From a bacterium (lineage in GTDB: Bacteria; Electryoneota; Electryoneia; Electryoneales; Electryoneaceae): 64,000 bases of DNA. How positions within the stretch are numbered: the stretch's first letter is position 1; each line of letters opens with the position of its first letter. The notes beneath the pieces are model-generated. The model was given only the letters and a program-made list of their open reading frames with translations, searched no databases and was not told the origin of the DNA. Location of the stretch: contig CAXXKJ010000002.1 of the NCBI GenBank assembly GCA_963675295.2, positions 3,424,001 to 3,488,000 of the forward strand. The letters run 5' to 3'. Below, piece after piece: positions 1 through 64,000 of the stretch. The position numbers and the translations under genes were made by a program.

Positions 1-1
1 C

Positions 2-2998
2 GACGGCGAGGTGTTCGGTCCGGACGGGATGCGTCCCACGGAATGGGTCCTGCGCGCACCGATTGAGGTTCACGACCGCACCCTCGGCCACGTTGAAGTC
101 TTCTACACCCGTGAGCTGCCGAAAGAAGACAACGGTCCCTTCCTCAAGGAAGAAGCCAAGCTGCTGGAAACCATCGCCGACCGTGTCGGGCACTTCATCC
201 TGCATAAGCACCTGCGCAAGGTGATTGAGGGCTGGGACACTGCGCGCAAGGACCTGAAGCGGCAGGGCGAATGGCGGGTGATCGTCGATCTGTTGCGCCG
301 CACCGACCAGGAGCTGTTCCTCGTCGTCGCTCGCAAGATGATGAATCACCTCTGCTGGAAGGGTGTCGTCGAGGCGGACGATATCCTCGCGCAACTGGGC
401 TCAACGGATCGCCGTCTCGGTGAGACGGAAGACGCCAACCGTCCGCTGCAACGCAGGAAAGCGTACGACATCCTCGCGTTGAGCGAAGAGATCTTCAACG
501 TCGCGGAAGCGAACCTCTGGGACAACGATATCCTCGAGCTGGTGCAGAAGTACATGCAGGAGGATCGCGCCAGCTTCCTGATTCGCACGTTGATCAATCT
601 CGACAGCACGCTCACCGACATCTCCGACGCCATCCGCCGCTTCCACCACCTGTCCCTCGACACGATGGACCTCGCTGAATCGACGCGCAAGGGAGTCAAG
701 GTGGCGATGGTGCGCCGGTTCCTCAGCGATCAGCTCGAGTTCATTCAGATCGCGAAGGACTATGTCGATATCAAAGACTTCATGCAGCTCATTCCGCGGC
801 TGATCCATCCGATCAACAGCCACGGAAAGCTGGGCGGCAAAAGCGCGGGCATGTTCCTGGCCTGGAAGATGCTGCGCAAGGCGATCGACAAGCACCCGGA
901 ATTCTCAGAAGTGCGGCTGCCGAAGACGTGGTACATCACCTCGGACGGCCTCCACAGCTTCCTCCACTTCAACAACCTCGAGGAAGTCACCGAGCAGAAG
1001 TACAAGGACATCGAGCAGGTACGGCAGGAACACCCGCACATCGTCCACCTGTTCAAGTCGTCGCATTTCCCGCCGGAAATCATTCCCGGCCTCTCGATGG
1101 CGTTGGACGATTTCGGCGAAAGCCCGATTATCGTCCGCAGTTCCAGCTTGCTCGAAGACCGGCTCGGATCGGCATTTTCCGGCAAGTATACCAGCTTGTT
1201 CCTCGCCAACCGTGGCAGCAAATCCGAACGGCTGGAAGCGTTGATGGACGCCATCGCGGAGGTGTATTCCTCCACCTTCGCCAGCGATCCGATCGAGTAT
1301 CGCGCCGAACGCGGATTGCTCGACTTTCACGAAGAGATGGGCATCCTGATCCAGGAGGTGGTCGGCACGCGTGTCGGGAAGTACTACCTCCCCGCCTACG
1401 CCGGCGTCGCCTTCAGCAACAACGAGTTCCGCTGGTCGCCACGGATCAAGCGTGAAGATGGTCTCGTCCGGCTCGTGCCCGGGCTCGGCACTCGCGCGGT
1501 CGACCGTCTCAGTGACGACTACTGCATCCTCGCCGCGCCGGGCCAGCCGGATCTGCGGGTGAATGTGACCGTTGAGGAGAGTATCCGTTATTCGCCACGG
1601 TACCTCGACGCCATTGACCTCGACAGCAACACGTTCGTCACCCTGCCGATCCAGGAGTTCCTCAAGCAGCACGGGGACAGCTTCCCGCGTGTGCAGGAGT
1701 TTGTTTCCGAGATCGAACACAATCACCTGCGTCAGCCGAACCTCTTTGACCTCGACTTCGAGGAAAAGGATTACGCGGTCACCTTCGAGGGACTGATCCA
1801 CCAGTCGAAGTTCATCAAGCACATCAAGGCGGTGCTCGCAACCCTTGAGGAATCGTTGCACGGGCCCGTGGACATCGAGTTTGCACATGATGGCAAGTTC
1901 TTCTACCTGCTGCAATGCCGTCCGCAAAGTCACGGCGATGACACCCGTCCCGCCGCGATCCCGAAGGACATTCCGGAGAGTGCGATCCTGTTCTCAGCGA
2001 ACCGCTATGTCTCCAACGGTGCCGTGCCAGAGATCAAGTACGTCGTTTATGTCGATCCGGAAGCATACGCCGAGCTTGAGGACAAGAAGGAGATGCTGCG
2101 TGTCGCGCGGGCGGTGGGCCAGTTGAACAAACAGCTGCCGAAACGACGGTTCATCCTGATGGGGCCGGGCCGTTGGGGCAGCCGTGGCGACATTAAGCTC
2201 GGTGTCAGCGTTACCTACAGCGAGATCAACAACACGGCGATGTTGATCGAGGTCGCGCGTCAGAAAGGCGGTTATGTACCCGACCTGTCCTTCGGCACGC
2301 ACTTCTTCCAGGATCTGGTCGAGGCGTCCATCCGTTATCTCCCGTTGTATCCGGACGATTCCGACGTCCTGTTCAACGAACGCATCCTGACCCAATCCTA
2401 CAACATGTTGGGCGAATTGCTGCCTGAGTACGGGAATCTGGACAAGGTGATCAAAGTGATCGACGTGCCGCGCAGCCTCAGTGGCAAGGTTCTCAAGGTG
2501 TACATGAACGCCGATCTCGACCAGGCGGTCGCGATACTGACTCAATCCACCCAGGAAGCTGATCCGGAGACCAAACGAACGGGCATCACGGCATTCGATG
2601 TGCCCGAACGCAGTTCCGACGACCACTGGCGCTGGCGTTACCGGATGGCGGAACGGATCGCGGGTCGGATCGAGGCGGAGAAGTATGGCGTCAAGGCAAT
2701 GTTTGTCTTTGGCAGCACGAAAAACGGCACCGCCAAGGCCGGTAGCGATCTCGACCTGCTGATTCACGTCGCAGATGATGCCTCGAACCGTGACGAGCTG
2801 ATGATCTGGTTCAACGGCTGGTCGGCGGCATTGGCCGAGATCAACTATCTGCGCACAGGCTATCGCAGTGAGAATTTGCTTGACGTACATTTCGTCACCG
2901 ACGAGGACATCAAGAACCGCACCAGCTACGCGGTCAAGATTGGCGCGGTGACCGACGCCGCGAAGGAAATCCCGCTCGGGGGGATCGATCCGGCATAA
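2..2998 (+). CDS. PEP/pyruvate-binding (PPDK_N-like) domain protein with N-terminal GAF-like segment and C-terminal nucleotidyltransferase domain; 5'-truncated by window edge
   Basis: Frame is open from base 2. Motifs GKLGGKSAG, IIVRSSSLLED..FSGKY, PGLGTRAVDR, VDIEFA..LLQCRP and SFGTHFFQDL; C-terminal MFVFGSTKNG..SDLDLL is a pol-beta/MNT-type signature. Confidence 0.8.
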   Translation, partial: DGEVFGPDGMRPTEWVLRAPIEVHDRTLGHVEVFYTRELPKEDNGPFLKEEAKLLETIADRVGHFILHKHLRKVIEGWDTARKDLKRQGEWRVIVDLLRRTDQELFLVVARKMMNHLCWKGVVEADDILAQLGSTDRRLGETEDANRPLQRRKAYDILALSEEIFNVAEANLWDNDILELVQKYMQEDRASFLIRTLINLDSTLTDISDAIRRFHHLSLDTMDLAESTRKGVKVAMVRRFLSDQLEFIQIAKDYVDIKDFMQLIPRLIHPINSHGKLGGKSAGMFLAWKMLRKAIDKHPEFSEVRLPKTWYITSDGLHSFLHFNNLEEVTEQKYKDIEQVRQEHPHIVHLFKSSHFPPEIIPGLSMALDDFGESPIIVRSSSLLEDRLGSAFSGKYTSLFLANRGSKSERLEALMDAIAEVYSSTFASDPIEYRAERGLLDFHEEMGILIQEVVGTRVGKYYLPAYAGVAFSNNEFRWSPRIKREDGLVRLVPGLGTRAVDRLSDDYCILAAPGQPDLRVNVTVEESIRYSPRYLDAIDLDSNTFVTLPIQEFLKQHGDSFPRVQEFVSEIEHNHLRQPNLFDLDFEEKDYAVTFEGLIHQSKFIKHIKAVLATLEESLHGPVDIEFAHDGKFFYLLQCRPQSHGDDTRPAAIPKDIPESAILFSANRYVSNGAVPEIKYVVYVDPEAYAELEDKKEMLRVARAVGQLNKQLPKRRFILMGPGRWGSRGDIKLGVSVTYSEINNTAMLIEVARQKGGYVPDLSFGTHFFQDLVEASIRYLPLYPDDSDVLFNERILTQSYNMLGELLPEYGNLDKVIKVIDVPRSLSGKVLKVYMNADLDQAVAILTQSTQEADPETKRTGITAFDVPERSSDDHWRWRYRMAERIAGRIEAEKYGVKAMFVFGSTKNGTAKAGSDLDLLIHVADDASNRDELMIWFNGWSAALAEINYLRTGYRSENLLDVHFVTDEDIKNRTSYAVKIGAVTDAAKEIPLGGIDPA

Positions 2999-3034
2999 TC
3001 GTTACTGGAATCCTCTGACAAACAAGAGAGTACG

Positions 3035-3433
3035 ATGACTGAAAATCTGGTTTCTATGCTGCTCGCTTGGGCGTTTGTTACGTTTTCCCTTGGCTTCCAG
3101 TGGATCATGTACAAGCATGGAGATCGCTCGTACTGGAAAGGGAACAAGCGGAATCCCCTGTTCGCCATCGAGGGCTGGGCGGCCCTGTTCAGCGCAGCGG
3201 TGATCTACGCACTGCTTCGCACGTGGCTGTTGATCAATCCCGCAGCTTCAGTTCACGACATCTCGTTCGTTGTTTGCCTGTTTGTCTGCCAGATCGTCTT
3301 CACCGGCAGCCTCTACCTGGCCTGGAAGCTGTTTCCTGATTTTCCGTCTTTCTTCGGCTGGCGTGATTCCCGCGAGACGAATGAAACGTCCGAACCGAAC
3401 GAAGACGCGCAGCAGGCAGTCCCCACGAAGTAA
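3035..3433 (+). CDS. Small membrane protein, about 3 TM segments, function unknown
   Basis: Hydrophobic segments; fills the gap between two co-directional genes. Confidence 0.55.
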   Translation: MTENLVSMLLAWAFVTFSLGFQWIMYKHGDRSYWKGNKRNPLFAIEGWAALFSAAVIYALLRTWLLINPAASVHDISFVVCLFVCQIVFTGSLYLAWKLFPDFPSFFGWRDSRETNETSEPNEDAQQAVPTK

Positions 3434-3448
3434 CCGGAGTCCGCGATC

Positions 3449-4852
3449 GTGTCGAAATCTGTCCAGTCCCGTCTCAGCCAGTTGCCGAAGGTGGATATCG
3501 TTCTCCAGCACCGGGAGCTGGGTGCCTGGTCACGGTCTCCGTTGACCGCCGGCAAAGTCCGTGAGCTGATCGACGAAACCCGGCAGATGGTGCTGGAAGA
3601 TGAGAACACGATCATCCCGGACGCCGCCGACCTCGCCCGGATGGCTCATGACGAACTGAACGATCAGTTTCGCTCCCCCCTGCGCCGGGTGTTGAACGGA
3701 ACCGGCATTATTGTCCACACCAACCTCGGCCGGGCGCCGATCAGCGAGGCTGCGATTGAGGCGATGAACGCCGTCGCACGCGGCTACAGCACGCTCGAAT
3801 ACGATCTCGACCGGGGACGGCGCGGTTCACGACATAACCTCGTGCGTGAACACCTGCTCGCGTTGACTGGTGCGGAGGACGCGCTGGTCGCCAACAACAA
3901 CGCCTCCGCCCTGTTATTGGCTTTGACCACGCTCGCGAAACGGAAAGAGGTGCTGGTCAGCCGTGGTCAGCTGGTCGAAATTGGCGGATCGTTCCGGATT
4001 CCGGACATCTGCCGCGTCTCCGGCGCGAAACTGGTCGAGGTAGGAACCACCAACCGTACTAGACTAGCCGACTACGAACGCGCGATCTCGGCAAAGACCG
4101 GCGTGCTCTTACGGGTGCATCCCTCAAACTTCCGTGTCGTTGGCTTCACTGAGGAAGTGCAGCTCGACGATCTCGTCAAACTGGGTCAAAAACACAACCT
4201 CCCGGTTGTCGACGATCTCGGCAGCGGCGCATTGGCGAATGTGTCCTCAGTGACTCGTCTCCCGCACGAATCACTGGTGTCGGAGAGTGTGGGCGCTGGC
4301 GCGGATGTCGTCACCTTCAGCGGCGACAAGCTGCTCGGCGGTCCGCAGGCGGGGCTCGCTGTCGGGAATTCGGCGTATATCGGCAAGATGCGCAAGCATC
4401 CGTTAATGCGGGCCGTGCGTCCGGACAAACTGACCTTCGCTGCGTTGACCGCAACGTTGCAGCAGTACCTGACGTCGGATCACATCGAGCAGTTACCGAT
4501 CTGGCGCATGTTCAGCCTCGGTGTGATCGAGCTCGAGGCGTGCCTCGGGCCTGTGTACAAGGCGATTAAAGCTGCGGCGAACAACGCCGGACTTGAGCTG
4601 GAGATCGGCCAGTCGGTGTCCTATGCCGGTGGCGGCAGCCTGCCGGAAGAGGAAATGCCCAGCCGTGCGTTGATCTTCTCCGGGACTCAGCGGCGCTTGA
4701 AGGATTTTCAGGACGGTCTCAGGCTCGCGGATGTCCCCCTGATCGGGTATCTTAAGGACAAACGGTTCCATCTCGACGCCCGAACCCTGTCCATTGAATC
4801 CCCGGATGAGATCACGACGCTGCTGATCGCCGGACTGGAGGAGTTGTCATGA
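3449..4852 (+). CDS. selA: L-seryl-tRNA(Sec) selenium transferase
   Basis: LRRVLNGTGIIVHTNLGRAP, SRGQLVEIGGSFRIPD, EVGTTNRT, and FSGDKLLGGPQAG (PLP lysine). Confidence 0.97.
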   Translation: MSKSVQSRLSQLPKVDIVLQHRELGAWSRSPLTAGKVRELIDETRQMVLEDENTIIPDAADLARMAHDELNDQFRSPLRRVLNGTGIIVHTNLGRAPISEAAIEAMNAVARGYSTLEYDLDRGRRGSRHNLVREHLLALTGAEDALVANNNASALLLALTTLAKRKEVLVSRGQLVEIGGSFRIPDICRVSGAKLVEVGTTNRTRLADYERAISAKTGVLLRVHPSNFRVVGFTEEVQLDDLVKLGQKHNLPVVDDLGSGALANVSSVTRLPHESLVSESVGAGADVVTFSGDKLLGGPQAGLAVGNSAYIGKMRKHPLMRAVRPDKLTFAALTATLQQYLTSDHIEQLPIWRMFSLGVIELEACLGPVYKAIKAAANNAGLELEIGQSVSYAGGGSLPEEEMPSRALIFSGTQRRLKDFQDGLRLADVPLIGYLKDKRFHLDARTLSIESPDEITTLLIAGLEELS

Positions 4853-6219
4853 AGCGGACCCTTGTCATTCTGCTGCTGTTACTGCTGCCATTGGCTTTCG
4901 GCCTGGCGCAGTTGGACAGCACCGCAACCGACACAGCTTCCAGCGAACCGGAGCGTATTTCTGCGAAACGTGGCCTGGTGCACCTGATGTTCATCGAGGG
5001 CGCGATTCACGCCGTCGTCAGCCAGTCCATTGAACGGGCGATTGAGCGGGCGGACGAGGCCGGCGCGCGGGCCTTGATCATCGAGCTCGACACTCCGGGC
5101 GGCCTGCTGGAATCGACCCACGACATCACCAAGACCATCCTCAACAGCCCGGTTCCGATTGTGGTGTATGTTGCCCCCAATGGTGCACGCGCCGGGTCGG
5201 CGGGCGTATTTATCACGATGGCGGCCCATGTCGCCGCGATGGCTCCCTCGACGAACATCGGCGCGGCAACGCCGGTTGGGATGGGCGACTCGCCGACGGC
5301 GACGGATACGACCGAAGCCGCACAATCGGACGCCGAGGCGATGCGCCGCAAGGTGACCAACGATGCGATCGCCAATGTCCGCGCGATGGCGGAAAAGCAC
5401 GCCCGCAACGCCGATTGGGCGGAGAAGGCGGTGCGGGAAGCGGCCTCGATCACCGCGACGGAAGCGCTCGAGTTGAACGTGATCGAGTTTATCGCAGAGG
5501 ATGTGGACGATCTGCTCGAGCAAATGGACGGCATGATCGTCGAGGTTCCGGACGGCGACATCATCCTTGAAACGAAGAACGCTCGTGTCGACGAATTCGA
5601 ACCGACCTGGCGTGAGGATTTCCTCAATACGCTTGCCAATCCGAATCTGGCGTACATCCTGATGCTGATCGGGTTTTACGGTCTCATCTTCGAACTCTAC
5701 AATCCGGGCGCGATCATCCCGGGCGTGGTCGGCGTGATCAGCCTGATCCTCGCGTTCTTTGCGCTGCAAACGTTGCCGATCAGTTGGGCAGGGCTGCTGC
5801 TGATTGTACTTGCGATAGTGCTCTTTGTGCTGGAGGTGTACGTGACCAGTTTCGGTTTTCTCACATTTGGCGGTACGGTCTCACTGGTGATCGGATCGGT
5901 GCTGCTGATTGACACCGATGTACCGGACATGCGGGTATCGTGGTCGGTGATCGTCCCCACCGTGCTGGTCACCATTGCGTTCTTCACGTTTGCGCTGACG
6001 ATGGCGATCAAGGCGCAGAAGAACAAGGTCGCCACCGGCAAGGAAGGCCTGGCCGGCGAGCACGGGCACGCGGTCGGCGACATCGCCCCCCGTGGCAAGG
6101 TCAAGATTGGCGGCGAATACTGGAAGGCGGAAGCAGTTGGCGACGAGATCAAGGACGGTGACGAGATCGAGGTGATTTCCGAGGATCGTCTCGTGGTGAA
6201 GGTGAAACGAGTGGACTGA
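4849..6219 (+). CDS. nfeD: NfeD-family membrane-bound ClpP-class serine protease (long form)
   Basis: Signal peptide, IELDTPGGL, ARAGSAG, APSTNIGAA, TM cluster, and C-terminal OB-fold (GKVKIGGEYWKA). ATGA overlap with selA. Confidence 0.92.
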   Translation: MKRTLVILLLLLLPLAFGLAQLDSTATDTASSEPERISAKRGLVHLMFIEGAIHAVVSQSIERAIERADEAGARALIIELDTPGGLLESTHDITKTILNSPVPIVVYVAPNGARAGSAGVFITMAAHVAAMAPSTNIGAATPVGMGDSPTATDTTEAAQSDAEAMRRKVTNDAIANVRAMAEKHARNADWAEKAVREAASITATEALELNVIEFIAEDVDDLLEQMDGMIVEVPDGDIILETKNARVDEFEPTWREDFLNTLANPNLAYILMLIGFYGLIFELYNPGAIIPGVVGVISLILAFFALQTLPISWAGLLLIVLAIVLFVLEVYVTSFGFLTFGGTVSLVIGSVLLIDTDVPDMRVSWSVIVPTVLVTIAFFTFALTMAIKAQKNKVATGKEGLAGEHGHAVGDIAPRGKVKIGGEYWKAEAVGDEIKDGDEIEVISEDRLVVKVKRVD

Positions 6220-6220
6220 G

Positions 6221-8575
6221 ATGAACCCGCCGGGGCGTGCAACAGTCATCGCGGCAGCCGTGTTTACCGTCGGCCTGCTGCTCGCTCCGGATCAGACACC
6301 GTCGTTGTGGTACCTGCTCCTCCCCGTTGGCGCACTCGTGCTGGCGGGGATTTTTCTGCGTCTGCGTGATCGAATTCCGCAGACGTTACCTGTCATCGCG
6401 CTGATGCTTGCATTCTTCTCCGCCGGGTGGCTGCTCGGCACTCCACAACCCGCACCGTCGATTCCGGAGGGCCGGATCTGGATCGAGGGCACGGTCCGAA
6501 TTCCGATCGAACGGTATGACGAGCGCCTGCGCTACCGTCTCAGCCTGCACCGTTGGTGGGCGGGTGATGCGGGCGGCGAGCTCGACCTCGGCGCGGTGCT
6601 GTACCTGCCGGATTCGCTCGGTGTGAACCTGCAGCCGGGCGAAGAGGTCCAGTTGATCGCGCGGCTGGAACGTTTCCGTGGCCCACGTAACCCCGGCGAC
6701 ATCGACTGGCGCGGCTACTGGGCGAACCGGGACGTTGACGTGATGCTGCGGTCGGTGCGATTCGTCGAACCGTTGGGCATCAACCGGTTCTTCGGCGGCT
6801 GGACACGTCAGGTTGTCGGCGGTTGGCGCTCTGGAATCGATCAGATCATCCGTGAGTACCTCACCCCGCCCGCGCAACCGCTCGCCCAGGCGCTGCTCAT
6901 CGGCGACCGCTCGCACTGGGACGAAACTCTGCACGACCGCATCGCCCTCTCCGGTCTGATGCACCTTTTCGCCATCTCTGGTTTGCACGTCGGCCTGATG
7001 GTGCTGATCGCGGTCAGCGCGTTGTCGGGGCTGGGTTTCGGGCCACGCATCACCTCGCTGCTGGCGTTGCCGTTGCTGTGGCTGCTGGTCCCGTTGACCG
7101 GGGCGAATCCGCCGGTTGTGCGTGCGGCGATCATCATCAGCGTCGCGGTGATCGGACGGGCGTTGCAGCGAAACGCCGACCCGTTCCACATCCTCGCGCT
7201 GGCGTATCTGCTGCTGCTGTCCCTGCGTCCGGGTGGGATTCACGACCCCGGCTTCCAGCTCAGCTTCGCCGGTGCGGCGGGATCGTTGTACGCCGGCACA
7301 CACTACCGTCATCTGCTCTCGCCGACCAGGAAATATGCGGGTTCATTCCGGCGTTGGCTGCACCGTTGGTCGCGACGGTTCATGGTCGCATTTGTGGTCT
7401 CGTTGTACGCGTGGCTGTTCACCGCGCCGGTGCTGGTGGCGCATTTCGGACGCATCGCGCTGCTCGGCCCGGTCGCGACGCTGCCCGCGCTGCTGACGGT
7501 CACCCTTGCGCTGACAGCCGGTTGGGTGATGGTCGCGGTTGGTTGGTGGCCGTGGCTGGCGAGTGTGTTCGGCGCGTCGATGGATATCCTGTTGCGGATG
7601 ACCAGCGGATTGGCGGATCTGGCAAATCTACACCTGCCATCACTGGAATACCTGCCGGTCAGCGCTGCGGTGCTGGCGTCGCTGGTGCTGGTTGTGGTGC
7701 TGATCACGACCCGCCGGATGGTGTCGCAACCCGTGGGCGGCTGGCTGCTGACAACGTTGTTCGCCGCGGTGATCGTGGTCTATGGTTCGTTGTGGCTACC
7801 GGATTCACGGGTTAAGCTGGCAGTGCTCGACGTCGGGCAGGGGGACGCCGTCCTGATCCGTTCCGGCACGCACGCGGTGCTGATCGACAGTGGCCCTGAG
7901 TACTCGCACGCGGTCGCGGATCAACTGCGACGCCTTGGCATTCGTGAACTGGATCTGCTGCTGATTTCGCACGGTGACGCCGACCACTGCGCGGCAGTGC
8001 CGGAGTTGGTCAAACAGGTACAGGTGAAGGCGGCGCTGGTGTCGCCGGTAACACCGCGAGATCGGGCGGGAATGGCAGCGATTCACGCCCTGCGTGAATC
8101 GGGCACCGATGTTCGTCTCGCCCACGCCGGATTGACTGTCTCCGGACCGTGGGGCGAGCTGCTCTGCATCTACCCGCCGTCGCCGGACATCAACCTGGAC
8201 CTCCCCGACAACGCGCAGTCGCTGGTTTGGTTGTGGCATGCGGAGGACGCGGACGCGGTCTTAGCCGGGGACACGCCGGTCGAGGTCGAGCACCAGCTGC
8301 TGTCCAGATTAAGCCTGTCCGAGGTGGATTTGCTGATGGCGGGGCATCACGGCAGTCGCACCTCAACCTCACGAGAGTGGCTGGCAACGTTGAATCCCCG
8401 AGTTGTCGCCATCTCCTGCGGCCGCAACAACCCGCACAGGCACCCAGCACCGGAGCTGCTAGAGCGGATCAATGAACAAGGTGCGGGGATCTTGCGCACT
8501 GATCAGCAGGGTGCGATCCTGTTCGAGGTCCGGGACGGTGTTCTCACCTCGATTACACACGCACACTGGTGGTAG
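6221..8575 (+). CDS. comEC: DNA internalization competence protein ComEC/Rec2
   Basis: GLMHLFAISGLHVG, GFQLSF, and metallo-beta-lactamase domain LDVGQGDA, ISHGDADH, GHHGSRTS. Confidence 0.93.
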   Translation: MNPPGRATVIAAAVFTVGLLLAPDQTPSLWYLLLPVGALVLAGIFLRLRDRIPQTLPVIALMLAFFSAGWLLGTPQPAPSIPEGRIWIEGTVRIPIERYDERLRYRLSLHRWWAGDAGGELDLGAVLYLPDSLGVNLQPGEEVQLIARLERFRGPRNPGDIDWRGYWANRDVDVMLRSVRFVEPLGINRFFGGWTRQVVGGWRSGIDQIIREYLTPPAQPLAQALLIGDRSHWDETLHDRIALSGLMHLFAISGLHVGLMVLIAVSALSGLGFGPRITSLLALPLLWLLVPLTGANPPVVRAAIIISVAVIGRALQRNADPFHILALAYLLLLSLRPGGIHDPGFQLSFAGAAGSLYAGTHYRHLLSPTRKYAGSFRRWLHRWSRRFMVAFVVSLYAWLFTAPVLVAHFGRIALLGPVATLPALLTVTLALTAGWVMVAVGWWPWLASVFGASMDILLRMTSGLADLANLHLPSLEYLPVSAAVLASLVLVVVLITTRRMVSQPVGGWLLTTLFAAVIVVYGSLWLPDSRVKLAVLDVGQGDAVLIRSGTHAVLIDSGPEYSHAVADQLRRLGIRELDLLLISHGDADHCAAVPELVKQVQVKAALVSPVTPRDRAGMAAIHALRESGTDVRLAHAGLTVSGPWGELLCIYPPSPDINLDLPDNAQSLVWLWHAEDADAVLAGDTPVEVEHQLLSRLSLSEVDLLMAGHHGSRTSTSREWLATLNPRVVAISCGRNNPHRHPAPELLERINEQGAGILRTDQQGAILFEVRDGVLTSITHAHWW

Positions 8576-8587
8576 AAACGGCAGTCA

Positions 8588-8720
8588 CTCGTCTCTTGTC
8601 CCTCGTCTCTCGTCCTTCGTCGTTGGTCTCTCGGTGCCTTGGCGGTCGACTTTCGACTTTCGACTGGCTGTCTCTGTACTTTCTTTCGACTCAACACTCA
8701 CAACTCATCACTCACAACAG
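8588..8720. repeat. Cluster of three 7-bp-period tandem arrays (CTCGTCT-like, TCGACTT, ACTCAxx)
   Basis: ctcgtct cttgtcc ctcgtct ctcgtcc...; tcgactt tcgactt tcgactg; actcaac actcaca actcatc actcaca. Confidence 0.85.
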
Positions 8721-8731
8721 TCGTTTCCGCC

Positions 8732-9595
8732 ATGCCTGACAACCTGATCTACGTCCAGACTTCCCCCACCGTCAACCTGTGTGTCCGTTCGCAGCAAGGT
8801 CAGTATGACATGCCGACCGTGCTATTCGTCCACGGCCTCGGCGATTCGTCCCTGTGCTGGAAACCGTTCTACCAGCGGAACGATCTGCTCGATTTCACCC
8901 TGCTCGCGCCGGACTTGCCCGGCTATGGCCGCACGCGTTTGTCCAAGGGTACCGGCGGCGGCATCGCGGCACATGTGGAGCACCTCCGTTCGCTGATCGA
9001 GGAAATCGTCGGCGGCCCGTTGCTGGTGGTCGGTCATTCGCTGGGTGGATTGATCGCGACGTACCTCGTGCGAGCACTCGAGCAAGCCGGAGCAAAACCA
9101 TCGGACGAGCGGGTACACGAACCGGTCCGTCTGATCGGACTGATCAACGTCGAGGGCAACCTTACCGGCGCGGACGCGTTCATCTCCAGCCGTGCGACCA
9201 AGGCCGACCAGCGTGGCCACTTTGACGAGTGGTATCAGGCGTTTGTCCGTACCAGCTACGAAGGCCTGTGGGCGGAGGCGAATCCGCACCTGAAGCACTA
9301 TCCGGATTCGCTGCGCATGGCTGATCCGGCGGCATTTCTGGCCGATTGCCACGAGATGGTCGCATTGAAAACCCGCACCGACAACGACAGCGGCGAGAAC
9401 GAAGCCGGCGGTGAATACCTCAAGATCCGCGCGCCGAAACTGTATGTCTACGGCACCGAGTCAATCCCTCAAATTACGCTGGATTTCATCGCGCGCAACG
9501 AACTGAACAAGGTCGCGGTTGACGGCGCCGGACACTGGGCGATGCATGACGATCCGGATCGTTTCGTGAACCTTTTACTGGAGTGGCTGCGATGA
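8732..9595 (+). CDS. Alpha/beta-fold hydrolase
   Basis: FVHGLG, APDLPGYG, nucleophile GHSLGG, and GAGHW. Start moved to ATG 8732 because the upstream extension translates repeats. Confidence 0.9.
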   Translation: MPDNLIYVQTSPTVNLCVRSQQGQYDMPTVLFVHGLGDSSLCWKPFYQRNDLLDFTLLAPDLPGYGRTRLSKGTGGGIAAHVEHLRSLIEEIVGGPLLVVGHSLGGLIATYLVRALEQAGAKPSDERVHEPVRLIGLINVEGNLTGADAFISSRATKADQRGHFDEWYQAFVRTSYEGLWAEANPHLKHYPDSLRMADPAAFLADCHEMVALKTRTDNDSGENEAGGEYLKIRAPKLYVYGTESIPQITLDFIARNELNKVAVDGAGHWAMHDDPDRFVNLLLEWLR

Positions 9596-10383
9596 GTGTT
9601 GATCCGACACCGTGGAAGCCGGACACGTCCAATCGTCCCGAGATGCGGGTAATCTTCGAGATGTTTCGTGGTCTTCCGCGTCAGGGCCCGGGCAGTGACG
9701 AACACACCTTACGTGCCTGGTCGTTGCTCAAAAACTTACCGCGCCGGCCTGAAATTCTGAATGTTGGCTGCGGGACCGGCGGGGACGCGTTGGCGATCGC
9801 GCGCGGCCATGACGTCCGCACTACCTGCATCGACATTGACCAGCCGAGTCTGGATGTCCTCGCCCGACGCGCAGCGGAGGGCGGCATCCCGGAACGGATC
9901 ACCCCGATCAACCAGACGCTCACCGATCTCAGCCGGTTCGCGGATCGAAGCTTTGATGTATTGTGGGCGGAAGGGTCGATTTTCATCTACGGCTTTGCCA
10001 AGGCGCTGCAGAACTGGAAACGGCTGCTAAGGCCGCGCGGCTACTTCGTGATCTCGGACGTGGTCTGGACCACAGACAATCGTCCCCGGGAAGCGGTTGA
10101 TTTCTGGAATGTCGGCTATCCGGACCTGGAGTCCGTTGAGGAACGAATCCGCCTGATCCATTCCTCTGGCTATGATCTCATCGACCATTTTTCGCTGCCG
10201 GAACGTTGCTGGTGGGATGTCTGCTACACACCGATGGAGAACAACCTGCCGGCATTGCGGGAGAAATACCGTGATGATGCCGACGCGCTGTTGGAAATCG
10301 AAGAAGCCCAGGCCGAGATCAACCTGTTCCGTAAGTATTCGAACGCCTATGGGTACGAGTTCTTCGTGATGCGGCTGCCATGA
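9592..10383 (+). CDS. Class I SAM-dependent methyltransferase
   Basis: LPRQGPGS, ILNVGCGTG, FDVLWAEGSI, LLRPRGY. ATGA overlap with the hydrolase gene. Confidence 0.9.
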   Translation: MSVDPTPWKPDTSNRPEMRVIFEMFRGLPRQGPGSDEHTLRAWSLLKNLPRRPEILNVGCGTGGDALAIARGHDVRTTCIDIDQPSLDVLARRAAEGGIPERITPINQTLTDLSRFADRSFDVLWAEGSIFIYGFAKALQNWKRLLRPRGYFVISDVVWTTDNRPREAVDFWNVGYPDLESVEERIRLIHSSGYDLIDHFSLPERCWWDVCYTPMENNLPALREKYRDDADALLEIEEAQAEINLFRKYSNAYGYEFFVMRLP

Positions 10384-10477
10384 CCGGTGTCGCCGTCTCT
10401 CCGGTCGCCCGGATAGCGCGATCTGTTACTATCTTTTGTCAAATTCGACATTCTTAACCTGACCTGCGGAGACTCGC

Positions 10478-11062
10478 GTGGAAGAGACCGGGCTGGTGGT
10501 GTCACCGAATCAGATCGAAAGCCGTTTGTTCATGATTCGCGGCGAACGTGTCATCATTGACCGTGACCTCGCGGAACTGTACGGCGTTGAAACTCGGCGG
10601 CTGAACGAGCAGGTCCGCCGCAACGAACAACGCTTCCCCGCCGACTTTGTCTTCAAGCTGAATGCCGAGGAAAAAGCCGCGGTGCTTGAAGCCGCTGAAC
10701 ACCTGCAGCCATTAAAGTATTCGCGTGCGCTACCGTTGGCGTACACGGAACGTGGAGCGTTGATGGCGGCAACGGTGCTCGATTCGGAATCGGCTGAAGA
10801 TGCAATGGTGATGATGATCCGCTCGTTCGTGCAGATGCGGGATCAAGCCCTGTCCACCAACCAGCTCACCACCGGGCTGCAGTTTCTCAATCAACGCATG
10901 GAACGCACCGAGAAACAGCAGATCCTGCTGCTCACGATGATCAAGGATATCCTCTCGCCTCCGAAGGAAGTGCCCGTGCCGAAGAAACGCCGGATCGGAT
11001 TTGGAGTCGAAGATGAACCGGAAGAGGTCGCGGAAGATACGAATACGCAGGAAACCGAATAA
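10478..11062 (+). CDS. ORF6N (KilA-N-like) DNA-binding domain protein
   Basis: IRGERVIIDRDLAELYGVETRRLNEQVRRNEQRFPADF, and a C-terminal KRRIGF tail. Confidence 0.9.
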   Translation: MEETGLVVSPNQIESRLFMIRGERVIIDRDLAELYGVETRRLNEQVRRNEQRFPADFVFKLNAEEKAAVLEAAEHLQPLKYSRALPLAYTERGALMAATVLDSESAEDAMVMMIRSFVQMRDQALSTNQLTTGLQFLNQRMERTEKQQILLLTMIKDILSPPKEVPVPKKRRIGFGVEDEPEEVAEDTNTQETE

Positions 11063-11104
11063 CAGAAATGGTTTGTACGGTTGGCAGCACAGCGAAAGGA
11101 TGAT

Positions 11105-11329
11105 TCAGAGACGGTTGATCAGATCATCAACTGTCCAACCGATCCCGCGCAAAATCGCCTTTACAGTACCTGGTCGCATGTCTTTGTTGTGATCGGGCAC
11201 CGTTGCTCGCCGACCATCCTCGTGGACCAGAATGACATGGCTTCCACGTTGACGTTGTTTGGAAAATCCAGCTTTACGCAATACCTGGATTAACTGTCTC
11301 GATTTGACAACGGGTAATTGTGGGGACAT
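11105..11329 (-). CDS. hicA: HicA-family mRNA interferase toxin
   Basis: 74 aa; LRKAGF..RQRGSHVIL..TVPDH..GTVKAIL. Confidence 0.92.
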   Translation of the reverse strand: MSPQLPVVKSRQLIQVLRKAGFSKQRQRGSHVILVHEDGRRATVPDHNKDMRPGTVKAILRGIGWTVDDLINRL

Positions 11330-11332
11330 GGT

Positions 11333-11575
11333 TTATACCGCGACCGCAACATGCCCAAGGAAGGGGGATTGACTGGAAGAATCGTCTTCCAACGGTAGAG
11401 GCCGTCCTTCTTCGCGGAGTGAATCGAGATACAGTTCAATGGCTTCACGTATCATCCGCTGCGCCTCCTCCAACGTATCCCCTTCACTGACACATCCCGG
11501 CAATGCAGGCACATAAACAGTGAATCCACCATCCTCGGCGGGTTCAAACACCACGGTGTATTTGAATTCCTTCAT
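11333..11575 (-). CDS. hicB: HicB-family antitoxin (short, no DNA-binding domain)
   Basis: YTVVFEPAEDGGFTVYVPALPGCVSEGDTLEEA..IREAIELYL. Confidence 0.92.
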   Translation of the reverse strand: MKEFKYTVVFEPAEDGGFTVYVPALPGCVSEGDTLEEAQRMIREAIELYLDSLREEGRPLPLEDDSSSQSPFLGHVAVAV

Positions 11576-11654
11576 CAGCGGCCTCTCTCAATTCTGAATC
11601 TCACCGGTTAATATACGACAAACCCTCCTTCATCGAAGGCGGGTATGTGTTTTT

Positions 11655-11684
11655 CTCAAGACTCAGGACTCAAGACTCAGGACT
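11655..11684. repeat. 7-bp-period array (ACTCAAG/ACTCAGG)
   Basis: ctcaag actcagg actcaag actcagg act, just past the gatD stop codon. Confidence 0.85.
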
Positions 11685-11693
11685 GTCTTTCCA

Positions 11694-13160
11694 TCACACC
11701 TGATGATGCTTGAAGTAGTCTTCGAGTTCCGGCAGGCCGCCCTGGAAGACGAGGTAGCCGTCGAACGGTTCCCGCTCAGTGATCTCGCCGTTGACCGGGG
11801 TGGTCATCATCCGTCTCACTTCGGCGGGATCCTCTGTCTGGCCCAGCACCCAGCCGAGCTTCACGTATGCCACTTCCGGCAGCATGTTCGCCAACGGTGT
11901 AACACCGATTTCCATGATGTCGCGGCCGGTATCGTACACGTACATCTGGACATAGCCCCAGAGAGTCTGCACGGTCATGAAGATGTGCACACCGGCTTCC
12001 ACCGCCCGTCGCAATGCCGGGAACAGCGGCCGGTTGACATGGCCGAGGCCGGTACCGGCGATGACAATGCCCTTGTAGCCGGCGTCCACCATCGCATCCA
12101 CGATATCCGCCTGCATGTTCGGGTAGTACCACAGCAACGTGACCTTTTCCTCGAAGGAAGTGTTCAGCACCGGCTTGCGGTTCATGTCACGGTGGATGTA
12201 CGCGTTCTCCTCCTTGATCGGCACGAATCCGTCCTGACTCACACGTGCAATCGGGGTGTCGCTCAGCGAACGGAAGGTGCTGCGGTAGGACGAGTGCATC
12301 TTGCGCACCCGTGTCCCGCGATGCAGCAGGCCGTAATTATCCGAGGTCGGGCCATACATGCAGACCATCACCTCGCCCAAATCGCCCTCAGCGGCGGTTT
12401 TCACTGCACGCAGCAGGTTGAAGGCGGCGTCCGAGGACGGCCGGTCGGACGAGCGCTGGCTGCCGACAACCACCACCGGGCACGGCAGGTTCTGCACCAT
12501 GAACGTCAATGCCGCAGCGGTGTAGTGCATGGTGTCGGTGCCGTGTCCGACGACGACGCCATTCACGTTGGAGTTGTTGATCTCATCGACAACCGCTTCT
12601 GCAACTTTCTTCCAGTGCATCGGGCCGATGTTCTCGCTGAACTCGCCGAAGATCTTCTTCGTGTTCATGTTCGCGATGTCGGCCAGTTCCGGCACCGCGC
12701 CGTACAGTTCGCCCGGGCTGAACGCCGGAATCACCGCGCCGGTGCGGTAATCGAGACGGCTGGCGATGGTGCCGCCGGTGCCGAGCAGGATGACATTCGG
12801 TTTTGCCGGATCCTTGGGAAATTCCTTCTCCGGGATCTTGTAATTGGCTTTGCGATAGCCGAGCACCTCGATGTGCTTGATCGACTCGGACTTGATGCCA
12901 ACGTTGTACCCGTTGTACGTCAGCTTGATCACCAGGTGTTTGTCATCGGCGGTTTCGCTGCGTGGCAGCAGAATGCCGACAAAGTCGCCCTGATCAGTGG
13001 TCGCGTTGACTTCGCACCACACCCGCGCGCCGGTCGTTTCCAGCACCGCACGGCTGTAGCCACGGTAGCCCTTGTAATCTTCTGCCGGATCCAGCTCGGG
13101 GAGAGTGACACCCTCGACCACCGAACCGGTCGCCTTGATCTCGAACGTTGTTTCGCTCAT
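11694..13160 (-). CDS. gatD: Glu-tRNA(Gln) amidotransferase subunit D (archaeal-type GatD)
   Basis: GatD-specific N-terminal domain (GILLPRSETADDKHLVIKL..GYNVGI) plus asparaginase core TGGTIASRLDYRTGAV, HGTDTM, GSQRSSDRPSSDA, RGTRVRKMHSS.R, GTGLGHV, MLPEVAYVKLGWVLG. Confidence 0.9.
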   Translation of the reverse strand: MSETTFEIKATGSVVEGVTLPELDPAEDYKGYRGYSRAVLETTGARVWCEVNATTDQGDFVGILLPRSETADDKHLVIKLTYNGYNVGIKSESIKHIEVLGYRKANYKIPEKEFPKDPAKPNVILLGTGGTIASRLDYRTGAVIPAFSPGELYGAVPELADIANMNTKKIFGEFSENIGPMHWKKVAEAVVDEINNSNVNGVVVGHGTDTMHYTAAALTFMVQNLPCPVVVVGSQRSSDRPSSDAAFNLLRAVKTAAEGDLGEVMVCMYGPTSDNYGLLHRGTRVRKMHSSYRSTFRSLSDTPIARVSQDGFVPIKEENAYIHRDMNRKPVLNTSFEEKVTLLWYYPNMQADIVDAMVDAGYKGIVIAGTGLGHVNRPLFPALRRAVEAGVHIFMTVQTLWGYVQMYVYDTGRDIMEIGVTPLANMLPEVAYVKLGWVLGQTEDPAEVRRMMTTPVNGEITEREPFDGYLVFQGGLPELEDYFKHHQV

Positions 13161-13285
13161 CGTCGTCTCAATGGGATTTTGGTCGCTGAGGCGGTAACGT
13201 ACGCGCCCGCGTGCAAACTCGCAAACGCCTCCAGAATCCGAGTTGCGCGTCTGGGTACGGCTGGGTACATTTGTGTCTCGTTAAC

Positions 13286-13357
<72 letters not shown>

Positions 13358-13365
13358 CTCGTATG

Positions 13366-13752
13366 CTGTGAGCTGTGAGCTGTGAGCTGTGAGCAAGGTG
13401 AGGTTAGCTCCACACAATGTTGGGGACACTTTCTCCGAAAGTGTCCCCGTTTTCGTGGTTGATCGGCGCCTGCCGAACCGGGAATCGCCATCGTCGTGCC
13501 CCAGACATTCATGTCTGGGATCATCGCACCCGGAATCGTGTGACTATCCCGACTTGCAAGCAAGTCGGGGCAGACACATCTTTGGTGTCGGTTGTCGGTG
13601 GTCGGTGGTCGGTGGTTTGGGTTTTATCATAGCCCACAGCCCATAGCCCGGTTTCAGTGGTCTTTGGGTGTTGCCAGAGCCCACAGCCCAGAGCCCCGAG
13701 CCCCAAGCCCGGTTTTCAGCCGAGAGACGAGAGACAAGAGACAAGAGACGAG
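13366..13752. repeat. Composite intergenic repeat region: five heptamer arrays plus three REP-like hairpins
   Basis: (GCTGTGA)x4; ggggacactttc..gaaagtgtcccc; cccagacat-tc-atgtctggg; cccgacttgc-aa-gcaagtcggg; GTCGGTG, ATAGCCC, CAGAGCC and GAGACAA arrays. Confidence 0.88.
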
Positions 13753-13758
13753 TCACCG

Positions 13759-15075
13759 ATGTCCCACAAACCCATGATCGCAATTGTCGGCCGGCCGAAT
13801 GTCGGCAAGTCGACCCTGTTCAACCGTCTGCTGCGCAAGCGGGTGGCGATTGAGCACGATGTTCCGGGCGTCACCCGTGACCGTCTGCACGGCGATCTCG
13901 AGTGGAACGGCGTCTGGTTTACGCTCGTCGACACCGGCGGCCTGATGACACAGGCGCAGGAGGAGATGGACGCACTGGTCTCCGCAGCCGCCGAAGCCGC
14001 CATTGATCAGGCGGACAAGATTGTGTTCGTCGCTGACGGCAAGCGCGGCCTTTCCGACCTCGACACGCAGATCGCGCGCAAGGTGTTGCGTCACAACAAA
14101 CCGGTCATTCTGGCGGTGACCAAGATCGACACCAACGCCGACATCGCCGACATCTACGACTACTATTCGCTGGGACTGGGCGATCCGATTCCGGTCAGCG
14201 GTACCTCCGGCCTCAACACCGGCGACCTGCTTGACGCTATGGTGGAAGGGATTGAGCACGGCCCGGTTGATGAAGACAAAGAAGCGATTCACCTCGCGAT
14301 TCTCGGGCGTCCGAATGTTGGCAAGTCCTCCCTGGTCAACAAACTTCTCGGCCAGGATGTCCAGATTGTCACCGACATTCCGGGCACCACCCGTGATGCG
14401 ATCGACTACACGGTGATCCACAACGAGCGCAAGATCGTGCTGGTGGATACAGCCGGGATGCGTCGCAAGCACCTCACCGGCCGGTCGGAAGAACTGGACT
14501 ACTACACCGCGTTGCGGACGATTCGTGCGCTGGAACGGTGTGACGTCGCCGCGATCCTGATCGACTCCCAGGATGGGTTGACCCAGTACGAACGCCGCCT
14601 GTTTGACGAGATCCGGCACAAGGGCAAGGGTATGCTCGCGCTCTACAACAAATGGGACCTGGTCGAGAAGGATGAGATGACCTACAAGCGTGTGCTCGAT
14701 CAGTTCCGGGATGACCTTCCTGACCTGTCATTCGTGCCGCTCGAGTTCATCTCGGCCAAGACCGGCAAGCGCACCAACATCGTGCTCGACCGCGCAATCG
14801 AAATCGCCGACCGGCGCGCGGATCGCATTCCGACTTCGAAGCTGAACCGTTTCTTCGAGACCGTCTTCGAACGCACTCCTCCGCCCTCGATCAAGGGCAA
14901 GTGGCTGCGGATGAAGTACATGAGCCAGGTGGCGACCAGCCCGCCGGTCATCTCGTTCTTCCTCAACCACCCGGAGCTGATGCCGGACCATTACAAGCGC
15001 TTCCTCGAACGCCGTTTCCGTGAGGAGTACGGCTTCGAAGGTGTCCCGGTGCGGATCGTCTTCCGGCAGAAGTGA
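13759..15075 (+). CDS. der: Ribosome biogenesis GTPase Der (EngA)
   Basis: Two G domains ([13 protein letters not shown]; [17 protein letters not shown]) plus a KH-like tail. Start set at MSHKP. Confidence 0.97.
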
Positions 15076-15084
15076 AAAAACGGG

Positions 15085-15226
15085 CTGTGGACTGTGGACT
15101 GCGTGGCCCGACATGGTGCTGCTGCCATGTCGCGTGTCATGACCTTGCGGATCGCAGACTCCGGGCGATGATGTACCCCTGACCCAGTAAACCATCGGAG
15201 CCGCGTCCGCAAGCGGACACGGGCAC
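15085..15226. repeat. Short CTGTGGA array, hairpin cgacatgg..ccatgtcg, and REP-like ccgcgtccgc-aa-gcggacacgggcac
   Basis: Read directly; the last element recurs at 52248 and, inverted with stem changes, at 29518. Confidence 0.75.
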
Positions 15227-15248
15227 TTCCAATCCCTACCTTCCGTCC

Positions 15249-17834
15249 ATGCCGGCGACCCGTACACCCATCCCCGTTGTCCACGTCGCGATCCCCGGAA
15301 TGCCCGGCGATCCGTTAGTCTATACTCCACCTCGCGCTGGATGGCCCGAGCTGGATGTGTGCCCCGACGTGCTTGCACGTCGGGATCAACCGTCCGCCGA
15401 AAATACCGTTAGCAACGATGCCAGCGTCAGCTCTGCTGCCGCGGATCATCACACGCTACATGGCCGCCGTGTCCTGGTCCCATTGTCGAACCGTTCCCGG
15501 GTGGGTGTCATCGTGCCGCCGGTCCATCCCGTTGATACGTCACTTGAACCCGGCAAACTCAGGCCCGTTGACGCTCTCCTCGACCGCGAATCAGCTGTCC
15601 TGCCGCCTGAGCTGATCTCTCTATCGGCTCACGTGGTCAAGCGTTACCTCGCCAGCTGGGGCGAGGTGATTCAGGCGGCGTTGCCGAACGGCTTGCTCGA
15701 CCCGCCGGATATCATCGTTCAATGGATCGGGCCGGAGCTGGAAGGCCAGTGGCCAAGAGAGGTTACGAGCTCGCGTTCTCACTCTACATTAAGCCGCTAT
15801 CTCGCGGGCGAAGGTGTGCTCAGCGCGGCGGCGCTGCGGCGTAAATTCCCTCGTTCCCCGGTGGACGCCATCCTGCTCGACCTTGCGGCATGGGGCCTGA
15901 TCGACCGTGAGGAACGTTTCGCGGACGCCGAGTCTTCCGCCACCACCGACTGGGTGATCGCCAACAAGGATGCTTCCCTCGACGACATCCCCGCCCGTGC
16001 AACCGCCCGGCGACGGCTGTTCGAAGCGTTGCAGCGTGAAGCTGGCGCGGCACCGTGGACCGAGCTCAAGGACCTGGCGAATGTGACCCGTTCCGTCCTT
16101 AATGGCCTCTTGGATGCCAAGCTGGTCTACATCGAGGAGCGGACGAAGGATGTCATCGGCCTCGGCTTTGATCCACGCACGCCGGAAGGCACCCCTCCCC
16201 CGTTGACCGAGGAGCAAACCGCAGCCGTCGCCGAGGTCGCGACCCGGATGGACTCCGGCGAACGCGAGGTTTTCCTGCTGGACGGTCTCCCCGGTACTGG
16301 CAAGACACGGGTGTATGTCGAGCTGATCCGCAAGGCGCGCGAGTTGGACAGGGGCGTGCTGGTGCTGGTCCCGGAGATTTCGTTGACGCCGCAGGTGGTC
16401 GCGCGCATTCGTCAGCTGCTGCACGAACCGGTGGTGGTGCTGCATTCCGGGCTCAGCCGTGGATCACGGTTGGCGGCGTGGCGCGCGCTGCACCGTGGTG
16501 AGGCGAAAATCGCTGTCGGAGCGCGATCGGCGGTGTTCGCGCCGGTGCGTGATCTTGGACTGGTGATTGTGGACGAAGAGCACGAGGAGGCGTACAAGCA
16601 GCAGGACCCCGCGCCGCGCTACCACGGGCGCGACCTGGCAGCGGTGCGTGGCTGGATGGCGAACGCGCCGGTGGTGCTGGCGTCCGCGACCCCGAGTCTC
16701 GAGACGATGCACCTGGTCAACGAGCGCAAGCGGGCGGTGCGGTTGCCGTTGACGCAACGCTTCGGCGCGAACTGGCCGGAGATCAAGGTTGTTGACCGGC
16801 GGCGTGAAGCGGAAGATGCGCCTTATGTCGGGCCGCAACTGGCGGACGCGATCCGTTCGCACACCCGCAACGGCGGCGGCGTCATCCTGCTGATCACTCG
16901 CCGTGGCTACGCGCCGGTGCTGCAGTGCAACAACTGCGGCGAAACGCTTGGCTGCCCGAACTGCGACATCCCGTTGACCTACCACGCTCGCGGCGTGCGC
17001 CGTGGGGAGCCCGATTTACGCTGTCACATTTGCGGCTACAGCAAGCGTGTGCCGGACACCTGCGGGCACTGTGCCTCGGAAGATCTGCGCGCCTTTGGCA
17101 TGGGCACGCAGCGTATCGAGGACGAGATCGCCGAACGCTTCCCCGAGCTTGTCCCCTCGCGTATGGACCGCGACACGTTGCGCAAAGTCGGCGAACAGGA
17201 ACGCTTGCTGCGCGCGTTCGCCGGTGGTGAGTCACAGGTCCTGTTGGGTACGCAGCTTGTCGCCAAGGGGCACGACTTCAGCCACGTCACCCTAGTCGGA
17301 GTCATCAACGCCGACCCGTCGCTGAACCAACCCGACTTCCGGGCGGCGGAGCGAACCTACCGTCTTTTGATCCAGGCGGCGGGACGCGCTGGCCGTGGCG
17401 AGAAACCGGGCGAGGTGATTATTCAGACCTTGCGCCCTGAGCATGCCCTGTTCGGCTATCTCGCGAAACCGGCACGGGATGCGTTCACCCAGATGGAGCT
17501 CGACCGGCGTGCGTTACTCGATTATCCGCCGTTCGCGCACATGGCGCTGCTGACCTTTTCCGGCAATGACGAAGAGCGTGTGCGCGCCTCCGCCCTGCGT
17601 ACGGCGGACTATCTCGGCCACCATCCAGGCCCGTTGCAGATCCTCGGCCCGGAACCCGCGTTCATCAAGCGGGTAAAACGGAAATACCGCTGGCGTCTGA
17701 TGGTCCGTGTGAGCAAGACGGTGGACGCATCCGGCGAGCAGATGCGCAGCGTTTTGCGTACCATGCTTACGGCTGTGATGCACGATTCCGGTGTGCGTGT
17801 CAGTGTCGATGTCGATCCCGTGGAGGTGAGTTGA
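15249..17834 (+). CDS. priA: Primosomal protein N' (replication restart helicase)
   Basis: GLPGTGKTRVY, LVPEISLTPQ, IVDEEHEEAYKQ, SATPSLE, four CxxC zinc motifs, GTQLVAKGHDF, QAAGRAGR. Confidence 0.96.
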   Translation: MPATRTPIPVVHVAIPGMPGDPLVYTPPRAGWPELDVCPDVLARRDQPSAENTVSNDASVSSAAADHHTLHGRRVLVPLSNRSRVGVIVPPVHPVDTSLEPGKLRPVDALLDRESAVLPPELISLSAHVVKRYLASWGEVIQAALPNGLLDPPDIIVQWIGPELEGQWPREVTSSRSHSTLSRYLAGEGVLSAAALRRKFPRSPVDAILLDLAAWGLIDREERFADAESSATTDWVIANKDASLDDIPARATARRRLFEALQREAGAAPWTELKDLANVTRSVLNGLLDAKLVYIEERTKDVIGLGFDPRTPEGTPPPLTEEQTAAVAEVATRMDSGEREVFLLDGLPGTGKTRVYVELIRKARELDRGVLVLVPEISLTPQVVARIRQLLHEPVVVLHSGLSRGSRLAAWRALHRGEAKIAVGARSAVFAPVRDLGLVIVDEEHEEAYKQQDPAPRYHGRDLAAVRGWMANAPVVLASATPSLETMHLVNERKRAVRLPLTQRFGANWPEIKVVDRRREAEDAPYVGPQLADAIRSHTRNGGGVILLITRRGYAPVLQCNNCGETLGCPNCDIPLTYHARGVRRGEPDLRCHICGYSKRVPDTCGHCASEDLRAFGMGTQRIEDEIAERFPELVPSRMDRDTLRKVGEQERLLRAFAGGESQVLLGTQLVAKGHDFSHVTLVGVINADPSLNQPDFRAAERTYRLLIQAAGRAGRGEKPGEVIIQTLRPEHALFGYLAKPARDAFTQMELDRRALLDYPPFAHMALLTFSGNDEERVRASALRTADYLGHHPGPLQILGPEPAFIKRVKRKYRWRLMVRVSKTVDASGEQMRSVLRTMLTAVMHDSGVRVSVDVDPVEVS

Positions 17835-18892
17835 TGCAGCGATTGCTGCGCACAGGCTGGTTGATGGTGGTTCTGCTGGCGCTGCTGGTTGTGCCCGCTG
17901 GCGCTCAATCCGTCCCCGCTCCGGCAAGCCAGAACCTGCCGCCGGGCGACTGGCTGGTGCTGTCGCAGGACGGCTACGTCATCTATCACGAAGCCGCCGA
18001 CCAGTCCGCCGCCAACGATCTGCTCGCCACCTACCAGCGTTTCGACGACGACTTCGCCGGCAAGCTTGGGGTGGAACGTCCACGCGGCATCCGTGTCTTC
18101 ATCGCCCCGACCGAGGGCCGGTTCCGTTACCTCACCCGTGGCCTGCCCCACTGGACCGGCGGGCTGGCGTATCCGACCCAGAAGCTGATCATCCTGCAGT
18201 CGCCACGGATGATGCAGGGACGCGGCCAGTTTACCGTCACCGCCCTGCATGAACTGGTCCACATCCTCACCGCCAACGAGGACGGCAACCGTCTCCCGCG
18301 CTGGTTCAGCGAGGGGCTGGCGATGTACCTCAGCGGCGAAACGATGTACAAGAACCGTACGCCGCTCGGCCGGGCGGTGGTGTTCAATCAGACGTACACC
18401 CTCGAGGGCATCGAGGACATGATGCGGCTCGGTCCGGAACAGGCCCGTATCGCCTACCTGCAATCCATCAGCTTTGTCGAGTTCATCGTTGATCATTACG
18501 GCTGGGACGCCATCGCCGCACTGATGCACGGCTACCAGGCCGGGCTCGACCCGGATGACGTGTTCGAGGAATTGACCGGCAGCCCGTTGTTTGACGCCGA
18601 GGTCGCGTTCCACCAGGAACTGCGTGACAAGTACCGCTGGTTCAATTTGCTGGCATGGCTCAATTTCGACACGTTGCTGTGGAGCGGAGCGTCCCTGCTG
18701 GTGATGGTCACCGGGATCCTCGCGATTGTCCGGCGGCGGCGGTACCTGCACGGCGACAGCGATGGTGAGGCAATCGACGAGTCGCAGGCCGATCCCCGTT
18801 TGTATCAGGGAGATCCGTTGTTTGACGACGACGACGGCGAACTGCCCGGCGGCGAGTGGTACATCGAAGAGGACGAGCCTTGGAGACGGTAG
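17834..18892 (+). CDS. Peptidase MA-like zinc metalloprotease domain protein, membrane-anchored
   Basis: Signal peptide, HELVH..LPRWFSEGLAMY, and a C-terminal TM followed by RRRR. Confidence 0.8.
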   Translation: MQRLLRTGWLMVVLLALLVVPAGAQSVPAPASQNLPPGDWLVLSQDGYVIYHEAADQSAANDLLATYQRFDDDFAGKLGVERPRGIRVFIAPTEGRFRYLTRGLPHWTGGLAYPTQKLIILQSPRMMQGRGQFTVTALHELVHILTANEDGNRLPRWFSEGLAMYLSGETMYKNRTPLGRAVVFNQTYTLEGIEDMMRLGPEQARIAYLQSISFVEFIVDHYGWDAIAALMHGYQAGLDPDDVFEELTGSPLFDAEVAFHQELRDKYRWFNLLAWLNFDTLLWSGASLLVMVTGILAIVRRRRYLHGDSDGEAIDESQADPRLYQGDPLFDDDDGELPGGEWYIEEDEPWRR

Positions 18893-19038
18893 CCACTGCG
18901 GTCTCCTGCCGCTCCCGGCTTTTCTTTGCGCGTCTCAGGCCCCATATTAGTGGTGTCCAACGAACCATCCCCGGAGAGCCCATCCCGCTTGCTCATGGTC
19001 GTGTGCCTGATTCCACTTGCAGAACCGGAGAACCACCA

Positions 19039-19971
19039 ATGAGCATCTCTCTGCGCATGCCGAAGACGATTCTGAGCCTGCTTGCCTTGCTGATGTGTGT
19101 CGTGTCTGTGAACGCGTCAACGACATTCGACTTGTTGCGTGTTGACCCGACTCCGCGCGGTGCGGCGCTGGCTGGAAACTCGCTTGCATTGCTCGGCGGC
19201 ACGTTGGACGCCCTCTCGATGCACCCCGGCGGGCTGGCATCCGTGCATCATCAACACGTTTCCGCCAGTTACAGCAACCATCCGCTCGACGTGTCCGGCG
19301 GACGGTTCAGCTATGGCTACCCGTCCAGCTACGGCTACGGCGCGTTCTCGTTGACCTACCTCAACTACGGCGAATTCGACCGCCGGGTATCCCTTGAAGA
19401 CGAAGTCAACGGCACCTTCGCCCCGACGGACCTGTTGGTGACCGCTGGCTTTGCGCGTGAGGTGTATAAGGATCTCGGCGTCGGCTTGTCCGTCAAATAC
19501 ATCAGCAGCCAGATTGACGACTACAACTCCTCCGCCATCGCGATGGACTTCTCCGGCCATTGGAACACCGGCTGGAACATGGTCAAGCTCGCGGCCGGTG
19601 TCAGTAATGTCGGCACGCAGCTTGAGAGCTACATCGACACCGAAGAAGATTTGCCGACCGAAGCCCATGTCGGTGTCGCCAAGCAGCTCGAACACCTTCC
19701 GTTGGTCCTCTCGATCAGCGGCCACATGGACATCGACAGCAACTTCTACGGCGCGGCGGCAGGTGAGTTTACCGTCTCGCCAATCCTCAAACTGCGCGCG
19801 GGCTACACCAGCCTCGGACCGGACTACCACGTCGGAGGGTCGCAGGATGGCCTCGCGGGCATCTCCGCCGGTGTCGGCGTGTTCTACATGGACTTCAACC
19901 TCGACTACGCGTTGGTTTCGCAGGGTCCCATCGGGCAGGTTCACAAACTCGGCGTCACCTACCAGTTTTAG
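19039..19971 (+). CDS. PorV/PorQ-family outer-membrane beta-barrel (type IX secretion component)
   Basis: Signal peptide, PRGAALAG..HPGGL, YLNYGEF, GLSVKYISSQI, and terminal aromatic GVTYQF. Confidence 0.8.
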   Translation: MSISLRMPKTILSLLALLMCVVSVNASTTFDLLRVDPTPRGAALAGNSLALLGGTLDALSMHPGGLASVHHQHVSASYSNHPLDVSGGRFSYGYPSSYGYGAFSLTYLNYGEFDRRVSLEDEVNGTFAPTDLLVTAGFAREVYKDLGVGLSVKYISSQIDDYNSSAIAMDFSGHWNTGWNMVKLAAGVSNVGTQLESYIDTEEDLPTEAHVGVAKQLEHLPLVLSISGHMDIDSNFYGAAAGEFTVSPILKLRAGYTSLGPDYHVGGSQDGLAGISAGVGVFYMDFNLDYALVSQGPIGQVHKLGVTYQF

Positions 19972-20050
19972 TCAGTGCTCAGTGATCAGTGGTCTGTGGT
20001 CTGTGGTCTGTGGTCTGTGGTCCATGGTCTGTGGTCCATGGTCTGCGGTC
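19971..20050. repeat. Heptamer array, about 11 units (GTCAGTG, GTCTGTG, GTCCATG)
   Basis: Begins on the last base of the stop codon; strict 7-bp register with drifting unit sequence. Confidence 0.92.
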
Positions 20051-20406
20051 AAATCCTGATTCGCAGGTACATGACTTGCGTCGCAGGATTGCAGGCAGGT
20101 TATTCTGATGCCGCGTCCGTTTGCGGCAGAAGAAGGTCCAGCTTATCAACAGGTTGATCCTGGTTCCTGTAGATCCTGATTCCAGCTTGGTGAAACCTGG
20201 ATCTCCCTCACGTCTCTTCGTTTCGTTCGGAATAACGTTCCGTCAACCTCAAGTATGTCTATAGCCTCAACCAGCCTCACCACCCGATTTTTTGTGAGCG
20301 GGCTCTTGACTGGAGATACCCGATTAAACTCTTTTCAATCATGCTGCGTCCAATCCATGACGGCGGATCGTCCGCCACATGAACAGGATCGCAAACTGAA
20401 CCGCTG

Positions 20407-21027
20407 GTGGACGCCTTCAGGAGCAATCGGGTGGCCGATCTGACCGGAGAACAGCTCGTCGAGCTCGCGAAGCAGAATCGTGACCGGGCGTTGGAAATGC
20501 TGGTACGCGAATACCGTCGCGAGATCTACGACCTCTGTGTTCGCATCTCCGGAAACACCAGCGAGGCGGAAGATCTGTCGCAGGAAACATTCATCAAGGC
20601 GTACGAGAACCTGCACAAATTCCGCGGGGAAGCATCACCGAAAACCTGGTTGTACCGTATCGCGTTCAACCAGAGCGTTTCCTTCACCCGTCGACTCAAG
20701 CGTTGGCGGATGACCCGGGTCGAAGAGGACTCGGATATCTTTGAAACGGAAGTCGCGTTGAGTACACCGTCCAGCGAGGAAGAGCTGGAGCGAAAGGACC
20801 TCGCCGCACACGCGATGCAGGAGCTGAAACACTTGCCGGTCCGGCAACGGACGGCGGTAATCCTGCGCATGACGAAAGAGCTGCCCTACGCGGAGATCGC
20901 CCGAATCATGGGCACCTCCGTCGGGGGTGCCAAAGCAAACGTCCACCAGGGCATCCGCAAATTGCGGGACGCCCTCGGTGATGGAGAACCGGAACCCGTG
21001 AAGCCGCGCCGTACCGCGCTGCTGTAG
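20407..21027 (+). CDS. ECF-type RNA polymerase sigma-70 factor
   Basis: AEDLSQETFIKAY, TWLYRIAFN, LPVRQRTAVILR..YAEIARIMG. Confidence 0.93.
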   Translation: MDAFRSNRVADLTGEQLVELAKQNRDRALEMLVREYRREIYDLCVRISGNTSEAEDLSQETFIKAYENLHKFRGEASPKTWLYRIAFNQSVSFTRRLKRWRMTRVEEDSDIFETEVALSTPSSEEELERKDLAAHAMQELKHLPVRQRTAVILRMTKELPYAEIARIMGTSVGGAKANVHQGIRKLRDALGDGEPEPVKPRRTALL

Positions 21028-21044
21028 CGTCCGGAGGAGTGACG

Positions 21045-21563
21045 ATGGATAGTGAACGAGTGGAAGATCGCAAACTCGCCCAGGCGTTGAGTTCGGGAGA
21101 TTTCAGCCCGGACAGTGACGACACGGCGTTTCTCGGCGCCGTCCGTCACGGCGTCAAGGTACGCCGCAGGCGGCGAGCGGTGCGTAACAGCGCGCTGGCC
21201 TCGCTGACCGTGCTGCTGCTGGTGGTCGGTGTGTTCCAGCCGTGGAACGGGGCGCAGCAGCAGTTTGGCCCGTTGCTTACCAGCGAGGAAGGCATCGCCG
21301 CGATCGGCTTCAGCGAGGATGAATTGCTGACACTGACGGACAACTACGACGAGCTGTTTTCGTTGACGGATGACCAGGAAGCCTTACAGGACATATCTTC
21401 CGAGCTGGAGACGTTGTTTAGTGTGGGTGATGTGGCTGATCCAGTCGCCTACCTTGCCGGCTACGACGAAGAGGTGCAGGATCAGGTGCTGGAACAGCTG
21501 AAGTCGATGAGCATCTTCGACAACCCGGGACAGATCCAGTTCTCCGCAGAGGGGGAAATATGA
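21045..21563 (+). CDS. Putative single-pass anti-sigma factor
   Basis: Follows the ECF sigma; GGAGGA RBS; basic stretch, one TM, and an acidic periplasmic part. Confidence 0.6.
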   Translation: MDSERVEDRKLAQALSSGDFSPDSDDTAFLGAVRHGVKVRRRRRAVRNSALASLTVLLLVVGVFQPWNGAQQQFGPLLTSEEGIAAIGFSEDELLTLTDNYDELFSLTDDQEALQDISSELETLFSVGDVADPVAYLAGYDEEVQDQVLEQLKSMSIFDNPGQIQFSAEGEI

Positions 21564-22144
21564 TTCAGACACGACGACACTCAGCACTGCTGCTGATGGT
21601 TTTGATTGCGATACTGTTCGCCGCCACGGTAGTCGCGCAACCGCCGGATCCTGGCAATCAGCCGCCGATGACCGAAGAGCAGCAGGAACAGTTGCGCCAG
21701 CGGATTGAATCGATGCGCATCTGGAAGCTGACCGAACTGCTGCAGCTCGATCCGGACAAGGCAGCTGTGTTTTTCCCGATGTACCGGCAGCATCTCGTCG
21801 AACTGGATACGTTGCAGCGCCGGCAGATGGAGCTCGACCAGACCATCGAAGCGGGCCTGCACGGTGAGACAGTCGATTACGATAAGCTGATCAAGCAATC
21901 CTTCGACCTGACCGAGCAACAGAACAAGCTGGTCGAGAAGCTGATCAAGGACTCCGGCAAGGTGCTCAGCACCCAGCAGCAAGCGGCACTGGTCCTGTTC
22001 GAACGCCGCTTCCACCAGCGTTTGCGCGAGATGATGTTCGAAGTCTCTCGAGATTTCGGCCCGCCGGGGATGCGGCACCGTGGAGGCATGCAGGACAGCT
22101 CCGGTCGCGGTATGGGTCGCGGGTACGGTAGCCCCGGACGGTAG
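21560..22144 (+). CDS. Periplasmic helical protein, Spy/CpxP-like
   Basis: Signal peptide, LQLDPDKAAVFFPMY, LSTQQQAALVLFE, and a Gly/Met/Arg tail; typical third gene of ECF modules. Confidence 0.65.
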   Translation: MIQTRRHSALLLMVLIAILFAATVVAQPPDPGNQPPMTEEQQEQLRQRIESMRIWKLTELLQLDPDKAAVFFPMYRQHLVELDTLQRRQMELDQTIEAGLHGETVDYDKLIKQSFDLTEQQNKLVEKLIKDSGKVLSTQQQAALVLFERRFHQRLREMMFEVSRDFGPPGMRHRGGMQDSSGRGMGRGYGSPGR

Positions 22145-22455
22145 ACAGGCTGAGCAAGATGGATCGCGGACGGGTTGACAACACCCATCTTTCGACGATA
22201 TCGCAACCGCAGCATTCGAAACGACTTAACTCATCTCAAGGGACGCCGGCACCCGCCACGCGTCCCCGTTTTTTCTCACTAAATACCCACTCGCTTGAAA
22301 CCGAAAGAGAGCCACTCTGGCTCTCGTTGTCTCCTGTCACTTCGAAAAACGGAGCCATACTGTAGTATCTGATAAAATTTATCACTAATATAAGTAAGAA
22401 TATCAGTTTAGGATAATAGAGAATTATAGTATTTTTAGTTTTTAAACGGGTAGAA

Positions 22456-23040
22456 TCAGGCAGTGACGGGTCTTTGCGGTGCGGGCAGAAAGGTATCCAT
22501 GGTGTTGAACAGGTGGCGCAGACTGCGTTCGTCGTCCACATTTGACGCCGGGGAGACAATCAATGTCGCACTGTAGAGGCGGTTATCGTTGTTGAAGGTG
22601 ACTTTGTGCGGGCTGTGAGCATGCGCGAACAGAAGTTCGACATAGGGATCGGGATCGGTGGCCAGCAGGACGGTCACACGTGCCGACCGTCTCGCGATGT
22701 TTTCGCAGAGCCCACGTGTTGGCAGGGCGAAGCGGGTAGCCTGTTCGGTTCCGTACGGGACGCAGGTCCAGTTGACCGGGAGACCGTCCAGCTCGTTCCA
22801 TGCGGTTCCGGGAGTGATGCAAGTGATTGTGCGGTACGGAGCGTCGTTAAAGTTAGCTCTGGCAAACCTGAGCTCTCTAGTCGCCGTTTTGGAGTCGCTG
22901 CTGGTGATCAGGATGATGTGATCGCCGGGATCGGTGGTGGTGCTGGAGCGAGCAGACGCTCGTTCCGCCTGCCGGATGTGGCGGCGGTAGACCCAGTCTC
23001 GCAGCAATCGATAGACGCCTTTGGCTTCGATGAGGCTCAT
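22456..23040 (-). CDS. Hypothetical protein (possibly DUF6913-like)
   Basis: Coding-like ORF from MSLIEAK; family resemblance is from memory only. Confidence 0.5.
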   Translation of the reverse strand: MSLIEAKGVYRLLRDWVYRRHIRQAERASARSSTTTDPGDHIILITSSDSKTATRELRFARANFNDAPYRTITCITPGTAWNELDGLPVNWTCVPYGTEQATRFALPTRGLCENIARRSARVTVLLATDPDPYVELLFAHAHSPHKVTFNNDNRLYSATLIVSPASNVDDERSLRHLFNTMDTFLPAPQRPVTA

Positions 23041-23299
23041 GCAGGGAATGGTAGCTTGTCGCCGGGTCCGGAGCAATTGCCGGAGGAGTGGAGCACGGAG
23101 AGCCTCCTGGAGATTCGGTCGAGTGAACCGGCTGTCATTTTTTCTCGATTTCAAAGAGGCTCTGGTAGTGGCGGTAGCGAGGGACTATCTTCTTCCCTGC
23201 TCCAGTTTTTGCCCAACTCTGCAAATTAGCGCGGCACTCTTGCACACGAAAAACTGATACATACATGTGGGGAAGGTCCAACCAGAACGGAGATCGAAG

Positions 23300-25861
23300 A
23301 TGAAGTTGTTACGGATTCTATTGGTTGCGGCTCTGCTCGTGCCTGTATTGACGGGGGCAGCATTCGCGTTCGAGAAAACCGTACTCATCGAGTACTTCAC
23401 GAACACGGGTTGCGGTCCTTGCGCGGGCCAGCACGACCCAATCGAAAACATGCTCGCACAGTATACGCGTGATGAGATTGCGTTCATCTGCTATCACGTG
23501 AGCTGGCCGAGCAGTTCGGATGGCTACTACCAGGCCAACATCAGCGAAAACAGTGGTCGCTGGGGTTACTACGGCGTTAACTCGGTGCCGTGGTTCGAAG
23601 GCGAAGGCATCTACAATGACAACCCGCTATCGGGTGTCCTGCCGCAGACGGCTGCCCGGATCGGCAATTACACGCCGTTCGACATCGACCTCGGCGACTG
23701 GCCGGCACAGGGTACGACGGTGCCAATCAGCGCGACGGTGACCTGCGCGGAAGCGACTACGGGCGACATGCGCTTCAACATCGTCCTCGTCGACAAGATG
23801 CAGGTGGTCCCGCCGGGCTCGAACGGGATCGATGACTACAAGTACAACATGCTCGACATGGCGTTCTCGTACAGCGGTCAGACGTTCACCTCCACCGGTG
23901 GTAACCAGGAGCTGGACTTCAGCTACGACTTCAGCATTCCGGCCAACAACACGTTCGGCAACCTCGCCGTCGTCGCGTACGTGCAGAACTACTCGACTGG
24001 CGAGATCATGCAGTCGGCGTACCTCTCCTCGCCGGAAGTCGTGATTGCTGGTACCGTCACGCACGCCATCACCGGTCTCCCGATGTGGCTGGCGGTTGTG
24101 CAGTTGAACGGTGGCAATGACGGCGAAGACATTACCGGTCAGGACGGGAGCTACAGCTTCAACGGCCTCGGTTCTGGTGACTACGCGTTCAGCGTCTTCA
24201 TGAACAACTACGAGACTCTTGAAATTCCGGCTGAGTTCTTCGACTATGGCAACCACACGCGTGACTTCGAGCTGATGAACCAGCACGAAGGCCTCATGAT
24301 GGTTTCCGGTGTTGGGTCGGAAGATGTGGTCAGCGGTGCGGACGAAGTCGGCAACCTGGCGTTCCTCGCCTGTGGTACCGACGGTCTCAAGATCGTGGAC
24401 ATTACTGATTTCGAGAACCCGGTAGATGTCGGTTCCCTCGATGTCGGTGACGACGCGATGGACGTTGTCGTTGATGGTGACTACGCGTATGTCAGCGGTG
24501 TGAACGCGGTGTACGTGGTTGATATCAGCACCCCGTCGAGCCCCTCGCTGGCGACGTCGGTGACCACCTCGTCGAGCAACTTCAACCTCGACAAGGCTGG
24601 CAACTACGTGTACGTCGCGGGTGCGAGTGCGGGTCTCGTCGTGATCGACGCGTCGACTCCGGGCAGCGCCTCGCTGGTGACCGAGTTTGACACGCCGGGT
24701 TATGCGCGTGATCTGTACGTGATGGGCGGTTATGTCTACATCGCGGACGGTTCGCAGGGTCTGGCGATCATCGATGTGTCAACCCCGGGCAGCCCGAGCC
24801 TGACCAGCAACATCAACAGCAGCGGTTATGCCGGCGGCGTTGAGATCGTCGACGATGTCGCGTACCTCGCGGACGACTCCAACGGCGTGATGATGATTGA
24901 CGTTTCAGACGTCAACAACCCGACCGACCTGGGTTCGTTCGATACGACAGGTCGCGCAAAGCAGCTCGATTCCGTCGACAACTACCTGATCGTCGCGGAA
25001 TACGCGAACGGTCTGTATGCGTACAGCCTGACCGGAACCCCGGCGCAGGTTGGCTACACGCTGACCCCGGGTGCCAACACGAATAACGTGACGGCCTTCG
25101 GCGATCACCTGTACGTTGCGGATGATGACTGGTTCCTGTTCACAGATGCGTCCGGTCTCGCTTCGACCCCGGGTGTTGTCTTTGAGGTGACCGGTATCAA
25201 CACGCAGATTCCGGCTGGCGGCGGTACGTTGACCTACAACGTCAACTTCCAGTACAACCTGCCGAACCCGGTGAACTCGGTTGAGTACTGGACCAAGGTG
25301 ACCACACCTGGTGGCCAGACCCTCGGCCCGATCATGCTGCAGTCGTTCAACGCGACTCCGGGCATGCAGGTTAACACGAACATCGCGCATCAGGTTCCGG
25401 GTACGCTCGGCGCAGGCACCTACACCTACCGTGCCTACCTCGGGAACTATCCGAACCCGCAGTTGATGGATACGTTCACGTTTACGAAGGACGGCAATGC
25501 GCTGGCCGACGTGATCGACCTCGGCGAGTGGACCACCACTGGTGGCTTCGACAACCTGGCGCAGCTGGCGTCTGAGTTCGAAACCGTGCTTCCGACCGAA
25601 TACGCGATCGAAAATGCGTATCCGAACCCGTTCAACCCGACCACGACGATCAACGTCGCTCTGCCGGAAGCGGCTGAGCTGAACGTGACCGTTTACAACG
25701 TGATCGGTCAGCAGGTTGCTCAGCTTGCGAACGGCCGGATGGATGCGGGACGTCATACGTTGACGTTTGACGCGTCGAACCTCTCCAGCGGTCTGTACTT
25801 CGTTCGTGCCACGGTTCCTGGGCACATGAATGATGTCCAGAAGGTCATGCTGGTCCGCTAA
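23300..25861 (+). CDS. Secreted multidomain protein: Omp28/thioredoxin-like CxxC, carboxypeptidase-regulatory-like, LVIVD repeats, unnamed Ig-like domain, T9SS CTD
   Basis: VLIEYFTNTGCGPC; repeated GL.I.D.S.P motifs; ends AYPNPFNPTTTI...SSGLYF..KVMLVR. Confidence 0.88.
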   Translation: MKLLRILLVAALLVPVLTGAAFAFEKTVLIEYFTNTGCGPCAGQHDPIENMLAQYTRDEIAFICYHVSWPSSSDGYYQANISENSGRWGYYGVNSVPWFEGEGIYNDNPLSGVLPQTAARIGNYTPFDIDLGDWPAQGTTVPISATVTCAEATTGDMRFNIVLVDKMQVVPPGSNGIDDYKYNMLDMAFSYSGQTFTSTGGNQELDFSYDFSIPANNTFGNLAVVAYVQNYSTGEIMQSAYLSSPEVVIAGTVTHAITGLPMWLAVVQLNGGNDGEDITGQDGSYSFNGLGSGDYAFSVFMNNYETLEIPAEFFDYGNHTRDFELMNQHEGLMMVSGVGSEDVVSGADEVGNLAFLACGTDGLKIVDITDFENPVDVGSLDVGDDAMDVVVDGDYAYVSGVNAVYVVDISTPSSPSLATSVTTSSSNFNLDKAGNYVYVAGASAGLVVIDASTPGSASLVTEFDTPGYARDLYVMGGYVYIADGSQGLAIIDVSTPGSPSLTSNINSSGYAGGVEIVDDVAYLADDSNGVMMIDVSDVNNPTDLGSFDTTGRAKQLDSVDNYLIVAEYANGLYAYSLTGTPAQVGYTLTPGANTNNVTAFGDHLYVADDDWFLFTDASGLASTPGVVFEVTGINTQIPAGGGTLTYNVNFQYNLPNPVNSVEYWTKVTTPGGQTLGPIMLQSFNATPGMQVNTNIAHQVPGTLGAGTYTYRAYLGNYPNPQLMDTFTFTKDGNALADVIDLGEWTTTGGFDNLAQLASEFETVLPTEYAIENAYPNPFNPTTTINVALPEAAELNVTVYNVIGQQVAQLANGRMDAGRHTLTFDASNLSSGLYFVRATVPGHMNDVQKVMLVR

Positions 25862-25888
25862 GCGCCATAGCGCTATCTGGCGAAACAA

Positions 25889-25920
25889 TACGAGCCGTCC
25901 GGTATTCCGGACGGCTCGTT
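25889..25920 (+). terminator. Rho-independent terminator hairpin; left copy of the IS target duplication
   Basis: acgagccgtccgg-tatt-ccggacggctcgt; identical 32-mer at 27535-27566. Confidence 0.9.
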
Positions 25921-27534
25921 CAGACTGCTGACAAACCCCGTCATTTGATGGGGTTTGTTTTGTATTCACACGGCACATCCTACTGGTTGGATTTGTGGTA
26001 TAGTTGGCAGGTTGTGTTTGGTTCTTCGCTCGATTTTTCTGTCGAGACCGTTGAGCGTGGTGCGCTGGGATAGAAGACCGGCTAAATAGGTCCATAGTCT
26101 TGAGATAGAGGGGTGTTTCGCCATTGTCATGGCGATCTTCTTCATGTTCTGGCAGGCGGCGGACAGCAGGCATTGTTCACGTGCTCCGGCTATCGAGCGC
26201 AGCCGGGCATAGCGATGGCCATACAGTTGTTTGGCTTCGCCGAAGCTGCGTTCGACCGTCTCCCGTCGTCGCCGGTACGTGGCCCGTCCGCGTTCTGTCC
26301 GAGCGGTCGCGATCATCTTTTCACGGCTGGCCTGCCACACGTGCCGGGTGACCACCTTGCGGTGATTGGCGCTTTCGGTGCATTGCTGCAACAGGGGACA
26401 GAGGACACAGCACGACGGGTCGGAAACATATTCCTGGTAGCCTTCACGTGTCGTCGTGCGATACGGTAGTGTCTGGCCGCCGGGACAGTGGTAGACATCC
26501 CCCAGCGAATCGTACACAAACAGTCGTTTTGCCAGCATTCCCTTCTTGCGTGTCGTACGTACCGAGCCGATCACGCCGTCGATCTTTCGATCCTCCAGCC
26601 CCTTGCAGATGGCGGCGGTATTGTAGCCGGCGTCGAGACCGACCCTTTCCACCGGGAAGTGGAATTTGCGAATCTGTGTGTCGAGACGCTCGAGGTAGGG
26701 GGTGCTGTCATGTACATTGCCGGGGGTGACATGCGTGTCGGTGATGATTCCGGCCTTGTTGTCTACGGTACGGTGGTCAAGGTAGAAAAAGCCCTGCGGC
26801 TTGCCGTCCCGGACCATGAAGCCGCTGTCCGGATCGGTGGTGCTGACCTTGATTTCCTTTGTCGCCGGCGGTGATGAATCGTCATTGTCACGTTTCTTCA
26901 GTGGCTTTTTGCCATGCGCCAGGCGATCCGCATCCACCGCCTCTTCCAGATCGGACAGATACGACTTCGTCGCCACTGTCACCTGCCGCTTCTTGAACTT
27001 CTTCTTGTTCGCGCTGGCTTTCAGGTGCGTCGAATCGGTGAACAAGACCCGGCCATCGACCAGGCCACGACGGATCGCCAGCAGCACGATCTCGTCGAAG
27101 ATCTCCTGGAAGATGGTGCTTTCACGGAAACGGCGTCGTCGATTCTGGCTGATCGTGGACGCGTCCGGCACCTTGTCACGCAGATCCAGCCCGAGGAACC
27201 AGCGATAGGCAACATTGACCTGGATCTCACGCACCAGCTGACGCTCGGACCGAATTCCGTACAGGTAACCGATGAACAACATCTTGAACAGAAGGACAGG
27301 GTCAACAGCCGGACGGCCATTGTCGGCGCTGTAGAGATGCTTTACACGATCCCGGATAAACGAAAAATCAATTGCCGCATCAATCTTCCGCAAAAGATGA
27401 TCGTCCGGGACCAAATCGTCAATGTAAATAAGCTCCGCTGCGCTTTGATGAGCTTTGGAAGTAGGTAGCATCTACAAAGATACAAAACAAATCCCCACAG
27501 GTCGAGAGCCCGTGGGGACTTTGTCAGCAGTCTG
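25921..27534 (-). mobile_element. IS1182-family insertion sequence, 1614 bp
   Basis: 15-bp perfect terminal inverted repeats CAGACTGCTGACAAA, 32-bp flanking direct repeat, single transposase. Confidence 0.93.
25966..27471 (-). CDS. IS1182-family DDE transposase
   Basis: LVPDDHLLRKID, GRPAVDP, SERQL, DSTHLKASA, TDPDSG, DAGY, CPGG..CPL..CT, RRETVERSFGEAK. Confidence 0.95.
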   Translation of the reverse strand: MLPTSKAHQSAAELIYIDDLVPDDHLLRKIDAAIDFSFIRDRVKHLYSADNGRPAVDPVLLFKMLFIGYLYGIRSERQLVREIQVNVAYRWFLGLDLRDKVPDASTISQNRRRRFRESTIFQEIFDEIVLLAIRRGLVDGRVLFTDSTHLKASANKKKFKKRQVTVATKSYLSDLEEAVDADRLAHGKKPLKKRDNDDSSPPATKEIKVSTTDPDSGFMVRDGKPQGFFYLDHRTVDNKAGIITDTHVTPGNVHDSTPYLERLDTQIRKFHFPVERVGLDAGYNTAAICKGLEDRKIDGVIGSVRTTRKKGMLAKRLFVYDSLGDVYHCPGGQTLPYRTTTREGYQEYVSDPSCCVLCPLLQQCTESANHRKVVTRHVWQASREKMIATARTERGRATYRRRRETVERSFGEAKQLYGHRYARLRSIAGAREQCLLSAACQNMKKIAMTMAKHPSISRLWTYLAGLLSQRTTLNGLDRKIERRTKHNLPTIPQIQPVGCAV

Positions 27535-27592
27535 TACGAGCCGTCCGGTATTCCGGACGGCTCGTTTTCCTTCTGGACCCGTGGCTCAGTTC

Positions 27593-27844
27593 TTACTCGA
27601 CAGCAGCGTCAGACTCAGACCCGTTGTCTCGCGGCGAACTGTAGCGCCAGAATCGCGGCGGCTTGCCGTTGCCTGAATGCAGGTACACAATACTCGGCGC
27701 ATGTGTTCGTGCGATCTGGCGAGCCAGATCGACGATCATGTCTTTGTAGGGGTCCCGTGCGTACACACGCCCGCTTGTTTCCTGCAATGTCCAATTGTTG
27801 GCCGAGTCCTTTCGAATGTGAAAGGTCTTTACCCCTTCGACCAT
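27593..27844 (-). CDS. DUF2188-like small protein
   Basis: FHI..NNWTLQ..A..AR.IA..VYLHSGNGK pattern. Confidence 0.65.
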   Translation of the reverse strand: MVEGVKTFHIRKDSANNWTLQETSGRVYARDPYKDMIVDLARQIARTHAPSIVYLHSGNGKPPRFWRYSSPRDNGSESDAAVE

Positions 27845-28282
27845 ATTGTCCCCACCCGGTAGGTTAAGTCGTTCCTGCCCTTCTCAAGCTTACAGCTGCT
27901 TTATCGCTGAGTAAGGCTGAGAATCGCCATCCAACGCCCTGTCTCCAGGAGAGGTAACTTGTTGCTACTATGAGAGATAGCAACTGAACTCAACAGTTGT
28001 GAACAGCAAGTACAATTGGAGAAGTCTGCTTGTACACGGGAAATCAAGAAGCAATGACGTTTGTGGACAACTCTTGGGTAATGGTTGTAATTTTATTCAT
28101 TCAATAGCAGTATTTCTTGCATCGGAATTACAAGTATGCTCATTCTCAACATCGACGATTGTCTTGCAGCCGTCTCGACCTCAGCTGGCCCCGGCTTGCC
28201 TTTCAAGTTAGGAGCGTTTTACTTACGGTTTCAGTCGCATCATCCTCATGAATGGGCAGCAACACCGAAGGAGAAGTCACAG

Positions 28283-29371
28283 ATGCATGCACCCCCGCTT
28301 CCGATCAGCCACATTCATCATGTCGAGCTCGCCGTCGGCAATGCCAAGCAGGCGTCTTACTATTACCGCAACGCGTTTGGTTTTGACCAGGTCGGCTACG
28401 CCGGCCCGGAGACCGGCCAGCGTGATCGCGCGTCGTATCTCTTGAGACAGGGCAACGCACACATCATCCTGACGACGCCGATTTACAAGGATGATCCGCT
28501 CGCGGTATTTCTCAATGAACACGGTGATGGTGTTATCGACATCGCCTTCCGCGTCAACAACGTGGACTCGGATCATGTTTCCGCGGTCAGCCGTGGCGCG
28601 AAGGAAGCTGCGGCACCGTTTACGGTCAAGGACAAGCACGGTGAAGTGCGGCGTTCTGCGATCCATACATACGGTGATGTCGTCCACACCTTCATCAATT
28701 CGGACAGTTACGACGGGTTCTTCCTGCCCAACTTCGAGCCGTGGAAGATTCAGGGCCGCAACAACGGCCTGCGCGCGTTCGACCACATGGTCGGCAACGT
28801 GGAAGACCGGCAGATGGATGTCTGGGCAAACTGGTACCAGCAGGTGCTCGGCTTCCAGCAGTTCCTCAGCTTCGACGACAAGCAGATTTCGACGGCGCAC
28901 TCGGCCCTGCGCAGCAAGGTGATGGCGTCCGACAACATGCGCATCAAGATGCCAATCAATGAACCGGCGGACGGGCTGAAAAAAAGTCAGATCCAGGAAT
29001 ACGTCGAGTTCAACAACGGTCCAGGCGTGCAGCACATCGCGTTATACACCGAGGACATTATCGACACCCTGTCCACCATGTACGAACAGGGCGTCGAATT
29101 CCTCGAGGTGCCGGACGCGTATTACGACGAGTTGCAGGACCGTGTCGGTGCGATCCAGGAAGATATCAGCGTGCTCAAGAAGCTCAAAGTGCTGGTCGAC
29201 CGGGACGAAAAGGGCTACCTGTTGCAGCTGTTCACCAAGCCGGTGGAAGATCGTCCAACGTTGTTCTACGAAGTTATCCAGCGTCGCGGCGCGGAAGGCT
29301 TTGGTGCCGGTAACTTCAAGGCGTTGTTTGAGGCGATCGAACGGGAGCAGGCTCGCCGCGGAAATCTGTAA
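28283..29371 (+). CDS. hppD: 4-hydroxyphenylpyruvate dioxygenase
   Basis: HGDGVIDIAF, DHMVGNV, PINEPA..KSQIQEY, GPGVQHIAL, GFGAGNFKALFEAIEREQARRGNL. Confidence 0.97.
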   Translation: MHAPPLPISHIHHVELAVGNAKQASYYYRNAFGFDQVGYAGPETGQRDRASYLLRQGNAHIILTTPIYKDDPLAVFLNEHGDGVIDIAFRVNNVDSDHVSAVSRGAKEAAAPFTVKDKHGEVRRSAIHTYGDVVHTFINSDSYDGFFLPNFEPWKIQGRNNGLRAFDHMVGNVEDRQMDVWANWYQQVLGFQQFLSFDDKQISTAHSALRSKVMASDNMRIKMPINEPADGLKKSQIQEYVEFNNGPGVQHIALYTEDIIDTLSTMYEQGVEFLEVPDAYYDELQDRVGAIQEDISVLKKLKVLVDRDEKGYLLQLFTKPVEDRPTLFYEVIQRRGAEGFGAGNFKALFEAIEREQARRGNL

Positions 29372-29377
29372 CTGGTG

Positions 29378-29631
29378 GCCGGTTATCGGCAATAGCTATC
29401 GGTTATCGGTATCCGGTAAACGGTTGTCGGTAGTCTGTGGGTTGTTGCCATAGCCCATAGCCTACAGCCCGAGGTCAGTGGTCAGTGACTCATCACTCAT
29501 CACTCACGACTGGATACGTGCCCGTGTTTGCTTGCAAACGCGGACCCGGACAAGCAACGAATTTGGATCCAGAGCCCAGAGCCCGATTTCTCAAGTCCGA
29601 GAGACAAGAGACTAAAGACGAAAGACGAGAA
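29378..29631. repeat. Composite heptamer-array region with an inverted REP-like hairpin
   Basis: TCGGTTA-like, ATAGCCC, GGTCAGT, ACTCATC, CAGAGCC and GAGACAA-like arrays; gtgcccgtgtttgc-tt-gcaaacgcgg. Confidence 0.88.
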
Positions 29632-29633
29632 CC

Positions 29634-30800
29634 ATGCCCATCTATCACACCTTAGGCGACATCCCGCGGAAACGGCACACCGTCTTCCCGAAGAAGAGCG
29701 GCGACGGCATCCATCACGAAGAATTGATGGGGACGTATGGCTTCGACGGCGCCTCCTCCCTGCTGTACCACCTCCATCCGCCGACAACGGTGCTCAAGGA
29801 ACGGCAGTTGCAGATCGTGAACTGGGAAGCCGACCCTGAACCGCATGTGCGGATGCGGCATTTCCGTCTCTTCGATTTGCCGAAGGGTGGCAGTCCGGTG
29901 CTGAACCGTATCCCGGTGCTGTACAACAATCACGTCGCGGTCAGCTTTGTCCAGCCGGACAAGTCGGATGATTTCTTCTTCCGCAACAGTCAGGGCGATG
30001 AGCTGGTGTACATCGCGGAAGGTGAGGGTGTACTCGAGTCGGTTTACGGCGACCTGCCGTACCACGCCGGCGACCACCTGATCATCCACCGTGGCATCCT
30101 GCACCGGTTCAAGCTGGGCAAGGGTCCGCATCGGTATATGGTCTTTGAGGGCACCGGGTACTTCCGCTATCCGAAGCGCTACCAGAACGATAAGGGCCAG
30201 CTGCTTGAACACAGTCCGTATTGCGAACGCGACATCCGCCGTCCGGAGTCGCTGCAGGTCCACGACGAAAAGGGCGAGTTCAAGCTGGTGATCAAGCGGC
30301 AGAACGTGCTCACCGAAGCGATTCTCGGCTCACATCCGTTCGACGTCGTCGGCTGGGACGGATACTACTACCCGTGGGCGTTCAACATCAACGACTTTGA
30401 GCCGATCACCGGCAGCCTGCACCAGCCGCCACCAGTGCACCAGAGTTTCGAATGCGAACGATTTGTCGTCTGCGCGTTTGTGCCACGCATGTTCGATTAC
30501 CACCCCCAGGCGATCCCGGCGCCGTACAACCACTCGAATGTGATGAGTGACGAGATGCTGTTCTATGCCAACGACGAGTTCATGAGCCGCAAGGGGATTG
30601 AAATGGGGTCGTTGACGCTGCATCCGGCCGGTTTCCCGCACGGTCCGCAGCCGGGCAAGTACGAGGGCAGTGTCGGCGCCAAGCGCACCGAGGAAATCGC
30701 GGTGATGATGGACACCTTCGACCCGGTCAAGATCGCCAGGGCGGTGACGCAGGTCGAGGATCACACCTACGGCCGCTCGTGGATCAACAACATCGAGTAG
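29634..30800 (+). CDS. hmgA: Homogentisate 1,2-dioxygenase
   Basis: HPFDVVGWDG, HQPPPVH, PYNHSNVMSDE, TLHPAGFPHGPQPG; follows hppD. Confidence 0.93.
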   Translation: MPIYHTLGDIPRKRHTVFPKKSGDGIHHEELMGTYGFDGASSLLYHLHPPTTVLKERQLQIVNWEADPEPHVRMRHFRLFDLPKGGSPVLNRIPVLYNNHVAVSFVQPDKSDDFFFRNSQGDELVYIAEGEGVLESVYGDLPYHAGDHLIIHRGILHRFKLGKGPHRYMVFEGTGYFRYPKRYQNDKGQLLEHSPYCERDIRRPESLQVHDEKGEFKLVIKRQNVLTEAILGSHPFDVVGWDGYYYPWAFNINDFEPITGSLHQPPPVHQSFECERFVVCAFVPRMFDYHPQAIPAPYNHSNVMSDEMLFYANDEFMSRKGIEMGSLTLHPAGFPHGPQPGKYEGSVGAKRTEEIAVMMDTFDPVKIARAVTQVEDHTYGRSWINNIE

Positions 30801-30866
30801 TTCGCACAACGGAGCCCGGGTGATGATTGTGGATGCACTCGTCTCTGCGTATCCGTCTCGCAACTC

Positions 30867-30894
30867 AAGCCACGCGGTTTCGCGTGGCTTTTCT
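30867..30894 (+). terminator. Rho-independent terminator
   Basis: aagccacgcg-gttt-cgcgtggctt followed by ttct. Confidence 0.75.
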
Positions 30895-30951
30895 CTGTCC
30901 AGATGTGGGGATAACGTACAGGTGTGACACGTTGTCAGCCGTGGAGGATCC

Positions 30952-31368
30952 ATGGGTACGCGAACAGCTTGGCGAGTAGCGGCGGCGCTCGCGGTATGGG
31001 TGGTACTGGCCGGGTGTTCGACCATCGCCACCTTCAATCAGCGGGCGTTGGAGAACGCGACCGACCTCAAGGCGTACGCGTTGATCCTGATGGACCACGC
31101 CGACGAGGACGCCGACAAGTATTCGGAAGACATCGAATACCTCGAGCTCCGCCTCTGGCAGGCGTACGAGTATGCCGCCGCGATCCCGAAGAACGAGGAG
31201 AGCGCGCGCCAGTGGGAGATTCTCAAGGACCCGGAGCGTGACCTGCTCGGCGGATTTCTCCGTGACTGGAAGGACGGTCCGTTGCTCCCGTTCCTGATCA
31301 CGGAGAAGAAGAAACAGATCAGCGCGGCGTTTGATGAGATCATCCGTCTCGAAAAAGCCAAGCTCTGA
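30952..31368 (+). CDS. Lipoprotein of unknown function
   Basis: Lipobox VLAGC; helical body. Confidence 0.75.
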   Translation: MGTRTAWRVAAALAVWVVLAGCSTIATFNQRALENATDLKAYALILMDHADEDADKYSEDIEYLELRLWQAYEYAAAIPKNEESARQWEILKDPERDLLGGFLRDWKDGPLLPFLITEKKKQISAAFDEIIRLEKAKL

Positions 31369-31382
31369 GGCTGGGAGGAACC

Positions 31383-31700
31383 ATGGATCAGTTGCTGCAA
31401 GCCATCCTGGACGATGTCCGCGTTTATGTCGGCCAGAATGTGCGTGAGTACGCCGATCAGGTGTTGACCGATAGCAAGGACTTTCTCGAGTCCACAAAGG
31501 ACGATCTGCAATCGTGGACGGCGGCCATCGCACGCGGTGAATTGGACCAGGCCGGGTTCGAGTCGCTGCTGCGTGGTAAGCAGGACCTGCTCGAGATGCG
31601 TGCGTTGACCGAAGCCGGACTCGCCAAGGTGCGGATTGATACCATCCGCAACGCGATCATCGGCATCGTGATCGATCGAGCGCTGGGAGAACTCGGCTGA
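31383..31700 (+). CDS. Small helical hypothetical protein
   Basis: GGAGG RBS, GC-rich third codon positions, co-directional with the lipoprotein gene. Confidence 0.7.
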   Translation: MDQLLQAILDDVRVYVGQNVREYADQVLTDSKDFLESTKDDLQSWTAAIARGELDQAGFESLLRGKQDLLEMRALTEAGLAKVRIDTIRNAIIGIVIDRALGELG

Positions 31701-31741
31701 ATCGTTTGCCACCCGGCGAACACAAACACGTACCTTCCGCC

Positions 31742-32335
31742 ATGGCTTTTCACGTACATACCGTCCAGAAACTGCCGCCGAAGTACAAGGGCACGCCCCG
31801 TCCCGCAATCGCGGTGGCGGGCCGTTCCAATGTTGGCAAATCGACGCTGATCAACCTGCTGCTTAACCGCAAGGTAGCGGCCACCTCGAAGCAACCGGGC
31901 CGCACCCGAGGTGTGCACCGCTTCCTCATCAACGAACGCTGGGACCTGGTCGATCTGCCGGGCTACGGGTTCGCCAAGGTCGGGGAAGACCTGCGTGGCA
32001 AGTGGCGGGAAATGGTCAGTGACTTCCTCACCGATCACGGGAATCTGGTGCAACTGCTGGTGCTGGTCGACGCCCGGCGCGGCATCGGCGAGCTGGATAC
32101 CGAGATGGTGCAGTGGGCGATTGAGGAACGTGTCGGTTGCTCGATTGTCCTGACCAAGACCGATAAACTCAAGCGCAGCGAGCTGACGAAAGCTCATCGT
32201 GAAGTGCAACACGCCGTCGGTGCGAAAATGCAGGTTTTCCCGGTCAGCGCGTTGAAACGGACCGGTGTCACCGAGCTGCTCGACGCCATCGAAGGCTGGT
32301 GGGCCGAGGACGCGTATCAGGGTGGGATGCAGTAG
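31742..32335 (+). CDS. engB: Ribosome biogenesis GTP-binding protein YihA/YsxC
   Basis: GRSNVGKST, TSKQPGRTR, VDLPGYG, TKTDKL. Confidence 0.95.
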   Translation: MAFHVHTVQKLPPKYKGTPRPAIAVAGRSNVGKSTLINLLLNRKVAATSKQPGRTRGVHRFLINERWDLVDLPGYGFAKVGEDLRGKWREMVSDFLTDHGNLVQLLVLVDARRGIGELDTEMVQWAIEERVGCSIVLTKTDKLKRSELTKAHREVQHAVGAKMQVFPVSALKRTGVTELLDAIEGWWAEDAYQGGMQ

Positions 32336-32342
32336 GTGCTTC

Positions 32343-32710
32343 GCGGTCGGCGGGTTACGGTCGGCTGTCGGCGGGCTGCGGTCGGCGGGCTATGGTCGGC
32401 AGTCGGCGAGCAAGTGAATTTCACCGCGTAGCGGTGACGGGTGGTTAGCGTGCTTCACCGTGAAGCAGTGACTTGTAACGCGTGTGCTATGCGTTGTAGC
32501 GATGGCGGCTGGGTATTGCGTTTCACCGCGTAGCAGTGACGGGTGGTTAGCGTGTGGCTTCAGCCACACGAGCACGCGTACCCCTCCCCCTTAATTCATC
32601 TGCCCACGCACCCTGTAGGGGTGCCGCACTGAACCGCTACTTATCCGTCGTCAACCAATTCTCCTGATCCACCACGCCCGATGACCCCTGCTGGCGTAGC
32701 CCGCAGGGGC
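32343..32710. repeat. Heptamer array (GCGGTCG/GCGGGCT, about 9 units) followed by a REP-like cluster
   Basis: 34-bp direct repeat tttcaccgcgtagc(g/a)gtgacgggtggttagcgtg at 32419 and 32521, each followed by a hairpin; lies between convergent genes. Confidence 0.8.
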
Positions 32711-32772
32711 ACATGTTGCGCACGTCCAACGTTCGCCACGAAAACTTCCGCCCGACCTGAGATCGTTTCCGT

Positions 32773-34776
32773 TTACCCCGCCAATAATCCCCAGATCAGC
32801 GGAATCAGGATCAGGAAGATGCCCATCAGGCTCTCGCCGGCGATCAGGCCGGACGCGGTCGGGACGGTGTAGATGCTGTCCACCTTCGGCTTCCACTTGC
32901 TCAGGATCAGCTGGATCAGGCCGCCGATGAACATCGACAGTGCATACCAGAAGTGGAACGTAAACGCCAGCCCGAGGCCCAGCGGGGACGGCACCCAGAT
33001 CCGTGCCTTCGGCGGCAGCACTTTCTGCAAGATCACCAGCAGGATTCCGACCAGCCCCCCGATCCACAAGGCCATCTGCGCGGTCGGGTGGATCGATTCC
33101 ATCCCGTTGGCCAATAGTTCCGCGACCGCCGCCCAGACCACTGCCGCCGGCGCGGGCCACTGGTCGGTGCCCAACGCGGATGCGTCCGGAACCAGCAGGT
33201 AGAAGGTCGGTACAGTCACCGCGGTGCCGATAAAGATGCCCCAGAACTGGGCGAGGAACTGCTTGCGTGGCTGTGCGCCAAGTACGTATCCGCTCTTCAG
33301 GTCGATCAGCAACGCGGAGGAACTGTCGGCGACACCGGCGGTGATGCCTGCTGCCATCAGGTTGACTGTTTGACGTCCCGGGGCGATGCCGCCGTAGACC
33401 AGCTGCATCACCTTGCCCATCGCGCCAATCGGGCTGGTGTCGGTTTCGCCGGTGGTCCGGCAGGCGACCAGGGCGAGGAAGAAGCTGAGGAAAATCGCCA
33501 GCGCGCTCATCCAGATCGGCATGCCGAAGGCGACTTGTGCAACGTAGATAATGCCCAGCGCGCCGACCACGCCGCCAGCCACCATCCACGATCCCGGCAC
33601 TTCGATCTTCTTGATGTACTCGTCCAGCTCCGGGTTGCCCGACCCCTTGGACTTGATGCCGATGATGCTGCCGACGCCACTCAGCGCCCGCACCACCGAC
33701 TTCCACTGCATCGCGAACGCCAGCAGACCGGAGGTGACCATGCACGCCGCCCCGCCCCAAAGCGACCACGAAACCATCGTGCGGTACTCGAGTGATTCAA
33801 TCACGCCCTGGTTGTACATCATCGGCACGAGAATCACCCAGTTGAGGATCGCGCCGAGCATGATTGACGCCGCGACACGGAAGCCCATCAACCCGCCCGC
33901 CGCGACTAGCAGCAACGATCCTTCGCCGGCTACGGTGTAGTCCATCGCCTTCTTGCCGAAGATCGGATAGACGCCCTCGATGATCGTGAACGCCTTTTTC
34001 ACGATCCCGATTTCCATCAGCATCGCAGGACCGTCACGCAGCAACGTCAGCAACGCACCCAGCCCGCCGGCAATGAATAGAGCGTTAGCCGATTTTTGCG
34101 CCTGCGATTCATCAGTGATCGCACCTTCGGCGTCCGCCGCTTCGGCCTCCGCGGCAGCTTCCCGCTCCTCGTCCTCGACCGTGACGATGTCCGCCACTGG
34201 CTTCTGTAGCGCCGGCTTGTGATCGAGGTCGTGGTGCAGGCTGCGAAGCGTCGCCGCCGCCGCAATACCAGACGGGAACCGCAGCCGTTCCACGTTGATC
34301 ATCTGGCGCTTCATCGGAATCGCCATCGTCACGCCGAGCAACGCGAGGAAGAAGATCCACAGGGTGAGGTGGAAGTAGCCGATGTGCGCACTGTTGACCA
34401 GGACAAACGCCGCGACCGCGCTGACCAGCGTGCCGCCGGTGGAATAACCCGCTGAGGACGCCGCCGACTGCATCGCGTTGTTCTCAAGGATCGTCATGTC
34501 AGACTTGGTGACGCCGATCTTGCGGAAGAATTTCCAGATCGCCCACGAGAGCACGCAAGCCGTGATCGCGACACCAAATCCCCAGCCCGTTTTCAGCCCG
34601 ATGTACAGGTTGGTCAGACTCATGATCGCGCCGAGCGCGAGGCCCATGATCGCGGCACGCAGGGTCAGCTGCGGCATGTCGCCACGATAATGTTCTCTGT
34701 AGTAGCGGAGTTCCTGTTCTTCAGACGTCAGAACGTGACGTGCAGCGGAGGTGCCTGGCTGGGTGTCCTGATCCAT
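32773..34776 (-). CDS. OPT/YSL-family oligopeptide transporter
   Basis: QLTLRA, NLYIGLKTGW, ENNAMQSAAS, LRFPSGIAAA, DLKSGY, ASGLIAGESLMG; many TM segments. Confidence 0.93.
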   Translation of the reverse strand: MDQDTQPGTSAARHVLTSEEQELRYYREHYRGDMPQLTLRAAIMGLALGAIMSLTNLYIGLKTGWGFGVAITACVLSWAIWKFFRKIGVTKSDMTILENNAMQSAASSAGYSTGGTLVSAVAAFVLVNSAHIGYFHLTLWIFFLALLGVTMAIPMKRQMINVERLRFPSGIAAAATLRSLHHDLDHKPALQKPVADIVTVEDEEREAAAEAEAADAEGAITDESQAQKSANALFIAGGLGALLTLLRDGPAMLMEIGIVKKAFTIIEGVYPIFGKKAMDYTVAGEGSLLLVAAGGLMGFRVAASIMLGAILNWVILVPMMYNQGVIESLEYRTMVSWSLWGGAACMVTSGLLAFAMQWKSVVRALSGVGSIIGIKSKGSGNPELDEYIKKIEVPGSWMVAGGVVGALGIIYVAQVAFGMPIWMSALAIFLSFFLALVACRTTGETDTSPIGAMGKVMQLVYGGIAPGRQTVNLMAAGITAGVADSSSALLIDLKSGYVLGAQPRKQFLAQFWGIFIGTAVTVPTFYLLVPDASALGTDQWPAPAAVVWAAVAELLANGMESIHPTAQMALWIGGLVGILLVILQKVLPPKARIWVPSPLGLGLAFTFHFWYALSMFIGGLIQLILSKWKPKVDSIYTVPTASGLIAGESLMGIFLILIPLIWGLLAG

Positions 34777-34904
34777 GGTCTTCCCTCAAACTGGGTGGGC
34801 AACTGTGAGAATGCGTCAATATAGGGGATTGACCCGGCTCGGGCTACGGGACAGGGACGAAACCGTGAATTTGTCAGTCGCGGCGACGCCGGGGTCCAGC
34901 CCCA

Positions 34905-35132
34905 TCAGTCCCACTGTTCCCGCAACCAGTCATGGACAGCCGCCGCGTACTCATCGGTCTGCTCGTGCCCGGCGTCAAAGGTCTGAAACTCAACGTTCAG
35001 GTACTCACCCACCCGTACCCACGATTGCGCGGAGTACAGTAGTGGCGAATCGTCGGGAGTGACGGCGAATGCGGATGGCGGCAGTACAAGGCATGACAGA
35101 ACAAAGAAGAAGATTACACTGACCCGAACCAT
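34905..35132 (-). CDS. Small signal-peptide protein, possibly a gene remnant
   Basis: RBS-like GGGGGAG, signal peptide ending AFA, only about 50 mature residues. Confidence 0.4.
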   Translation of the reverse strand: MVRVSVIFFFVLSCLVLPPSAFAVTPDDSPLLYSAQSWVRVGEYLNVEFQTFDAGHEQTDEYAAAVHDWLREQWD

Positions 35133-35260
35133 GACGCTCCCCCCCTTTTGGCGTCGATTGCCTGTTCATGTTTCTGATAGGGACAGAATGAAGCAGGAAT
35201 CGTTACACGCCTGGGTACCTCCATTCCATGGACAGTTGAAATGAAGCGTCTGCGGAATGT

Positions 35261-36687
35261 CTAGTGGATGGCTGAATCGCTTGGAATCAAGAGACGCACC
35301 TGATACCAGCCGGATTCCGTGAGTGCAGACACCATTTCGATTCCAAGCAGGGCTGCATAGTTCTGTGCCAGGGTCAGCCCCATGCCGAGATGAAACTCAC
35401 TGCGACTGGTTTCTTTTCTCCAGAATGGTTCGTTCATATGCTCAATCTCGGTAATGTCCAGATCAGGAGCAGGGTTCTCAATTGTCCAGCTGGTGACATT
35501 GGGATCGGAATCAACCCAACACCGAACTGTGGCACCATCTGGTGAATGCAGTACCGAGTTCGAGATGAGGTTCTGCAACAACGATTCGAGCTGACTTGAA
35601 CTGCTGGATACGCAAATGCCATCCCCGACTTGCAGATCCAGCTTAAGATTTCTCTGATTTGCCTGGCCTTGCAATCGGTCCCATACCGCGCGCGTCAATG
35701 CGGACAGATCAACTTGCGTCATTACAATGGTGATTTCATGCTGCTGCATCCTCGCCATTGCTAGCAGAACGGAGACCGTCATCTCAAGCTGTTTTGCGAT
35801 CGCCTCAGCGTCTTCGAAATACGCCCTGACATCTTCATTGGTAGCCACGAAAGCGTCATTCAATGCGACCTCCGCCAGCGTGCGCAATTCTGCGATGGGA
35901 GTTCGCAACTCATGCGCAGCGTCGGCGGTGAATCGCCGTTCCCGGTTGTAGGCTGCTTCCATGCGTTCCAACAGCTGATTGAAGGATTTAACCAGGGGTT
36001 TCAGTTCTGCCGGTTGCTCGTGTGTCGGGAATCGATGGGATAGCTGGTCGGTTTGCAGCTGCCTGACCTTGAAGCTGAAACGGTCCAGCGGAGCCAAACC
36101 TCGTCTGACTACCAGCAGGACTAGTGGTATGGTGAGGATAAGTAGCAACAGTGCGGTGGCAACAATCCCCAGTTGAATCAACGTCAGCGTCTTATCAAGC
36201 CCTGATCGAGAAACCGCCAGTGTTAAAGTGTGTTCGAAATTTTCCCTGGGTTGATCAGATCCCGAGCCACGTTCGATGCGAGGTATGTACCGAATAAGAG
36301 CCGCTCGTGCAGATGTCCGATCTTCCCGGCTCATCGAATAAATGATGAGCGAATCAGTTACTGTAGCAAAGTCCATCAATGACAGTTGCACGCTGGTATC
36401 TGATCGAACACAACCCTGCCCAGCTTGTCACGCAGTTCATAATCGATCACCAGCCCACCGGCTTCCAGTCCCGTGATCGACAGATCCTCGAGGTCGAACT
36501 CGAATTCACCCTCTTCATTGATTTCGGTGACCTGTAGAATTGCATCCGCCCGGCTGAGCAATGCCTGGTCGAAGGCGGCAATCAGTGCGTGTCTGGTGAC
36601 TCCATACACTGCGAATCCAGCCAGCACAACAAGTAGGCTCAAACCAGCAAGTAGTCCAGCGATCAACTGTATGCGAATGGAGTTCAC
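35261..36687 (-). pseudogene. CusS/QseC-like sensor histidine kinase split by a one-base frameshift
   Basis: N-part (36376-36687, TM1) and C-part (HAMP, FTADAAHELRTP, NLISNS, GMGL) are in different frames; adding one base near 36405 gives ..GRVVFRSDTSVQL.. Confidence 0.8.
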
Positions 36688-37361
36688 AGGCTTGGATCCC
36701 GCAGGATATATCCCTGACCCCGTCTTGTTTCGATCATGGATGGCTGACCTTCGACATGCAGCACTTTTCGCAGTGCGCTGATCGCCGACTCAATAGCATT
36801 ACTGCTTGGCTGGTTCGCGAAATCGTAGATGTGATACATGAGTTCACGGGATGAGACGACTTTTTCCTTGTGCAGAGCGAGGTATTCGAGGACGGCATAT
36901 TCACGTGGTTTCAACGGCAGTATCTGGCCACTGCGTGAAACCTCTCGTAGATTGAGGTCTAAATTCAGATCACGGATTGGGATGTTCGGCGCCTGTATCC
37001 TGTACTTGCGGCGTACAAGCGCTTGCACCCGTGCAAGCAACTCCTCCAGCGCAAAAGGTTTGACGAGATAGTCATCCGCTCCCGCCTCCAGACCCCGAAC
37101 CCGATCATCGACCGTGTCCCGTGCGGAAAGGATCAACACTCCGGCCTCAACACCGTCCTCTTTCATACGCTGCAATATGGACATGCCATCAATCTTCGGC
37201 AGCATCAAATCAAGTATGACCACATCATAGTCGGAGTGATGCAACAACGACAGGGCTTCGCTGCCGTCGGACACCGTATCGACAGCGTATCCGGCTTGAC
37301 GAAGCCCTTTCGCGACGTAGCGTTGCAACCGCTGTGCGTCTTCAACGACAAGACAGCGCAT
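36684..37361 (-). CDS. OmpR-family response regulator
   Basis: LVVED, ILDLMLPKIDG, GADDYLVKPF, IETRRGQGY. Confidence 0.96.
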   Translation of the reverse strand: MRCLVVEDAQRLQRYVAKGLRQAGYAVDTVSDGSEALSLLHHSDYDVVILDLMLPKIDGMSILQRMKEDGVEAGVLILSARDTVDDRVRGLEAGADDYLVKPFALEELLARVQALVRRKYRIQAPNIPIRDLNLDLNLREVSRSGQILPLKPREYAVLEYLALHKEKVVSSRELMYHIYDFANQPSSNAIESAISALRKVLHVEGQPSMIETRRGQGYILRDPSL

Positions 37362-37409
37362 TGTACCCCGGGGGTAATCTAAGGTTTGCTGCAAACATAC
37401 GAAAACGAC

Positions 37410-37913
37410 TCAGTCATCATCCTCTTCGTCGTCATCTTCGTTGTCATGCATCAGCCTGCCATTGCCAAGGAAATGGAGTTCGCGGGTGTCATCTCCATCG
37501 CGAATCTCGATTTCGAAATAGGTGACCGTGACTTGTTCCGCCTCACGGATTTGCGCATCTGGAAAGTGCTGCTGCAGGTATGTCTGAATTGCAGCCGTCA
37601 GATCCTCGGCGTCAATTTCAATCTCGGTTGCCAACAACTCACCGCCGGCACCGACCTCGACCGTGAATTCATCACCATCCACCTCGGTTTCTGCTTCGTA
37701 GACGGTGTAGCCGTCCTCCTCATCCATCTCGACTTCCTCGGGGACAGCGTTGTTCAGCTGAGCGAGCAGCGTGGTGCGCACCACTTCCGGAACCTGATCC
37801 CACGGAACTGTGGTTTCCCCATCTTCTGCGAACACGTTGACAGCGGTAAATACTGTTAAACCACAAAGAAGCAAGGTGGCAATCCCACGTCCAATCGCAA
37901 TGCGTAACTTCAT
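37410..37913 (-). CDS. Acidic periplasmic PepSY-like protein
   Basis: Signal peptide; VP..V; YEAETE..EVGAGGELL; second repeat YFEIEI..LHF..NGRL. Confidence 0.75.
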   Translation of the reverse strand: MKLRIAIGRGIATLLLCGLTVFTAVNVFAEDGETTVPWDQVPEVVRTTLLAQLNNAVPEEVEMDEEDGYTVYEAETEVDGDEFTVEVGAGGELLATEIEIDAEDLTAAIQTYLQQHFPDAQIREAEQVTVTYFEIEIRDGDDTRELHFLGNGRLMHDNEDDDEEDDD

Positions 37914-37979
37914 CTTCCCCTCCTGCCTTTCAGCATGTTGCATCAACTTACAGTTTAACGGTTTAGACATTCTAAACGA

Positions 37980-38837
37980 TCACCAGCGATGGAAGCTGAA
38001 CATCAATCCATATTCCGGTGCCCAGTCGACCGATGTTGGCGTCAAACCAAACGAGTTGTTGAATTTGATCAACCCCCAATCGGCGAAATGGAATTGAATT
38101 TCCGTGATCGCTTCATCGTTCTCAACCGCGAGAAACACCTTCCAATTGTCGTTCAACCGCTTCAGGTATTCCACCGCAACCTCGTTCAAACCAAATTCCT
38201 CTTCATCCATGTTGTATTCAGCTGACACACGAAAAGTGAGCGTTCCGAACGAGAACCCACGAATCACCCCAGTCCCCAGTTTGAATTCGTAATCGGGCGT
38301 TCCGGTGAGATCCTTGTCACTGTTGAACGGATACACGGTTTCGAAATAGCTGTAAAACCCAGGCCGTTTCGCGGTTTCCTTCAGCCAATAGTAGTCGAGC
38401 TGGGTTTGTACATCCCCCAGCCCTGATTCCTTGATTTCTCGCGGCATGGTAGACAAATCTTCATCCGCCTTTTCGAGTTCTGCTGTGATGTAGGCAGCTT
38501 CGATCTCTAGAACCAACCGGTCCGTAATCCCATACCCGAGAAAGATGAGGAATTCGTTGGCGTTGTAGTCACCCTCAAAATCTTCATCCAGGGCAGCACC
38601 AAAATCCGTTGGGTTGTATTCTTCCTGCGCGTTGATGTAGTACTCGTAGAATGGATAGAGCATCAACTCGCCCTTGCGGATGTGTGTACCGAACATCGAT
38701 GTTGGGCTGCCGGTTCCGCGATCCATCAAGTACGAAGGCAGTTCATCAACGGGTTCCATCGCTGGACTGATTTGTGGTTGTACAAAAAGTGTGATCGTCA
38801 CCAGCAGGATGATGGTGAGCAGCAAGCGTTGGTTCAT
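37980..38837 (-). CDS. Probable outer-membrane beta-barrel (MetA-pathway/transporter-like)
   Basis: Signal peptide, SGLGDVQ, alternating strands, ends PEYGLMFSFHRW. Confidence 0.6.
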   Translation of the reverse strand: MNQRLLLTIILLVTITLFVQPQISPAMEPVDELPSYLMDRGTGSPTSMFGTHIRKGELMLYPFYEYYINAQEEYNPTDFGAALDEDFEGDYNANEFLIFLGYGITDRLVLEIEAAYITAELEKADEDLSTMPREIKESGLGDVQTQLDYYWLKETAKRPGFYSYFETVYPFNSDKDLTGTPDYEFKLGTGVIRGFSFGTLTFRVSAEYNMDEEEFGLNEVAVEYLKRLNDNWKVFLAVENDEAITEIQFHFADWGLIKFNNSFGLTPTSVDWAPEYGLMFSFHRW

Positions 38838-39049
38838 TATCGACTCCTCCCTCGAGTGAGCTGCAAGATCAGGTATGAACGTACCGCATGTGCGATGATA
38901 GCTCCGGCAACATTACCAGAAGCCAATGGGACGTAACCCTGTGGAGTTCCCGAAGCAGGCATCATCCCGATCCCCGTTTGCCCCTCGCCCACCCGTTGCG
39001 CTACCTTCCCCGCGCACAACGGGATCAACCCTCAAGCATAGCGGATACC

Positions 39050-40102
39050 ATGGCACCTTCAGGCAAGAAGCGAATCCTCAGCGGCATGCGTTCCACCGGC
39101 CGCCTGCACCTCGGCAATTTCGTCGGCGCACTCGAGAACTGGGTCAAGATGCAGGGCGAATACGAGAACTATCATCTCGTCGCCGACTGGCATGTCTTGA
39201 CCACGGACGCCGAACACACCGGCGAGATTCTCCCGAACACGCTCGAAATGGTGCGTGACTGGCTCGGCGCGGGCATCGACCCGAGCATCAGCCCGATGTT
39301 CCGGCAATCTCAGGTGAAAGAACATGCTGAGCTGCATCTCCTCTTCTCAATGCTGGTGACTCAGTCGCGTCTCGAACGCAACCCGACGCTCAAGGAACAG
39401 ATCCGCGACCTGCGCGAAAAATTGCAGGCGCGCGATCTGGACGACGAGGACCGCCCGGAGAATGAGGTTACCGATTCCGGTTTGATCACGTATGGCCATC
39501 TCGGCTACCCGGTGCTGCAGGCGGCGGACATTCTGCTCTACAAGGGTGAGGTAGTGCCGGTGGGCGAGGATCAGCTGCCGCATCTCGAGATCACGCGGGA
39601 AATCGCGCGCCGCTTCAACCGCTACTACGGCGAGGTGTTCCCGGAACCGGACGGCTACGTGCTGGAGGAAACCAAGTTCAGCCGTCTGCCGGGCCCAGAT
39701 GGCAAGCGCATGTCCAAGTCGCTCGGCAACACCATTTTCCTCAGCGACGGTGAGGAGGAAACCGGCAAGCGCATCATGGGCATGGTCACCGATCCGCAGA
39801 AGGTTCGCCGCAATGATCCGGGCCGGCCGGAAGTGTGCAACGTGTTCACCTACCACCAGAAGTTCAACCCGGACGAAGTCCCGCAAATCGAGGAAGACTG
39901 CAGGAGCGGCGCGTTGGGTTGTGTCGCCTGCAAGAAGAACTGCGCGGCGAAATTGAATGACTATCTGCGTCCGATGCGTGAACGCCGCCAGCAGTACAAC
40001 GATGACGCCGTGATGGACGTACTCACTACCGGAGAGACGAAAGCACGAGCCGTCGCGCAGGAGACCATGGCGCAGGTTCGCGACGCGATGAAGTTTGGAT
40101 GA
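39050..40102 (+). CDS. trpS: Tryptophan--tRNA ligase
   Basis: SGMRSTGRLHLGN, YPVLQAADILLY, VPVGEDQ, RMSKS. Confidence 0.97.
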   Translation: MAPSGKKRILSGMRSTGRLHLGNFVGALENWVKMQGEYENYHLVADWHVLTTDAEHTGEILPNTLEMVRDWLGAGIDPSISPMFRQSQVKEHAELHLLFSMLVTQSRLERNPTLKEQIRDLREKLQARDLDDEDRPENEVTDSGLITYGHLGYPVLQAADILLYKGEVVPVGEDQLPHLEITREIARRFNRYYGEVFPEPDGYVLEETKFSRLPGPDGKRMSKSLGNTIFLSDGEEETGKRIMGMVTDPQKVRRNDPGRPEVCNVFTYHQKFNPDEVPQIEEDCRSGALGCVACKKNCAAKLNDYLRPMRERRQQYNDDAVMDVLTTGETKARAVAQETMAQVRDAMKFG

Positions 40103-40163
40103 TCCTTTCCGAGCGCTGGCCGCCGACCGTATATTTCAGATTGAGCCAGTGCTGGAGGTTGGT

Positions 40164-40403
40164 ATGAAAGTTGGAAGCTACACCGTTGTGTACACCCGTG
40201 ACGAAGAGGGCGGGTTCATTGTGACCGTTCCCGCGCTCAAAGGAGTTGTCACGTACGGTGATACGCTGGAAGAAGCCCAGGAGATGGCGAAAGAAGCCAT
40301 CGAGGGATTTCTAGAAGCCTTGCACTCAGAAGGCCTTCCCATCCCGGAGGAAGGGCAGACAACCGCAGTGGCTGAACAGATCAATGTGAAGGTTCCGGCA
40401 TGA
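40164..40403 (+). CDS. hicB: HicB-family antitoxin (short)
   Basis: GGAGG RBS; YTVVYTRDEEGGFIVTVPALKGVVTYGDTLEEA. Confidence 0.9.
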   Translation: MKVGSYTVVYTRDEEGGFIVTVPALKGVVTYGDTLEEAQEMAKEAIEGFLEALHSEGLPIPEEGQTTAVAEQINVKVPA

Positions 40404-40624
40404 CGCCACGCTTTCCAACGCTGACACCCCGGAAGATGGTGAAGGTCTTGAAGAAAGCAGGATTTGTAGAGCATTCACAAAAAGGCAGTCATCTGTATCT
40501 GCACCATCCGGATGGCCGCTGGACCACGGTGCCCATGCACGCACGGGATTTAAAACGAGGGCTGATTTTCTCAATTCTTGATCAAGCCGATATTGATCCG
40601 GATGACTTCTTGAAACTCCTCTAA
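40400..40624 (+). CDS. hicA: HicA-family toxin
   Basis: LKKAGF..QKGSHLYL..TTVPMH..GLIFSIL; ATGA overlap with hicB. Confidence 0.92.
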   Translation: MTPRFPTLTPRKMVKVLKKAGFVEHSQKGSHLYLHHPDGRWTTVPMHARDLKRGLIFSILDQADIDPDDFLKLL

Positions 40625-40626
40625 CC

Positions 40627-41388
40627 ATGCCCTTCACCCTCAACATCGACGTCTATTCCGGTCCGATGGACCTGCTGCTGCACGTGGTTCGTCAGAACCG
40701 GATCGACATGCTCGAATTGCCCCTCGCGCAGATCGCAGAGGGGTTTCTCGAGTACGCACGGGAGGATAACGGCCTCGACCTCGATGAAGCGGGTGAAGTG
40801 TTGTACACGGCTTCGCTGTTGATCCGGATGAAAGTCCGGTTCCTGCTGCCCACCGAGGATGCAGCCGACGACGAGGACAGCAACGGCGACATCGAGCGTG
40901 ACGAAGAGCTGGAGGAGATGTTCCTCGGGATCGTCGCGGCGGCCCGTGAACTGGCAGACAGTGAAGCGCGGCAGCGCTTGCATTTTAAACGCGGTCAGGC
41001 GGCGGGCCAGGTCGAGGTGGACGAAACCGAAGCGTTGCTGCAGGATCTGAACGTGTTGCACCTGGCGGAAGCGTTCCGGCAGGTGGAACGCAAGCTGGAG
41101 CAGAAGCCGGCGCGTCAGCTCGCCCTGTTCAAGGTCACCGTCGAGGAACAGGCGGTGATGATTCTGCAAGGCCTGGCGGAACAGAAGAGCATTTCCTTCC
41201 AGCAGATCGCGGAGATGCTGACCGAACGGATCGAGGTCGTGGTCACCTTTCTCGCGATGCTGGATTTGCTGCGTCTGGGTAGAATCAGCTTGCGTCAGGA
41301 CGAACTGTTCGGTGAGATTCTGATTCAGCGCGGGCCAAAGTACAAGGGCACTGTCATTCGGGATGTGGAGGACAACGGGAATGGCTGA
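40627..41388 (+). CDS. scpA: Segregation and condensation protein A
   Basis: YSGPMDLLLHVV, A..L..MKVRFLLP, VVTFLAMLDL..Q..LFGEI. Confidence 0.92.
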   Translation: MPFTLNIDVYSGPMDLLLHVVRQNRIDMLELPLAQIAEGFLEYAREDNGLDLDEAGEVLYTASLLIRMKVRFLLPTEDAADDEDSNGDIERDEELEEMFLGIVAAARELADSEARQRLHFKRGQAAGQVEVDETEALLQDLNVLHLAEAFRQVERKLEQKPARQLALFKVTVEEQAVMILQGLAEQKSISFQQIAEMLTERIEVVVTFLAMLDLLRLGRISLRQDELFGEILIQRGPKYKGTVIRDVEDNGNG

Positions 41389-42193
41389 TCAACCGGTAGC
41401 TGATAACGGCGCGGAACGAGACACCGATTGGTTCGTCCCGCAGGTGGAAGCGTTGCTGTTCGCGGCGGAAGAACCGTTGCGTGACGCGGACATCTCCGCC
41501 GTGCTGCCGGGGTTGCTTGAGGCGGGTGTCGGCCAGGTCATGGACGCGTTGGAGCATAAGTACAGGGACGGCGACCACGCGTTAACCGTACAGCGTGTCG
41601 CCGGCGGCTGGCGGCTGGCGACCCATCCCAACTACGCCGACCTCGTCCGCACGCATCTGAAGGGCAAGGTTCGCGGACGGTTGAGCAGGGCATCGCTGGA
41701 AACCGTTTCGATCATCGCCTACAAGCAGCCGGTCAGCCGTGCGGAAATCGAGCAGATGCGCGGCGTTGACAGCGTCCAGACGCTCCGTCACCTGATGGAC
41801 CGTGGCCTGATCAAGGCGTCCGGCCGGGCGGAAGCGCCGGGACGTCCGCTCTTGTACACCACCACCGCCGCATTTCTCACCTACTTCGGCCTGGACTCCC
41901 TCTTCGAGCTGCCCGATCCCGGCGAATTGCTCGCCGAACCGGACGAGGTGTCACAGGGCTCCGAGGTTCAGGTCGCGCGCGGCCCGTTTGCCGGTGGAGA
42001 TACCGGCGTCGAGCAGGAATGGTATCGTCCCCGATCGGACGGAGATGAAGCCGGCGCGCCCAAACAAGATCTTCCCGATGAGCAAGACGATCAACCGGAC
42101 GCCGAATTCATCGAAGCGGACAGCGCGGACGAATCCGCGGCTGCCGAATCCTCGGAATCGGAGTCCTCTGAGAAAGATCTGGGAGACAAGTAA
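41381..42193 (+). CDS. scpB: Segregation and condensation protein B with acidic tail
   Basis: VEALLFAAEEP, LSRASLETVSIIAYKQPVSRAEIE, GRPLLY.TT..FL.YFGL. Confidence 0.95.
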   Translation: MADQPVADNGAERDTDWFVPQVEALLFAAEEPLRDADISAVLPGLLEAGVGQVMDALEHKYRDGDHALTVQRVAGGWRLATHPNYADLVRTHLKGKVRGRLSRASLETVSIIAYKQPVSRAEIEQMRGVDSVQTLRHLMDRGLIKASGRAEAPGRPLLYTTTAAFLTYFGLDSLFELPDPGELLAEPDEVSQGSEVQVARGPFAGGDTGVEQEWYRPRSDGDEAGAPKQDLPDEQDDQPDAEFIEADSADESAAAESSESESSEKDLGDK

Positions 42194-42445
42194 GTCTGAT
42201 CCAGTTCCAGCACCAACGATCCTCCTCCCCATTCCATCCACAGTTTTCATCGTTTTTCTTCTTTTATCAATTCCCATTTTCGATGATGCAACCTGTTCAA
42301 AATGCACCAAATCGTCATCAACTTTCCAAAAGCAATTTCATCTGCTGCCCTGTTTGCACCTTCCCGAAAAATCCAAATTCAGTCCATAAACTGTTGTAAT
42401 GATAATGAGTTAAAAGACGTGAATCCGCAACATCTCCCCTCTCGC

Positions 42446-42463
42446 TTGTGACTCAACTCACAA
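42446..42463. promoter_or_regulatory. CRP/Rex-type palindromic operator upstream of the first OmpA gene
   Basis: TTGTGA-ctcaac-TCACAA; TTGACT follows about 20 bp downstream. Confidence 0.6.
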
Positions 42464-42712
42464 AATCTTCTACTGAAAATGTTGACTTTTTATCGTTACG
42501 CGAACAAAACTCATGATGGAGGATCGGACACTGGTTTGTCACGCCTCAGATTCGACCCGAGAACTAGTCCCCGGGTTCTGGCTCAGCACCTGCACTCCTG
42601 CTCCGCTCACCACCGGATCCGCATCCTTTGATCACAATCTCGAAAACAAAAAGCTGTTCATAAAGTGTGCAACGACCGCTTCCGGTGGAAGCACAACTGT
42701 TGGGGGTGATCG

Positions 42713-44158
42713 ATGAGAAAACTGTTCACGTTCTTTATCCTGGTTGGTTTGGTCTTCATGGCGGTTCCGGGCCATGCACTGGAGAAAAAGCCGGACGTGC
42801 TGCACTACGGCATCTCAGTTGGTGGTGCGATCGGGGACAACATTTACAATCGTGAGAACTGGGTGCCGCAGTTCCGTGGGCATCTCGGTCTCGAAGTCGC
42901 CTCCATGGTCTACACCGAGTTCGGCCTGCACTACGCCGGGCTTCGCGGTGACGCCACCCGCCGTGGGTTCAAGGGCTACAAAACGAACACCCTGATCGGC
43001 GACTGGCGGATGGTTTTCTCGCCGTTTGACATGTCACCGGTACAGCCGTTCATCTACGCCGGCTTCGGTGTCAGCAAGGATCTTCAGGTCAGCGACAGCG
43101 ACCTCTTGCCCGTCGTGCCGTTCGGTGCGGGACTGCGGTTTTACATCGCACCGAAACTGGCGATCGACCTCAGCGGAACGTACGACCTGTTTATCTCGGA
43201 CGATCTTGATGGCTACGAGCGTGAGGGCAAGAAAAACCCGATCAGCGGCGGCAAACACGACGCATTTTACGGGTTCATGGTCGGCTTGTCAGTTGTTCCG
43301 GAACGTGTGGACTGGGAAGCGCTCGAGCTCGCGGAGAAGCGGCGCATGGAAGAGGAAGCGCGCCTGGCGGCATTGGCTGCGGATCCGGACGGTGACGGCC
43401 TGACCACCGGCGACGAACAGAACAGCTACAAGACCGATTCGCAGGACCCGGACACCGACGACGACGGACTGCTCGACGGCGCCGAAATCCGTACATACTC
43501 GACGAATCCGTTGAAGGCGGACACCGACAGTGACGGTCTGGACGACGGCACCGAGGTCAACAAGTTCAAGTCGAATCCTTTGCTCACCGACACCGACGCC
43601 GACGGCTTGGCGGACGGTGTCGAGGTCAGCCTCTACAAGACCGATCCGGCGAACAATGATACGGACGGTGACGGTCTGCGTGACGGCGAAGAGATCAGCA
43701 TCTACAAGACCGATCCGACCATGGTCGACACCGACATGGGCGGTCTCAACGATGGAGCTGAGATCGAACGCGGCAAGGACCCGCTGAATCCGGACGATGA
43801 CGGTATAGTGCTGGAAACCGGCAATGAGCTTGTGCTGCACGGCATCAACTTCGAGCTCAACAGCGACAAGCTGACCCCGAATTCGATCACGATTCTGGAA
43901 GGTGTGTACGAGGCGCTGCTCGAGTTCCCGGACGCCGAAGTCATCATCGAGGGTCACTCGGACAGTTCCGGAAACGACGAATACAACCTGGCGCTGTCGC
44001 AGAAACGCGCGAATGCCGTGATGACGTGGCTGGTGCGCAAGGGAATCGACTCCCGCCGTCTCGAAGCGGTTGGTAAGGGTGAAACCGAACCGATCGCGGA
44101 CAACGGCACCGCGGAAGGGCGTGCGCAGAACCGCCGTATCGAGTTCTCGGTGAAGTAA
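42713..44158 (+). CDS. OmpA-family protein: beta-barrel, Ca-binding DxDGDGLxDGxE repeats, OmpA_C domain (paralog 1)
   Basis: Signal peptide, six DTDxDGL-type repeats, [31 protein letters not shown]. Confidence 0.93.
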   Translation: MRKLFTFFILVGLVFMAVPGHALEKKPDVLHYGISVGGAIGDNIYNRENWVPQFRGHLGLEVASMVYTEFGLHYAGLRGDATRRGFKGYKTNTLIGDWRMVFSPFDMSPVQPFIYAGFGVSKDLQVSDSDLLPVVPFGAGLRFYIAPKLAIDLSGTYDLFISDDLDGYEREGKKNPISGGKHDAFYGFMVGLSVVPERVDWEALELAEKRRMEEEARLAALAADPDGDGLTTGDEQNSYKTDSQDPDTDDDGLLDGAEIRTYSTNPLKADTDSDGLDDGTEVNKFKSNPLLTDTDADGLADGVEVSLYKTDPANNDTDGDGLRDGEEISIYKTDPTMVDTDMGGLNDGAEIERGKDPLNPDDDGIVLETGNELVLHGINFELNSDKLTPNSITILEGVYEALLEFPDAEVIIEGHSDSSGNDEYNLALSQKRANAVMTWLVRKGIDSRRLEAVGKGETEPIADNGTAEGRAQNRRIEFSVK

Positions 44159-44213
44159 GCCACGATTCTAAACAGTCGCGTCGCAGGCTGACGCAAGTTG
44201 AAAATTTCCAACT

Positions 44214-44247
44214 CATCCCTGCCGTTTCACGCGGCAGGGATGTTTTT
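44214..44247 (+). terminator. Rho-independent terminator
   Basis: catccctgccg-tttcacg-cggcagggatg followed by ttttt. Confidence 0.85.
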
Positions 44248-44394
44248 ATATTTGCCAGAGGGGATCAAATTCGATCTGGAACCCCGAATCCGATTTGACT
44301 GGAGATACGAGTAGCGCGCAATTGGTTCATTGCGATACTATTATGCCAACATGGGAAAGAGTTAAGGGTTGAAACACGAACCGAGGGGGTCAGG

Positions 44395-45837
44395 ATGAAG
44401 TCAGGGTCCAAGTTTGTGGTACTGTTGTTGTTGCTCGTGTTCGCCGCGCAGACGTATGCGGAGATGGACACATCGAACCTTCACTACGGTATCGCGGTTG
44501 GTGGAGCAATGGGCGATAACCGTCACAACCGGGAAAACTTGGTGCCCCAGTTCCGGGGTCACCTGGGGATTGATCTGATTCCAAGGCTGTGGGTTGAGTT
44601 TGGCATCCGCTATCATGAAATCGGTGCTGATCCAAACAAGCTTGGGAATTTCGGGTACGAGACGAACAACCTGATGCTTGATTGGCGTGCCGTTTTCACA
44701 CCGTGGCACATGTCTGATTGGCAACCATTTGTTTTCCTGGGGTACGGTGTCATTCAGGACATGGACAACGGTAGCAACGGCGTGATGCCGATGATTCCGA
44801 TGGGTCTGGGGTTGCGTTACTACCTGATGGAAACTCTCACCATCGACGGAACCCTGACCTACGACATCGCGCTGGATGACGACTGGGATGGGTATGAACG
44901 TCGCGGCAAGAAGAATCCGCTCACGGGCAACAAGCACGACTCCGCGTTTGGCTTCCTGCTCGGCTTGACCGTGGTGCCGGAACGTATCGACCATGAAGCC
45001 GTGGCCGCCGCGGAAAAGGCGCGCATGGAAGAGGAAGCCCGTCTCGCCGCGCTGGCGGCAGACCCGGATGGCGATGGCCTCACCACCGGCGACGAGCAGT
45101 CCATGTACAACACCGACCCGAACGTGGCGGACACGGACGGCGACGGCCTGATGGATGGCGCCGAGATTCGCACGCACCAGACCGACCCGACGATGGCCGA
45201 CACCGATGGTGACGGCCTTTCCGACGGTGACGAGGTCAACACCTACATGTCTAATCCGCTGGTTGCCGACAGTGATGGCGACGCCCTCGCGGACGGCGCC
45301 GAGGTGAACACATACGGAACCAACCCGGGCTCGATGGACACGGACGGCGATGGTCTCTCGGACGGTGACGAAGTCAACGTCCACATGACGAACCCGACCA
45401 GCATTGACACTGACCTCGGCGGCATGATTGACGGCATGGAGATCGAGAAGGGCCGCGACCCGTTGAACGGCGAGGACGACGGTATGGTGCTCGAAACCGG
45501 CAAGGAGCTGGTGCTGCACGACATCAATTTCGAGCTCAACAGCGACAAGTTGACGCCGAACTCGATCACCATCCTTGAAGAGGTTTACGCCGCGCTGATG
45601 GACTTCCCGGAAGCGGAAGTGATCATTGAAGGCCACTCGGACAGCTCGGGCAACGACGACTACAACCTGTCGCTGTCGCAGAAGCGCGCCGAAGCGGTCA
45701 AGACCTGGCTGGTCAACCGTGGCATTGACGCGAGCCGGATGGAGGCCGTCGGTATCGGTGAAGCCGATCCGATCGCGGACAACAGCACCGCGGAAGGCCG
45801 TGCCGAGAACCGCCGCATCGAGTTCAAGGTGAAGTAA
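44395..45837 (+). CDS. OmpA-family protein with Ca-binding repeats (paralog 2)
   Basis: Same architecture as 42713-44158. Confidence 0.93.
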
Positions 45838-45870
45838 CTCACGCAACGCAAGTCAGATTGAGTTTCTCAA

Positions 45871-45910
45871 GCCGTCCGGCATCGCATTGATTGCCGGACG
45901 GTTTTTCTTT
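45871..45910 (+). terminator. Rho-independent terminator
   Basis: ccgtccggca..tgccggacgg followed by tttttcttt. Confidence 0.8.
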
Positions 45911-46196
45911 GCCCATCACAGAGTGGCAGGATTGGTCGCTTTTTGTTGAAACGTCATACAATCTACCCCGCGTACTTGATAGCTGCACGACAGAAACTGG
46001 AGTTTTAAACGATGAATGCTCTTGGCTGAATTCAGCCGGTTTCCTATCCAGAAAAATCGTGAGATATTGCTTTGAATTCAGGTCTCTGGAATCATGCGCA
46101 GGAGCTGTTTATTTGACACGACATCACAGGTCCACATCGCTATCTTGGCGTTCGACCAACAGTCCCGGTTCCGGATAAGCTGCGAGAGGTTGAGGA

Positions 46197-48683
46197 ATGC
46201 CTGCCAGGCAAATACGTCTTACGATTGTCCTGCTGATTCTCTGCACCTTGTGCGCGCTTTCAGCTGACGTGATTGCCACACCGGACCCCACGTCAACACC
46301 GGCCAGCGCGGTTTCCGGCCGCGTGTTGGACAACACGACTCGTGAGCCGGTTGTCTCCGCTAACATTCTCCTCGTTGGCACGACTCTGGGTACAACAACC
46401 GATTTGAACGGATCGTTCACTCTCTCCAACCTCGAACCCGGCTCATACAGCCTGCAGGTCTCCGCGCTCGGATACCGTACCCAACTGGTGGATGAGATCA
46501 ACCTGCTGCCCAACCGAGTCCGCACCGTCGAAGTCCTGCTCGAGGAAACGGTCCTCGAAAACGAAGCCGTCACCTTTACCACCGGCTACTTCGCAAACAC
46601 GTCCCCGGATCTCCCCACCTCGTCTCGCTCGTTGCGCTATGAGGAAGTACGACGTGCGCCGGGTGCTGCGGAAGACGTGCAGCGGGCGATCCAGGCATTG
46701 CCCGGAGTGGCCGGAGAAAGTGACCAGAACAACGAGATCGTGGTCCGTGGTGGTGACCCTTCCGAAAATCTGACCGTGATGGACGGCATCGAGGTCGAGA
46801 ATATCAACCATTTCGGCTATGTCGGGTCTACCGGCGGGCCGGTGTCGGCGTTGAATAATGAATTCCTCCAGGATGTCACCTTCGCCTCCGGCGGATTTTC
46901 CGCCCGGTACGGCGACAAGCTTTCCAGCGTACTGGATCTGACCCTGCGCGAGGGATCGCGGTCCCGTTTCTCCGGCGCCGCCAACCTCGGCATGGCTGGA
47001 ATCGGCGGCAACGTGGAAGGTCCGATCCAGAACGGGCGCGGCTCGTACCTCATCGCCGCGCGTAAAAGCTACCTCGACTGGGTCGCCGGGGGGGGGACCG
47101 GGCTGACCTCCGTCCCCTACTACTGGAACACGCAGGCGAAGATCGCCTACGACCTCAGTTCCCGTCACCTGCTGACCGTCAATGCGCTGTACGCCAACGA
47201 CAAGATCCTCATCGACGAAGATGAGGAAGGCAGTTTCAGCCGTGGCGTCGAAAAAGTGGACACCAACAGCGACCGGCTCATCGCCGGCGCACGTCTGCGC
47301 AGCCTCTGGGGGGCAGGATACACGGATCTGGTTATTGCCGGTGTCGCCAGCGACTACTACTACGACGTCTACGAGATCGACTACAACGCCGCCGGTGATC
47401 GGCTCGAAAGCCGCTGGGCGAAGCAGACCATTGACGAGAACACCTATCAGGTCAGCCTGCACTGGAACGGGAACGGGTTCGGCTATGACGACTGGGGCGC
47501 CGGTGTGGTCTGGAAACCTGTCGAGTTCACGCAGGACACCTGGCGTCAACCGGACACCACCGTCTTCAATGACGGTTACCTCCAAACCCTCGGATTCCCG
47601 GTTCCGGCGGATGGGTTGCCGGATACTGTGGCCTACGCTGACTACGTCAACCGGCTCGGGCTGAAATCCAGCAAGTTCGGCGGCTACCTGCAGTATCGTT
47701 GGCGGCCAGTGAACCGTTTCTCATTGCTCGCAGGTGCCCGGTACGACGGTTTCGCATTCTCAGACGATCACACGGTCGCCCCACGATTGTCCTTGTCCTG
47801 GCTTCTGCATCGTGACATCGAGCTGACGGCCGCGTACGGGATCTACTACCAGGCGCAACCGTTATTCCAGTATGTCTGGGACCCGTTCGGCGGCAACGAA
47901 ACCCTCCCCCATATCCGCGCGGATCAGTACGTGCTCGGCATCAGCCTCGAGCCGCGAAGTTCAACCCGTCTCAGCGTGGAAGGCTACTACAAGGAATACT
48001 CAGACCTGCTGGTGCCCGAGGAAGCGGTCGTCCGTGAAACCACCGGCAACTACTTCTTCGACAGCGAACGCATGCTGGCCGATCGCGCCAAAACCGCCTG
48101 GGGCGTGGAAGTCTTCGCGCAGCAACGGATGTCGGCGAACTGGTACGGAACCTTCAGCTACTCCTACGGGAAGGCGGAAACCGATGATCCGGCGTGGGGC
48201 GTTCACCCTGCGAGCTATGATTTCCGGCACGTATCGACCCTCGTGCTCGGCTACCGTACCTCGCTGCTGCAGTATGACTGGTATCGCAAACAGCTGGACC
48301 AGCCGTGGGGCATCGTGTTGCGTGTCCTGCCGTTAAACGGGGACGAATTGCAGCTCTCGACCCGTTACCGCTTCATCAGCGGCCGGCCGTACACGCCACA
48401 GGTGTGGTACGAGGAGGGCGAGGCGTCGCCTGATCCCATCTACGAAGCTCACTGGGCGCCGGACGACCGCAACAGCGCGAACTACCCGTCCTATTCACGC
48501 TGGGACGTTCGTCTCGACAACAAGTATTACTTCGGGAAAACGTCGCTCACCTTCTACCTCGAAGTGCAGAATGTCCTCGACCGGAAGAACGTTTCCGACT
48601 ACGCGTACGGCGACGACGGCGAGGTCGATACCATTTACCAGTTCCGCTTTTTCTTCGTCGGCGGGATTCGATTTGAGTTCTAG
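46197..48683 (+). CDS. TonB-dependent receptor with N-terminal CarboxypepD_reg-like domain
   Basis: VSGRVLD..GTTTDLNG, plug DVQRAIQALPGV..IVVRGG, GGFSARYGDKLSS, ends GIRFEF. Confidence 0.93.
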   Translation: MPARQIRLTIVLLILCTLCALSADVIATPDPTSTPASAVSGRVLDNTTREPVVSANILLVGTTLGTTTDLNGSFTLSNLEPGSYSLQVSALGYRTQLVDEINLLPNRVRTVEVLLEETVLENEAVTFTTGYFANTSPDLPTSSRSLRYEEVRRAPGAAEDVQRAIQALPGVAGESDQNNEIVVRGGDPSENLTVMDGIEVENINHFGYVGSTGGPVSALNNEFLQDVTFASGGFSARYGDKLSSVLDLTLREGSRSRFSGAANLGMAGIGGNVEGPIQNGRGSYLIAARKSYLDWVAGGGTGLTSVPYYWNTQAKIAYDLSSRHLLTVNALYANDKILIDEDEEGSFSRGVEKVDTNSDRLIAGARLRSLWGAGYTDLVIAGVASDYYYDVYEIDYNAAGDRLESRWAKQTIDENTYQVSLHWNGNGFGYDDWGAGVVWKPVEFTQDTWRQPDTTVFNDGYLQTLGFPVPADGLPDTVAYADYVNRLGLKSSKFGGYLQYRWRPVNRFSLLAGARYDGFAFSDDHTVAPRLSLSWLLHRDIELTAAYGIYYQAQPLFQYVWDPFGGNETLPHIRADQYVLGISLEPRSSTRLSVEGYYKEYSDLLVPEEAVVRETTGNYFFDSERMLADRAKTAWGVEVFAQQRMSANWYGTFSYSYGKAETDDPAWGVHPASYDFRHVSTLVLGYRTSLLQYDWYRKQLDQPWGIVLRVLPLNGDELQLSTRYRFISGRPYTPQVWYEEGEASPDPIYEAHWAPDDRNSANYPSYSRWDVRLDNKYYFGKTSLTFYLEVQNVLDRKNVSDYAYGDDGEVDTIYQFRFFFVGGIRFEF

Positions 48684-48829
48684 TCCGGGCCGTAATACAC
48701 GGCATGGTGTTGCGCTTCTCAGTGGGCCGCAAACCCCCGAGACGGGAGGTTTGTTTGGTTGACCATTTGCGTTACATCTCCGATATTGCTAGACCAAACT
48801 TGTGAAAACCGGAACCAGTGAGGTGGGCA

Positions 48830-50578
48830 ATGGATGTGCGCGGAAAGAAGGGGATGGTGCTCGGCGGTTTTGGTCTTGTCGGCATGGCGGTGTGCCGCAA
48901 ACTGGCCAGCGAAGGGGTGAATGAACTGATCGTCACCTCGTTGAAGGAACAGGAAGCGAACAGTGCCTGCGCCACCTTGTCCAGCGAATATCCGGACGTC
49001 ACCTTCACCCCCGCTTGGGGCGACCTGTTCGTCCGTACGGATTTTAAGGATTCCTCCCGCCGGGACGTCATGTCCGACCCGGACAAGCGCCGCACCTTCA
49101 TCCGTGACTTGCTCGATCCGCTCATCCCGGAAGTGTATCAGCGAATCACGTTGTATGATCAAATCGTCACGAACAAGCCGTACTTCGTGATCGACTGCAT
49201 CAACACCGCGACCGGGATTGCGTACCAGGACGTGTACGAGCAGTCGGAAAAGGTGCTCGACAAACTTGACCGTTACCGTGACAAGCCAGTGGACGACGAG
49301 CTCACCGACGTCGTCGAGGACCTGATCGCGAGCATGAACGCCCCGCAGCTCGTGCGTCACATCCAGATCCTTCACAACGCGCTGATCGATGGCGCGTGCC
49401 GTGGCTACCTCAAGGTCGGAACCACCGGTACCGGCGGCATGGGCCTCAACATTCCGTATACCCACAGCGAGGACCGGCCGAGCCGTGTCCTGCTGACCAA
49501 GAACGCGATGGGTGGCGCGCAGACGTTGATGTTGTTCCTGATGGGCCGGACGCCGTTGCAGCAGGATGACGGCTCCATCCGTGAGATCTTCGTCAAGGAG
49601 ATCAAGCCCGCGGCTGCAATCGCGTGGAAAGGTGTCAAGGCTGGCGAAATCCGCAAGCGCGGCGTATCGTTCCCGCGTTTCAACATGCCGATGGACAAGG
49701 CGTTGCCGCTGGGTGATGTCGTTTCCAGCCGTGCGGAAGACGGTCCGTGGTCCCGTAACGGCGACGATACCCTGAAGAGCGTCTACATCGATACCGGCGA
49801 AAACGGGATTTTCTCGGAAGGCGAGTTTACCGCGATCACCGAGATGGGCCAGATGGAATTTGTTACGCCGGAAGAAATCGCGCAACAGGTGGCGTGGGAA
49901 CTGATGGGCGGAAATTCGGGCCATGATGTGATTGGTGCGTTGGACGCGTCCGTGCTCGAACCGACGTACCGCGCTGGTGTGTTGCGCCAGGTGGCGTTGG
50001 ATAAGCTTCGCTACGTCAAGAAGCAGTGGGAAGAAGACGGCGCAGACCTGGACGAATCGGTCGCGTTCGAGCTGCTCGGCCCGCCGCGGCTGACCAAGCT
50101 GCTGCACGAGGCGAACCTGATCCGTCACGCGTACCAGACGATGCGCGCGGCGTCGATGGCGAAACCGGGCGAGATCGCGGACGAATGCCGCTCGGTGCTT
50201 GGCCGCAACGAGAAGCTGCGTAGCGCGATCCTCAGCGTCGGTGTGCCGGTGCTGCTGCCGGACGGGAAAAGCTACCTCCGTGGACCGAACCTGCTGATCC
50301 CGCATCACGCCGTCCAGACCGAGTTCGACGCGACGCCGGAAAACATCGACTACTGGTGCGATAAGGGCTGGGTGGATTTGCGTCCGTCCAACATGGAACG
50401 CTGGCTCGGCTGGTTCGACGCGATCCTCCGTCAGAAAGACGAACGCCCGAGCGACGATACAAGTAGCCGCTTCGACTTCGACGAAACGTATTTCGATCCG
50501 GATGAAGAGATCAACCCCGGGAAGATGGCCGGCTGGATCTTCATCAACATCGACAAGGGTAAGCGGGTGAAGCGGTAA
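48830..50578 (+). CDS. Large Rossmann-fold (SDR-like) protein, function unknown
   Basis: N-terminal LGGFGLVG..CR; DCINTAT; KVGTTGTGGMGLNIPYTHSE. Confidence 0.7.
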   Translation: MDVRGKKGMVLGGFGLVGMAVCRKLASEGVNELIVTSLKEQEANSACATLSSEYPDVTFTPAWGDLFVRTDFKDSSRRDVMSDPDKRRTFIRDLLDPLIPEVYQRITLYDQIVTNKPYFVIDCINTATGIAYQDVYEQSEKVLDKLDRYRDKPVDDELTDVVEDLIASMNAPQLVRHIQILHNALIDGACRGYLKVGTTGTGGMGLNIPYTHSEDRPSRVLLTKNAMGGAQTLMLFLMGRTPLQQDDGSIREIFVKEIKPAAAIAWKGVKAGEIRKRGVSFPRFNMPMDKALPLGDVVSSRAEDGPWSRNGDDTLKSVYIDTGENGIFSEGEFTAITEMGQMEFVTPEEIAQQVAWELMGGNSGHDVIGALDASVLEPTYRAGVLRQVALDKLRYVKKQWEEDGADLDESVAFELLGPPRLTKLLHEANLIRHAYQTMRAASMAKPGEIADECRSVLGRNEKLRSAILSVGVPVLLPDGKSYLRGPNLLIPHHAVQTEFDATPENIDYWCDKGWVDLRPSNMERWLGWFDAILRQKDERPSDDTSSRFDFDETYFDPDEEINPGKMAGWIFINIDKGKRVKR

Positions 50579-50580
50579 GA

Positions 50581-50649
50581 ACGGTTGACGGTAATCGGTA
50601 TTCGGTTGTCGGTAAAATCTCAAATCCCCGGGTTGTGGCCCGGGGATTT
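50581..50649. repeat. Heptamer array (xCGGTxx x5) plus bidirectional terminator hairpin
   Basis: acggttg acggtaa tcggtat tcggttg tcggtaa; aaatccccggg..cccggggattt. Confidence 0.8.
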
Positions 50650-50665
50650 CTCTGTCTGGCCGATC

Positions 50666-51961
50666 CTATTTCAAGTGACCCCAGAACCGTTCGAAGTCCT
50701 GCTGGTAGCTCATGCAGCCAGCGTTGAGGGCGTCGACATCCATCGTTCGCCACTTGGGATTCATCGCCTCGGCGCGGGCGCGGTCGAGGTTGGTGTCGTT
50801 GATCCAACCGTCGATGTAGGTGACGGGTTCGTATTCGTGAATCGGTTTTGTATAAATCCAGCCGTCGCAGAAGTCGATGATGGAAAAGATGCCGTCGTTG
50901 GCTGGCGGGATGTAGTCCCCTACCCCATCGTCCGACGTTGATCCCAGGCCCTGCGGGCGGTCGTAGCCATGCATGTACACCGCATCGGTGATCGGAAGAC
51001 GTTCCAGCGGTGAGTCGGCGACATCGAACCCGGTTGCGAACGGGCCGGCGTCGCGGTTGAGCATGAACGCGTCCAGCCGTCCCCCGGCCGGATGCACGAA
51101 ATCGGCGTCGTATCCAGCGGTGGTGTTCCACGGGGCGTGCAGGAAGACGGTGACGACGTCGGTACCGAGCGAATCGCGGAGGACGTTGCCCATGCGGATC
51201 CGTCCCCAGCTCACGAATGCGCCGTCCTTGACGACGGGTTGCCGGTAGCCGGTGAACGCGTGGTGGATGCCGCAGTGGACCAGGACCTTCGCGCTGTCGG
51301 CGTTGACGGATGTGAGGATCGGCGTCGCCCAGTCGGCTTCGGTCTGGCCATTCAGCACGCGATCCCAGACGGCGTCGTCCTCCCAGTCCGCTTCGGTCTT
51401 GAATTGGCTGAAATCGAGCGTGTTGTTCAGGCCGAGGACGCGGAGCGCGGGATCGCCGGGCGTGCGGTTATGATTGACCAGCCACGCGGCGTGCAGGATG
51501 TCGATGTAGTCCTGGTAGCCCCACGGCATGAACTGGCGGAACTGAATCTCGCGGGCGGTGGCTGACGACCACTCCGGTGCGTTGACCAGCGAGTCAATCA
51601 ATGGCTGGTCCGAGCGGCGGGCGAATTCGGTGGCGAAGGTGGTGACGCCGGACGCGTGCAACGGCGCGAGCAATGACGCGACGAACTGTTCATCATGCTT
51701 GATCCGGTGCTGCTCACCGAGGATGACGACGTCGTGATGCGCGAACAGGCTGGCGATGTAATCGTCCGGGTCGCGACCGTAGTAGTCGAACCACGTTTCC
51801 AGCTCGGCCTGGAGGTCGTCGGAGATGGCAGGCGGGTCGATCATGCTGGATGACGACGTGTCGCAGCAGGACGTGAACAGGGTGATGGGTAGCGTGAACG
51901 CCAGAAGTGGCAGCAGCATTGACAGCGATGTGCGTCGGATCAAACCCAGCTTGGTAACCAT
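50666..51961 (-). CDS. Probable lipoprotein, ChaN/erythromycin-esterase-like fold
   Basis: GGGGGAG RBS before MVTKLG; signal ending FTSCC; VVILGEQH, FATEF, VLVHCGIHH. Confidence 0.65.
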   Translation of the reverse strand: MVTKLGLIRRTSLSMLLPLLAFTLPITLFTSCCDTSSSSMIDPPAISDDLQAELETWFDYYGRDPDDYIASLFAHHDVVILGEQHRIKHDEQFVASLLAPLHASGVTTFATEFARRSDQPLIDSLVNAPEWSSATAREIQFRQFMPWGYQDYIDILHAAWLVNHNRTPGDPALRVLGLNNTLDFSQFKTEADWEDDAVWDRVLNGQTEADWATPILTSVNADSAKVLVHCGIHHAFTGYRQPVVKDGAFVSWGRIRMGNVLRDSLGTDVVTVFLHAPWNTTAGYDADFVHPAGGRLDAFMLNRDAGPFATGFDVADSPLERLPITDAVYMHGYDRPQGLGSTSDDGVGDYIPPANDGIFSIIDFCDGWIYTKPIHEYEPVTYIDGWINDTNLDRARAEAMNPKWRTMDVDALNAGCMSYQQDFERFWGHLK

Positions 51962-52987
51962 CTCCCCCTCCCCCGTGTTTACGACGAGCCGATGGATGGC
52001 CGCCTCCGCCACCTTGTTTGCGGCTGTCGGAATCAAACTAAACTGCGGAGCTATGGGGTGCAACGGGGATTCGGGGATGAGTTCGGGCATGTCGTAACCC
52101 GGGCGCGGGGCTTGGGGCGCCGGGCTCAGGGGTTGATGGTGCTTCGGTGTAGGATGGTCCCGGACTGAAGTACGTGGGCGTGGGTCTACCGGGGACACTT
52201 TGGGGACAAAGTGTCCCCGGTTCACGTTGGATTCGAGTGTGGACGGTCCGCGTCCGCAAGCGGACACGGGCACATCCTGGTTGTGATTGAAGCGGACGAA
52301 ACCGGCGTGCGCGGAATAATAGCCGTTCTTCTCCCGGAAAATCAGATCCGGGTAGATCAGGCGGCAGGGGTTGGGCTTGGTCGTGCGTTTCAGCCCACGG
52401 TTCCAGCCGCCGCCTGGCCCGTCCGGACCCTGGCCGGGTTTGTAACGCTTGCGTGGTTTGGGTTTCGGGCGTTTGAGGCGACCGTATTCGTCGAGCAGCT
52501 CCGGTGGGACGGGCTCGCCGGAGGAATCGTAGACGGTGGGCGGAGTTCGGAGGACCGGGCCGCCGTTGATGGCGATGGGGAGTGAACCGGGCTCGGGGCT
52601 TGGGGTTCTGGGCTCGGGGGGTGATTCAACCGGCGGATGATCTGCGGTAGCAGAGCTCCCGCGGGCATTTTGATTATGCAGCTCCTGCGGTTCGGGTGGC
52701 GGTATGTCGTGATCCCCGGGTTGACACCCGAAGCTAGTTAGATGCCACCCCTTCGGGGTGGTCGTGCCGTCGAAAGTTGTCGTCTCGACTGGACGGACTT
52801 GCGCGACGCCATGAAGAATTAGCATCTTCCACAGCGAAGCGACGATTCCCTTGACAGCACGGACAAGACGTACGATCCCCCGTTTCCCGATGGTGATGAG
52901 GGAAATACAGGTGTGGATGGCTGGTTGTCGATGCGTCGTGGGCTGCATGGCGGGATGGCTGTGGTGCGCGTGATGGGATCCGCTCAC
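51962..52987 (-). CDS. Orphan Pro/Lys-rich coding segment, in frame with the downstream lipoprotein and carrying embedded repeats
   Basis: 342 stop-free codons; coding-like third positions at 52280-52580; strong promoter directly upstream. Confidence 0.4.
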
Positions 52988-52989
52988 GA

Positions 52990-53034
52990 TGAACGGATGT
53001 TCAGAATTATACTTCCTTTTGTGTTGGTTGTCAA
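52990..53034 (-). promoter_or_regulatory. Consensus sigma70 promoter with GAAC-N4-GTTC operator over the start site
   Basis: Minus strand reads TTGACA-17 bp-TATAAT, then tcTGAACatccGTTCA. Confidence 0.8.
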
Positions 53035-53119
53035 GGCGTTGCGCTAGCTTCGAGAGGATTTTTTAGCAGATCCAGTACATCAATTATTTGCCTACTGAAA
53101 CGACTTCCATGGAGTTCAC

Positions 53120-54511
53120 ATGTTCAGAACGCTACTAGTTACACTACTAATTACCTCCTTCCAAGTTACATACGCAGTAGATTCATGGTTTGAACACACA
53201 ATAATTGATAATATTTCTGCTGAGGGCTTATACACTTCTGATATTAACTCAGACGGCTTTATTGATATTATTACAGGATCTGATTCACTTATTGTTTGTA
53301 TAAATAACGGTGATAACACATTTAATACACATTATTTTAGCATTAATGAAGGCAATATTTACTTAATCACAAGTTTAGCAACTGCTGATTTAGATTCAGA
53401 CGGCGATTTAGACATTATTGTCGTTTCTGAGTATATAGAAGACACACTTATTTGGATGGAAAACACTGATAATGGATTTCTAAAACATAGTGTTGATAAC
53501 GATATGCAATATTATTATGTAACAGTTTATGATATTGATAACGATTATGACATGGATATTATTACGTTTGGTTCACAGAGTCATATTTGGTTTAATGACA
53601 ATGCAACATTTACTTCGTCATTAGTAGGTAACAATTTGGGTATTGCTTATGATGCCGATATCGATGATTATGACAATGATAGTGATCTAGATATAGTCGT
53701 CTTAACATTTGACAACATCATTATGTTTTCTAATACCGGAAACAATATCTACAATCAAGGTATTATTGATACTGCTGAACCTTTTCAAGGATTCTGGTCC
53801 ATAGAGTCAGGTAGAATTAATGATGATTTGAAGCCAGATATTGTCGTTTCATCTAATAGTGAGATAAAATGGTATGATGTATATCAAGATACAATATACT
53901 CAAATAACATTTATCAACTAAATAACTATGATGACATTAGCTTATCTATTATTGACATGGACTACGATGATGATAGTGATATTATATGCGCGTTTAAACT
54001 GTCAAATAAACTACTATGGTTAGAAAATACCAATGACAATTTATGGAGTACACATCTAATAGGGTTAAATGAGACTACACAAAATATATTTGGTTCATCT
54101 GTTAAAAGCGAACAGTTTGACGTTGATCCAGATGTGGAAGTTGTACTAGCACTTTCATCAAAAATAGTCTGGTATGATTACAATGATTATCCATTGATAA
54201 TTACTCCAATAGTAACAAATATACCACCTGCTGGTGGTTCTATTCTCTATTCTTTGTCTTTAGTTAATCCAACATTGACAGCTCAATTCGGAATAAACTA
54301 TTGGACATCTATTACACTTCCGAACGGTAACACTCTTAGCCCTATAGTGACTGCTACTTTTAATATAGGTCGATATAGAACAATTATTATTGATCAACTA
54401 TATCAAAATGTGCCCAGTTTTGCGCCAAGCGGAACATACGTTCATACTTCAAATGTTGGATACTATCCAGAAAGCCTCTTGAATGCAAGCTTTGAATTCA
54501 CAAAAAACTGA
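53120..54511 (+). CDS. Secreted FG-GAP/VCBS-repeat protein with unnamed C-terminal domain; very AT-rich gene
   Basis: Signal peptide; repeated D[IL]DxDGDxDI[IV] and W.EN motifs; ends IPPAGG..SFEFTKN. Confidence 0.88.
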   Translation: MFRTLLVTLLITSFQVTYAVDSWFEHTIIDNISAEGLYTSDINSDGFIDIITGSDSLIVCINNGDNTFNTHYFSINEGNIYLITSLATADLDSDGDLDIIVVSEYIEDTLIWMENTDNGFLKHSVDNDMQYYYVTVYDIDNDYDMDIITFGSQSHIWFNDNATFTSSLVGNNLGIAYDADIDDYDNDSDLDIVVLTFDNIIMFSNTGNNIYNQGIIDTAEPFQGFWSIESGRINDDLKPDIVVSSNSEIKWYDVYQDTIYSNNIYQLNNYDDISLSIIDMDYDDDSDIICAFKLSNKLLWLENTNDNLWSTHLIGLNETTQNIFGSSVKSEQFDVDPDVEVVLALSSKIVWYDYNDYPLIITPIVTNIPPAGGSILYSLSLVNPTLTAQFGINYWTSITLPNGNTLSPIVTATFNIGRYRTIIIDQLYQNVPSFAPSGTYVHTSNVGYYPESLLNASFEFTKN

Positions 54512-54536
54512 TTGACCTTGAATAGTTTTGTGAGAT

Positions 54537-54566
54537 AAAAATACCCACTATCTAGTGGGTATTTTT
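54537..54566. terminator. Bidirectional terminator
   Basis: aaaaatacccacta-tc-tagtgggtattttt between convergent genes. Confidence 0.85.
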
Positions 54567-54596
54567 AGATATCTGCTCACATGTAGTCGGAAATCC

Positions 54597-55661
54597 TCAC
54601 ACCCCCACCAACTCCTCTTTCAAATCGTACTGCTTGATGTAGTTCTCGAGCAGTTCGACTTCGTCCCGGTTGCCCATGAACAGCGGAACACGTTGGTGCA
54701 GTTCTTCGGGTTGGACGTCGAGGATATCCATGACGCCGTTGCTCGCGGCGCCGCCGGCCTGTTCGATGACGAAGGCCATCGGGTTGGCCTCGTACATCAG
54801 GCGCAGCTTGCCGTTCGGCTTCTTTTTCGTGCCCGGGTAGAGGAAGATGCCGCCGTACAGCAGGTTACGGTGGAAGTCGGCGACCATTGACCCGATGTAG
54901 CGGGACGACATTGGTTTTTCGAGCGTCTTGCCGTCGAACGAGGCAGCGCAATCGTCACCCTCAAGGCATTTGCAGCGTTCGATGTAGCGGCGCACACCTT
55001 CGGACCAGTCCCTGGTGTACGATTCGTTGACCGAGTAGATGCCGCATTTTTCCGGCAGCCGGATGTTCGAGTGGCTGAGGATGAAATTGCCGATGGACGG
55101 GTCGAGGGTGAAGCCGTGCACGCCGCGGCCGGAGGTGTAGACCATGACGGTGGACGACCCGTACAGGATGTAGCCGGCGGCGATCAGGTTGCGTCCCGGC
55201 TGGAGGAAATCTTCCAGCGCGCCGGGTTCGCCGGGCGGGGTGACGCGGCGGTAGATGGCGAAGATCGAGCCGATGGAGACGTTCGCGTCGATGTTGGACG
55301 ATCCGTCCAGCGGGTCGAGCAGCACGACGTACTTGCCGGAGTTGACGTACGTCGGTCCGCGCACGAGGTCTTCGGCCTCTTCGGATGCCATCGCGCAGAC
55401 GTGCCCGGAGTATTTCAGGATGTGCATGAACAGGTCGTCGGCGTACTGGTCGAGTTTCCGCACCTCTTCGCCCTGGACGTTGATATCACCGGTGAATCCG
55501 GTGATTTCGTCGACAAGTCCGGCTTTGTTCACCTCCCGGTGGATGATTTTGGCGGTGAGCACGATTTCAGACATCAGGGATGTAAACTCACCCGTCGCTT
55601 GCGGGTAGCGGCGTCCTTCAATCGAGATGTGCCGATTGATGGTGATAAACTCCTGCGCCAC
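54597..55661 (-). CDS. fbp: Class 1 fructose-1,6-bisphosphatase
   Basis: NVQGEEVRKLD, ASEE, DPLDGSSNID, RYIGSMVADFHRNL, GKLRLMYEANP. Confidence 0.97.
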   Translation of the reverse strand: MAQEFITINRHISIEGRRYPQATGEFTSLMSEIVLTAKIIHREVNKAGLVDEITGFTGDINVQGEEVRKLDQYADDLFMHILKYSGHVCAMASEEAEDLVRGPTYVNSGKYVVLLDPLDGSSNIDANVSIGSIFAIYRRVTPPGEPGALEDFLQPGRNLIAAGYILYGSSTVMVYTSGRGVHGFTLDPSIGNFILSHSNIRLPEKCGIYSVNESYTRDWSEGVRRYIERCKCLEGDDCAASFDGKTLEKPMSSRYIGSMVADFHRNLLYGGIFLYPGTKKKPNGKLRLMYEANPMAFVIEQAGGAASNGVMDILDVQPEELHQRVPLFMGNRDEVELLENYIKQYDLKEELVGV

Positions 55662-55909
55662 GGGTACCTCCGGGTTCGGTGTTCCGATTGACGAGGGGGT
55701 GCAAAACGCGGAGAGCTACCCTTGTGGGGCAGCCCGGACGCGCCTTCAGATCCTGTTAGAAAAAAGGTACGCCAGCTTGTTCGAGGATTCAACCCGTTCG
55801 CGCAAGGCTAAGAATCTCCCGAACACCCGATGTACCAACAAGTAGCGCCGATTTGCAGCCCGGTCTCCGGGGAGCGAAATCGGCGTAAATTTCGAGCTCT
55901 CGCGCGCTG

Positions 55910-56836
55910 TCAGTCAACGTTCAACAGCGTTTCCGCGCCCTGTTTGATCAAATCTTCGGCGACCCGATCGGCCAACACCTTCGGGTCCTGGCCACCTTCG
56001 ATGCTGGAGAACGCTTCGGCCATCTCGCTGCCGTCCAGCGACATCACGCGCGCGTTCATCCGCATCCCTTCCTGACCATACCAGCGTGCAAGCGCGCCGA
56101 GGGCGGCGTGGCAGCCGGCGTTCAGGTTGCGCAGCAACGCGCGTTCCGCCATCAGGCATTGCCACGTGGCGTTGTGGTTCGTCGGTTCGAGCAAGGCGCG
56201 GGTCTGCTTGTCGTCCTCACGGATCTGGACGGCGACGATGGCCTGTTGCGCGGCGGGCAGGATCTGGTCGAGAGAGAAGACGTCGTCGATACGCCACGCG
56301 AGGCCGAGGCGTCGCACACCGACCCACGCGAGCAGGGTGGCGTCCACAGTGCCCTCGTCCACCTTGCGGATACGGGTCTCGACGTTGCCGCGAATGCTGG
56401 TCGTGTTCAGGTCGGGACGGATGCGTTTCAGCGAGGCCACGCGTCGCGGGCTGGACGTACCGATCAACGACCCTTCCGGCAGATCAGACAGGCGGATGTG
56501 GTCGCGGAGGATCAGGGCGTCGTTGACGACACCGCGTTCCGGGACGGCGGCGAGGTCGAGGCCGGGCGGGTTCGCGGCGGGCAGATCCTTGGCGCTGTGC
56601 ACGGCGAGGTCGACCTTGCCGGCGAGCAGTTCGGACTCGAGGTGCTTGACGAAGACGCCGGTTCCGCCCATCGCGGCGAGGGGCGTTTTGAGGTCCTTGT
56701 CGCCGGGTGCCTCGGCGATTACCAGCTCGACGGTGAGGTCCGGATGCGCCTTGAGGATCAGGTCACGCACGGTGTTCGCCTGCCACAGTGCGAGCGCGCT
56801 GCCGCGTGTGCCAAGGCTGAGGGTTTTATGGGCCAT
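55910..56836 (-). CDS. hemC: Hydroxymethylbilane synthase (porphobilinogen deaminase)
   Basis: GTRGSALALWQA, AVHSAKDLP, GTSSPRR, IRGNVETR, AER..L..L.AGC. Confidence 0.96.
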   Translation of the reverse strand: MAHKTLSLGTRGSALALWQANTVRDLILKAHPDLTVELVIAEAPGDKDLKTPLAAMGGTGVFVKHLESELLAGKVDLAVHSAKDLPAANPPGLDLAAVPERGVVNDALILRDHIRLSDLPEGSLIGTSSPRRVASLKRIRPDLNTTSIRGNVETRIRKVDEGTVDATLLAWVGVRRLGLAWRIDDVFSLDQILPAAQQAIVAVQIREDDKQTRALLEPTNHNATWQCLMAERALLRNLNAGCHAALGALARWYGQEGMRMNARVMSLDGSEMAEAFSSIEGGQDPKVLADRVAEDLIKQGAETLLNVD

Positions 56837-56850
56837 GAAAACGGGTTCCG

Positions 56851-57519
56851 TTAACGGTTGAGCTCCGCCGCCCACGTTTGCCAGAGGTCGTGCGGCGGAT
56901 CCGCGGAATCCCAAGCTGCAAGTTCGGAGTCGCTAACCGCAAGGAAACGGTCGTACATCGCTTCGCGTTGGGAGAACTCGGACACGTGTTCCTTGACCCA
57001 GCGGCGGAACGTCGATCCCCAACGGACACGTGGCGCCCAGCGTTCGGCGAAGTCGTGCAGCTCGTGCTTCAGGTGCCGCGCGAGGAACGGCGCTTCGCCC
57101 TCGGTGGAGATGGACAGCTGCAACGGTTCGTCGCGGACCACGGCGGCGAAATAGACGGTGCACAACTCGGGAACGTCGACGATGTTGACGGGGATGCCGT
57201 CCGCCTGGCATTCGGCGGAGATGGCTTCGTTAGTCGCGGGGTCGTCCGTGGCGGCGATGACGAGGTTGAACGCGACTTTCTTCGGGTCGTGGTGACGGCG
57301 CAGGCGTGTGTCGCCGGTGCAGTAGAGGCGCTCGAGCAGACGCACGGAGCGGTGCTCCTTCGCCAGCGCGCGGATCTCGGGGTGGACATCCTGCGAGATG
57401 ATGGTGATGTGCGCGCCGACCTCACGCAGCTTGTGGACCTTGTGCAACGCGACCTCTCCCCCGCCGACGACGAGGGCGCGGATACGGTCACCACGGAAGA
57501 TGAGGGGTAGTGTGGACAT
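56851..57519 (-). CDS. Precorrin-2 dehydrogenase/sirohydrochlorin ferrochelatase (CysG N-terminal, SirC/Met8p-like)
   Basis: LVVGGGEVA, VIAATDD..N, VNIVDVPELC..F.AVV, ISTEGEAP.LA. Confidence 0.9.
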   Translation of the reverse strand: MSTLPLIFRGDRIRALVVGGGEVALHKVHKLREVGAHITIISQDVHPEIRALAKEHRSVRLLERLYCTGDTRLRRHHDPKKVAFNLVIAATDDPATNEAISAECQADGIPVNIVDVPELCTVYFAAVVRDEPLQLSISTEGEAPFLARHLKHELHDFAERWAPRVRWGSTFRRWVKEHVSEFSQREAMYDRFLAVSDSELAAWDSADPPHDLWQTWAAELNR

Positions 57520-57611
57520 GGCTGGGTCCGGTGGTTGACGGTTCAGGTGTGGAATGTACGGCGGGCAGGGTGTGTTCAGGTGCGCTCTGGGGGTTCGGTG
57601 ACTGGCCAGTA

Positions 57612-57710
57612 GTCATTCTGAACGAAGTGAAGAATCTCTCTATTGCAGTTCTACTATAAGTCAACGGAAAACGAGAGATCCTTCTCGTGCCAATGGCACG
57701 TCAGGGTGAC
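57612..57710. repeat. About 100-bp imperfect palindromic MITE/REP-like element
   Basis: gtcattctga..gaagaatctctc ... gagagatccttc..tcagggtgac arms pair with each other. Confidence 0.75.
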
Positions 57711-57720
57711 AACCAAGGTG

Positions 57721-58935
57721 CTATCGCTTCGCTTCCAGTTCCGTCTGTGTCTTGCGGATGATTTCATCAACTTCAGCCTGCGTCTGAAGCACACCCCATG
57801 TTTGATCTCGCTCGCCTACGGGGACTTGATCGATGAGTCCCGGCTCAATATCACCATCAGGTTGTAATTCATCTACTTTTATATATCGGATAGCATCCGC
57901 ATATACAAAACCATCACTTTGGTTAATTATAGTTGTTCCCTGGACCCGCCCGTTTGTTATAGGCCAAGTACCTATGTAATCCCACATATTATAACCTCTA
58001 TTGGTGTGAAAAGAATTACTTTCATAAATTCCATAGGCGTGATAGGTTATAAATTGAAATCGCGGGGAAATAGAATTGTAGCCGGTATTGATATTCCACA
58101 CGTACATCTCATACAAACCTGGTTCAACAAGCTGATCCACACGCCAACCCGCGCGTCGCTCACCATATCCACGCGTATGATATAGCAAGGAACCACCTTT
58201 CGCGTCAGGGTGCTCAAAAGTCTGCCAATTGCCACTAATGATCACAAACTGCGGATCACTGTTGTCGATTTCGTAGACTGCTGAGAAAGGATGGACAAGC
58301 ATACGCCAAGCTGAGGTATCTGATGCCTGTGGGTCATATTCCCCGTTTGTAAACCCATCATCCATAAGAAACATGATGAAATCTACTGGTCCATGATAGA
58401 AAGGTTCTTCATACACGACTGCTCCATTCTCAATGAGTTCTCCATCTATTATCGGGGCGTATTCATGATCGCCAATAAATGTTAAGTATATATTGTCATC
58501 TTCAGGATCATCATACATGATGACGCAAAACCATTCTTCCCCAAACCGTACATTTGTCGGCGGATCAGCGATCAGCACAGGCGGGTCATTCACCTCGATC
58601 AGGTCAAGTTCGAAGGTCGACGAGTTGGACAGCTCACCGCCCGCGAGCACCATGAACTCGCCGGTCACATTCACGTCGTTGTTGAGATCCGGTATGAACG
58701 TAACCGTGCAGACACCCTCCACCACGGATATGTTCTGCACCGTTCCACCGACGACGTTGTACACATGGCAGTCGGTGGCAAGGTCGCCGTCATCATCGGT
58801 GTAGTTGAGGATCACTTCACCTTCGGTGTCTTCCCATGTCTGACCGAACGAAGGCGTGGCTACGGGTGGTGTGGCGAATGTGGTGAAGGCGAGTGCAAAC
58901 AGGCCGATGAGTGTGAGGCTGGCGATCCACTTCAT
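57721..58935 (-). CDS. Secreted protein: cadherin-like Ig domains plus golvesin-like carbohydrate-binding domain (paralog A)
   Basis: Start set at MKWIASL; EVNDPP; DNSDPQF..GNW..VYADAIRY. Confidence 0.8.
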   Translation of the reverse strand: MKWIASLTLIGLFALAFTTFATPPVATPSFGQTWEDTEGEVILNYTDDDGDLATDCHVYNVVGGTVQNISVVEGVCTVTFIPDLNNDVNVTGEFMVLAGGELSNSSTFELDLIEVNDPPVLIADPPTNVRFGEEWFCVIMYDDPEDDNIYLTFIGDHEYAPIIDGELIENGAVVYEEPFYHGPVDFIMFLMDDGFTNGEYDPQASDTSAWRMLVHPFSAVYEIDNSDPQFVIISGNWQTFEHPDAKGGSLLYHTRGYGERRAGWRVDQLVEPGLYEMYVWNINTGYNSISPRFQFITYHAYGIYESNSFHTNRGYNMWDYIGTWPITNGRVQGTTIINQSDGFVYADAIRYIKVDELQPDGDIEPGLIDQVPVGERDQTWGVLQTQAEVDEIIRKTQTELEAKR

Positions 58936-58969
58936 GGTGATGTCCCCCTGGACGGTTGTCCTTGAATGG

Positions 58970-58999
58970 AGTGTAGCTTTGACTATCCGCCGTTTGCAA
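58970..58999 (-). promoter_or_regulatory. Putative sigma70 promoter, duplicated at 60249-60278
   Basis: TTGCAA-18 bp-TACACT conserved in front of both paralogs. Confidence 0.6.
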
Positions 59000-59050
59000 G
59001 AAATCGTGATACCAGTTTGACAGCAACCCAAGCCACCGGAGCCTTGATTG

Positions 59051-60214
59051 TCACCTTGTATCCGTATCCGCCAGTGAATCAGGGTCGCAGTCTTCACAGG
59101 GGATGTCATCATACCAGGACGGGTCGTCAGCTGTCCCGTCTACGGGAGGCCATTCATTCACTTTGATATACCTGACTGCATCGGCATACACAATACCGCT
59201 CGGCCTGGCACGCAAGGTCACGCCTTGTGGAATGGTGTTATCAATGGGATATCTGCCTATAATCACCCATTGACCGTGTGGCAGCGGTTCAGAGTGAAGA
59301 CAATCTCCGTGAATACCAAGTGAATAATGGTGCTGATAACAAAATAACCGTGCCATCAGCTGATCATGACCAGTAGGGAATTGCCACGCATACATATCAT
59401 ACATGCCAGACTCCACGACTTGGTCAACACGCCAGCCAACCCTTGCCTGATCACCAGGCTGCGTATACATAAGCGAGCCGCCAATAGCCTCAGGTAAGTC
59501 ATACGTATTCCACCAGCCATTCATGACCATAAACTGCGGGTCAGAGTTATCAAATTCATAGTGGGTAATGTACGGCTGGATAATAACGGTAAACACCTGC
59601 TCTGCTGATTGCGGGTCAGGCTGGCCATTAGTCCAGCCATTGTCAGTGAATGTTATGGTGATTGCTACAGGTCCACGAAAGTTTTGAGACCATGTAAGCT
59701 GGTCTCCTTGATGAAAAACACCCTCAGCTTCAGGACCGAAGTAGTTATCACTAATAATCGTGTAGGTTAAGTCATCACCTTCAACATCCTCCACAACGGG
59801 ATGATAGACATAACTTGTACCATATTGGCCAGTCAATGGCGGCGCAGAAATGATAACCGGCGGATCATTCACCTCGATCAAGTCGAGTTCAAAGGTGGAG
59901 ATGTTGGACACTTCGCCGCCCGCCGTCACGGTGAAATTACCGGTCACATCTACATCGTTGTTCAGGTCGGGGGAGATGGTCACCGTGCACACACCACCCA
60001 CCACGGACGTTGATACCACCGTTCCGCCGACCACGTTGAACACGTCGCAATCAGTGGCAAGGTCGCCGTCGTCGTCCGTGTAGTTGAGGACCACTTCGCC
60101 TTCGGTGTCTTCCCACGTCTGACCGAACGAAGGTGTGGCTACGGGTGGTGTGGCGAATGTGGTGAAGGTAAGTGCAAGCAGGCCGAAGAGCGTGAGGCTG
60201 GCGATCCACTTCAT
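59051..60214 (-). CDS. Secreted protein, paralog B of 57721-58935
   Basis: Near-identical first ~120 aa; same domain order; divergent remainder. Confidence 0.82.
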   Translation of the reverse strand: MKWIASLTLFGLLALTFTTFATPPVATPSFGQTWEDTEGEVVLNYTDDDGDLATDCDVFNVVGGTVVSTSVVGGVCTVTISPDLNNDVDVTGNFTVTAGGEVSNISTFELDLIEVNDPPVIISAPPLTGQYGTSYVYHPVVEDVEGDDLTYTIISDNYFGPEAEGVFHQGDQLTWSQNFRGPVAITITFTDNGWTNGQPDPQSAEQVFTVIIQPYITHYEFDNSDPQFMVMNGWWNTYDLPEAIGGSLMYTQPGDQARVGWRVDQVVESGMYDMYAWQFPTGHDQLMARLFCYQHHYSLGIHGDCLHSEPLPHGQWVIIGRYPIDNTIPQGVTLRARPSGIVYADAVRYIKVNEWPPVDGTADDPSWYDDIPCEDCDPDSLADTDTR

Positions 60215-60366
60215 GGTGATGTCCCCCTGGACGGTTGTCCCTGCAAGGAGTGTAGTGTTGACTATCCGCCGTTTGCAAGAAATCGAGGCGGATTTGGCCG
60301 ATTCGCAACCAGTCCGGGGAGCAAGCTGCGGAACCTCTCGCGATTCGAACCAGCCAGCCAGATGCT

Positions 60367-60561
60367 CCCGACCAGCAAGCTGGTCGGGGCAGACACAAAT
60401 AACCGTCTACGAAAGGTCGGACTTGTGGGTGTAACGTGACCGTCGTATGCTGGAACACTGTGCACGAGCGTGAATCGCTGGTGGCTGGTTGGCCAGGGAA
60501 GTCTTCGCTTCCCAAGTATCCACCGGTAGAAACCCGTGTCACAAGATGACCCGGGCCACCC
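60367..60561. repeat. REP-like hairpin (cccgaccagc-aa-gctggtcggg-gcagacac) and a GGCCCGGG-ended element
   Basis: Relatives at 13548 and, inverted, at 63341. Confidence 0.75.
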
Positions 60562-60583
60562 GTCTGCGTGACGAGGAGGAACT

Positions 60584-61957
60584 ATGGTGAGGAAAACGGT
60601 AATTATATGCCTTGTTGTATTGACGCAGCTTGCCTGGTCGCAGAGTAATCCGCCGATTAATCTCCGTACGCATGTGCAACCCGGTGGTATTGTTACACTG
60701 AACTGGGATGAACCCTTCGATGGACTGTACGAAGATTTCGAGGACAGCATTGCGCAGGATTTCGAGTGGTTGACCCCCGGTGGCGGCAGTCTTGTCATTG
60801 AGAATGGTTACGCGGAACTGGAAGCTGGTATCGGGTTGGGTAACTGGGCATCTGGCGCATACATGCCAGCGGATTGTGCAGATTTGACCTGTGAGATCGA
60901 GTTGGAAAATGTACTCTGGGGTGCATCAAAGGGATTGCTGTTCCGTGGTGACGGCCCCAGAGACGATGATTTCAATGGTTACGGTTTTCTATTAGGAGGT
61001 TACCCTGGTATTCCGAAATTTCTCGTTGGAGTCTGGATTGACGGTAGCCCTTGGCATTTGATCTATTGGACAGATTCAGATGCGATCAATGACGGTCAGG
61101 GAGCAACGAATGTCTTGAAGGTCGTGGCGCAGGAATCAACGGCCGAATTTTACATCAATGACGTCTTAGTCGATACGGAGGAAGACCTTTACTTCACCAA
61201 TGGAAAGGTCGGTTTCATGCAGGCGGAAGCCGAGATTGTCCGCTACAACTGGATCACTTGCGCCGATACTGCCGCGCTGTTGGAGCGAAACGCTGAGATC
61301 GAGCGTAGCGAACCTGTGAACGAATGGCTGGATATCTCCGGTCAGCCAACCAATCAATCACCGGAATCATGGAGTTTCCAGAACAGAAAAGGAGAGATCC
61401 TTAGCTCCGCTCAGGCTGACAAAAGGTGGGACAACAATAGCCACGATCTGGACGAGTTCGTCGAATACCGCGTCTACCGGGACGAAATCCTTATTGGCAC
61501 GTCCACGACCGGAGAATACATTGACCAGCTCGACAATTACGGCGAATCTGAGTACCGTGTATCGGCGTATTTCGATCCCGAAGGCGAATCGCACCTCTCG
61601 GTCCCAGCGACGGCTCACTGGAACACACTTACGTTCACGCTGACACCGCAGTTCACGATGATCCCCGGCGATGGCGGCGAAGTTCTTTATGATGCGCAGT
61701 TGTTCAGTGAGCTGGACCTGTTGGTGCCGAACGTCTCCTACCAGACCTTCATTACCGATCCAGATGGTGTCGCTCACGGCCCCGCGATCTATCGTCACTT
61801 CACATTGCGGCCATTTGCCAACCACTGTTTCACCGGTTTGTCGCAGCCGATCCCAGATGATGCACAGGTTGGCCACTATGTTTTCACGGGCAAACTGTTC
61901 CATCGCGGAAACGTTGTTCTCGAGCAGTCGTTCCCGTTTACTAAGATGGGGCCGTAG
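60584..61957 (+). CDS. Secreted protein: split FN3-like domain with inserted lectin/DUF1080-like module plus unnamed C-terminal domain
   Basis: PPINL..VTLNWDEP ... YRVYRD..Y.VSAYF..GES; FYIND..GKVGF; ends SFPFTKMGP. Confidence 0.75.
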   Translation: MVRKTVIICLVVLTQLAWSQSNPPINLRTHVQPGGIVTLNWDEPFDGLYEDFEDSIAQDFEWLTPGGGSLVIENGYAELEAGIGLGNWASGAYMPADCADLTCEIELENVLWGASKGLLFRGDGPRDDDFNGYGFLLGGYPGIPKFLVGVWIDGSPWHLIYWTDSDAINDGQGATNVLKVVAQESTAEFYINDVLVDTEEDLYFTNGKVGFMQAEAEIVRYNWITCADTAALLERNAEIERSEPVNEWLDISGQPTNQSPESWSFQNRKGEILSSAQADKRWDNNSHDLDEFVEYRVYRDEILIGTSTTGEYIDQLDNYGESEYRVSAYFDPEGESHLSVPATAHWNTLTFTLTPQFTMIPGDGGEVLYDAQLFSELDLLVPNVSYQTFITDPDGVAHGPAIYRHFTLRPFANHCFTGLSQPIPDDAQVGHYVFTGKLFHRGNVVLEQSFPFTKMGP

Positions 61958-62104
61958 GACAGTATAGTAGCGACAAAATATTGTAGCCCGGTACGTAGTG
62001 TGCCGGACTGTTTTTTTGGTCTACGAATGGTCGGACTTGTGCGTGTAATGTGACTGTTGTATGCTGGGGCACTGTACACACACGCAAATCACAGGTAGAT
62101 AACT

Positions 62105-63277
62105 ATGATGCGAACCACCCTCACGACGAAGCGAACGATCCTCATGACGCTGCGATTTTTCCTATTGGTAGGATTGGTTCTCCTCCCCGTCCTAACCGCC
62201 GCGCAGGTGGAACAGGACTTCCCGTTGGGGAATTCCGGCGAAACGATCACCATGGTGTATGTCGAGCCGGGCTCGTTCATGATGGGCGCGCAGCCGGACG
62301 ATCCGAACGCGCAGGACGACGAACATCCGCAGCATCCGGTGACGTTGACGCGTGGCTACTGGATCGGCAAGTACGAGCTGACGCAGGCGCAGTGGACGGC
62401 GGTGATGGGCGACTGGCCATACTGGTTCCCGGGGGAGAATCACCCCGCCGAAATGATGTCATGGAACGACATTCACGACTCGTTCCTGCCGGCGTTGAAC
62501 GAAGGGCTGGACGCTCCGCAGTGGCGTCTGCCGACGGAGGCGGAATGGGTGTATGCGGCGTGCGCCGGGCGTGACAGCACGCGGTTCTGGTGGGGCGACG
62601 ACTGGGACTTCGAGCAGCTTGGAAATTACGCGTGGTACTGGGACAACAACACGCCGCACGGCACGAAGCCGGTCGGATTGAAGGAGCCGAACCCGTGGGG
62701 GCTGTACGACACGGCGGGGAATGTGTGGGAGTTTGTCGCCGACTGGTACCGGCCGGATTATTACGCCAACAGCCCGGAAATCGATCCGCCGGGACCGTTC
62801 AACGGGCGTGTGCATCCGATCCGTGGCGGGGCGTGGCGCTCACCAGTGCAGAACATCCGCACGGCCGACCGTGGCACCCGCATCCCGCACCAGATCCGCT
62901 ATTGTACCGGCCTGAGGCTGGTGTATGACCCGGAAGCACAGCCCGCGGATTTCGTGCTCGAGATGACACCGGCGAACCTGAGCGTGCCGTCCACGGGCGG
63001 GCCGCTGGAATTCGCGGTCACGTTGACCAACAACACCGCGCAGGCGCAGCAGGTGATCGGCTGGACCGAGGCGATCTCGCAACAGGGTGTGCAATTCTAC
63101 CCGCTGCTGCAACGGTCGCTGAATTTGCAGCCGGGGAGCGTGACGTTCACCGGGCTGGTGCAGGACATTCCGCCCAACGCGCCGGCGGGATCGTGGACGT
63201 TTGTCGCGCGGCTTAGCATCCAGTCGCTGCCGAACGTGCAGGCGTGGGATAGCTACGAGTTTCAGAAGGAAGAGTGA
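62105..63277 (+). CDS. Secreted SUMF1/FGE-sulfatase-family protein plus unnamed C-terminal domain (start may be 62144)
   Basis: PGSFMMG, GKYELTQAQW, RLPTEAEW, PNPWGLYDTAGNVWE, RGGAW..GLRLV. Confidence 0.92.
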   Translation: MMRTTLTTKRTILMTLRFFLLVGLVLLPVLTAAQVEQDFPLGNSGETITMVYVEPGSFMMGAQPDDPNAQDDEHPQHPVTLTRGYWIGKYELTQAQWTAVMGDWPYWFPGENHPAEMMSWNDIHDSFLPALNEGLDAPQWRLPTEAEWVYAACAGRDSTRFWWGDDWDFEQLGNYAWYWDNNTPHGTKPVGLKEPNPWGLYDTAGNVWEFVADWYRPDYYANSPEIDPPGPFNGRVHPIRGGAWRSPVQNIRTADRGTRIPHQIRYCTGLRLVYDPEAQPADFVLEMTPANLSVPSTGGPLEFAVTLTNNTAQAQQVIGWTEAISQQGVQFYPLLQRSLNLQPGSVTFTGLVQDIPPNAPAGSWTFVARLSIQSLPNVQAWDSYEFQKEE

Positions 63278-63279
63278 AA

Positions 63280-63417
63280 GGTCAGTGGTCAGTTCTCAGT
63301 GGTCAGTGGTCAGTGGTCAGGTCGGTAAATCAGAAAACCAGTTGGCCCGGGTCATCTCGTGATTCGGGTTTCATGTCTCTGTAATCAGAAACCCAAGGCT
63401 GAAGCCCCGGGCCACCC
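63280..63417. repeat. Heptamer array (GGTCAGT x6) plus palindromic GGCCCGGG-ended element
   Basis: ggtcagt ggtcagt tctcagt ggtcagt ggtcagt ggtcagg; gttggcccggg..cccgggccacc. Confidence 0.85.
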
Positions 63418-63425
63418 CTCAAAAA

Positions 63426-63998
63426 CTATTTCAACAGTGTCACGCGTTTTGTTCGCGTCTGGCCGTTCGCCTCGGCGTGGATGAAGTAGCTGCCGCTGGG
63501 CAGTGTGCTGGCGTTCACGCGCAGGGATTGGCGTCCGGCTGGAACCGGTGAGTCAGCCAACCGCAGCACCCGGCGTCCGAGAATGTCGTAGAGGTCAACA
63601 CGCAACAGTCCGGCGGCGGGCATGGTGACTGAGATGCGCGCGTTGGCGTTGAACGGATTCGGCCAGACCGGGCTCAGGGTGAATCGGCTGGGGATATTGT
63701 GCGATGCAGCTTGGTACGACGGGTCTTCAACACTGACTGTCGTGGGCATGTCGAAAATGCGGAATTGTTTGTCCACATTGTAGATCACGTCGTCGCCGGG
63801 TAAAACACCCCTGGAATGGGAGTGAGTTGACTGCGCGATGACCTCAGGCTGGGCCGGATCCTGCGTCAGATCCAAGACGTACAAACCGTTACCACCATAG
63901 TACCAACACGCATACAAATAGCCCCAACGAGCGGCAATTTGATAGGGAACTCCCCCATAAAGATCTGCGAAGCTGAATGTTCCATCCTGAACAATGTT
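63426..63998 (-). CDS. T9SS CTD-bearing protein with LVIVD-like repeats; 5' end outside the window
   Basis: Frame is open to the window end; GLYVLD; WPNPFNA..YDILGRRV..LPSGSYF..KRVTLLK. Confidence 0.85.
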   Translation of the reverse strand, partial: NIVQDGTFSFADLYGGVPYQIAARWGYLYACWYYGGNGLYVLDLTQDPAQPEVIAQSTHSHSRGVLPGDDVIYNVDKQFRIFDMPTTVSVEDPSYQAASHNIPSRFTLSPVWPNPFNANARISVTMPAAGLLRVDLYDILGRRVLRLADSPVPAGRQSLRVNASTLPSGSYFIHAEANGQTRTKRVTLLK

Positions 63999-64000
63999 GA

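Follow-up and report, generated by a model that had tools for sequence, protein, structure and literature searches.

The closest described system to the gene pair discussed here is archaeal GatDE, known from the structures 1ZQ1 and 2D6F (the latter with tRNA-Gln), in which GatD joins a GatD_N domain to an asparaginase fold, and GatE consists of a cradle, an inserted domain and a YqeY-like tail. According to the available part of PMC2330236, GatD works through a Thr nucleophile and a Thr-Lys-Asp triad, His15, Glu157 and Glu184 are the essential catalytic residues of Methanothermobacter (M.) thermautotrophicus GatE, the archaeal enzyme requires A1-U72 as the first pair of tRNA-Gln, and all GatDE enzymes characterised are specific for Glu-tRNA(Gln) and discriminate against Asp-tRNA(Asn). 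The type I L-asparaginase AnsA has its catalytic fold and residues in common with GatD, and lacks both GatD_N and a GatE partner. Similarly relevant is bacterial GatCAB, which is a route to asparagine in the Thermus, Deinococcus and Bdellovibrio species that possess both GlnRS and AsnRS. Its coexistence with the two synthetases is stated for Thermus thermophilus, Deinococcus radiodurans and Bdellovibrio bacteriovorus in the available text of PMC4206432; its glutaminase subunit, the amidase GatA, is unrelated to the asparaginase-fold GatD, and GatDE has no GatC. Reviews, in the excerpts available, describe GatDE as found in archaea only, and use this to argue on the last common ancestor and on the archaea never having taken up GlnRS.

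Here I consider a gatD gene of a bacterial chromosome, located in the window (the whole 64,000-nucleotide stretch of DNA that was analysed), with its features collected in Table 1. The original prediction had called it a full archaeal-type GatD with its N-terminal domain and three motifs, and these were all recovered, the open reading frame having exactly the limits proposed and the motifs SRLDYRTG, GSQRSSDRPSSD and RKMHSSYR lying at residues 134-141, 233-244 and 286-293. The protein reaches 510.1 bits with the NCBIfam model TIGR02153 (gatD_arch, cut-off 324) and 507.6 bits with NF003217 (cut-off 310), and its top relatives in the PDB are the GatD chains 1zq1_A (2.6e-121) and 2d6f_A (1.3e-112), with true asparaginases ranked behind them at 1e-39 or weaker. 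Could it nevertheless be a plain AnsA-like asparaginase that resembles GatD? It does exceed the cut-off of the asparaginase subfamily model TIGR00519 (377.6 against 260.5 bits), because GatD contains the asparaginase fold, but the E. coli-type asparaginase equivalogs stay below theirs (NF006998, 140 against 376; NF008304, 127 against 506), and these scores, the GatD_N domain, the existence of a matching gatE and a tree in which the protein falls inside the GatD radiation with two asparaginase-like outgroups outside it refute this reading, which is barely credible. The model searches and phylogeny suggested at the outset for separating GatD from asparaginase thus both came down on the side of GatD, and the window gene is, to near certainty, a true GatD. 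Also, T131, T208, D209 and K287 of the window protein each recur in 97% or more of the rows of a 57-row GatD alignment of bacterial and archaeal sequences, and both gatD and its partner are under strong purifying selection, with dN/dS of about 0.06-0.08 (gatD 0.062 at dS 0.44 against its closest relative, L007; gatE 0.075 at dS 0.40, likewise against its closest relative).

Table 1. Features of the gatD locus, in window positions
Feature	Position	Strand	Basis
gatD CDS	11694..13160	(-)	488-aa ORF, ATG start; TIGR02153 match
GatD_N domain (residues 55-100)	12861..12998	(-)	Pfam PF18195, 48.2 bits, cut-off 25.7
Asparaginase-type amidohydrolase domain (residues 122-310)	12231..12797	(-)	Pfam PF00710, 191.7 bits
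Putative nucleophile Thr131	12768-12770	(-)	within asparaginase-type domain of GatD
Thr208/Asp209 of GatD	12534-12539	(-)	asparaginase-type domain
Lys287 of GatD	12300-12302	(-)	same PF00710 stretch as Thr131
Asparaginase_C domain (residues 339-452)	11805..12146	(-)	Pfam PF17763, 107.2 bits
Weak terminator-like hairpin, 55 bp past gatD stop	11624..11639	(-)	pattern scan
gatD/tRNA-Gly divergent intergenic region, presumed gatD promoter region	13161..13285	.	sequence read only
tRNA-Gly(CCC), divergent neighbour, outside enzyme gene	13286-13358	(+)	ARAGORN

The gene is flanked by the bacterial housekeeping genes der and priA on a contig of 4.54 Mb, and its tRNA-Gly neighbour, divergent as anticipated and 125 bp from the gatD start codon, recurs immediately upstream of gatD, on the other strand, in three of the four closest loci (L008, L009 and L010). 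Since a pattern scan found no sigma-70 consensus in the region between the two genes, a gatD promoter can only be presumed there, and the hairpin past the stop codon is weak evidence of a terminator, as four terminator-like sites were seen in the region where 2.3 were expected. The description of the family in print, in the excerpts mentioned above, as exclusive to archaea might invite the suspicion of a recent horizontal arrival or of an archaeal contaminant in the assembly. However, the composition is host-like, as had been claimed (GC 0.602 and GC3 0.806 for gatD, 0.605 and 0.791 for the adjacent der, and GC 0.588 and 0.577 for the host contigs), gatD occurs in 14 of the 15 other genomes of the host family, including all three congeners, and the window protein is 62-95% identical to the copies of other bacteria, with which it forms a bacterial clade; together with the contig and the conserved tRNA neighbour, this refutes recent transfer and contamination, either of which would be highly improbable.

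The window holds no match to gatE, in line with the original prediction, and the profile search of the genome gave a single match elsewhere, at G000:C2:2131068-2132942, on the same contig and 1.3 Mb from gatD. This gatE is canonical and full-length (TIGR00134, 407.7 bits, cut-off 319.55; below the cut-off of the GatB model, with 104.7 against 314.8 bits), so the suggestion that GatD might have found a new partner is unnecessary, and the genome is not one that combines a missing gatE with complete GlnRS/GatCAB. The match of the protein to chain 2d6f_C (4.7e-90) covers residues 2-612 of the 619 in that chain, the inserted-domain region included; H22, E165 and E192 of the host protein align with the essential His15, Glu157 and Glu184, all three being kept, and the YqeY-like tRNA-binding tail is retained. 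Two types of tail were seen among bacterial GatE. The host pair therefore has in common with archaeal GatDE the two subunits, all domains and the catalytic residues of both GatD (Thr and Thr-Asp-Lys) and GatE, and differs from it in that gatD and gatE are unlinked in the host lineage. Taken together, the bacterial GatDE here is very probably a working amidotransferase.

Nor is it the oddity of a single lineage that it was first thought to be. Within the host phylum gatD is carried by 46 of 79 genomes, and among at least 547 relatives seen, the best 80 gatD loci of the species-genome collection are all bacterial and come from many phyla, with gatE adjoining gatD in 69 of them. Some GatD carriers appear to have cultured relatives, namely Melioribacter roseus and Lentimicrobium. 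No conserved third gene stands beside gatE-gatD among these 80 loci, where the neighbours, apart from antisense shadow ORFs, are lineage-specific clusters shared by at most 12; an apparent gatE-gatD fusion in L017 was rejected on its coordinates, the long open frame not being in the frame of gatE. In the GatD tree the bacterial copies, without exception, group in a single clade (SH-aLRT 100) that lies among archaeal GatD; sister to this clade are three sequences, one of them from a Sigynarchaeota bin. The window gene is a long-standing resident and part of this old bacterial clade, which arose within the archaeal enzymes. Of the original interpretation, the true and long-resident GatD thus stands, and the new partner and, as discussed below, the archaeal glutamine route do not.

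That this lineage would depend on an archaeal route to Gln-tRNA is contradicted by the gene set of the host, in which, of the genes proposed for a search, gatE, glnS and one bacterial gltX were found, gatA was not found and gatB gave no match above cut-off. GlnRS scores 727 bits (cut-off 425.8), and the single, bacterial-type GluRS carries Arg where the Thermus enzyme has Arg358, which according to the available part of PMC2978374 is a marker of discriminating-type GluRS, though a marker of one residue is no proof. The two tRNA-Gln genes (CUG and UUG), for which inspection of the first pair had been proposed, both have the bacterial U1-A72 and not the archaeal A1-U72. Two features of an archaeal-style glutamine pathway, the lack of GlnRS and an A1-U72 pair in tRNA-Gln, are thus absent here, and the context argues that Glu-tRNA(Gln) amidation by the host GatDE is at least not essential, because GlnRS is present and GluRS carries the Arg358-type residue. 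The two tRNA-Gln genes differ greatly from each other, and the idea that the distribution of one of them follows that of GatDE is unsupported, relatives of tRNA-Gln(CUG) being present in 64 of the 79 phylum genomes, GatCAB-only ones included.

A similar picture emerges across genomes. Of the 40 phylum genomes that carry gatD as well as gatE, 26 have GlnRS and 12 have GatB but no GlnRS; the remaining two lack both, one being an 87%-complete bin and the other a bin that holds a GlnRS fragment. Outside the phylum, a GlnRS match at E<=1e-40 is present in all 24 genomes considered (over cut-off in 22) and in four of five genomes of a smaller set. The near-closed genome G082, outside the phylum, had been a candidate for GatDE as the sole glutamine route and was withdrawn, since its negatives cannot be trusted when GluRS, too, gives no match even at E<=0.001. 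GatDE is therefore never clearly the sole Gln-tRNA route in any genome. This sets the bacterial enzyme apart from its archaeal counterpart, as do its separate clade and, in the host, the presence of GlnRS, the bacterial type of GluRS and the U1-A72 pair of tRNA-Gln.

These data bear on the canonical explanation, according to which bacterial GatDE makes Gln-tRNA(Gln) from Glu-tRNA(Gln) as in archaea, beside GlnRS, whether as a back-up, as a corrector of mischarged tRNA or as a route sparing free glutamine. Both subunits find their best family matches in equivalogs named for Glu-tRNA(Gln), those of GatD and GatE, both have the complete domain architecture, glnS-gatE-gatD adjacency occurs in two of the 80 loci (L030 and L057) and a tRNA-Glu gene lies upstream of gatE in three (L034, L061 and L081), and a second GluRS copy in the sampled genomes with GatDE and GatB and without GlnRS (G041, G029, G057, G073 and G043; Gly at the Arg358 position in G057 and G073) could make Glu-tRNA(Gln). 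However, the host has no evident source of Glu-tRNA(Gln), since it possesses GlnRS and a single GluRS with the discriminating-type Arg; its tRNA-Gln genes have U1-A72 in place of the A1-U72 read by archaeal GatDE; no reliable genome relies on GatDE alone for glutamine; and the absence of asnA alongside GatDE, to which I now turn, is left unexplained. I consider a purely canonical role unlikely, if deserving of serious attention.

Across the phylum, GatDE and AsnA, an asparagine synthetase, stand in for each other. In a survey in which many genomes are incomplete metagenome bins, asnA is present in 4 of the 49 GatD/E-bearing phylum genomes as opposed to 24 of the 30 without GatD/E, and in none of the 23 with GatDE and GlnRS but no GatB as opposed to all eight GlnRS-only genomes, the GatB-only genomes having kept it in 11 of 16 cases; AsnA, AsnB and GatB are all missing in 12 of the 49 and in one of the 30. 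The host itself conforms, having no asnA match at E<=1e-30. Three of the four genomes with both asnA and GatD/E carry a gatE-asnA-gatD operon (G054, G057 and G071), and in two same-genus pairs (G075/G074 and G023/G022) asnA and gatE(D) lie beside the same flanking genes. Of 7 independent pairs drawn from an AsnRS tree, on average 5.3 have asnA going opposite to GatDE and 0.0 have it going along with GatDE, and the phylogenetically corrected pair tests, which are underpowered, gave a median p of 0.125 and, in a second run, of 0.0625 (range 0.031-0.375). Short asparaginase-like ORFs beside asnA were considered as gatD remnants, which is unsupported, as they have no GatD BLAST match at 1e-5.

How, then, might the enzyme work? 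GatD would be the asparaginase-type subunit that hydrolyses the amide donor, Gln or Asn, of a bacterial GatDE tRNA-dependent amidotransferase, and by homology its ammonia would pass through a tunnel to GatE, the subunit that would phosphorylate a mischarged aminoacyl-tRNA on its side-chain carboxyl and then amidate this group; complex formation, the tRNA substrate and the origin of the mischarged tRNA are what I infer here. The job retained would more likely be to amidate Asp-tRNA(Asn), and so to make asparagine on the tRNA as GatCAB does in Thermus and Deinococcus, because of GlnRS, the single Arg358-type GluRS and the exchange of AsnA for GatDE across the phylum, with Glu-tRNA(Gln) perhaps as a second substrate. 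The genomic logic would match that of GatCAB, a tRNA-dependent amidotransferase kept despite GlnRS and AsnRS, with the difference that for the host GatDE I infer the Asp-tRNA(Asn) activity and that the host has an AsnB-like gene as well. An Asn-tRNA role for bacterial GatDE, alone or dual, would be a close call that comes near an even one from below, and the reading as a whole, of a working bacterial GatDE leaning to Asn-tRNA(Asn) and possibly making Gln-tRNA(Gln) too, has in my view an even chance. More tentatively, and with the balance somewhat against it, GatDE, acquired once from archaea, may have become the Asp-tRNA(Asn) amidotransferase of many bacteria (FCB-group phyla, Acidobacteriota, Planctomycetota and others), replacing AsnA and leaving glutamine to GlnRS or GatCAB, which would be the reverse of the archaeal division of labour.

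Several observations count against the asparagine role. The curated models that name the window protein are Glu-tRNA(Gln) equivalogs, and the neighbourhoods with glnS and tRNA-Glu point to glutamine. The host has no need for a tRNA-dependent asparagine route, since AsnRS (469.9 bits) and an AsnB-like gene (433.3 bits, with Asn_synthase and GATase domains) are present; similarly, AsnB is found in 17 of 27 GatD-bearing genomes outside the phylum, and none of the 80 best loci has asnA within 5 kb of gatD. The single, bacterial-type AspRS has Leu at the position of His31 in the Pseudomonas aeruginosa non-discriminating enzyme, which I take to be a discrimination marker, and Asp at the Gly82 position; as Leu is also found there in the discriminating AspRS of E. 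coli and Thermus, the host enzyme would, going by this marker, look discriminating. In favour of the asparagine role, the host tRNA-Asn has U1-A72, like both tRNA-Gln genes, and tRNA-Asp has G1-C72, a combination common in bacteria and therefore simply permissive for the asparagine route.

The same gene set may prompt a further thought, that GatDE performs an undescribed job beyond the synthesis of amide aminoacyl-tRNAs, for example by amidating a different acyl-tRNA or a carrier, or that GatD supplies ammonia to a partner in asparagine metabolism. GlnRS, AsnRS and the AsnB-like gene are all present, the markers in GluRS and AspRS both have a discriminating look, and gatD and gatE are nonetheless strongly conserved by selection; furthermore, asnA is repeatedly found beside asparaginase-fold genes, be it gatD in the three genomes with the operon, a 162-aa asparaginase N-domain ORF (G048, G049 and G001) or a 501-aa asparaginase-like gene (G017). 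However, a GatE with aligned essential catalytic residues and a YqeY-like tail, and a self-contained two-gene operon in 69 of 80 loci, fit unchanged tRNA-dependent chemistry, and I regard an undescribed job as quite improbable.

In the literature searched, which left most subscription journals outside its scope, I found no discussion of bacterial GatDE. The archaea-only picture is changed by a bacterial GatDE clade that is large, old and kept by purifying selection. This enzyme lives beside GlnRS and would read bacterial U1-A72 tRNAs, and it provides a natural experiment in amidotransferase retargeting. If the link to asnA means that the enzyme has switched to Asp-tRNA(Asn), the GatDE family would acquire a new specificity, and metabolic reconstructions would be affected, since in these the carriers at present pass for asparagine auxotrophs or are given a redundant pathway to glutamine.

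From its sequence, gatD is most safely read as the gene for subunit D of a working bacterial GatDE, the tRNA-dependent amidotransferase in which GatD is the asparaginase-type subunit and GatE its partner. The original prediction had placed a full GatD in a bacterial chromosome, and this was borne out by the product's scores of 510.1 bits with TIGR02153 (cut-off 324) and 507.6 with NF003217 (cut-off 310), together with scores below the cut-offs of the asparaginase equivalog models; its three quoted motifs were located at residues 134-141, 233-244 and 286-293, and the host-like composition it described was also found (GC3 of 0.806 for gatD and 0.791 for der). By Pfam, an N-terminal domain specific to GatD precedes the two asparaginase domains, and the nearest solved structures are the GatD chains 1zq1 (2.6e-121) and 2d6f (1.3e-112), with real asparaginases appearing only from about 1e-39. 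The residues T131, T208, D209 and K287 are shared by at least 97% of the aligned GatD sequences (n=57) and match the Thr nucleophile and the Thr-Lys-Asp triad that the available text of PMC2330236 gives for GatD. Judged from dN/dS against the closest relatives, 0.062 for gatD (dS 0.44) and 0.075 for gatE (dS 0.40), both genes appear to be in use; the ratios stay below 0.19 at larger distances, where dS is saturated.

The host assembly consists of two contigs (4.81 Mb, rated 92.8% complete), with the window on the 4.54-Mb contig, where gatD neighbors the bacterial housekeeping genes der/engA and priA and a divergent tRNA-Gly(CCC). A single full-length gatE (407.7 bits, cut-off 319.55) lies 1.3 Mb from gatD; its product aligns with the 619-residue GatE chain 2d6f_C across residues 2-612, retains the residues aligned to His15, Glu157 and Glu184, and has GatB_N and YqeY-like domains. 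No match to gatA was found in this genome, and the gatB model matches gatE alone, under its cut-off. GlnRS (727 bits), AsnRS (469.9 bits), an AsnB-like gene (433.3 bits) and single bacterial-type GluRS (527 bits) and AspRS genes are present, and asnA has no match in the genome at E<=1e-30. Both tRNA-Gln genes and tRNA-Asn begin with the pair U1-A72, and tRNA-Glu and tRNA-Asp with G1. One of these tRNA-Gln genes has its 3' end repeated (see table), and an exact downstream copy of this kind is what an element inserted in a tRNA gene usually leaves behind. In the host GluRS, Arg occupies the site of Thermus Arg358, a residue whose change to Gln abolishes discrimination in the enzyme according to the available text of PMC2978374; from the gene inventory, nothing obvious in the host would produce Glu-tRNA(Gln).

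Coordinates of features in the window, the host genome (G000; C2 is its contig carrying the window and gatE) and loci (L numbers) from compared genomes (other G numbers)
Feature	Location	Strand	Details
gatD	window 11694-13160	minus	ORF, 488 codons, ATG start
HicB-like antitoxin gene	window 11333-11575	minus	80 aa, PF15919; directly downstream of gatD
ORF6N-domain gene	window 10478-11062	plus	194 aa; downstream of gatD
Low-G+C stretch	window 52001-54000		0.472 (window average 0.58); possibly foreign DNA
Low-G+C stretch	window 58001-60000		0.494 (window average 0.58); possibly foreign DNA
tRNA-Gln(CUG)	G000:C2:633828-633901		final 28 bases exactly repeated downstream
Repeat of tRNA-Gln(CUG) end	C2:651625-651652		17.7 kb downstream, outside window
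tRNA-like gene	G000:C2:4439111-4439194		four-base anticodon (tttc); ARAGORN
tRNA-Ile(aat)	G000:C2:720395-720476		odd, 82 bases, acceptor stem mismatched; ARAGORN
tRNA-Sec	G000:C2:2658429-2658521		ARAGORN
gatE, L100	G034:C33:546500-550000		in-frame TGA stops in front part; GatB and GlnRS present
gatB	G085:C8:62105-63522		three pieces with TAG stop; gatED intact, GlnRS present
gatE-asnA-gatD operon	L099 (G054) 1170-5735
Asparaginase N-domain-only gene	L149 (G048) 2232-2720		162 aa; beside asnA
Asparaginase N-domain-only gene	L150 (G049) 869-1357		162 aa; beside asnA
Asparaginase N-domain-only gene	L153 (G001) 1581-2069		162 aa; between two pieces of asnA
Asparaginase-like gene	L154 (G017) 261-1766		501 aa; beside asnA

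The host is one of many bacterial carriers: in the 79 species genomes of its phylum, GatD exceeds its cut-off in 46, GatE in 43, GlnRS and GatB in 40 each and AsnRS in 69, most compared genomes being metagenome bins in which absences were counted at fixed thresholds. A species-genome scan found at least 547 relatives, and the 80 best loci, at 61-95% identity, bear bacterial titles without exception, naming Bacteroidales/Lentimicrobiaceae, Ignavibacteria including Melioribacter roseus, Marinimicrobia, KSB1, Cloacimonadota, Zixibacteria, Krumholzibacteria, Acidobacteriota, Phycisphaerae, Lentisphaerae, Myxococcota and others. Among these 80, gatE precedes gatD on the same strand in 69 (in five of the other 11 the upstream DNA is too short to contain it) and no third gene is conserved beside the pair; the two genes are apart in the host and its four closest relatives. 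One 943-aa metagenome protein, P0002, combines a GatE catalytic domain (residues 24-304) with a complete GatD (476-935); the GatE tail domain was not matched in it. In an alignment of 67 bacterial GatE tails (loci L011-L084 and the host's), the C-terminal tail takes two forms: MGxxMxxLRGR..., near that of Methanothermobacter and present in the host, and MGQLRxxAxGNxxLxxL, in Bacteroidales, Acidobacteriota, Cloacimonadota and others.

All bacterial GatD sequences form one clade (support 100) in both a FastTree tree of 150 rows and a quick IQ-TREE tree of 59 (LG+C20, two asparaginase-like outgroups), sister to three sequences (support 96) and then a fourth (support 99), within the remaining GatD diversity. 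Of 20 representative clusters looked up, the six named by organism are all archaeal: Sigynarchaeota (in the sister group), Thermococcus, Bathyarchaeia, Nitrososphaerota, Desulfurococcaceae and Thermoplasmatota. This topology would fit a single old transfer from archaea with later spread among bacteria.

Both subunits exceed their cut-offs in 40 phylum genomes, accompanied by GlnRS without GatB in 23, GatB without GlnRS in 12, both in three and neither in two; these last are a bin rated 87% complete and a genome with a fragment of GlnRS. Beyond the phylum, 24/24 genomes (22 over cut-off) and 4/5 of a second set had GlnRS, and 7/24 and 2/5 had GatB; in the sole genome there with neither, no GluRS was found, so its negatives are not credible. 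Given these counts and doubtful exceptions, GatDE is never clearly the sole route to Gln-tRNA. In each of the five GatB-only genomes sampled, a second GluRS has Gly at the site of Thermus Arg358. The GatCAB-reliant phylum genomes have two GluRS copies that differ at this site, with Arg in one and Gly in the other (second genes, from genomes without GlnRS: L102, L104, L106, L108, L110, L114 and L117), reminiscent of the Helicobacter GluRS1/GluRS2 pair. In G034 and G085, one system seems to be decaying where two are redundant, judged from the broken gatE and gatB respectively, unless these breaks are assembly errors.

The distribution of asnA, counted by TIGR00669 at E<=1e-30, runs opposite to that of GatDE: it occurs in 4/49 phylum genomes bearing GatD or GatE and in 24/30 without them (naive Fisher p = 7e-11, kin not being independent), and within families in 1/13 versus 3/3, 0/6 versus 3/3, 0/3 versus 1/1 and 3/8 versus 11/16. 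In the host's class (GatDE and GlnRS, no GatB) the count is 0/23, against 8/8 in the GlnRS-only class, and it is 11/16 in GatB-only genomes. AsnA, AsnB and GatB are jointly absent from 12/49 GatD/E-bearing genomes and 1/30 others, AsnB-family matches not necessarily being asparagine synthetases. In three of the four exceptions (L099 of G054, L151 of G057, L152 of G071; one family) asnA is flanked by gatE and gatD within a compact operon, and these copies share 72-85% identity with the asnA genes that stand alone in relatives. In one same-genus pair, the asnA of G075 and the gatE-gatD of G074 occupy the same place, next to a shared pair of genes (71% and 82% identity); in another, the same gene (80% identity) follows the asnA of G023 and the gatE of G022. 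With an AsnRS tree as species-tree proxy, seven independent pairs differ in GatD/E, and asnA differs oppositely in a mean of 5.3, in the same direction in 0.0 and not at all in 1.6 (median p 0.0625, range 0.031-0.375); a FastTree version gave six pairs (median p 0.125). The direction is consistent and the test underpowered. Among GatD-bearing genomes outside the phylum, asnA occurs in 3/27 and AsnB in 17/27, and none of the best 80 loci has asnA within 5 kb of gatD. The asparaginase-fold proteins encoded beside asnA in four genomes (see table) might be ammonia-supplying partners of AsnA.

We lean towards Asp-tRNA(Asn) as the substrate, alone or with Glu-tRNA(Gln), because glutamine already has a route of its own, GatDE and AsnA act like alternatives, some carriers lack any other way to asparagine, and an enzyme reading the first base pair would be unable to tell bacterial tRNA-Asn from tRNA-Gln, since both have U1-A72. 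As a precedent, GatCAB occurs alongside GlnRS and AsnRS in some bacteria, as the available text of PMC4206432 describes. Opposing this are the characterized GatDE enzymes, which reject Asp-tRNA(Asn) according to the available text of PMC2330236. Also against it are the host's AsnRS and AsnB-like gene and the few loci linking gatED with glnS or tRNA-Glu. The host AspRS, moreover, has Leu at the position of His31, a marker of non-discriminating AspRS. With several points opposed to it, the Asp-tRNA(Asn) reading stands at about an even chance.

GatDE is stated to be archaea-only in the available text of PMC8007984, PMC9499178 and PMC2811023, and no paper on bacterial GatDE was found in the full-text literature searched; annotation pipelines already label such proteins GatD in cluster names, so the gene's existence is recorded in databases. 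The enzyme architecture is that of archaeal GatDE, but in bacteria, where the tRNA identity elements and the partner enzymes differ, and its role would appear to be non-essential or changed. Its tie to asnA was unexpected.
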